Of a stretch of DNA of 35,951 bases, positions 1 through 35,951 are shown in pieces. The translations under genes were made by a program, and so were the position numbers. The notes beneath the pieces are model-generated. The model had not been told where the DNA came from and made no database searches. It saw only the letters and a program-made list of their open reading frames with translations. Source of the DNA: Sarea resinae (Eukaryota); contig JAPEUD010000120.1 in assembly GCA_026026165.1 (NCBI GenBank), positions 1-35,951 of the forward strand, given 5' to 3'. Positions within the stretch are counted from its first letter, which is position 1. Each line of letters opens with the position of its first letter.

Positions 1-390
1 GGGGCTACACGAGACAGATAAATCAGTGCTAATCCTGATCACCGATCCCAATCATAATGAGAAGGATACCTAAGCTCGTCTCTCTCCTGTCTCCTACCGG
101 TGGTTTGCTAGAAGATATTTGCTGTTGACAACCTATTGCTCTTGTGTATGCATGTATGTATGTATGCATGTAAGCACGTAAAGGAAGAGGAAGAGGACAG
201 GAAAAAGGAAAGGGGAAGACATTTATTTTACATAGTTCGAGTACAAAGTAGCTTGTCTCTACTCTCTCTACTCTCTCTCCTACTATCAAGTACAGTGGGT
301 ACTATCTATCTATCTTCTCTGTATGATATCTCTTGATACCTAAGTAAGTAAAGCATCCCCAGTATACAAAGTAAGGCCTACTACGTATTC

Positions 391-464
391 GACCTACTTG
401 ACCTACTTTCTCTACTCGACCTACTGGTTATTCAATCTACCTTGGTCGACCTACTCGACCTACT
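391..464. repeat. Degenerate short tandem repeat, five copies of GACCTACT (approximately 9-bp period)
   Basis: GACCTACT at 391, 400, 418, 448 and 457, inside a TpA-rich non-coding stretch. Confidence 0.7.
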
Positions 465-822
465 CTAAGGCATCTACGGTATGTTTGAAACCTCTACAAC
501 ATCGGCTGGCTTGTTTGCCCGTACACACACAAGCTTAACGATTTTATTGTAAACCAAGATAAAACTAATCATGGCTGTGCATGGCTGTAAAGCACGGTAC
601 TAGTAATCACTTGTATGAGAGACTATCAAGAGAAAGATGGATATGGATATGAAGATTGGATGAGGCTGAATATAAGGACGGATCTGGAATCCTCGTGACG
701 CAGAAAACCGTAACGAGGCGCTTGATTACAACAGGACTCGCTCGATCACTCCCCTTTACCAGGTGCCCCTTTACTCAATAGGTGAAATGAACACCACACC
801 ACACCACACCACATACATGTTC

Positions 823-2318
823 TCACATCCTCGCTCTCTCGACGACAACACTACCGCCAGCACCACCACCAGCAAAAGCACCCTCAGTCCCCGGAACCTC
901 GCCCCGAAGATACGTCTTCCAAGCCCCGTCGACCTCGGCATCGACATCGTACCCAAACAGCCACGGCTGGAAGACGGGATCGCGCCACCGATTGGGGAAC
1001 CCCTCGAATGGCTTGTCGTGCGCCTCGACGAGCTGCCGATCGCGCTCGCGCTGGCGCGCGCCGTCCGGCATGTGGAAGACGTCCCGCAGCGCCGTCGAGC
1101 CCTTGACGATGCGCGTCGTGCGCGGCTTGCGCAGGCTCTCGTAGAGCGTGAGGACGTCGGGCAGCTGGGCCGGGTCGGAGAGGCGGGCGAGCAAGGCGCC
1201 GAGCACGGCGGCGTCTTCGATGGCCATGGCTGCGCCTTGGGCCAGGTACGGCAGCGTGGCGTGGCATGCGTCGCCAAGGAGGCTGAATCTGCCCGCCGGG
1301 TGCGACCAGCTGCGCATCTCCTCGCTGTTCTGCAGCCGCCATTTGCTCGTCTCCTGCACGATGCCGAGTAAGGCCTTGAGCCGCGGATCCCAGCCCTCGA
1401 ACAGGGCCCGCATCTCCTCGAGGTCCGCCTTGGCCGTGTTCACCATCTCCGGCAGGTTGTCCGGGCAGATGAGCACGATGTTGTAGAGGCCGCCTCCCTG
1501 GAGCAGATAGCAGACGGCGTGCGCCGACGGGCCCATCCAGTAGTTGATCGCTGGTTTCTCGACCAGAGGTTGGAGCAGCGGGTGTGAGGACATGTCGGCG
1601 GCGCGCACGACGATCCGGTAGGCGAGGTCGCCCGTGAGGTGTGGGGGGTCGGCATGGCCGAGGAGGGCTTCGCGGCAGATGGACTTGAGACCGTCGGCGC
1701 CGATGACGAGGGAGGCGCGAACTTCCTCTTCTGTTGCCTGCGGGGGCTGGTTGGAAGAGGAAGATGAAGGAGCGGCTGGAGGGTAGGAGTCGGGACGACG
1801 TATATAGACGGCTGGCTTTTCAAAATCGATTCGCCGGACCGCACAACCTAATCGAATATCGACGCCAACCTCCTTTGCGGCGTCGACGAGGATGCGATGG
1901 TAGTCTGCGCGGTGGATGTGGAGGTACGGCACCCCATATGTCTCAATGGCATAGGGAAGCATGTTCTGCGCGGACAGCACCGCGCCATCACGGTAGGATC
2001 TTAGGAGGAAGTCTCTGGGTCGCACCGATACCTTTTCGATCTTTTCGAGGAGTCCCCATCGTTTGAGCAGTCTCGAAGAATTGGGCGGGATTTGAATTCC
2101 CGCTCCAATCTTTCGGCAAGTCAGTAAATAAACAAGTCAAAAAAGGATCCCCAAAGGCCCTACGAGGTATGACGAGTAAGAAGCTTGCTCACCTCCCCCA
2201 AGACAGGAGCCTGCTCAAGAACAGTAACCCTATGCCCGGCCTTTGTGACCGCAATAGCGGCAGCCAGACCCCCGAGCCCAGCACCGACGATAACAACATG
2301 GAGTTCAGGCTTAGGCAT
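823..2318 (-). CDS. FAD-dependent monooxygenase, salicylate hydroxylase-like (about 470 aa, 2 exons: 2318-2193, 2109-823)
   Basis: Rossmann motif VVIVGAGLGGL in exon 1. GT..CTGAC..AAG intron at 2192-2110 joins LGE to IGAGIQIPPNSSRLL. DG motif VIGADGLKS and GD motif LLGDACHATLPYLAQGAAMAIEDA present. Confidence 0.92.
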
Positions 2319-3283
2319 GATGACGGACTTGCAAATAAAACTCAATCAATCGAATCCATCCAAGAGAGGAGATGCCGGGTCTTGAGGTCCTCGTCTAGGA
2401 ACGGCATCGTCAGAAATATATGAGGGCGCGAGGGTGCGAGGGCATGAGCTCGTTCGGGGTCAGAAAAGCCGTAGGTAGAGCCGGGCGATTTGGTTTGGCT
2501 GGCTGGCTGCAGGGCTGCATGCATCTTGGCATTGCATTGGCATTGGCACTGATATTGGCGGTAGAAGATCCAAGGCAGGCGGGATCGGCAAATGCTGCCT
2601 GCATAGCTGGCGGTTGGAGAAAAGAGTCTCTGTACGAGGGAGTCCAGTCGAAGAGAGAGCAGAGCAGAGCAAGGGAGGGCAAGTATTGTCGTGTGTACGA
2701 AGAGCAGATCAATCATTAGCCTGCGGTAATTGACACGGGATTGACACGGGAGTCCTCGTCGGGAACGGGCTATCACAAGTCAATGCGGGGAAGACGCGCA
2801 GGATGGGGTAACGTTAATCATTGGCGATCTGCATCTGCACCTTGATTTGGACCCCTCGGCAAACACTGCCGGGTGTCATAGTCATTGCCATTGCCAGTGG
2901 CAGCGTCCGTGTCATCATCCCAACCGCCCGGGAGGAGTCAGGCATCTCCCTACCCGACCATCGAAGATAGATCTGAATCTTATGATTGAATGGTATTGTT
3001 TCTCGATTATCTACAATGCAATTGTATGAGTCGAGAGTATGCTCGCACATCTAGCGCGACCGAGTGGAAGAGCAATACAAGACGGGCTTCACGATACAGA
3101 GAAGACCCGGAAACGATAAGAACCTAGTAGAACGCCATAGACAGTGGAAGCAAAAGCCCATACGCACCGTCCTCAATCCGTAATACCATGAACAAAAGAG
3201 AATCATGCGAGCGACTTGAGTAGACATTACAGCGGCGGGTCACCAATAGACCAGATAGAGATGCGTCATGACGATTATCACAT

Positions 3284-6283
3284 CTAACAGCTGCACATCA
3301 GGCACGCCTCCTTGTTCTCAATGCTACCTATTCGGCTGTCAGTCAATCAAATCCGGTAGATTGCTACGACAAAGCTTCACTTACACTGTAGAGCCGCATC
3401 AGAGTAGATGTCACTCTCGCGATCTTTACTCGTCTTCTCTGAGTCTTCCTCTTGCTTCTTCTCGGGCGAAATTGCGGCGGCTGGAAGCTCGACCTCTTTC
3501 GGCGGGCTCCCAATGGGATCCGTGTGCAGAAGCTTCGGGCTATCGCCTTCTTTGATATCTGCTTTGAATGCCGGCGCCGAGTGAGGAGCCTGAGGGGCCT
3601 TTTTCGGAGAAACCGAAGGCTTCATGTTCTCTTGCATGACCTGAGGGGAAAGGGAACGAGATTGAGTAGTGGGAGGGGTGCCTGGCTGAGAAGGCTTTTT
3701 CATGTACATGGGACGAGGAGTGGGAGCGTGGTAGCTGGTTGATGGGGTAGTACGCTTCTTTGGTCCCCCAACACGAGCGACAGCGCTATCGGCAACCTTG
3801 AGAGCCTCTTGGTCGACGGTGAATTGAATGGGTGCCGAAGCGGCCATGGTGCGGAGATAGTACATTCCTGTCTTCAAACCAAGCTTCCAACCCGCAAAGT
3901 GCATGCTGGTGATCTTGCCCATGGTAGGTTCTTTCATGTGGATGTTCAGAGACTGAGATTGGTCGATGAAAGCACCTCGGTCAGCGGCCATCTGGACAAT
4001 AGTGCGCTGCGAGATTTCCCAGACAGTCTTGTAGAGAGCCTTGGTTTCGGCTGGGATGTTGGGAATGTTCTGGATGGAACCACCATCAGCGATGATGCGG
4101 TTCTTCATGTTTTCAGACCAGAGTCCCATGTCGACAAGGTCCTTGAGCAGCCAGGGATTGACGACTTGAAACTCTCCTGCAAGCACCCGACGGGAGTAGA
4201 TATTGGACGTATAGGGCTCGAAGCATTCATTGAAGCCGAGAATCTGGCTTGTGCTGGCCGTTGGCATCGGGGCACACAGCAAGCTGTTTCGGACGCCGTG
4301 CTTGGCAATATCTTCCTTCAACGAATCCCAGTCCCAGAGATCGGTGGGAGTAACATTCCACATGTCATACTGCAGAATGCCTTGGGAGACGGGCGAGCCC
4401 TCATATGTCGAGTATGGGCCTAGTTCCTTTGCAAGTTCGCAAGAAGCTGTCAAACCTGCGTGGTAGATCGTCTCAAAGATCTGGATGTTCAATTGCCTAG
4501 CCTCGGGAGAGTCGAAGGGCAGACGGAGAGCAAGGAACGCGTCTGCCAGACCACAGACACCGAGAGCAATAGGTCGGTGTCGGAAATTGCTGCGCTTAGC
4601 TTCCTCCACGGGATAATGATTGACCTCGATAATCTGGTTGAGGTTTCTCACGACGACTTGAACCACCTCGTGAAGCTTAGCAAAGTCATATGTACCTTCA
4701 TGCATATCGACATAGGTAGGCAATGCAAGAGAAGCCAAGTTGCAGACGGCAACCTCATCAGGAGCGCAGTACTCGACGATTTCAGTGCAGAGATTCGAGT
4801 TTCGAATAGTACCGAGGTTCTTCTGGTTGCTCTTTCGGTTGCAAGCATCCTTGTAGAGCATAAAGGGATTGCCTGTCTCCGTCTGCGCCTCCAAAATGGC
4901 ATACCAAAGCTTCTGCGCCTTGATGGTCTTGCGGCCTCGACCCTCTCTCTCGTATCTAGAATGACGTCAGCGAGTGCTCGCGGATAGATCCAAGAGGAAA
5001 CCTACTGTTCATAAAGAGCTTCAAATTCGTCGCCATAGACGTCTGCTAGGCCCGGAGCCTCATTAGGGCAGAAGAGTGTCCACTCGCCGTTCTTCTCGAC
5101 ACGTTTCATGAAAAGATCTGGAGTCCACAGGGCGAAGAATAGGTCGCGAGCCCGGACCTCCTCCTTCCCATGGTTCTTTCGTAGGTCCAAGAACTCGAAG
5201 ACGTCTGAATGCCAGGGCTCCAGGTAGATGGCAAAGGCACCTGGTCGTTTGTTGCCTCCTTGGTCGACGTAACGAGCAGTGTTATTGAAGACTCGAAGCA
5301 TGGGCACAATGCCATTTGATGAACCGTTTGTGCCACCAATGTAAGAGCCAGTCGCACGGATACGATGGATGTTTAGACCAATGCCACCAGCATACTTGGA
5401 GATCATCGCGCAGGTCTTGAGGGTGTCATAGATTCCCTCGATGCTGTCTTCCTTCATGTCGACGAGGAAACATGATGCCATCTGTGCCAATGGGGTACCA
5501 GCATTGAACAGGGTGGGTGAGGCATGTGTGAAGTACTTGTTCGACATGAGATTGTAGCTCTCAACCGCTCTCTCGATATTGTCTCCGTGGATGCCGACAG
5601 CAACACGCATGATCATGTGCTGAGGACGCTCCGCGACCTTGTTGTCGATCTTCAGGAGGTATGATCGTTCGAGGGTCTTGAAGCCGAAGTATTGATAGTT
5701 GAAGTCGCGGTCGTAGACGATCGCGGAGTTGAGCTCCTCGGCGTGATCCATTACGACCTTATAAGTGGCCTCCGAGATCATCGGAGCTGCTTTGCCGTTC
5801 TTCGGATTGACGTAGTGATAGAGATCGGATATAACCGACGAGAATTGCTTTTTGGTCTGCTTGTGAAGGTTGGAGACGGCAATGCGGGCAGCCAAGATAG
5901 CATAATCCGGGTGGGTGACTGTCATGTAGGCAGCTGTTTCGGCAGCCTGAGGAAAAGTTAGCATTCCACACTCGGGCCGGTGTCAATGACGACGACAAGG
6001 ATGGGATACATACAAGATTGTCAAGCTCGATAGTGGTGACACCTTGGTAGACACCGGAAATGACCTTCATTGTGATAGCGGCGGCATCGACATGCTCCGG
6101 ATCAAGACCATAACATAGCCTCGACACCCGGGCTGTGATCTTGTCGAACTGCACGCGTTCCTTGCGGCCATCTGTGATTGAGAGGTGTCAGCCATCAACA
6201 GGTTAGATGCTCGAGGTGTGGAATCAACGCGTGCAGGGGACACGCGTGATTTTCATCGACATACCTCTCTTGTAAACGAACAT
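3284..6283 (-). CDS. RNR1: Ribonucleoside-diphosphate reductase large subunit (about 910 aa, 5 exons: 6283-6265, 6171-6014, 5946-5006, 4955-3385, 3327-3284)
   Basis: N-terminal ATP cone [19 protein letters not shown]. Catalytic motifs [17 protein letters not shown] and GMYY. C-terminal [14 protein letters not shown]. All introns GT-AG and the exon sum is in frame. Confidence 0.97.
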
Positions 6284-6919
6284 CTTGGGATCGCTAGCTC
6301 TGTTTTTCAATATCTGGTACCAATGTCAGCGAACGACCTTGGGTCGAATGAATCTTCGCTCGATCTTGCTCTCTCTGTCGACGATGAGGCGAGAAGAGAA
6401 GAAAAGAGAAGATCAGAAGAGACGAGGAGAAAAGATAGGATTTCTGTTGGGCAGGGTGTAGAGTGGCAGAAGAGGGTTTATTTAAGAAGAAGAAAGGGAG
6501 GGTTAGCCGACGCGGCGCGGCGCGGGCTCGAACGACGTATTGGGCATGGATACGCGCTCTCGCGCGTGTTGGGTGACTAACCTGATATCGAAGGCCTTGT
6601 GCCTTGAACGTTCCCACGGTGTCGTTTATCAAAGTAAGGTAGGCTTTGCTCGTTGGATCCACTCCCGCTGGCTTGGCCAGTCCCGATCTAGTATGGTGTC
6701 AGCTCTCGAACGACTGTTGCTTCGGAGGAGGTTGGATATTCCTACGTTGGTCCGAGTGAGTCCGCCACTGATATGTTAGCTTCCGAACGACTTTTGCTTG
6801 TTAGGAGATTGGTATGGATTCTTACATGCTGTTTATGGCTCTCTCGATCCAGCCTCGGTGAGGTTGTGTTAGCTTAAGGGCTCTCGAAAGAGTGTTAGTT
6901 TTGGATTTTACCTACGCGT
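6227..6919. promoter_or_regulatory. Cluster of MCB-type (ACGCGT/ACGCG) cell-cycle boxes around the RNR1 start
   Basis: ACGCGT at 6227 and 6242 (both in intron 1) and at 6914. ACGCG/CGCG runs at about 6510-6567. RNR genes are classical MBF targets in ascomycetes. Confidence 0.6.
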
Positions 6920-7129
6920 TTACTTCCGGTAGAGGTCCGTCTCGGCGGTGTCGGTGATTTTGCTCTCGAAATATAAAGATCCAGAAGCAGATAATCCAGC
7001 TGAATGCGAAGATGCACGAGGCCCACGTAAGAAGGTTTAGGTGTAATTCGACGACCATGATTGATCATGGTTGATGGATGGGTTGGAGGATGGGAGTAGG
7101 TTTTACGATCACCAATGCATTCACTTTAC

Positions 7130-7700
7130 ACCTAAGGTACCTAAGTAGCGAGCTAGGTCTAAGGGCTCCTTCCTAGATCTATCAAACAAGATCTCTATAA
7201 ATAATAGTAATAGATAGTTTAATATCTTCTCTAGAGATAATTAGATTGTAAGCTTAGATTGTAAGCTTAGCTATAGATATAGTTATAGATATATAAAATA
7301 TAATAATAAATATAATTACTATATAGATATTAATTCTACTTATTCTACTAAAATCTAGAAAATTTGCCTTAGACTTTCTTTTTATAGGTTGCCTATTTAA
7401 GCATGCTTAGTTATGCTATAATAGCGCTAGGTAATACCTAGCGCTATAAAAGAAGGTCTAAGTATACTAAGGTAAGTTTACTAGCTTAATAGTACTATAC
7501 TATATAGTAGAGCTTAATATCTATAGATATAGAAATAGCAGAGGCTATTAGAGTCACATGTGAAAGAGCATTGCTAGCATTTGCTGTCACTCTTATTATT
7601 GTATTACATAAGTAATAGATTACTATCGCTTGCTACCTTAGAGGTAGCTAGGCTATACCTTTAGATAAGGTAGTTAAGAATACTATTAGATGCTTCTAAG
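7130..7700. mobile_element. AT-rich, RIP-degraded repeat relic (origin not recognisable)
   Basis: Abrupt drop in GC with strong TpA enrichment (ctag, tata, ttag) and CpA/TpG depletion. Internal 13-bp tandem duplication TTAGATTGTAAGC at about 7241-7266. No ORF. Confidence 0.65.
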
Positions 7701-7701
7701 T

Positions 7702-8622
7702 CTACCAGAGTCTCCCGATCACGATATTACTAATTAGTGACCATCTTCCATAAGACGTCGTACGTAGATCTCTCCAGTCGTCCCTTCTCACTTCCCACTC
7801 ATATGACACTCGATCGGGGTCGACCCATTTGTCCCATTGGCTTGGAGGCCCGAGTCTTCCGAAAAAGCTCGGCTGCAAACATACACGGCCGTCTTCAGGC
7901 CGAACCTCCAGCTGTGCCCTACTGAAGTCACTGACGCGGTGATACAACTTGCAAGCGCCGCACAGCAGAAAGTAATCGCGCGCCGCCCATGTGGATCTTT
8001 CTGGGTGCCGGTTCACGAATCGTGCTTCAAGCTTGCAACCCAGGTGGAAGTAGAGCAGGCGCTCCTGCCCATGAGAACATATGCGCAGGTGGGCGGGCTT
8101 GCGCAGTTCAGCTAGAGGGAATTTTATCCAGGGATGCTCGCACATACAGAAAGCGCACGGCGATTTATGCGCGATGGTGCGATACCACAGGCCTAGCAGG
8201 CTCCTCGCTTCCCTCCTTCGGCGGACTATTTCTCTCTCGATATGATCAAATTTCAGGCACCATCGGATGCCATTCATCTGCCGCTGCCAGCCGCTATTGA
8301 GATAGAAATGCCTACTCGTCTGCCGAAAAGCGAGGATCGAGCTCGGAGAGAGGACATCGACGATATTAAATAAGATATCTGGCGGCAGCCTCATTAGTGA
8401 TGGTTCCTTCTGCCTTGGAGAGACACTGAAGGGCAGGCCGCCGTCGGAATGATTGAAATGAACGACCCTTCGCTTGAGGATGGCTATCATGAGTCCAAGA
8501 CATTTGAAGATGATGAGAAGCGCATATATCTTGAGGCTTGGCGTGCGATACATGGGCCGAAGAAGTCGGAAGCACCTGAATGGACTGCGACAATGGCCCA
8601 CTTCTCGATATGGGTCGCACAT
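7702..8622 (-). CDS. F-box domain protein with two tandem CCHC-type repeats (start uncertain: ATG at 8622, 8553 or 8490)
   Basis: F-box-like segment SLMRLPPDILFNIVDVLSPSSILAFRQTSRHF, followed by two C-x2-C-x3-H...RxC repeats. Confidence 0.75.
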   Translation of the reverse strand: MCDPYREVGHCRSPFRCFRLLRPMYRTPSLKIYALLIIFKCLGLMIAILKRRVVHFNHSDGGLPFSVSPRQKEPSLMRLPPDILFNIVDVLSPSSILAFRQTSRHFYLNSGWQRQMNGIRWCLKFDHIEREIVRRRREARSLLGLWYRTIAHKSPCAFCMCEHPWIKFPLAELRKPAHLRICSHGQERLLYFHLGCKLEARFVNRHPERSTWAARDYFLLCGACKLYHRVSDFSRAQLEVRPEDGRVCLQPSFFGRLGPPSQWDKWVDPDRVSYEWEVRRDDWRDLRTTSYGRWSLISNIVIGRLW

Positions 8623-9134
8623 CACACAACGTCAAGGCTCCTGCCTTGAAAGGATCCAAATGGCTATCGGCGGCCGTCGTTTGATAATAGGAAATGGCTG
8701 GCAAAGCTCGTCGTGATGAGACGGCGAGAGTCGGGCAAGAGGCATGGGCGTCACATAGAATTATAGCGAAGGGATCGGCAATCGCGAAGGCACAGGGGAG
8801 ACAGGCATAGCTTCAGGAGCAGAGACGAGCTTGATCTTTATTTCTTGCACTTTTCTTTTGTCTTTTTTTTGACACTTGTCCTAATCCCATTTTGATCTGT
8901 AAAGGGACTGACGGCGCTCAACCCGGTACCTCATACACTCTGTGCGAAGTAGTAGCACATGCAGGAATTGCTCGAGTATCAAGTACCTACCCAGCCAGGT
9001 CCCCACCCAGCCAGGTAGAAAACTTCCCAAACGCACTTTTACCTCCGGCAGTCGGTCCACAGTAATAATGAGATAGAAGAGGCAAGGTAAGTGAGGCAAG
9101 GTAAGTAAGTAAGAACCCTGTCAGATAGGTATCA

Positions 9135-10600
9135 TTACCTATTGGCCTGCGCAGCGATATCTTGAGCCCTCTCCACAGCCGCATCGCCACCCACGACGGT
9201 CTTCCTCGCAGGTAGTGTCTGCTTCAATGGTGGCAGAAGACTTCTCGCCGTCTGCCTTGCTTGCTGCGCGAGCACGTTATCCATGAGGACCAGTGCAGCC
9301 ATGGCCTCAACGATCGGGACAGCTCGAGGTACAACGCAAGGGTCGTGCCTTCCCTTTGCCTCCAGGATGCCTTCCTCCGAATCGTAAGTTGCTGTGGCCT
9401 GAGCTTGGCCTATGGTCGCTGGAGGCTTGAATGCTACACGAAAATAGATAGGCGCGCCATTCGTGATTCCCCCTTGGACGCCACCTGAGTTGTTGGTCTT
9501 AGTCATCAGCCGTGGTCGAGATGATGGAGGTGCAGCAACGCCGGACTGTGATGGTGGGACGGCGGGGGCGGAAATGAAAGCATCGTTGTGCACCGAGCCT
9601 GGGATCTCGCAACCGCCGAAGCCAGAGCCTATCTCGAACCCCTTCGTGGCCGGTATGCTTAGCATTGCGTGTGCTAGCATAGCCTCTAGCTTGTCAAAGG
9701 CTGGCTCCCCGAGCCCGGTCGGAACGTTTTTGATCACGCACGTCACCGTACCGCCTATGCTGTCCTTTCTGTCGCGGTAATCGGCGATGAGATCCGCCAT
9801 GCGCTCTGAACTTTCCTCGTTGGGGCACCGGACCGGCAGAAAGGAGTCGACAGTCTTACGGTCGATCGTCTCGATGAGTGAAAGGAAGGCGGGGTTCGTG
9901 GAAGGCGATGGGTGGGTCGGAGTAGGAGGAAACAAATGCTCATTGCCGACTGAGCTGACGAATGCGGTGATCTCCACGCCATGTGCAAGCTTGAGATACT
10001 TCTCCGCGATGGCTCCAGCGGCTACACGACCTGTTGTAGTCTAATGAGCCAGCGGCAAGGCACTAGATTGCGGTTGCGGGCGCCGACTTACCTATAGTCT
10101 CTCGAGCACTGCTTCTGCCCCCACCGCTGCTTGCCTTGACGCCATACTTTTCCAGATATGTGTAGTCTGCGTGACTCGGCCTTGGATACATATCCATCGT
10201 GCTTCCACCATAGTCCTTTGGCCTCTGATCCTCGTTGCGGACCAGCATGCCAATGGGTGTGCCCAAAGTAATGCCAAACTCCGTACCCGATTGAATGGCT
10301 ACCCGGTCTTTCTCGTTTCTCTGGGGGGGACGTTAGTCTTGATATCTATCAGCCATTGGCCTCGAGGACGTACAGGAGTGGTGATGGCGCTCTGCCCAGG
10401 CCGTCGGCGAGTCATTTGAGGCTGGATATCTGCTTCTGTGAGCTCCATGCCGGGAGGGCATCCATCAACGATGCACCCCACCGAGAGGCAATGCGACTCT
10501 CCATAGCTGTTCAGAACGGAAAGTCCATCAGCGATTGATCTTCATATTGGATGAGGTAAACCAACGTGGTAACTCTGAAATACTGGCCAAAGGTTGACAT
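9135..10600 (-). CDS. ARO2: Chorismate synthase (about 430 aa, 4 exons: 10600-10566, 10506-10374, 10320-10092, 10030-9135)
   Basis: [55 protein letters not shown] and [11 protein letters not shown]. Canonical introns restore the frame. Confidence 0.97.
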
Positions 10601-10811
10601 ATTGAGTGCAGTAGTCTCATCCGTTCTTGAAAGACTTGATAATTGATGATGCCGTCAAAAAATATCTCTGACTCCGTAGGTGATCCATGATGACTCTGTC
10701 GAGATTCCGTGATCGGGGACGGGACTTGCCGAGAGGACACTGACCGCCTTGCACATCCAGTCGGGATAGGAATGTTGATATATCGCGTCTCATCTATGCA
10801 TACTCCCAACA
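10601..10811. promoter_or_regulatory. 211-bp bidirectional promoter (ARO2 / lipoate ligase) with two TGACTC Gcn4/CpcA-type sites
   Basis: Divergent ATGs at 10600 and 10812. TGACTC at 10669-10674 and 10691-10696. Confidence 0.6.
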
Positions 10812-12351
10812 ATGGCACCTTCAAGAGGAATCCTAATTGCCTTTAATCGTCGAACATTTAACGGCATCAAGCAAAGATGGCCATCACCATCACTTATCTC
10901 TCTGCCGCAGCGGCAGAGATACTCTAGCCGCCCCACCGTCTTCGCTGCTGCAGCTAGTCACGAGAGCTCGATCCACCAGATCTACATCTCTCGCTCTCTC
11001 AATCCCTATCTAAACCTCTCAATCGAGCATTTTCTTTTGCAGAAAACGCCTGCCTCTTCGAAGGTACTATTCCTGTACACCAATCGACCGAGTGTAATCA
11101 TCGGACGAAATCAGAACCCGTGGCTGGAAGTGAATCTTCGACTTTTGGACGCTGCTCGAGCGCAGCGACCAGGTCAAGCACTCGAGACAGAACCGCCATC
11201 AATTGGAGATGTCAGCCTTGTACGGCGCAGGTCTGGCGGGGGAACGGTCTTCCACGACACCGGAAACGTCAATTATTGCGTGATTTCCCCCAGTTCCGAA
11301 TTCACTAGAGATAAGCACGCGGAGATGGTGGTGAGGGCAATGAGAAAACTGGGTGTCGATAGAGCTCGAGTCAACGAACGGCATGATATCGTACTCGATC
11401 AAGGACCTCTACGAGATCAGGCCGATCATACAGACATGCATAAGACCCCGTACATGTGGGAATCGAGAGACATCCCTCAGCCGTTGAAGGTCTCCGGATC
11501 TGCCTACAAATTGACTAGACAGCGAGCATTGCATCATGGGACGTGTCTTCTGTCATCTCCTAACCTCCATATTATGCCACATTATCTGCACTCACCGGCG
11601 AAGCCATACATCAAAGCACGAGGCGTCGAAAGCGTTAATTCCCCAGTAGGTAATGTGGGCATTGCAAATGGGGATTTTGAGAATGCTGTTGTTCGCGAGT
11701 TTGCATTGTTGTACAATCTGCCAAACGAAGCCATCCTCGGACTCAATGAGAACGCTGGCCTTCGCTCTGGAGATGAATGGGTCAGTGGCGTTTTCGACGA
11801 GACTTATTCAGAAGTGCCCTCTATCCGTACCGGCATGGCCGAACTCAAGGTGAGTCGATCTTTGGTTGTTATTTGATGCGCTAGACTAACTACAGCCAGT
11901 CTCCCGAATGGACTTTCATGCAAACGCCTCAATTTACATTCTCAAGCCATTCCTCAGAAGAAGATAGCAGAGATAGACCTGCTATCTCAGACTCCCTGCC
12001 ACCTTCTGTACGTATCGCCAAATCCTCCCATGATCATATTCCTTTGGAGAAGAATTGTTCGAGACTAGACCCTAGACGTGGCCGGTTGAAGTTGCTGAAC
12101 TAATTTCTCTTTTGCCCAAGACACACGTACATCTCAAAGCACGGTCAGGAGTCATCTCGGAAAGCCGGATATCGACCCGCGGTGACAAGAAAGAGGCTGA
12201 GGGACAAGCGGAAATGGTTGATGAACTGTTGACGAAAAGAAAGATCCACGAACTGGCAGACTGGAGCGATCTTTTAAGGCAATCGCAAGCCTTCGAAGAG
12301 TATGAGGCATCGCCACTGTCCAAATGGCTGAATTGCATGTTTGGAAAATAA
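10812..12351 (+). CDS. AIM22: Mitochondrial lipoate-protein ligase A / lipoyltransferase (about 458 aa, 3 exons: 10812-11849, 11900-12007, 12121-12351)
   Basis: NPYLNLSIEHFL, VIIGRNQNPWLE, RRRSGGGTVFHD, KVSGSAYK, LHHGT and spliced SPEWTFMQTPQF. Arg/Ser-rich N-terminus resembles a mitochondrial presequence. Confidence 0.92.
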
Positions 12352-12401
12352 GTTCCATTTACCTTGTTCCCCAAGATTTTGCCAGTAGCTCCACATACCC
12401 G

Positions 12402-14594
12402 TTATTCGTCAGCTGTATCCTCGATAGTTGGCTGATTGAGAGCTTTTGGTTTCTGACTTGGCGGTATGGTGAATATGCGGTCGCCGTTCCTTGATTTCGG
12501 CTTCGCTGCTGTCACAGGGGGTGGACTATATGATTTTTCCGACAGTCCAGTTGACGGAGATCCTGGTTCGCCTTGCGGGGTTGCAACTTCGGGTCTTGGA
12601 GTGCTGCTTTCTTCAGATGATCCAATGTACAGATAAGGTGTCAGCTGAGTGACATGCTGATCGAAAGGCAACTTCTGATCATAGACGAAATGTCCGCCTT
12701 GAGGCTCAGATTCATCACTCACCAATTTCTTCGAGGGCTTATGCGGCAACGAAATCATTGGCTTACCAGAAGAGACGGCCTTCAATTGAATCTTTTCCTT
12801 CGAAGCTGATAGCTTTCTTGCGACCTTGGCCTGGGAACGAGACTGAAGGATCTTTGGGTCCGAACTCGAAGTAGAGGACGATGGTTTTGTATCCGGATTG
12901 GAAATTAGAGGCGTCCGCAGAAGAACCTTCCACCAATCATTGTCTACAACGTCCGCAGAGGTTTCTTTTCGACTGCCTAAATGCTTCGGTTTGGTGTAAG
13001 CTCCTTTATGATAGAAATCATCGGCTTTTTCAATCAACTCTCTCACAGAGAAGAATGCCTCCTTGAATGTGCTATCCATCTTAACAGCAAAATCCAAACC
13101 CTCTTGCGTTGTAACATAGTCCAGCTTCAGCTCATAACGCCAACCGCGCTTCAAGTCTGTCCGTTCGTCAATCATTCGCTCTTGGAACCACCGCAGAATT
13201 TTTATCTCGGTCCTATTCCAGACCAACAGCAACGCGAGCATAGAGTGGCGCAAATACTCATAACGCTGCATGTCCGAGTACCCCATTGCGTTCTTGATCA
13301 CCACTTTCCATACCGTTACGTCCTGCGCGCTATATTTGATCAATTTCTTCACGAGCGCTTGCTCCTGCACAATTCTGGCTGTCAATTGATCGATTTCCTC
13401 GATCACGAATATGAGATCATCCACCGCTTGGTCCATTCCTGGAAAGTCGACGGCCTTCGGAAGCTTGTACTTTTTCAGCTCAGGAAGTGGACGTGGCTCT
13501 TCGCTGATGAGATCGTTGATAGCTTTCATTCCCTCGCGGGCCGCTTTCAGATGATCACTGAATCTCATTAGTGCTGCTCGCGTTCCAGTCTTGCCTTTGT
13601 ACTTTGTCGACCTGGAGACCTCCGGAGGGTTTCCTTGAGAGAAGATCTTGCTTTTCATTCCGGAGGCGAAGACTGTTGCCATGAGAGGATCCAAAGATGC
13701 AAGATGCGTATCGAATTCGACAGTGCTGCCTGAGCCCTTGTCGTAGGCCATACGCATCTTTGCCAGCTCGGCCATGTCGTAGGTGAAGAGCTTGTCGGTT
13801 GCAAAGATACCGCATGTAACGATACCGCGTTCGAGATGCCGGTTGATATAGCCTATCTCGAGCTCTAGTATTTCCGCTCTTGCCTCTGTCGGACTCAAGG
13901 ATGTGAGATAGGCTTGAATAGAATCGGCCTCCTCGTTTTCGCCTTCCGCCTTTTTCTCAGTGCCATTACCAGTATCGCCTCCCGTCGCACCGAGCAGCTC
14001 ATCGTCTCCATTCTTACTCTCGTTTCTGTCAGTCTTTGCTTGCTCACCAACACGGGCCTCTTTCCTGTCTATCGTCTCCATCAGGCCAGCCACTAATCCC
14101 GACTCCTTGCGCACTTCATTAAGATGGCCTTGCATGTTCAAGACATGCTTGTCGAACTCTTCATGGATCAAGTCGACGTGCTCAAAAGCGCGATTGGTGC
14201 GATCATCCCAGGAGAGACAATCGGCTTGATCCAAGCTGATCATCGGCGGCAAATCGGCCACCATCGATTCCATCATCGACATATCGACACTGAGTGAGTT
14301 GCTGTTACCCCTCGTCCCATCGAAACAGGGCGAGCCACCATGGCCAGGAATAGGACAGCTTGAATTGTTGATCGCAACTGAAGCAGGACAGCACAGGCCA
14401 TAGACAGCTGGATCCGGACCGCTGGCGATCATCGACATCGGAATGGCCGAGCCGTGATCCGGGACCGCACCGCGACCCGGGCCGCTGAATACGAAGTCTT
14501 CCATCTTGGGCAATGGCATCTGCGAGGTTGTCGGCTTGGGCGTTGGTGTTGGCGTTGGCTGCGACGCGCGCTTCTGCCGACGTGAGGTCGGCAT
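12402..14594 (-). CDS. Hypothetical 730-aa protein (disordered termini, helical/charged core)
   Basis: Uninterrupted 2.19-kb ORF with a CAAAAATG start context. No motif recognised. Confidence 0.75.
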   Translation of the reverse strand: MPTSRRQKRASQPTPTPTPKPTTSQMPLPKMEDFVFSGPGRGAVPDHGSAIPMSMIASGPDPAVYGLCCPASVAINNSSCPIPGHGGSPCFDGTRGNSNSLSVDMSMMESMVADLPPMISLDQADCLSWDDRTNRAFEHVDLIHEEFDKHVLNMQGHLNEVRKESGLVAGLMETIDRKEARVGEQAKTDRNESKNGDDELLGATGGDTGNGTEKKAEGENEEADSIQAYLTSLSPTEARAEILELEIGYINRHLERGIVTCGIFATDKLFTYDMAELAKMRMAYDKGSGSTVEFDTHLASLDPLMATVFASGMKSKIFSQGNPPEVSRSTKYKGKTGTRAALMRFSDHLKAAREGMKAINDLISEEPRPLPELKKYKLPKAVDFPGMDQAVDDLIFVIEEIDQLTARIVQEQALVKKLIKYSAQDVTVWKVVIKNAMGYSDMQRYEYLRHSMLALLLVWNRTEIKILRWFQERMIDERTDLKRGWRYELKLDYVTTQEGLDFAVKMDSTFKEAFFSVRELIEKADDFYHKGAYTKPKHLGSRKETSADVVDNDWWKVLLRTPLISNPDTKPSSSTSSSDPKILQSRSQAKVARKLSASKEKIQLKAVSSGKPMISLPHKPSKKLVSDESEPQGGHFVYDQKLPFDQHVTQLTPYLYIGSSEESSTPRPEVATPQGEPGSPSTGLSEKSYSPPPVTAAKPKSRNGDRIFTIPPSQKPKALNQPTIEDTADE

Positions 14595-15407
14595 TTTTGG
14601 TGATGATTGCTGCTCGTTGATCTAGCTGGACGCCGCTTCACAGCAGTGGATATCGTGATTGCAAGTCCGCCTCGTTTAGAGTGTGCGAAAGTTGGCCGAT
14701 TTGCTGTTTGTTTGCCCGACAGGTATGTGGAGAAGTCGAAGGTGTGGATGAGAAGAAAGACGCCAGGACTGTGAATGGAATCGTGCAGGATAAGACATCC
14801 GACGAAAACAAGAGCTTCCTCTACTAGCGAGCAAGCCAAGCTACCTACCGGATGAATGAATGGATGAATTAATGCAATTCACATCGTTCCTGTGGCAGGA
14901 AAAAAGTCACATTCACCTCGTATGGTCGTGAGGTCGAGGATCTGTGAATGTATGACTTATTGAATACCCACCCGACCCCGACACTGATATTGATATTGAT
15001 ACTTTCCAACCAAGCCAGCGCCATCTTGATGAAACGGCCTTTTTTACGAGAAGTGATATCTGAGCAAGGTGCTGAATGAAACGCCTGAACCTGTCCGCCG
15101 GTGTGCGTATCTGGACCCCTTTTTCCGAGAGGCGGACGGGATTTATATCCTCCCGCATAACCTTGAAGACCCTGACACCTTTCCTTGCCCCCCCTTATCT
15201 AGCCAGCCCGAACATGAAAAGCTGGAGTGTTTAGTTGGTCTGGTTTGGCCGCAGCAGCGAATGAACATGTATTGCACTCCCATGTGTTTCATGCATACAC
15301 GGACTGAATGACATTGAACACTTTTGATAAATATATCGTCTCGTTTCTACATCTACCTACACTCTGCCATCTGCCATCAAGCATCCAGCCTGCCACGCCT
15401 GTGAATC

Positions 15408-18062
15408 TCACTTCAGGCAAAACGCCCGCGACCTCACATTCAAGCCCCGCCTCACATTCCTGACCAGTCTCGCCTCCAGATCCCGGACGGTCGCAACACC
15501 GAGCCGATTCCATGCCTCGAACTCTTCCTTGAGCAGCTGCTTGCGCGCTTCGACACGGGTGCCGAACCATAGCACCGTCTGCGATTCGGCGTCCCAGGCT
15601 GGCCATTCAGGGCCCGGGTTGCCATTGCGGATGAAGGCCCCCATCAAGGAACCCATGGCTGCCGAGGAGCGAGCTACCTGCTCGCGATCGATGCCGTCAA
15701 AGGTTGGCCACATGGCGAGATCTTCCGGTGTGTAGTTGCGGAACAGAAACGGCGTGTCGCCTGTGTGGACCGCGCGCAAAGAGCCTCCGAGGCCGGGGAG
15801 ATCGTAGGCGAACTGGAAGACGTGCACGGGGATGCCCTGGGCGCTGAGGTTGTTGGCGATGCAAAGACTGGAGAACTTGAAGAATTCCATGGACATCACG
15901 TCGGACAGAAGAAGGCCTGGTTCGTGGTCTGGGAAGAGGTCTTTGTAGGTATCAAACAGATCTCGCGTTTTGCTTGGGCCGAAAACTTGCGCTAGAACAG
16001 CTACCACGTCGGAGTCGGTGCCATGCTTGACGGTAGGTGATTCGCCCCGGAAGAATTGCCATTCGTCTTTGGCGAATCCGATGATCAGCTCGAAGTTCTC
16101 CTTGTCGAAACGCTGTTCCGATAGGGATTCCGCTGGTGCTGCAGAGATCCAGTCGCCATCGATGACTCCGCCTACGGGACGCCACGCCACATTGGCATCT
16201 GGGGGAAAGGTCCGACAGAGCATATTGTGCGTTGCCAATAGAAGCTCCGGCTTGATTGTCTTCAGCTTTTCAGGGTCGTCGATCTCTAGAATCTGCATGT
16301 ACTGCTGAGCGATGACCGTAGCCTCTTCCTTTTGTTGAGTGCACCAGAGGTTGAACGGTGACAGCGACTGAATGACGGCGCGTCTCACCATCCGCCGGGC
16401 ATCCGGATGTGTCAGGAGGTGGGAGACAGCCGTCGCGCCACATGATTCTCCCCCAACGGTGATATTTTCAGGATCTCCACCAAAATTCTCGATCTCATCG
16501 TAGACCCAACGCAGTGCTGCAATCTGGTCTTGAAGACCGAGGTTGATAGCCTCCGGGAATTTGTCGCTGATCAACCCAAAATGCACCCAGCCAAGGGCCC
16601 CAAGACGGTAATTTGGCCGCACGACGATGATGTTTTCCTCCCTCGCGAGATTGGCGCCTCTCTCCAGATGGAACGAGCCTGAACTGACGGCGTTGGCACC
16701 GCCATGATAATAGAGATATACTGGCAGCTTCTTGTTCGAGGAGATCTTAGGAGCCCAGATGTTAAGGTACAAACAGTCCTCGCTGATGTCGTCTTGGTTG
16801 TAAGTTCTCGTCGTGTACGATGGCCAAGACATGATACCGGGAAGCCCGGGATCCAGGGAATTCATCAGCTCCGCCACGTGACCGAGGCTATAATTGTTTA
16901 CTTGGAATGACGCTGGACCATCTGCCGTGGCCGGTCGAATTCCCGGCCAACCAATCGTACGTCTGGGCGCTTTGAAGCGAAGTTCGTCGACCGGAGGCTG
17001 GGCGTATGGGACACCTCTGAAGACGTAGACGTTATCTTCGAAAGAGCCCCGAAGAAGACCGGATGTTGTTGCAACAATATCTGATTCGGTATACAGTCTG
17101 GCTATGCGAGCTGCGGCCTGGGGAAAGAGGGCGAGAGCATTCTTGGAGCCTACATCCTCAATCTGAGAAGGTGTGAGTCCACGGTAGGTGAGGAGGGCCT
17201 TTAAATTCCGATCCAGGGTCGCATCCGACGAACAAGGGACACCGCTATCAGAACCATATAGAAGGTGGCTGGGAGACGTCACTGCTAGGGCCGGGTCCAG
17301 CGTGTGGCAGGTTGCGGTCGCAGCGGTGTCAAAATACAATCTCCTCACCTGATCCTCCATCTCTTCGGCTCTTATCTTATTTGGGTTTGCTACCCACGAC
17401 TCCGTGCCCAGGAGGCAAAGTCTCCCGCATAGAGCGGGAAACGCTCCACCGCAATGTGCGATGATCCACTTGATGTGAGGAAAACGGCGAAAGGCACCGG
17501 AGTATATCATGTTGGTCATGGTCCGTGCTGTCTCGAATGCAACATCAAGGCTAGCTGCTGGACGGCCGAAGGAACCCTCGCAGTACGCATTTGGGTGAAC
17601 GAAGACGACGGCGCGGCGGCGGTCCAACTCAGCCAAAGCTATGTCTTGAGATGGATCTCCAAGATAAATCCCATTGTAGCAGCAGGTAACGGCGAAGCCA
17701 TCAGGGTTCAATTCGTCGGAGGCTCGCCCAATCTCCGCCAGCATCGCGGCACCATCGTTCGTCGGAAGAGCTGCCAAAAAGCCGAATCTGGTTGGATGGT
17801 CAGAAACCAGCCGAGCGCCGTAGTTGTTTGACAGCCGGAGAGCTTCCAGATCTTGTGGGATGTTGCTCAGCATCTGCATGGCGATGCCGCGAGTGTCCAT
17901 GTATTCGAGCGTGTGCTGCAATGACCATTGATAGGGTTTGTCGAGGACCCAGCCTGCATCGCACATCCCTTGGTATCGTTGTGCCAGCTGTTCCGAATTC
18001 ATGGGAGGCGTGAAATGACAGTGGACATCCACCCAGCCCGACACGATGGGTTCGCGAGACAT
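15408..18062 (-). CDS. Fusion protein: amidohydrolase-2 (aromatic acid decarboxylase-like) + type-B carboxylesterase (about 884 aa from ATG 18062; ORF opens at 18143)
   Basis: N-half: DVHCHF, VFVHP, IAHCGG, LYFDTA, LLYGSD. C-half: FRGVPYAQPP, SEDCLYLNIW, YHGGA, NYRLGALG, GLQDQIAALRWV, GESCG, KDE, AVHTGD. No stop or intron between the halves. Confidence 0.9.
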   Translation of the reverse strand: MSREPIVSGWVDVHCHFTPPMNSEQLAQRYQGMCDAGWVLDKPYQWSLQHTLEYMDTRGIAMQMLSNIPQDLEALRLSNNYGARLVSDHPTRFGFLAALPTNDGAAMLAEIGRASDELNPDGFAVTCCYNGIYLGDPSQDIALAELDRRRAVVFVHPNAYCEGSFGRPAASLDVAFETARTMTNMIYSGAFRRFPHIKWIIAHCGGAFPALCGRLCLLGTESWVANPNKIRAEEMEDQVRRLYFDTAATATCHTLDPALAVTSPSHLLYGSDSGVPCSSDATLDRNLKALLTYRGLTPSQIEDVGSKNALALFPQAAARIARLYTESDIVATTSGLLRGSFEDNVYVFRGVPYAQPPVDELRFKAPRRTIGWPGIRPATADGPASFQVNNYSLGHVAELMNSLDPGLPGIMSWPSYTTRTYNQDDISEDCLYLNIWAPKISSNKKLPVYLYYHGGANAVSSGSFHLERGANLAREENIIVVRPNYRLGALGWVHFGLISDKFPEAINLGLQDQIAALRWVYDEIENFGGDPENITVGGESCGATAVSHLLTHPDARRMVRRAVIQSLSPFNLWCTQQKEEATVIAQQYMQILEIDDPEKLKTIKPELLLATHNMLCRTFPPDANVAWRPVGGVIDGDWISAAPAESLSEQRFDKENFELIIGFAKDEWQFFRGESPTVKHGTDSDVVAVLAQVFGPSKTRDLFDTYKDLFPDHEPGLLLSDVMSMEFFKFSSLCIANNLSAQGIPVHVFQFAYDLPGLGGSLRAVHTGDTPFLFRNYTPEDLAMWPTFDGIDREQVARSSAAMGSLMGAFIRNGNPGPEWPAWDAESQTVLWFGTRVEARKQLLKEEFEAWNRLGVATVRDLEARLVRNVRRGLNVRSRAFCLK

Positions 18063-19522
18063 GTTTGACGGCTTTGCTGTGTTGGTCTGGATGCGCTGGA
18101 CGGTGGTTTTCGTTTTCTTGGGGGTCGAGCAGTATGCCGACATTGCGGATATATATCATCCATCGTTTGGTTCAAACCACCATCGTCGGAGCCCTTGCGT
18201 CGGGGCCGGCGGGCTTAGGCAATAGTGAGAAAGACCCCGAGCGAGTCCCGCAGGATCCCAAAGTGCGAGATGTCCTGCCATTATTGCGAACAGCTATGGT
18301 CGTTTCAAGGTTGGTCGACTCTCAAAGTTGACTGCATGAAAGAGGAGAAGAATTGGGACGTGGATCATTGATGGGCTATGTGGGATGCGCGCATGATCAC
18401 CGCCTAGCTGCAGGCACCGTTCATGGATGAGAGACGGAGACACTAGCTTATCTCCACCTCGCCAACGGGGATCATCCGGTTGATATCTCCGGCTCGTATC
18501 TCCATGCTTGTTGAACTCGCCGTGAGGATTCCATTACATCCAAACCGCAAGCAAAGCGGCAAACGTGTTGATTGATCGGGCCGTTGAAGAGAGAAAGAAA
18601 TTGAATTGGCGGGTGATGCGGATGAATGCATCAATGACGGATCCAATGTGATGTGATGAGATCCTGCAGGGCATGCATCGGTGACGTAATTCTGTTGGGG
18701 GTGTTCAGAGCAATACTGTGTACGAAGTACATATCCGTACCTGGGACACTAACCGGTAGTCTACAGGTACCTTCCCGACTTGCGTCACTCCTGTGATCGA
18801 TGCAAGGCAGCGTCAATCAACAATGAAGCAATCATGGTCTGAATGTCAAGGATTGACATGATTTGAAGCCAGGGAACCAGAGCATAGGGGGCACCGTGGG
18901 ACAGTGAGGTGGTGAGCGGTGAGAGTCATAGAAGTACTTTAAGCGCAATATTATTGGACATAATAGTCCCTGATTCTTATCACTGATCATGATCATCGCG
19001 ATCCTTCCCTGCAGCCTTATCCAGTTGCTCACCGTCCAGCGCTCACCGCTCCACGTCCAGCGCGTGTGATGCTTGATGCCTTCTCGGGCAGTAGCACCTG
19101 ACGAATCACTGAAAAAGACAGTTTTGCCGTTATATATTTTATCAAACCCGAAGACGAAGATGGACTATAATCCGCACTGGCGGCCCGCCGGCTATGCCTA
19201 TTTGCCTACTATATAGCAGCGCTACTTACAGGCCAGGGCCAGTATAAAATGACACGCACTCGATGACTGCTTGAATTCCAAATAGCTCATTGTTCTATAT
19301 GACAGCTCCGTAATAAAGACAGTCGCCTCTTCGATTCACAACCTGTCTCCTCCGGTGATTGCTGCCAATGGTCCAGCGGTCCAGCGATCCGATCGTCTAG
19401 ATGGTCTGAATAGTCTAAGGGGCCAAGGGTCTGGACTGGACCATTCAGAAAATTGGCAGCATGGCCTCCATGATACCGATACCAATGATACCGATATACC
19501 GACACACTCTCACATGGGGAGA

Positions 19523-20314
19523 TCACATATTCCATCGCTCGGGGCCTTGGTCCTGTGCAGCGAGCATGCCCAGATACCACAGTGCGAGGGGGAGCGTCAG
19601 AATTGGTGCCTGGCCATCACCAACTGTCCTCCACGGAATCGGGTCGGAGAGGTCCAGATTCCCGTGGGTATCCTGCTTTCGAATGGCAACAAGCTCTCTA
19701 TCAGTCAAGATGAATCCATATCGCGAGTGATGCTGATTCATGTAGTAATTGACCTGGGATAATGCCTGACGAAATTCCTCTCGAGCAGTGTTGAGAGGGC
19801 TATTCTGGAGTCCCATGTGCCATTTCCAGGACGGCTTAATATCACCGGGTAGACGATTCGGCCCAGTGTTGTAGGGCCTCGTTGGGTCAAAGTAGGCCAG
19901 GTCCGGTCGGTAATTTTCAATGGTCGCCGCCATGTCCCCAACGTCGAACTCGAGTACGGTCAGACCGGCAATCTGGTGGACAGCTCGAGCGTGGGTAATT
20001 CCCGATCGTATCGCCCGTCGAATTCGATCTTTGAAATAGGTGTGAATGCGGGATGTCAGAGCGAGTTCGCCACCTACTGCTGATGGGGGCGAGGTCGGCA
20101 TTGGATTGTGTTCGATGAGGGCGCCGTGCAGGAGCGTGCCATATCTCTGAACGATCTCCTGGAGATTGAATGCGTCCCAATGACCGGGTTGGCGTATATC
20201 TTGGAAACTATACGATTTATTTGTAGTGTTCCTGCTCGGGTGTGCCGGGGGACTGATTGGAAGAGCCGGTGGTTGTTGTTGTAGATACGTCCAAAGGGTG
20301 ATGTTGTTCGCCAT
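19523..20314 (-). CDS. PD-(D/E)xK restriction-endonuclease-fold protein (263 aa)
   Basis: YRPDLAYF...LPGDIKPSWKW core, then the QxxxY helix (QALSQVNYYM) and RYGFILTD strand typical of REase-fold domains. The fold call is by motif only. Confidence 0.7.
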   Translation of the reverse strand: MANNITLWTYLQQQPPALPISPPAHPSRNTTNKSYSFQDIRQPGHWDAFNLQEIVQRYGTLLHGALIEHNPMPTSPPSAVGGELALTSRIHTYFKDRIRRAIRSGITHARAVHQIAGLTVLEFDVGDMAATIENYRPDLAYFDPTRPYNTGPNRLPGDIKPSWKWHMGLQNSPLNTAREEFRQALSQVNYYMNQHHSRYGFILTDRELVAIRKQDTHGNLDLSDPIPWRTVGDGQAPILTLPLALWYLGMLAAQDQGPERWNM

Positions 20315-21156
20315 ATCGGGAATGAAATCGTAGAGAAGAAAAGGATCTATAAGGTTCCGTTGATTGGAAAAGACGATTTTCTGTGTACAGGAAGGAGTTG
20401 CAATATAGAGAAGGGGAAAATAACACCATGCTTTGCCAGATGGCTGGTTTAAATACTCGTTTCCGTCACGCTCAACCTCTCGAGCACCAATACCTTGTTG
20501 TACACACGTCTTGCATTTACCTATACTTGAGATAGAGGCGGCAGACAGTGACTAGGCATTGGCCCAGTATTGTCCTCGGAAGAGGAAAACAGCTGATACT
20601 GTCTAGCATATCTCTTGTTAGGCGCTGCATTTCCCTTCATCCCCAACAGAAACAACGACTCGTCCCGCACAGAGACGTTGAGGGGGGCTGAGATAGTTTC
20701 AAGGGTTGTTTTACCAAGCGCTGTATTAGGCCAGCGCTTACTGAAGACTGGGAAGTGTCCTGTATCGAGTTCGTTTCAAAAAGAATGAATATCACATTCA
20801 AGGGAGGTGCTCTACTGTGGGGCTTTCCAGTGAATATACTCATAGTAAAGTGTAGTTCGCATGATTCGTGGCGGCTAAGTACGAAGTACTCCTAGCCCCA
20901 TCTGGCTGTTGTGAACCTTGGAAGCTTGGGTAAGCGAGTCTGATTGACGCCGACGTACAGATCCCAGGACATGGAATCTCTCCACTCTCATCTCTCACGA
21001 CTAGGTACCTCAACCACATCCGGCACATCTTGCAGTCTCCGAGAAAGCGCGTAAGGATTTGGAGAGTCGCCGCGCCTTGCCTTGGCCTGTTCCGACCTCT
21101 ACTTTTGACTGCGTTCTTCGCTCCATTCTCTATGCTCGGTTGCAAGCCAAATCGCG

Positions 21157-21964
21157 ATGGAGTTGACCGACATCAGACCTTCCGAGGTGAAGTTCCGGGG
21201 AGAATTCCATCGCTGCGAGTATTCGGCAATATTCCTCGCAGAAGTACGCGGTCTGGAGTGTGTGATGAAAGTGGTAGGTGCCTGATCCCCCCGATTTCCC
21301 GGCTTCAATTCAGATCATACAACGAGACCGTGGGAACTAAGTCAATTGACGGCGACGATAGTACCATGACTCCGGTCCCCCGCCTTCATTCGTGCGGAAA
21401 GATCGCGAGTACAATATCTACGTCTGCGAGATGAAGGCCTACCGCCGACTGAAGGAGCGTGGTATCTGTGAAAAGGGCATTGTGCCGCAGTTCTACGGTA
21501 GTATCGAGCAAATTCGGCCGAAACTTTGGCAACCAAACCTCGACATGTTTGCAGAGGACAAGTATCTTCCGAGTGCGATCCTGATAGAATACATTCCGGA
21601 CATGCGTATGTTGGATCTGGCCACCTACACGCCAAAGCGCATGGAGAAGTTCATCGACGGGCTCAAGGCGATCCATGAAGCGCTCGTCTTGCATCAGGAT
21701 GCTAAGCCCCATAACATGATGGTCGTGCCCGGTGACCCGGACCGAGTTCTTTGGATCGATTTCGACCGAGCGGAAACGTATGACGAGGATCGTATAACAC
21801 CCGAGCAGCGCGAGTGGATTGATCATGAAGCACGGACGGTGGAGGAGCTCGCCGTATATCTAGTATGTGGTATTGATCTTTTCGAGATTAGAAGCTTACG
21901 ACTTTCACAGCCACTTGACTGTGCCGAGGGACGCTATAACCAGACTATCTTGTGGTTTTTCTAA
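21157..21964 (+). CDS. Small protein-kinase-like protein (about 223 aa, 3 exons: 21157-21273, 21362-21862, 21911-21964)
   Basis: Exon 1 (not in the ORF track) MELTDIRPSEVKF...CVMKV carries the beta3 Lys. GTAGGT..TAG intron. CEMKAY (alphaC Glu), HQDAKPHN catalytic loop, WIDFD. In-frame 48-nt GTATGT..CAG intron. Confidence 0.82.
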
Positions 21965-23368
21965 GATCACTAGCATAATAGCTGACGGTAGTTTGGGGTC
22001 AAAGGCATTTACAGAGGGTGAATGATACGTTGGGTATCTACGAATACATCTGCCATTCACTAGAAGAAAGCATCTTCTTTTTCCTTCGGTTCTCTTTGTT
22101 GTTCGTCGTTCGTTGTTTGTCGCTCGTCGCCCTACGCCGCGCAACGAATACCATACGAGTAGGGTTTACAGTCTGGTGGGGGGGTTAGGCATGGTTGTGT
22201 GTTCATCGGCGGATAACACTCAAATGTAGACGTATGGAACGGTGGATTGATACCTGCTGGTATGCGCGCTGATAGGTATGCCATTAAAGCTAGTCAAAGA
22301 CTTCGAGAGGTGACAAGGTCAAGCCATGGATCTAAATAGCCATTCAATACCATCATCAAGACAGGTGAGACGCCTAGACAACTAAGCCTCTACACATCAT
22401 CTCCAATTACCAATATCGTGCGTTCAATCAAATAATCCTAGTAGAGATGAGAGCTGAGATCAGAGCCAAGATTGCCGCTGCTAGGATTTGAGAGGTCGAA
22501 AGCAAAGGAACTACCTTAGATCCCTACGTTTCGATACAGTGGGGCCGGATATACTCCTGACAAGAAAGCGCGTATCGCATCTCACCATAAGGAATGATCC
22601 GAATCAGTCGCAATCAACAAAGGTCAGGTCCTCGGGAAGAGATATCATTAGTCGACTGCCTTTTAGCGTACATATCCTTGTTGACTATAGCAGGCGCTTA
22701 TCGATACGGCCTGGAGCCTTTAGCCGCTATAGTGGAACCCCCCTCGGTATTCAGCCTTCAGCACGAACTTGTGTCGTCAACCCTCACGCGTTCATATGTG
22801 GGGAAAGATTGATCCCTGAATAGCTCTACGTACAAGATGCTTGCTACTGCTGTAGGCGCTTCTCTAACATAGCGTAATATTTAGTCCTTCGAGCTTTTCG
22901 AGACCCTTGAATTGAAAACGTATCCTGTTACTCTAATTGCAGAACCTGCTTGTAGGTATAGCAGTAATACAATGAAGCCACTACCTACTCCAAAAATCAG
23001 AAGCTTAGAGGAGACACGTGAGTCCAAGATAATGGAATTAACATTCGAGTAATAATGGAGTAATATATTGTATAAACAAGATATCTAGTTCGTGTCTGAC
23101 TTAAGGATTATCTTTCATTATCCTGATATAAGCCTAGAAACAGAAGGGCTTCTTGTTATCTTATCAGCCCTCGAGACAATTGACTAGAAGTTGACGCGAA
23201 AAGTCGCGTAAATCGCGAAGACTTTTGACCTGAAACTATAGGTGACGGACAAAATACATAGAAGCGGCTACAGCAGTACTCTAGAGAGTACAATCACTCG
23301 ACTGACCTGATCGATCAAAAGCCTCTCTCTACACACTATCGTTGTCTTCTTCCAGCGAACACACTGCG

Positions 23369-24469
23369 ATGGCGCGCGATAACTTTACTCCCGAGAACCT
23401 TATCGCGCGTCTAAGCTGGCGCCCAGACTATATCCAAGACTCGATGATCTCCATCTTTGGCGAAACCATCCAGTCAACCGAACTGCCCAGGACCTCGACG
23501 CCTCGTTCCCCTGGGCCTCTTGATGCCTTGCCTATAGAGCTGCAACATATCATCCTCAATTTGCTAGACTTTCAGAGCCTGTCACGCCTGACTCGCGTCT
23601 GTCGCCGAGGGAAACAGATGGTCGAGTCGTTGCCAGCGCATCGAGACTTGGTGAAGCACGCGTCCTCGGCACTGATCGCGCTTAGCCGGACGAGACTTCT
23701 TACCTGCCACTCGGCGGCTGCACTCTATGCAGCCTTACTGTCCGAGCAGTGCATCTGCTGCGGGAACTATGCGCCTTTCCTATTTCTCCCAACCTGCGAA
23801 CGATGCTGTTATAGGTGTCTCGAAAGAGATCGGTCTCTGCGAATGTTGACCGTTCGTATGGCCAAGGTTTACTTCGGTGTGTCCACCAAGCACCTAAACC
23901 AGATCCCGATCATGCTCAGCATTCCAGGGACATATTCCGTCGGTTTCACTGTCAGTCGCCGGAGGAGGCTCAGACTGGTCAGTCAGAAGCAAGTGAGGCA
24001 GTTGAGCCTTGCCGTGCACGGATCACAGGAAGCAATGGAAAGTTTCTTGACTTCGCAAAATGCTGGAAAACTCACGAGCTTTGAAATGTTTGACTTCCAG
24101 TGGCTCACGGATCCATCCTCCGGATCCCAATCTGGATGGTCCACCAACTACCCCAACGACCAGTTCTGTGGTATGGCTTCCACGTGTTTCCCATCCCTTC
24201 GGCTAGGGCACGGCCTGCAAAGGGGACTCTGGTGTGTGGGCTGTCGGCTCAATCTCGAGCATTATTCTCGGACAGGGATCTGGGACGCCGAGCTGCTGCC
24301 CTCGCTTCCCTTGAACGCCCATCCGACAAGGCCCTTGTTAGACCTGCAGCATCGGGCGAGATCCAAGTCTGAGTTACTCGAACACATTTGGGAGTGCAAG
24401 GGAGCAAGAGGTCTGCTACAACGTTTAGAACAGGAGGATAAGGAGTCTGGCAAGACAGCAGAGCTCTAA
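23369..24469 (+). CDS. F-box domain protein with Cys-rich putative zinc-binding regions (366 aa)
   Basis: F-box GPLDALPIELQHIILNLLDFQSLSRLTRV. Cys/His clusters CICCG...PTCERCCYRC, GLWCVGC and LLEHIWEC. Confidence 0.85.
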   Translation: MARDNFTPENLIARLSWRPDYIQDSMISIFGETIQSTELPRTSTPRSPGPLDALPIELQHIILNLLDFQSLSRLTRVCRRGKQMVESLPAHRDLVKHASSALIALSRTRLLTCHSAAALYAALLSEQCICCGNYAPFLFLPTCERCCYRCLERDRSLRMLTVRMAKVYFGVSTKHLNQIPIMLSIPGTYSVGFTVSRRRRLRLVSQKQVRQLSLAVHGSQEAMESFLTSQNAGKLTSFEMFDFQWLTDPSSGSQSGWSTNYPNDQFCGMASTCFPSLRLGHGLQRGLWCVGCRLNLEHYSRTGIWDAELLPSLPLNAHPTRPLLDLQHRARSKSELLEHIWECKGARGLLQRLEQEDKESGKTAEL

Positions 24470-24689
24470 TTCAAGTACGATAACAATGCAAGTGGCCAGA
24501 TAGGCCCTCCTCTAAATCTCAATAACCGACATCGCCAAGCACACTGTCCGTCCCTCAATTCTCACACTCGTCCGAATAGTCCGTGAAACAGTACAACTAG
24601 CTAGCAAACCACTTCGAAATCCGACCCTGCACGTCCACCCAGAAATAGCAAGCCGGTGGAATCAAAATGAACCTTTAATCCTCAAGTCC

Positions 24690-24902
24690 TTAGCGATTGG
24701 GCTGACGTCCAACATACTGTACTGTAGCCTTGCCCTCCTTTGGCAGATGCCTTGGGCAGTAGTTCCTGGAGTTTCGATTCGCATGGACCGTGCGATCGCA
24801 CTGCAAGTTGGTTTGCGCGTTGTACTTGTCATCGCATTGAACGAACTCGCCCTTTGTCCGACACCCGCACAGATACAAGTACCAGAATTGCGTACACATC
24901 AT
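24690..24902 (-). CDS. Small Cys-rich protein (about 70 aa)
   Basis: MMCTQFWYLYLCGC...QC...C...YCPRH. This MC..Y.CGC/..C..H spacing recurs in small ascomycete proteins. Confidence 0.6.
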   Translation of the reverse strand: MMCTQFWYLYLCGCRTKGEFVQCDDKYNAQTNLQCDRTVHANRNSRNYCPRHLPKEGKATVQYVGRQPNR

Positions 24903-25392
24903 GGATGGCGATTGTAAGAACGGATTTGGAATGAATATGATGGCTAGAAATTCGCAAGCTCTCTGTACGTAGTCAACAATATTGGCCAAGCAGACTGCTA
25001 TTTCACATGGGCTAAAACATACCTAAAGTGAGTGCCAACTCTGCAGTAAGCATGCAACGTCTCTGGAGGAATACAGTACTAACTCTGTTAGGTTGTGACG
25101 GGATAGCCGTGCAAGACTATTTACCTGATAACGAGAAGTCGAGTGAGATAGAGATTTACTGCAAGCAAAGGCTGATGGCCGTCCATCGACTTGATTTAAA
25201 TAACCTTAGTTTGCGATCTAGAAATACTAATTCTCGGTGTTTGTGCCAGGATAATGGTAGGCGCTTGTCGATACAACCTGAAACCTTCGGCACGCAACCT
25301 AAGTGTCGCGTCAACTTTTACGCGCTCACGATACGGCGGAAGACTGATCCTTGCACAGCGCCACGTATGAAACATTTCGTATTGTAATAGAT

Positions 25393-25476
25393 TCCTCTAT
25401 GGGCCTTTCTCTACGCGCCTTCCTCTATGCGCTCTCCTTTACGCGCTCTCGTTTAAGCGCCCTCCTCTACGCGCCC
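25393..25476. repeat. Minisatellite, 6 x 14 bp (consensus TCCTCTACGCGCYC)
   Basis: Units in perfect 14-bp register: tcctctatgggcct / ttctctacgcgcct / tcctctatgcgctc / tcctttacgcgctc / tcgtttaagcgccc / tcctctacgcgccc. Confidence 0.85.
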
Positions 25477-25644
25477 TTTTGACACAGCACACGTTTTAGT
25501 TACTCGAGTTCCTCAACCTCTCCTCGATTAAAAGCTCTTCTATCACTCCAGTCTCAGTTCTGTGTGCATCTAGCCTCTCTTCATCTCTTCATCTACAACA
25601 AACTTTGCACTATAGCAATCCTCAAACCGCAGGACAAGACAAGA

Positions 25645-26478
25645 ATGGCCCCGATCGGTTCTTCCCTCGCGATACCCAAATCAGACCTGGAAGTCCTATC
25701 GCAGTATATCGACGATGAAACAGGTCGTTATCGTCTACGCGCCGGAAGAAGGGTTCACTATCTGACGATTTCAATTGATGTTTTTGACGATGACACAATG
25801 TGTCGCCCATATCTTCTAATACCACAACTCCCCGACATTCCTGACGGAGCTTGGACGAAGATGGAAGTCTACCGCCACGCTGATGGTTCACTACGCTCAA
25901 GCATCTCGTCGGAGCCCTTGGCAGCCGTGGAGATGCTATGGCATCCCCGCATCGTCGACGTGCTCTCCCTCAAACAAACCAAGCGCCACCGGTCAGGCGT
26001 CCATGAAGTGCTTTTCGACAGCAACCGACCCGCCGTTGCCAAGATCGCATGCTTTGACTTTCAGCTTCCTCAAATCGAGGATGAGACACACGTATATTCA
26101 ATCATCAGCCAGCATCAAGAAGCCGCGGTCCCTCCGGTCGCCCCAGCATTTTTGGCGCATCTGGCAGAGAACGGTCGAGTGATGGGCATGCTGCTGGAGA
26201 AGTTGGAGGGAGACTATGCGACGATTGATGATCTTCCTGCATGCGAAGAGGCTGTCCGCAGAGTCCATCGCATGGGCATGATCCACGGGGACGTGAACCG
26301 GTACAATTTTATTGTCGATCGGTCTAAGAAATGTGCCCGGCTTGTCGATTTCGAGCACGCTTCACCATACAATGAGACTGAAGCCCTTGCCGAGCTCCAG
26401 TCGCTGCCAGCCGAGCTGGTAGAGGCTACTGGACGAGGTGGAACCATTATATGGAAAGAGCCCCAGACAGGTACCTGA
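25645..26478 (+). CDS. Protein-kinase-like (APH/choline-kinase-type fold) protein (277 aa)
   Basis: AVAKIA (Lys), IEDETHVY (Glu), GMLLEKLEG hinge, IHGDVNRYNF catalytic loop, LVDFE. Confidence 0.82.
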   Translation: MAPIGSSLAIPKSDLEVLSQYIDDETGRYRLRAGRRVHYLTISIDVFDDDTMCRPYLLIPQLPDIPDGAWTKMEVYRHADGSLRSSISSEPLAAVEMLWHPRIVDVLSLKQTKRHRSGVHEVLFDSNRPAVAKIACFDFQLPQIEDETHVYSIISQHQEAAVPPVAPAFLAHLAENGRVMGMLLEKLEGDYATIDDLPACEEAVRRVHRMGMIHGDVNRYNFIVDRSKKCARLVDFEHASPYNETEALAELQSLPAELVEATGRGGTIIWKEPQTGT

Positions 26479-27044
26479 AAAACCTGTCTCAGTGGGTTTC
26501 TCAGTGGCATATTATTTGAATCGGATGCGGCTTCTTTATATTATCTCTGTCGAAGAATTCCATGTCTTTCTCTCCTAGAGGCTGCTTTTGCTTACTTTTC
26601 GCTCAACACATAGCGCCATTTGCAAATTCCTTCTGCGACTTCTTTGTTATTGAGCGCATAACCTCCCTCTCATGCAGTTATCATGATGACCCGTTTGCCA
26701 TCCACAGCATTAGATCCACGAGTGTCAACCTTGAACCTAATCAGACTTCACCTGATCTATCAGCTCACCTCGACATTGCGGTTGGTGATTCTGACACCTT
26801 TAGACTACTACGTAGAAGAGCCGCTCGAGTGTGCATCCACTGAAGTCGTATCTAAGAAGGGGCCTCTAGATAATACTATGGGCTGCTGTCAATACCCTCA
26901 AAAATCTCAGCCAGTTTCAGTCACCCTGCAGCTACTGCTATGAATCCCTTTGTCTCAGACTCATAACACTTGACGGTCACTTATATTTTTCACACCGCGT
27001 CATGAAATCGTAATATATTGTCCGCGCTTCTAAGTTGACGTCTA

Positions 27045-30000
27045 CTACCTGAGGACTGCTTTAGATAGTTTCGCACCTAAATCTAAAACCCCTGGCCTCC
27101 TCATGATACTGAAATGGTCGCCACTGACAACATCACAGGTAAATGTCGCTCCTGGCAAAAGAGCCTCCCAGCCATTAGTCTCATAGCTGGACCGCGGGTC
27201 CATCATCCAGTCCTCGGCCAAATTTCCATGTGCCGCCTTGCTCTCAAACTTACTCCGTGTTTTCTCCCCAACCGTCTCCCATACGCCATTCCGAGCCCAA
27301 AGCGCAGTCACCGACTTTGGTGCTTTGGACTCCGGAATGGCAATCGGCTGGTACTGCCTGAGGGCACTGAGTGAGCCTGCAAAATGGTCTCTCAAATCCT
27401 CTCGCACAGCCGTCTTGGAAGATGACGGTGCGCGCTCGTCTTTGAGGCCATTGAACGCGCCGATTGCCTCCAGCAAGTCGATCGTCTCTATGGGCAAAGG
27501 CGGTAAGGTCTTCGGGCACGGGGAATCGATCAGAACGAGGGAGTTGATCTCTTCACCGTGCAGCCGGATCAGCTGCGACGCTATCTCGAAGGCGTACGAG
27601 CCACCAATCGACCACCCGCCTAAGTTGTACGGCCCGTGTGGCTGCACGCGGCGGATCTCGCTCATATACATGGTCGCAACATCCTGTAGGGGAATTGTGA
27701 ACGAAGCGGGTGTCTGTAGAAACGGGCTGTTGAGACCGTACACCGCTCCAGGCGTATTCAGCGACGGCAGGCCCACGTAACCGCCAGCACTGCCGGATCC
27801 GTCAGGCAAGAGGAAAAAACACGGTTCCTGCGAACTGGATGATCCTTGTAGCAAGATTGAGTCTGCCATAGGATCGGGACTTGGCCTTGCCGTTTTCTGA
27901 GGAGCCTCGAAGGGTTGTTGCGGCGGTGATGCTTGCGAAGCTCCGCCGAGGACTCGATGAATGGCTGCAAATGTCGGGTTTTCTACCAAGAAACTAGACG
28001 GAAGAACCCTGCCCGTCTGTTCCTTGATAGCACCCAGGATGGAGACCGAGAGCAAGCTATCAGCTCCAATCTCGGTAAGCGGGGTGTCATCCTCAAGCTC
28101 CTCCGGAGAGACACCGATTTCACTCGCAATGATGTTCCTCAGCGTCTCCATGGATTGCGGATCCTCGGCATCCAAGCTGTGATCCAGTTCACTCGTCTGT
28201 TCACTCGTCTGGGTTTCTGCTGCACTTGTCTCATTGCTGGAAAGCTCTTCCCCGCTAGAAAGGTCATCGCTGCCGGAAAGGTCGTCGCTTCTGTCGGCAG
28301 CGGGTGAAGAGCTTGTGATTGTGGCCTTTATGATGCCTGAGAGGTACGACCGGAGCTGCTTCACAGAAAGGCAGTCAACAAACAGAGTGGCGGGAATGTC
28401 TATGCCTAATTGCTCGCTCAACTTCGCACTGATGCCGATAGTAAGAAGGCTGTCGACACCGAGATCCGAGAATTGAGTATCATCGCTAAGCTCGGATGGC
28501 TCTACACCAACCTCAGATGCGATGACGGTGAGGACGCTTTCAAAGTTGAAAGGGGCAGCTGCTTCCGCCACTTGCCTGGTATGTGGGCTCCGCTGCTGTC
28601 GATGTTGTCGATTCTTTGTCGGGTGCCGCTGAGGAGTTGTGGTGGCTACTGCATCGGCGGGTGTCGGAGGTAGCAAATGGTCGAGCATTGTGCGCTTGAT
28701 CCGCTGAAATCTTAGATCCTCACAGACAGCGACCACTTCATCGTCCTCAAAGAGGTAGACATCTCCAGCCATCATCCCACGAGTCTTTGTTTCCTGCATA
28801 CGGACATAGCTTTGGTAGATTTTCTCTGCCGAGAGCTGGCCGACTATCTTCATAGAATCCCAGCCATGGGCGATGTAGACGGAATCGGCAGGCGTTGTTT
28901 CGGCGCCGTTGAGTACAAATCCAGACAGATGGGCTAAGGTATCAATCCAGTACGGGCTGTGGGTGAACAAACCATCGGTGTCGACTGTCCGAAATTTAAC
29001 CTTTGCTGTTGCCTCTAGAAGGTGGCTGTCCATGTAGACCTCTTGCAGACCTTGATATTTATCGTCATAGTCAACCAAAGCTGCAAAAAGCTTGTAGACC
29101 ATGGGCCGGAGGATTTTGTGCGCAGAACCTCTCTCCGAAGCTCCAATGAGGTGATCTATCCTTGACTTGACAAGATACGCATTTCGTGCCCAATCCGACT
29201 TCCATTCTACGCCATCCCCAAAGGCTACAGTACAGTGCGCATGGTCTTGAGAGGCTGTACCATCCTGGGAGCTGAATTTGACTTCCACAGTATCGGATGA
29301 TCGCTTCCTGGTGGCGGCAACACGAATAATTTGACGAGTCGGTCCGGGTTGAATCAGCAGAGGCTTGTGCACTGCCATATCTTTGACGTCCATTGACATC
29401 TTTGACGGAGAGTCTGACAAATTTTGAATGTACGACGCGGCGGTAAAGGCCATATCCGCATACACTGAGCTTGGGCAAAGCCCAGCACCGTTGACAAGGT
29501 GCCCGCGAAGCGCTCTGTTCAGCTTAGTTTCAGAGGCATCTGTTTCAAAATTGACGTAGAGCCCTGTAGAATTACTGACTTCCGATACAATGCGATGGAG
29601 ACTAGTCGTAGAGAAAGATGGTACAGCATGATTGGCAGGGGCGGCGATGGGCAGATTTGATCCCTTTCTGATCGCCCAATCTCCTTCGTATTGTATCCAG
29701 TAGTTTTTCAGATCGAAAGAGTAAGTTGGTAGTTCGAGAAGGCGGAGAGCTTCCTCATATGGAGCGTGGTACTCGGACCAATCGATGTCGATGCCTGCAT
29801 TGTAGACCTCGGAGACTGAGCTAGCAATAACTTTCCAATCTCCATCGCTGCGCTTTAAAGAAGGGAGAAACACGCCTTCGCCGATTGTGGATCGAACCAT
29901 GCCTAAGCAAACAGGGTTTGGACCAGTCTCGATCCATAGTGTTCGACTATCAACCATCGAATTGGACCTTAGGGCTTGAAGCGCCTTAGTGAACTGAACA

Positions 30001-32767
30001 GGCTGGCGGATTTGACATTTGAGGTATTGAGCATCAATGACTCCACTCGTTGTAACGACCGACCCAAGCACAGTCGAGGCAACGGGTACTGACGGCTTTG
30101 AAAATTGGACTTTCTGAGCAAGGGTGGCAAAATTATCCAAGATTGAGTCCATTTGACCTGAATGAAATGCAAATTGCACTTCTAAGAGGGTCGCCTTTAT
30201 GTTCCGTGACTCAAGTAATCGTTGGAGATGCCGTATATCGTCAACGGGTCCATTTACCACGGTAGAAGTTGGTCCATTAATGCACGCTATTTCGCAGGCC
30301 GAGATATCAAATTCGTTGATCCAATGTTCAACCTTCTCCAAGCTTTCTTGTACCGCAAGCATTGAGTGAGATCCAGGTGTACATTTTGATTCCATCATTG
30401 TAGCTCGCTCGCCGACAAGATAGAGACAATCACTCAACGAGATTATTCCAGCAATACACAGAGCCGGATATTCCCCAAGGCTGTGGCCTATCACAGCGCT
30501 GGGAATTACTCCGAATGACTTCCATAGCGACGCCATCGCTAGCTCTATCGAAACCAGGGCCAGCTGAATTTGCACTACCGTGGCTTCAGATATGTCCATG
30601 TTCTTCTCCATGATGATTGGCAGAAAAGAAGGGAACCCGTGGTAGACGCCAAGTTTGTCACAATCTTGGACTGCCTCTCGAAAGCTTGTGTTGGTTTTGA
30701 ACAAATCAGATGCCATGGAGGTGTACTGCGATCCTTGTCCTGTGAATACAAACACTGTAGGCGGGGCGCCCGAAACCTTTGACCATCGCTCATCTGCTAT
30801 CACCCTCTCAAGGCTGGCAGTGAGTCCTTCAACAGAGGATACTGCATGAGATCGCCGCAAAACATGATGCATTCGACGTGCAGTGGTGGTGTAGGAAATG
30901 TCTTCTAGCCGTGCTTCAGGATGTTGCCTAAGGTACTCGAGTAAGTTTTGGGAGTTTTTCAAGATCGCATGCGTTGTCTTCCCCCAAGTTGCAATGACGT
31001 GATGGCTTCGGGGATCTGACCCCTTGATCTGCAGAATAGGGGGATCTTCTAGAAGCATACTCGTATTTCCGCCAGCAGCGTCGAAATTGTTGAGGAGTAT
31101 TCTGCGCTTTCCGTCCCCATTCGGACGCGGAAAGAACGGTGTTTTGCCATAGGATATATGAGTATTTAGCTGCTTTAGCGGTGGAAGCTTCTGATTGATG
31201 CGCCCTTTGATACCAATGTGCGGTGGGATCATGTTCTTTCGAAGCATCAAGATCGTTTTGATGATTGAGGTCACGCCACTGGCGGCTTCCGAATGACCCA
31301 AGTTTGGCTTTGATGTCCCAATATAGAGAGGATTTGTGGAGCTGCGATCACGCGCAAGAACGTTTGTCACGGACTTGGATTCGGTTGCGTCGCCAGCCTG
31401 GGTACCCGTTCCGTGCAGCTCGACATAGTCGATGTCATGAGCCTGGACTCCAGCTTTTTCTAGGACAGCGGTGAAAAGACGCTCTTGTGTTTCAGCATGG
31501 GGATGTGTTATTGATATGGCTTCAGCAGAGTGGTTGGTGACAGCTCCTCGCAAAACAGCCTGGATGTTATCTCGATCCGCGATTGCATCCTCAAGACGTT
31601 TCAGGACAACGACGCCTACAGCATCGCCGCGGACATAGCCGTCGGCATCATGATCAAAGGTCTTGCAACCCCCAGTCTTGGACAGAAAGCTACCTCGACT
31701 GAGTCCGGCAAACAGGTCTGAGGCCGTCAAGAGATTGACTCCTCCACCGACAGCGGTGTCGCACTCTCGAGCGAGCAATGCGGAACAAGCTAATTGTATG
31801 GAAGCAGCACTAGAGGAGCAAGCCGTGTCAAGGGAAAAGCTTGGTCCCTCCCAGCCAAAGTGATAATTGAGCCTGCCCGGACCAAAAGCTCGGATTCCAC
31901 CGGTAGCGAAATAGGTGTCGATGTTCTGGCTTGCATTTGCTCGCCAGTCATCAGTGGTTTGCCCGATGAACGAGCCGATCCTGCGAGTGTTGCTAGAAGG
32001 TGTGCGGTTAGGAGCATATCCCGCCATCTCAAGCGCCTCATAAGTCGTAAGCAGCATCATACGCTGTTGGGGATCGGTTTGCGACGCCTCACGTGGTGAC
32101 ATGTTGAAGAGTCGGGTGTCAAAATATCCCGGTCTGTCGATGAAAACTCCATACGGCGTCAAAGTAGAGTTCCTCAGCTTTCCAGAGGGATCGTAATGAG
32201 TATCAACATCGAATCGATCGGATCGGATCTTCTCATGGAGATCCCGGCCGTCCTCCAATACTCTCCAGAACTCCTCCAAAGTCTCACTCCCTGGGAGACG
32301 GGCAGCCATGCCCACAATGGCAATTGCTCCACCGTCTATACAAGTGCTTACTTTGGCCATTTCCTCGTCCTCGAGGATTCGAACATCCCGTGACTGCAAC
32401 ATCTGCTTGATAGTCTTCACGAAATTCACCGATCCAAATGAGAGAATATTGACTGATGTGCCCAGGACGTTCGACAATCCATTGACAATTGCTTCAAATA
32501 GAACAGGCTCTTGCAAGATGTCTTGCACAATTTCAGCAAGTAGCTGGGAAAGCACTGTGCCCGAGTATAGCTCTCCTGAGCTTGATGAAATAATCAGCGG
32601 ATGCTGTAGTGGCCTTTCAAGATGTGCGACGCTCATACAGCCGAGAAGTCGGCTCAGAGATACCGGCATCAGGTGCCTTCCATGAAAAGCTGCTGAGATG
32701 GGCAGCGGGATTCTCTTGCAATGGTAGAATAGCTCCGTGGTTGTGAACAGTTTGGTGGTGGTGGTAG
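27045..32767 (-). CDS. Non-reducing iterative type I polyketide synthase, (partial SAT)-KS-AT-PT-ACP-ACP-TE, 5'-interrupted by an LTR retrotransposon
   Basis: KS: DTACSSS, HGTGTQAGD, NLGHSEAASG. AT: GHSLGEY, FAFHS. PT: GHLVNG, YWID. ACPs: LGVDSLL, IGADSLL. TE: LPDGSGS, GWSIGG, IDSPCP, GDHFS. The frame continues upstream of ATG 32669 as SAT-like TTTTKLF...LPISAAFHGRHL up to 32767. Confidence 0.93.
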
Positions 32768-33157
32768 TGTGATGGGGTAAACCGGCAACAGCTTAGTCAT
32801 CAGGTATTGGTGGTGGGGTTGTGTTCCTTAGGGGTTCGGAAAGGGGGCATCATCAGTTCTTCATGCACGCATTCAGCTATCAGTTTTCCGGCATTCAGTC
32901 AAGCAAGCAGTCAGCGTGTCAGTTTTCTTCTCTTCTTCTTGTTACTCAGTTACTAGGCTACAGGCCGATAGCTCATATTAATCGATACGCTTGTTCTGCT
33001 GCCTATTTGAGTTCTCTAAGACATATTAGCAGCGAGACCTAAGACAGTGACACACTCGACAACCATTGAGCATAGCAGCGCCATTACGATTCGGCGGTTC
33101 CTGCATCTTTAGGACCGTCCAGCACTTATCTAGTGCGATCCAGTTTGATCCCTCACA
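32768..33157 (+). repeat. 5' LTR (390 bp)
   Basis: Termini TGTGA...TCACA form a 5-bp inverted repeat. It begins exactly where PKS homology stops and is followed by the PBS. Confidence 0.8.
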
Positions 33158-33158
33158 T

Positions 33159-33182
33159 TAGTGACCTACGCAGGGCTCGAAC
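33159..33182 (+). other. tRNA primer-binding site
   Basis: T(A)GTGACCTACGCAGGGCTCGAAC is the reverse complement of a tRNA 3' end GTTCGAGCCCTGCGTAGGTCA-CCA, with TGG mutated to TAG as expected from RIP. Confidence 0.82.
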
Positions 33183-33824
33183 AACACAGATTCGACTAGA
33201 AAGTGCTCTGCAGATAAGTATAAACACTGCTTGAAGGATACACAGGAGGGTTGCTGGATCTGCGAGGCTGGTACAAAACCTAGCCTGTACGATCAGGACT
33301 CTAAAAGGTCAGCACGATATAAGGGAGACAAGAAGTAGGAATCGCAGAGACCCTGAAAGAATTCAGAAACAAAGACGCGAAGTTCAGAGATTACACGACG
33401 AAAAATTCTACTAGACTGGCCAGATCTTATTGTCAAAATAGTTGGGCGACAGCCATTTATCTAAGGAGGTCAGAGGCGATCCTTAACAGCTTACAGTTTA
33501 TTTAGCGATAAGGCGGTTTATCGCGCAGTATGCAGAGAGAACAGACAGAAGGAACAGCTTTATCGTGCGTTAAGGAGTGCGCTAAGGGATGTTCAAGGCG
33601 CTACTAGAGATGAGTGGATCGGCGAGAGTGAGACAAGGTCTGAACACAAGAAAGTTAAAAGCAGCAAACGAGACGAGTGCCCTTACAAGTCAACACGATT
33701 TATTCAAGCAATCATTTGAGAAACGGCAAACTCTGTTGCAGCTGCGATTGTTACTGCTATGCAAACGCGTTCTCCTCTGCACTTTTCAGGAGACAGTTCA
33801 CTAGAATTACTAACACTACCTACA

Positions 33825-35951
33825 ATGGCTGCTAGCACTGCATTCCTGCCTACTATGCGTTATCTCACTCCTATGCCGTCCCCTAGGACCTATGGCGTAC
33901 TATATTTCAACGGGGTGAACGCTACAGAGTTCCTTGAGAGATATAAAGGACTGTGCAAGGATTACTAGCTTGACTAAACTAAGATGTTTAAGCGGCTTCC
34001 ACGTTATTGTAAGAGTATTATGTCTCGCAGTATTAAGACTATGCTAGAGTATCTTGTAGACTAGGATGAGTTTAAGAAATCGCTGCTGAAAGACTACTCT
34101 GATTAGGACGTAGAGCAGCAAATCAACTCCTGAACTTACCTTAAAGCCCTTAAAGAGAAACCCTGTTCGAATGCAGAAGAGATCTGTTAATATTGTCGTT
34201 AGTTCTAGAGCATCTCTCAAACCCTATGCCAGAAAAACAAGCTAGATGCCTATACTCGCATGTTATAGTTCCTCTAAGGCCTTCCCTAAGAGATCTAAGT
34301 CAAAGTTATCACGCGAGGCTATATCGATCTAGACGATTACAACCCTACTAATGTCGACTTTAAGAAGATCTTTAACATCGCTATCAAGCAATGTCAATCT
34401 ATGCAGGCACTGCAGAAGCTAAATGAGACAGAGCTAACAAAGATAGTGAAGACCTTGATCAAGGGACAGCACCTAGCACTAAAGGCTGCTGTAGCAGAGC
34501 TACTCTAACCTCTAGTTGTGCAAGATCATGTAGAAGGAACAGCAAGCAAGAAGGTTGATAAGGTTATAGACGAATTAGCAGACAGGTTAGCTAGCTTAAT
34601 GATTCTGATCAAGGCAGTTACAGCAAGTGCTGCGAACACTGCTAAGCTCCTTGCTCAGATGCCATCTTCTGCCCTGAAAGTCGCAAGCGCACCAAACTAC
34701 TAGACTGGCCAGCAGAATAATAGAGCAGATCTGGCTCGCGATGCAAACCGTGCTCAATTGACTAGATGTTTCGGATGCGGTGACTAGCGCCATAGATTCG
34801 CCAATTGCCTGCTAATGCAGCAGCTCCTTGCAAGTAGGAAGATTTATTTCAACGAACGTTGTCGAATGTGTTAGGGTCCTAAAGGACAAGGCAGAGCAGA
34901 GTTGCATATTCCTCCTAGCGAATATCAAGCCCTGTTTGCCGACAGAGAATGGAAAAGGATGTATGACAAAAGGAAGGAGCAGCTAAGCCTTAGTTCAGGG
35001 GTTAACTCAGCGAGGGTTAGTTCTATTTGTGCAGCAGATCTTAAGCTAGATAACACAGACGTGGAAGCCGATGACTATGACCAATCGAATGTCTATTCAG
35101 CAAGACAACCTAAGAGGATCCTTAGGCGAGGATCTGACCCTGCTACACAGAAACCTGTACAAGACCCGGATGCTAGAGTCTACAAGAGGCGAATTCAAGA
35201 GGAAGAAAAGTTGCCTGCAGCTAAGAACATCCGCCCTAGGACGTACTAGAGCAGTCGTGTTCTTAAGAAGAGAGATGTAGTCTGTCACAAAGAACAGCCT
35301 CTGCAATGTCCTAGTCTAGCCAGCAGTTCTAAGAAGAGGGTAGAGTTCGCTAAGCTAGAACCAATAGATAAGGTAGAAGAAACACATCAACGAAAAACTC
35401 GTCGACGCTGATTGTCTGATTACCTTAGAGAAGACGCTAACCCTGCTTCTATTGTGGACATGATACTAGATCAGCAGCTTAACCACGTCACAGTCAAGGA
35501 TCTTCTTTCGAATGCGCCTGAAGTTCAGAAGCTTTTCTTTAAGAACCTTAGAGATAAGTCGTACTCTTTAGGCAGAAGATTAGAAGGCTATCTCGCAGCT
35601 AGACAGCATGATATAGATCGCCTAGTGATGGTTAGAAAGATAGAAAGCAACGATTATACCGATAAGGAAATACTAAATTCCACGTTATATGCCGCTAGGT
35701 GTATAATAGCAGAAGTAAGCATCGAAGGAAAAAGGAGAATAAGAGGATTGTTAGACAGTGGTGCTGAGATATGTCTGATGAGCCTATTAACAGCAAAGAA
35801 TCTCGGGCTAAGTTAGACTCCTTGACTAGCCACCACAATGATTAGCATTAAAGGGAAGCCAGCACTATTTATAGGATGCGCTAAAGATGTTAAAGTCGAT
35901 ATTAGAGGTATCACTAGCAGGGTACCTATTTTCATCACTACTTAACTAGAT
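33825..35951 (+). pseudogene. gag-protease polyprotein pseudogene
   Basis: One frame from ATG 33825. Contains PMPSP..YFNGVNATEFLERY, the zinc knuckle CFGCGD*RHRFANC (34767-34808) and the aspartic protease motif LLDSGAEIC (Asp codon at 35754). Numerous in-frame TAG/TAA stops. Confidence 0.88.

Follow-up and report, generated by a model that had tools for sequence, protein, structure and literature searches.

Can the two activities that Spok proteins hold in a single polypeptide, a nuclease that kills and a kinase that protects, also occur as separate genes? The question is raised by a locus of Sarea resinae in which a nuclease-fold gene (Gene A) and the gene of a minimal kinase (Gene B) lie head to head within the 35,951-nucleotide stretch of DNA analysed here, which is referred to as the window. 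Spok proteins, known from Podospora and from homologues in Ascomycota, consist of a SPOK2_N region (PF27653) followed by a C-terminal kinase. Excerpts of PMC6660238 and PMC12693581 assign toxicity to the nuclease and resistance, also in trans, to the kinase, and SPOK1 is described in part of PMC9972908 as killing by targeting DNA. An earlier note on this DNA had interpreted the locus as a split, Spok-like module in which the kinase neutralises the nuclease, an interpretation that is partly supported by the results given below.

Gene A (19523..20314, minus strand) is a single-exon coding sequence, an ATG-to-stop open reading frame that encodes 263 aa (P0001) and includes the stop codon. Its AF2 model (pLDDT 94.3, pTM 0.92) contains the alpha-beta-beta-beta-alpha-beta core of the PD-(D/E)xK superfamily. 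The codons of P137-D138 and G157-D158-I-K160, which make up the PD-(D/E)xK motif, lie at 19835..19906 on the minus strand and were placed by alignment and predicted strands, P137-D138 preceding strand 139-142 and D158-I-K160 falling within strand 157-159 of the model. The codons of the QxxxY motif, Q187-V-N-Y-Y191, are found at 19742..19756 on the same strand, in a helix (residues 175-195) that follows the catalytic strand. Conservation was counted over 176 relatives with a length of 230 aa or more: D138 is kept in 161, an Asp or Glu at position 158 in 145, K160 in 158, Q187 in 153 and Y191 in 161. S162 and T204 are invariant and Y191 nearly so, the three residues being candidate sites for phosphorylation by the kinase. 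The stand-alone 263-aa PD-(D/E)xK protein described in the earlier note is thus borne out by motifs and model alike, and the structure prediction that had been proposed as a check on its REase fold returned that fold and leaves the idea standing. A PD-(D/E)xK nuclease fold is confirmed with high confidence in the predicted structure, and since D138, D158-x-K160 and Q187xxxY191 are all kept, the protein is predicted to be catalytically competent.

By sequence, Gene A matches no Pfam family at E<=1, nothing in PADLOC or NCBIfam, and nothing credible in the PDB (best E 0.064). Pfam scans of 34 members of the nuclease family gave noise only, FTA4 being hit in four of them over about 40 residues with a best E of 0.028. 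Several homologues carry the UniRef label 'Fungal-type protein kinase domain-containing protein', a label that the Pfam scans did not reproduce, the 11 UniRef-named members giving no match at E<=10; in the ESM Atlas, a FunK1 (PF17667) cluster aligns with the Gene A protein at TM 0.57. In structure it neighbours enzymes of restriction and defence (BpuSI, DrdV, HsdR, NucC, McrBC and Cas4), and the closest known systems include the N-terminal PD-(D/E)xK domains of restriction enzymes, both type IIG and type I (BpuSI 3s1s, DrdV 7lo5, HsdR 3h1t), together with DUF820/Uma2-type nucleases. Sequence identity to these restriction-enzyme domains is 8-13%, and the Gene A product differs from restriction enzymes in being eukaryotic and stand-alone, with neither a methylase nor a motor partner.

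Gene B occupies 21157-21964 on the plus strand and is read as three exons encoding 223 aa. Exon 1 (21157..21273; 39 aa ending in VMKV) supplies the N-lobe strands and the ATP-anchoring K38 (VMK, 21268-21270); it covers positions 1-39 of the kinase-family profile with an E of 1.1e-8, and in the alignment full-length homologues begin as it does. After an 88-nt intron (21274..21361, GTAGGT...TAG), exon 2 (21362..21862; 167 aa) contributes the alpha-C Glu, in CEMKAY, the hinge, HQDAKPHN (21692-21715) and DFD (21758-21766), as read from the sequence, homologue alignment and conservation. A second intron of 48 nt (21863..21910, GTATGT...CACAG) precedes exon 3 (21911..21964; 17 aa and the stop codon), whose C-terminal tail (...DxxxGxxxxxxxxY) can be aligned with homologues. 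P0122, the public gene model, uses both introns, starts at the Met of VMKV and is 187 aa long; the 223-aa model is preferred because exon 1 fits both the family profile and the starts of the homologues. The divergent 223-aa kinase with its ATG 842 bp from that of the nuclease (starts at 21157 and 20314) therefore stands as first described, and so do the Lys, Glu, HxDxKxxN and DFD residues that it was said to retain.

Across 48 members of the kinase family, H114 is conserved in 47, D116 in 47, N121 in 46, D136 in all 48 and D138 in 47; the Lys position of the catalytic loop is variable (K in 18/48, Y in 19/48). The protein shows a bilobal kinase fold with the beta-3 Lys, the alpha-C Glu, the catalytic Asp/Asn and the metal-binding Asp, and is RIO-like in structure, with scores that are tied with those of ordinary protein kinases. 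Pfam matches to Pkinase (E 3.1e-5, 24.0 bits against a cut-off of 31.7) and Kdo (15.0 bits against 21.3), and the NCBIfam match to Bud32 (21.4 bits against 125), all stay below threshold; APH matches as well, Pfam RIO1 is likewise not reached, and PADLOC and NCBIfam yield generic catalytic-core matches only. One relative, P0149, narrowly exceeds the Pfam FTA2 cut-off. Gene B is accordingly a member of the protein-kinase-like superfamily that belongs to no curated family, a minimal kinase of Kdo/RIO/Bud32 type without a substrate-binding lobe. It is set apart from the atypical RIO, Kdo/WaaP and Bud32 kinases by scoring below the curated cut-off of each. The kinases of ribosome biogenesis and of KEOPS are single-copy housekeeping genes.

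The two start codons enclose an 842-bp intergenic spacer (20315..21156, assigned to no strand), which presumably serves as a bidirectional promoter. In three head-to-head loci found elsewhere (L003, L004 and L009) the corresponding spacer measures about 0.5-0.55 kb. Of the shared promoter that had been proposed, the divergent arrangement is evident, but no common element emerged, no k-mer being common to the five head-to-head spacers compared, as was also the case in shuffles. The neighbours of the pair in the window are housekeeping genes. No Starship, HET or NLR genes lie near it and no mobile element is evident around it; repeats flanking it are short matches at chance level, and RIP-like composition was not seen in the pairs. 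The 35,951 nt hold no second copy of either gene. An ORF at 25483-26475 was considered as a second kinase copy and rejected, its profile match (E 0.002) being limited to the catalytic loop.

Whether the pairing extends beyond S. resinae was addressed by scanning metagenome contigs with the nuclease alone as query, which gave 29 loci in 16 distinct groups. Six groups were judgeable, in that the nuclease is close to full length and has flanking sequence on either side, and in all six independent groups a gene of the kinase family lies within about 2 kb of the nuclease. The pair is arranged head to head in L003, L004-8 and L009-10 and in tandem in L002 and L014, and a single 17.5-kb contig (L017/18) carries three nuclease-kinase pairs. 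The window and the metagenome loci have the pair alone in common, the flanks being unrelated ordinary genes with no wider synteny, and the linkage holds at about 33-56% identity across head-to-head, tandem and fused arrangements. Among named genes, T310_6486 (nuclease) adjoins T310_6487 (kinase) in Rasamsonia emersonii, and VTN96DRAFT_6842 adjoins VTN96DRAFT_6843 on a 5963-bp contig; P0003 and P0124, each from a single 3643-bp contig, are probably one further pair.

The expectation that homologues are linked in other genomes holds for the six judgeable metagenome groups and for R. emersonii, but five named genomes depart from it: in Xylona heveae, Lipomyces kononenkoae, Paecilomyces variotii DTO271G3, Aspergillus rambellii and A. 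ochraceoroseus, the nuclease and kinase homologues that were retrieved are not neighbours. Those obtained from A. sclerotioniger and Emmonsiellopsis sp. PD_5 sit on contigs of differing size; a nuclease found in at least ten P. variotii strains has no partner kinase among the retrieved homologues, and Histoplasma and Paracoccidioides yielded kinases, with no nuclease among the matches listed. The list of retrieved kinases is incomplete, as the partner kinases of L003 and L009-10, found by tblastn, are missing from it. Nuclease and kinase distances are correlated over 11 pairs (Mantel r 0.765; 0 of 5000 permutations as high), a result to which little weight is given because shared species history alone could produce it. 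The predicted nuclease-kinase complex scored 0.56, nearly equal to the 0.52 of a control in which the nuclease was swapped, and counts neither for nor against the pairing. Adjacency of the two genes is confirmed to exceed chance.

Fusion of the two genes is seen in two kinds of relative, in both of which the nuclease comes first and the kinase second, as in Spok. P0198 (497 aa) has a nuclease domain at residues 2-256 and a kinase domain at 295-478 (family profile E 1.4e-45), the latter without the Lys and without the DFD aspartates; in P0175 and its two cluster mates (361 aa, three contigs) the nuclease reads in frame into kinase exon 1. A cluster of 472-aa proteins in the ESM Atlas, 17% of whose members carry Pkinase, aligns to the nuclease at TM 0.74. 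Pfam assigned no family to any of 17 longer relatives and missed even the kinase half of P0198 that the family profile had found, and a word-based search for longer, fused relatives found none, which is weak evidence given the method. The nuclease family itself is large: its profile recovers 1375 clusters (at 50% identity) at E<=1e-3, distributed over several clades of paralogues in which orders are intermixed, Lipomyces falling within a group of Paecilomyces sequences. Relic fragments of family genes occur in the metagenome loci; both nuclease and kinase are broken in L004-8, and joint decay is also seen in L014. A large, multi-copy family with mixed-order clades, relics and joint decay behaves in a way that is typical of conflict genes.

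The relationship to Spok is closest on the nuclease side, and it comes from one source, the structure and feature searches of the ESM Atlas. The Gene A model aligns at TM 0.78 over 253 residues to a cluster in which every member carries PF27653 SPOK2_N, with TM values of 0.78 and 0.76 to SPOK2_N clusters of 502-aa and 772-aa proteins (Kdo on 12% of the 772-aa members), and in the feature search a SPOK2_N cluster scores 0.91 against the nuclease. The whole predicted fold of Gene A is therefore a structural and feature look-alike of the N-terminal/nuclease region of Spok. No SPOK2_N cluster is among the listed ESM Atlas neighbours of the kinase, and the likeness of Gene B to the Spok kinase is one of class (Kdo/RIO-type), not of specific kinship. 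The structural match to Spok and Crinkler proteins that had been anticipated thus applies to the nuclease, which falls beside both SPOK2_N and Crinkler REase-kinase clusters, but the kinase is not Spok-specific.

Further points of agreement can be drawn from excerpts of PMC6660238, which place a QxxxY motif in both SPOK3 and HsdR, as in the PD-(D/E)xK nuclease described here, give the Vibrio vulnificus HsdR as a structural or profile neighbour, which the two families have in common, and speak of the Spok kinase as Kdo-type with a variable catalytic-loop Lys, terms that match Gene B. In both systems the nuclease is partnered by a Kdo-like kinase with an intact catalytic Asp (D116 in 47/48), and the two families share a multi-copy state and a patchy phylogeny. 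The window pair departs from Spok in being two genes on opposite strands, fusion being confined to P0198 and the P0175 cluster, and in lying outside any Starship-like region. Set against the Spok features given in the same excerpts of PMC6660238, Gene A has no N-terminal coiled coil, its model lacking a long N-terminal helix; no Cys/His cluster is present, the 39 residues upstream of the kinase core holding two Cys and no C-x3-C; and 27 residues separate the Lys from QxxxY, as against 54 in SPOK3.

Crinkler effectors offer a second comparison. Their C-termini, for example that of Phytophthora infestans CRN8, follow the same REase and kinase logic according to excerpts of PMC5289972, where the kinase of Crinkler REase-kinase proteins is said, after Zhang et al. 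2016, to have been proposed as a regulator of REase activity. A single 566-aa Mucoromycota Crinkler+Pkinase cluster of the ESM Atlas aligns with the nuclease at TM 0.71 and also with the kinase, at TM 0.64. Unlike Crinklers, the window proteins are encoded by separate genes and bear no secretion or translocation signal, and Gene A has no Crinkler/Ubl header domain, since all of its 263 residues form one compact nuclease domain.

By analogy with these proteins, we lean slightly towards a joint reading in which the two genes are one conserved functional unit and constitute a split, Spok-like module of nuclease toxin and kinase antidote. Both genes would be expressed from the short divergent spacer. 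As in Spok and Crinkler REase-kinase toxins, the nuclease would damage DNA, potentially with lethal effect, and the kinase would hold it in check in cells bearing the locus, by phosphorylating the nuclease, the target of the nuclease or a small-molecule product. The pair could then act as a toxin/antidote element, whether in spore killing, in post-segregational killing or in conflict or allorecognition, and would correspond, unfused, to the single-polypeptide design of Spok. A wider proposal is possible though doubtful: that the pair belongs to a large, previously undescribed two-gene nuclease/kinase toxin-antidote family of Ascomycota, of which the Spok drivers are the fused sister or descendants, that its pairs kill spores or act as post-segregational killers in Aspergillus, Penicillium, Paecilomyces, Talaromyces, Onygenales and allies, and that the kinase acts in trans, orphan kinases being resistance genes.

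The pair may, alternatively, serve its host, as a conflict or regulated-cell-death module directed at mycoviruses, invading DNA or non-self hyphae, in which the kinase, as sensor or switch, would turn on or license the nuclease instead of serving as its antidote, and nothing is selfish. The neighbourhood of the nuclease fold to BpuSI, DrdV, HsdR, NucC, McrBC and Cas4 agrees with such a role, as do the regulatory function proposed for the Crinkler kinase (in the excerpts of PMC5289972), the position of the pair among ordinary genes outside mobile elements, and the multi-copy, patchy character of the family, which immune families often share. We consider this rather unlikely, as neither small protein has a sensor or recognition domain, the locus has no NLR or HET partners, and the joint decay of L004-8 and L014 suits dispensable elements equally well. 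It is improbable that the two enzymes are an ordinary nucleic-acid processing or repair pair, acting in succession on shared substrates, either DNA or RNA ends or a metabolite, and without toxicity: judged by their residues both would be active, the kinase is of a small-molecule or atypical type (Kdo, APH and Bud32 matches, RIO-like structure) and housekeeping genes flank the window pair, but the patchy spread with mixed-order clades and Lipomyces inside a Paecilomyces clade, the tandem array of three pairs on one contig, and the pseudogenised pairs and relic fragments without synteny beyond the pair all argue against it. Least of all can the nuclease-fold protein be regarded as a non-catalytic scaffold beside an independent kinase, adjacency reflecting only co-regulation or a fused ancestor, a very improbable reading given that the window protein and most relatives retain the catalytic residues and that linkage across three arrangements at about 33-56% identity would be difficult to account for unless the two were functionally tied.

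The mechanism by which the Spok kinase cancels its nuclease is hard to study because both domains sit in one protein. If the split toxin/antidote reading is correct, a natural two-gene version separates poison from antidote, and each could therefore be expressed, mutated and purified alone, which would make the antidote mechanism directly testable. The family is large and present in industrial and clinical moulds, and the literature searched describes neither spore killers nor toxin-antidote genes of such a kind in them. Should the pairs be selfish, presence/absence variation, hybrid sterility or strain incompatibility in these fungi could be due to them, and they could furnish compact components for synthetic gene drives or for containment; should they instead form a defence or repair module, they would still represent a new conserved partnership of REase and kinase in fungi.

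The nuclease-fold gene (gene A) lies on the minus strand at 19523-20314 as an uninterrupted ORF of 263 aa, and the divergently oriented kinase gene (gene B) encodes on the plus strand a product of 223 aa, starting at 21157 and read from the sequence as three exons (21157-21273, 21362-21862 and 21911-21964) separated by two canonical introns, of 88 nt (GTAGGT...TAG) and 48 nt (GTATGT...CACAG), respectively. The start codons of the two genes are 842 bases apart, and both gene lengths and this spacing agree with the earlier note, whose sequence observation was correct in every detail. The source is an ascomycete metagenome-assembled genome of the lineage Sareomycetes, the contig being 35,951 bp in full, and the kinase appears in the public record as 'MAG: Sarea resinae M1819_001080'. 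The public gene model (P0122, 187 aa) shares both introns and starts 36 residues further in, at the Met of VMKV; the part that it omits, within 21157-21273, includes the first two N-lobe strands. The longer start is preferred since exon 1 matches the kinase-family profile (E 1.1e-8) and full-length homologues begin alike.

The nuclease has no match among the Pfam, PADLOC and NCBIfam models, and sequence search matched it to no PDB chain. The REase fold that the earlier note had proposed to look for by structure prediction was recovered as a very confident PD-(D/E)xK-type AlphaFold2 model of a single domain (pLDDT 94.3, pTM 0.92; alignment of 34 homologues). In this model the second core strand opens with P137-D138, the third carries D158-x-K160, and Q187xxxY191 falls in the helix that follows. 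Among the 176 relatives with a length of 230 aa or more, 145-161 keep these motif residues. Their placement in the fold and their conservation among relatives suggest that the protein is probably an active PD-(D/E)xK enzyme. Its closest structural neighbours in the ESM Atlas (TM 0.81-0.83) are unnamed Ascomycota clusters of 545-653 aa, automatically labelled 'putative sialidase', with an extra 300-400 residues beyond the nuclease.

For the kinase, exon 2 scores 24 bits against Pfam Pkinase, under the 31.7-bit cut-off, and its Kdo and APH matches are weaker. The structure model of P0123, a full-length homologue 57% identical to it, is a bilobal kinase (pLDDT 91.5) terminating shortly past the DFD motif. 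Between 46 and 48 of the 48 relatives conserve the catalytic His, Asp and Asn and both DFD aspartates, whereas the Lys of the classical HRDxK loop is variable (K in 18/48, Y in 19/48), which is the 'eukaryotic-like kinase' pattern given for the Spok kinase by Vogan et al. (PMC6660238). One relative, P0149, named alongside P0147 of the same family, is barely above the cut-off of Pfam FTA2, a kinetochore Sim4-complex subunit (31.5 vs 30.2 bits, over the N-lobe). Several nuclease relatives (among them P0050, P0074 and P0098) give sub-threshold FTA4 matches (E 0.03-0.1, about 40 residues) that are probably noise; the appearance of two Sim4-complex names across the two families is an odd coincidence.

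The pairing is real: a PD-(D/E)xK nuclease and a kinase of atypical type form a two-gene unit that is widely conserved and occurs head-to-head, in tandem or fused. Metagenome contigs were scanned with the nuclease alignment alone, so that the presence of a kinase played no part in the sampling; the 29 loci obtained, forming 16 distinct groups, were then searched with kinase proteins and profiles. A same-family kinase was found within about 2 kb in all six groups having a near-full-length nuclease and both flanks: head-to-head in L003, L004-L008 and L009-L010; in tandem, nuclease then kinase, in L002 and L014 (L016 being the same gene on a short contig); and in L017/L018, a single contig of 17.5 kb, as three pairs, one head-to-head and two tandem, together with further kinase ORFs. 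Outside this count are the short contigs L001, L011 and L012, with a full or nearly full nuclease, and seven groups (L013, L015, L019, L020, L021-23, L024 and L025-29) that show no kinase and match the nuclease only in part, over 46-126 residues. In two assemblies of the cultured species Rasamsonia emersonii the homologues are consecutive in tags and accessions (T310_6486/6487 and VTN96DRAFT_6842/6843). The homologues P0003 and P0124 are each known from one contig, of 3643 bp. By a rough estimate that assumes a handful of kinase copies per ~35-Mb genome, a kinase would lie within 2-3 kb by chance in well under 1% of cases. In six-frame comparison the pair is the sole thing common to the window and the metagenome loci, the flanking genes being unrelated and ordinary in every locus. 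The array at L018:3600-15350 belongs to a divergent subfamily whose identity to the window proteins is about 33-36%; each of its three nuclease-like ORFs (381-422 codons between stops, with the domain in the C-terminal half) is paired with one or two kinase-like ORFs.

Counting against a Spok-type reading, part of the family may be unlinked or solitary. In Xylona heveae, Lipomyces kononenkoae, P. variotii DTO271G3, A. rambellii and A. ochraceoroseus the contig of the retrieved nuclease is not that of the retrieved kinase, and neither tags nor accessions are adjacent; in A. sclerotioniger and Emmonsiellopsis sp. PD_5 the two come from contigs of unequal size. For the nuclease of at least 10 P. 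variotii strains no partner was among the 88 kinase candidates retrieved, and Histoplasma and Paracoccidioides yielded kinases with no nuclease among the homologues retrieved. These homologue lists are incomplete, since the kinase list also misses the partners that tblastn detected in L003 and L009-10. Word-based search among longer proteins gave no fused relatives; a kinase-profile search of all retrieved proteins found P0198 (497 aa, one JGI contig), with nuclease at 2-256 and kinase at 295-478 (E 1.4e-45), the latter having lost the Lys and the DFD aspartates, and P0175 with two further members of its cluster (361 aa, from three ENA contigs), in which one frame continues beyond the nuclease across a linker of 35 residues to take in kinase exon 1 and the unspliced intron after it.

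With clusters drawn at 50% identity, the nuclease profile matched 1375 of them at E<=1e-3 and 809 at E<=1e-10. In a quick maximum-likelihood tree built from 50 named sequences, with SH-aLRT as the only support, Eurotiales and Onygenales are mixed within each of several paralogue clades, Lipomyces (Saccharomycotina) is nested among Paecilomyces sequences, Xylona and Xylogone fall within Eurotiales groups, and the order label changes 11 times against a minimum of 6. P0326, of the P0006 cluster, is a 112-aa Paecilomyces-type nuclease fragment on a 337-bp contig; its record assigns it to Bacillus mycoides as a partial protein, and fungal DNA contaminating a bacterial assembly is the most likely source. 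Decay affects both partners: in L004-8 the nuclease carries a stop and a frameshift and the kinase a stop and loss of W-I-D of WIDFD, and L014 has stops in both. The L004-8 pseudogene pair (L004:8600-10850, head-to-head) is the same sequence in five metagenome records, with a Ty3-type retrotransposon some 5 kb further downstream (L006:15320-20247).

Further against a Spok-type reading, the surroundings of the pair show no repeats, transposase, Starship captain, HET or NLR genes, and no motif common to the head-to-head spacers was found. F-box-like ORFs lie at 7702-8625 (minus) and 23342-24469 (plus), the latter immediately downstream of the kinase gene, with no counterpart seen beside the pair at other loci. 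Another kinase-like ORF, unrelated and 304 aa long (25564-26478, plus), has weak APH and Pkinase matches and meets the small-kinase profile at the catalytic loop only (E 0.002). Elsewhere in the window, a 1874-aa ORF (27045-32669, minus) encodes a non-reducing-type polyketide synthase (KS-AT-DH/PT-ACP-TE), with which a 911-aa amidohydrolase-carboxylesterase fusion ORF (15408-18143) and an FAD-monooxygenase ORF (823-2025) may or may not belong. On this contig of roughly 50% GC, 1001-2000, over the FAD-binding ORF, reaches 65.6% and 7001-8000 falls to 38.8%.

The Spok likeness that the earlier note had proposed is suggested for the nuclease by ESM Atlas structure and sequence features; the Atlas neighbours of the kinase are Kdo, APH, RIO and FTA2-type clusters, with no SPOK2_N cluster among those listed. 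Structure matches of the nuclease, which with the feature search count as one source of evidence, include a cluster that is 100% PF27653, the Spore killer 2 N-terminal domain of Pfam (TM 0.78 over 253 aligned residues), and SPOK2_N clusters of 502 aa (TM 0.78) and 772 aa (TM 0.76, Kdo on 12% of members); the feature search gave a SPOK2_N cluster at 0.91. A FunK1 cluster reached TM 0.57, and one 566-aa Mucoromycota cluster with Crinkler and Pkinase families structurally resembles both window proteins (TM 0.71 for the nuclease, 0.64 for the kinase). Independent pointers come from the published SPOK3 account, which reports a QxxxY motif and an HsdR neighbour (3h1t), both also seen for the window nuclease; there PD-to-K spans positions 219-240, a spacing similar to the 22-23 residues here. 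The fused relatives P0198 and P0175 have the Spok order, nuclease then kinase. With two polypeptides, no coiled coil and no Cys cluster, the pair falls outside the Spok family as strictly defined, and no description of a split nuclease/kinase pair was found in the literature searched.

As for what the two proteins do, a defence or cell-death nuclease regulated by the kinase is a rather unlikely alternative that deserves some weight, an ordinary processing pair appears improbable, and a non-catalytic scaffold very much so. For this conserved pair we lean towards a Spok-type mechanism as the most economical one, in which the nuclease would act as a poison and the kinase as its antidote.
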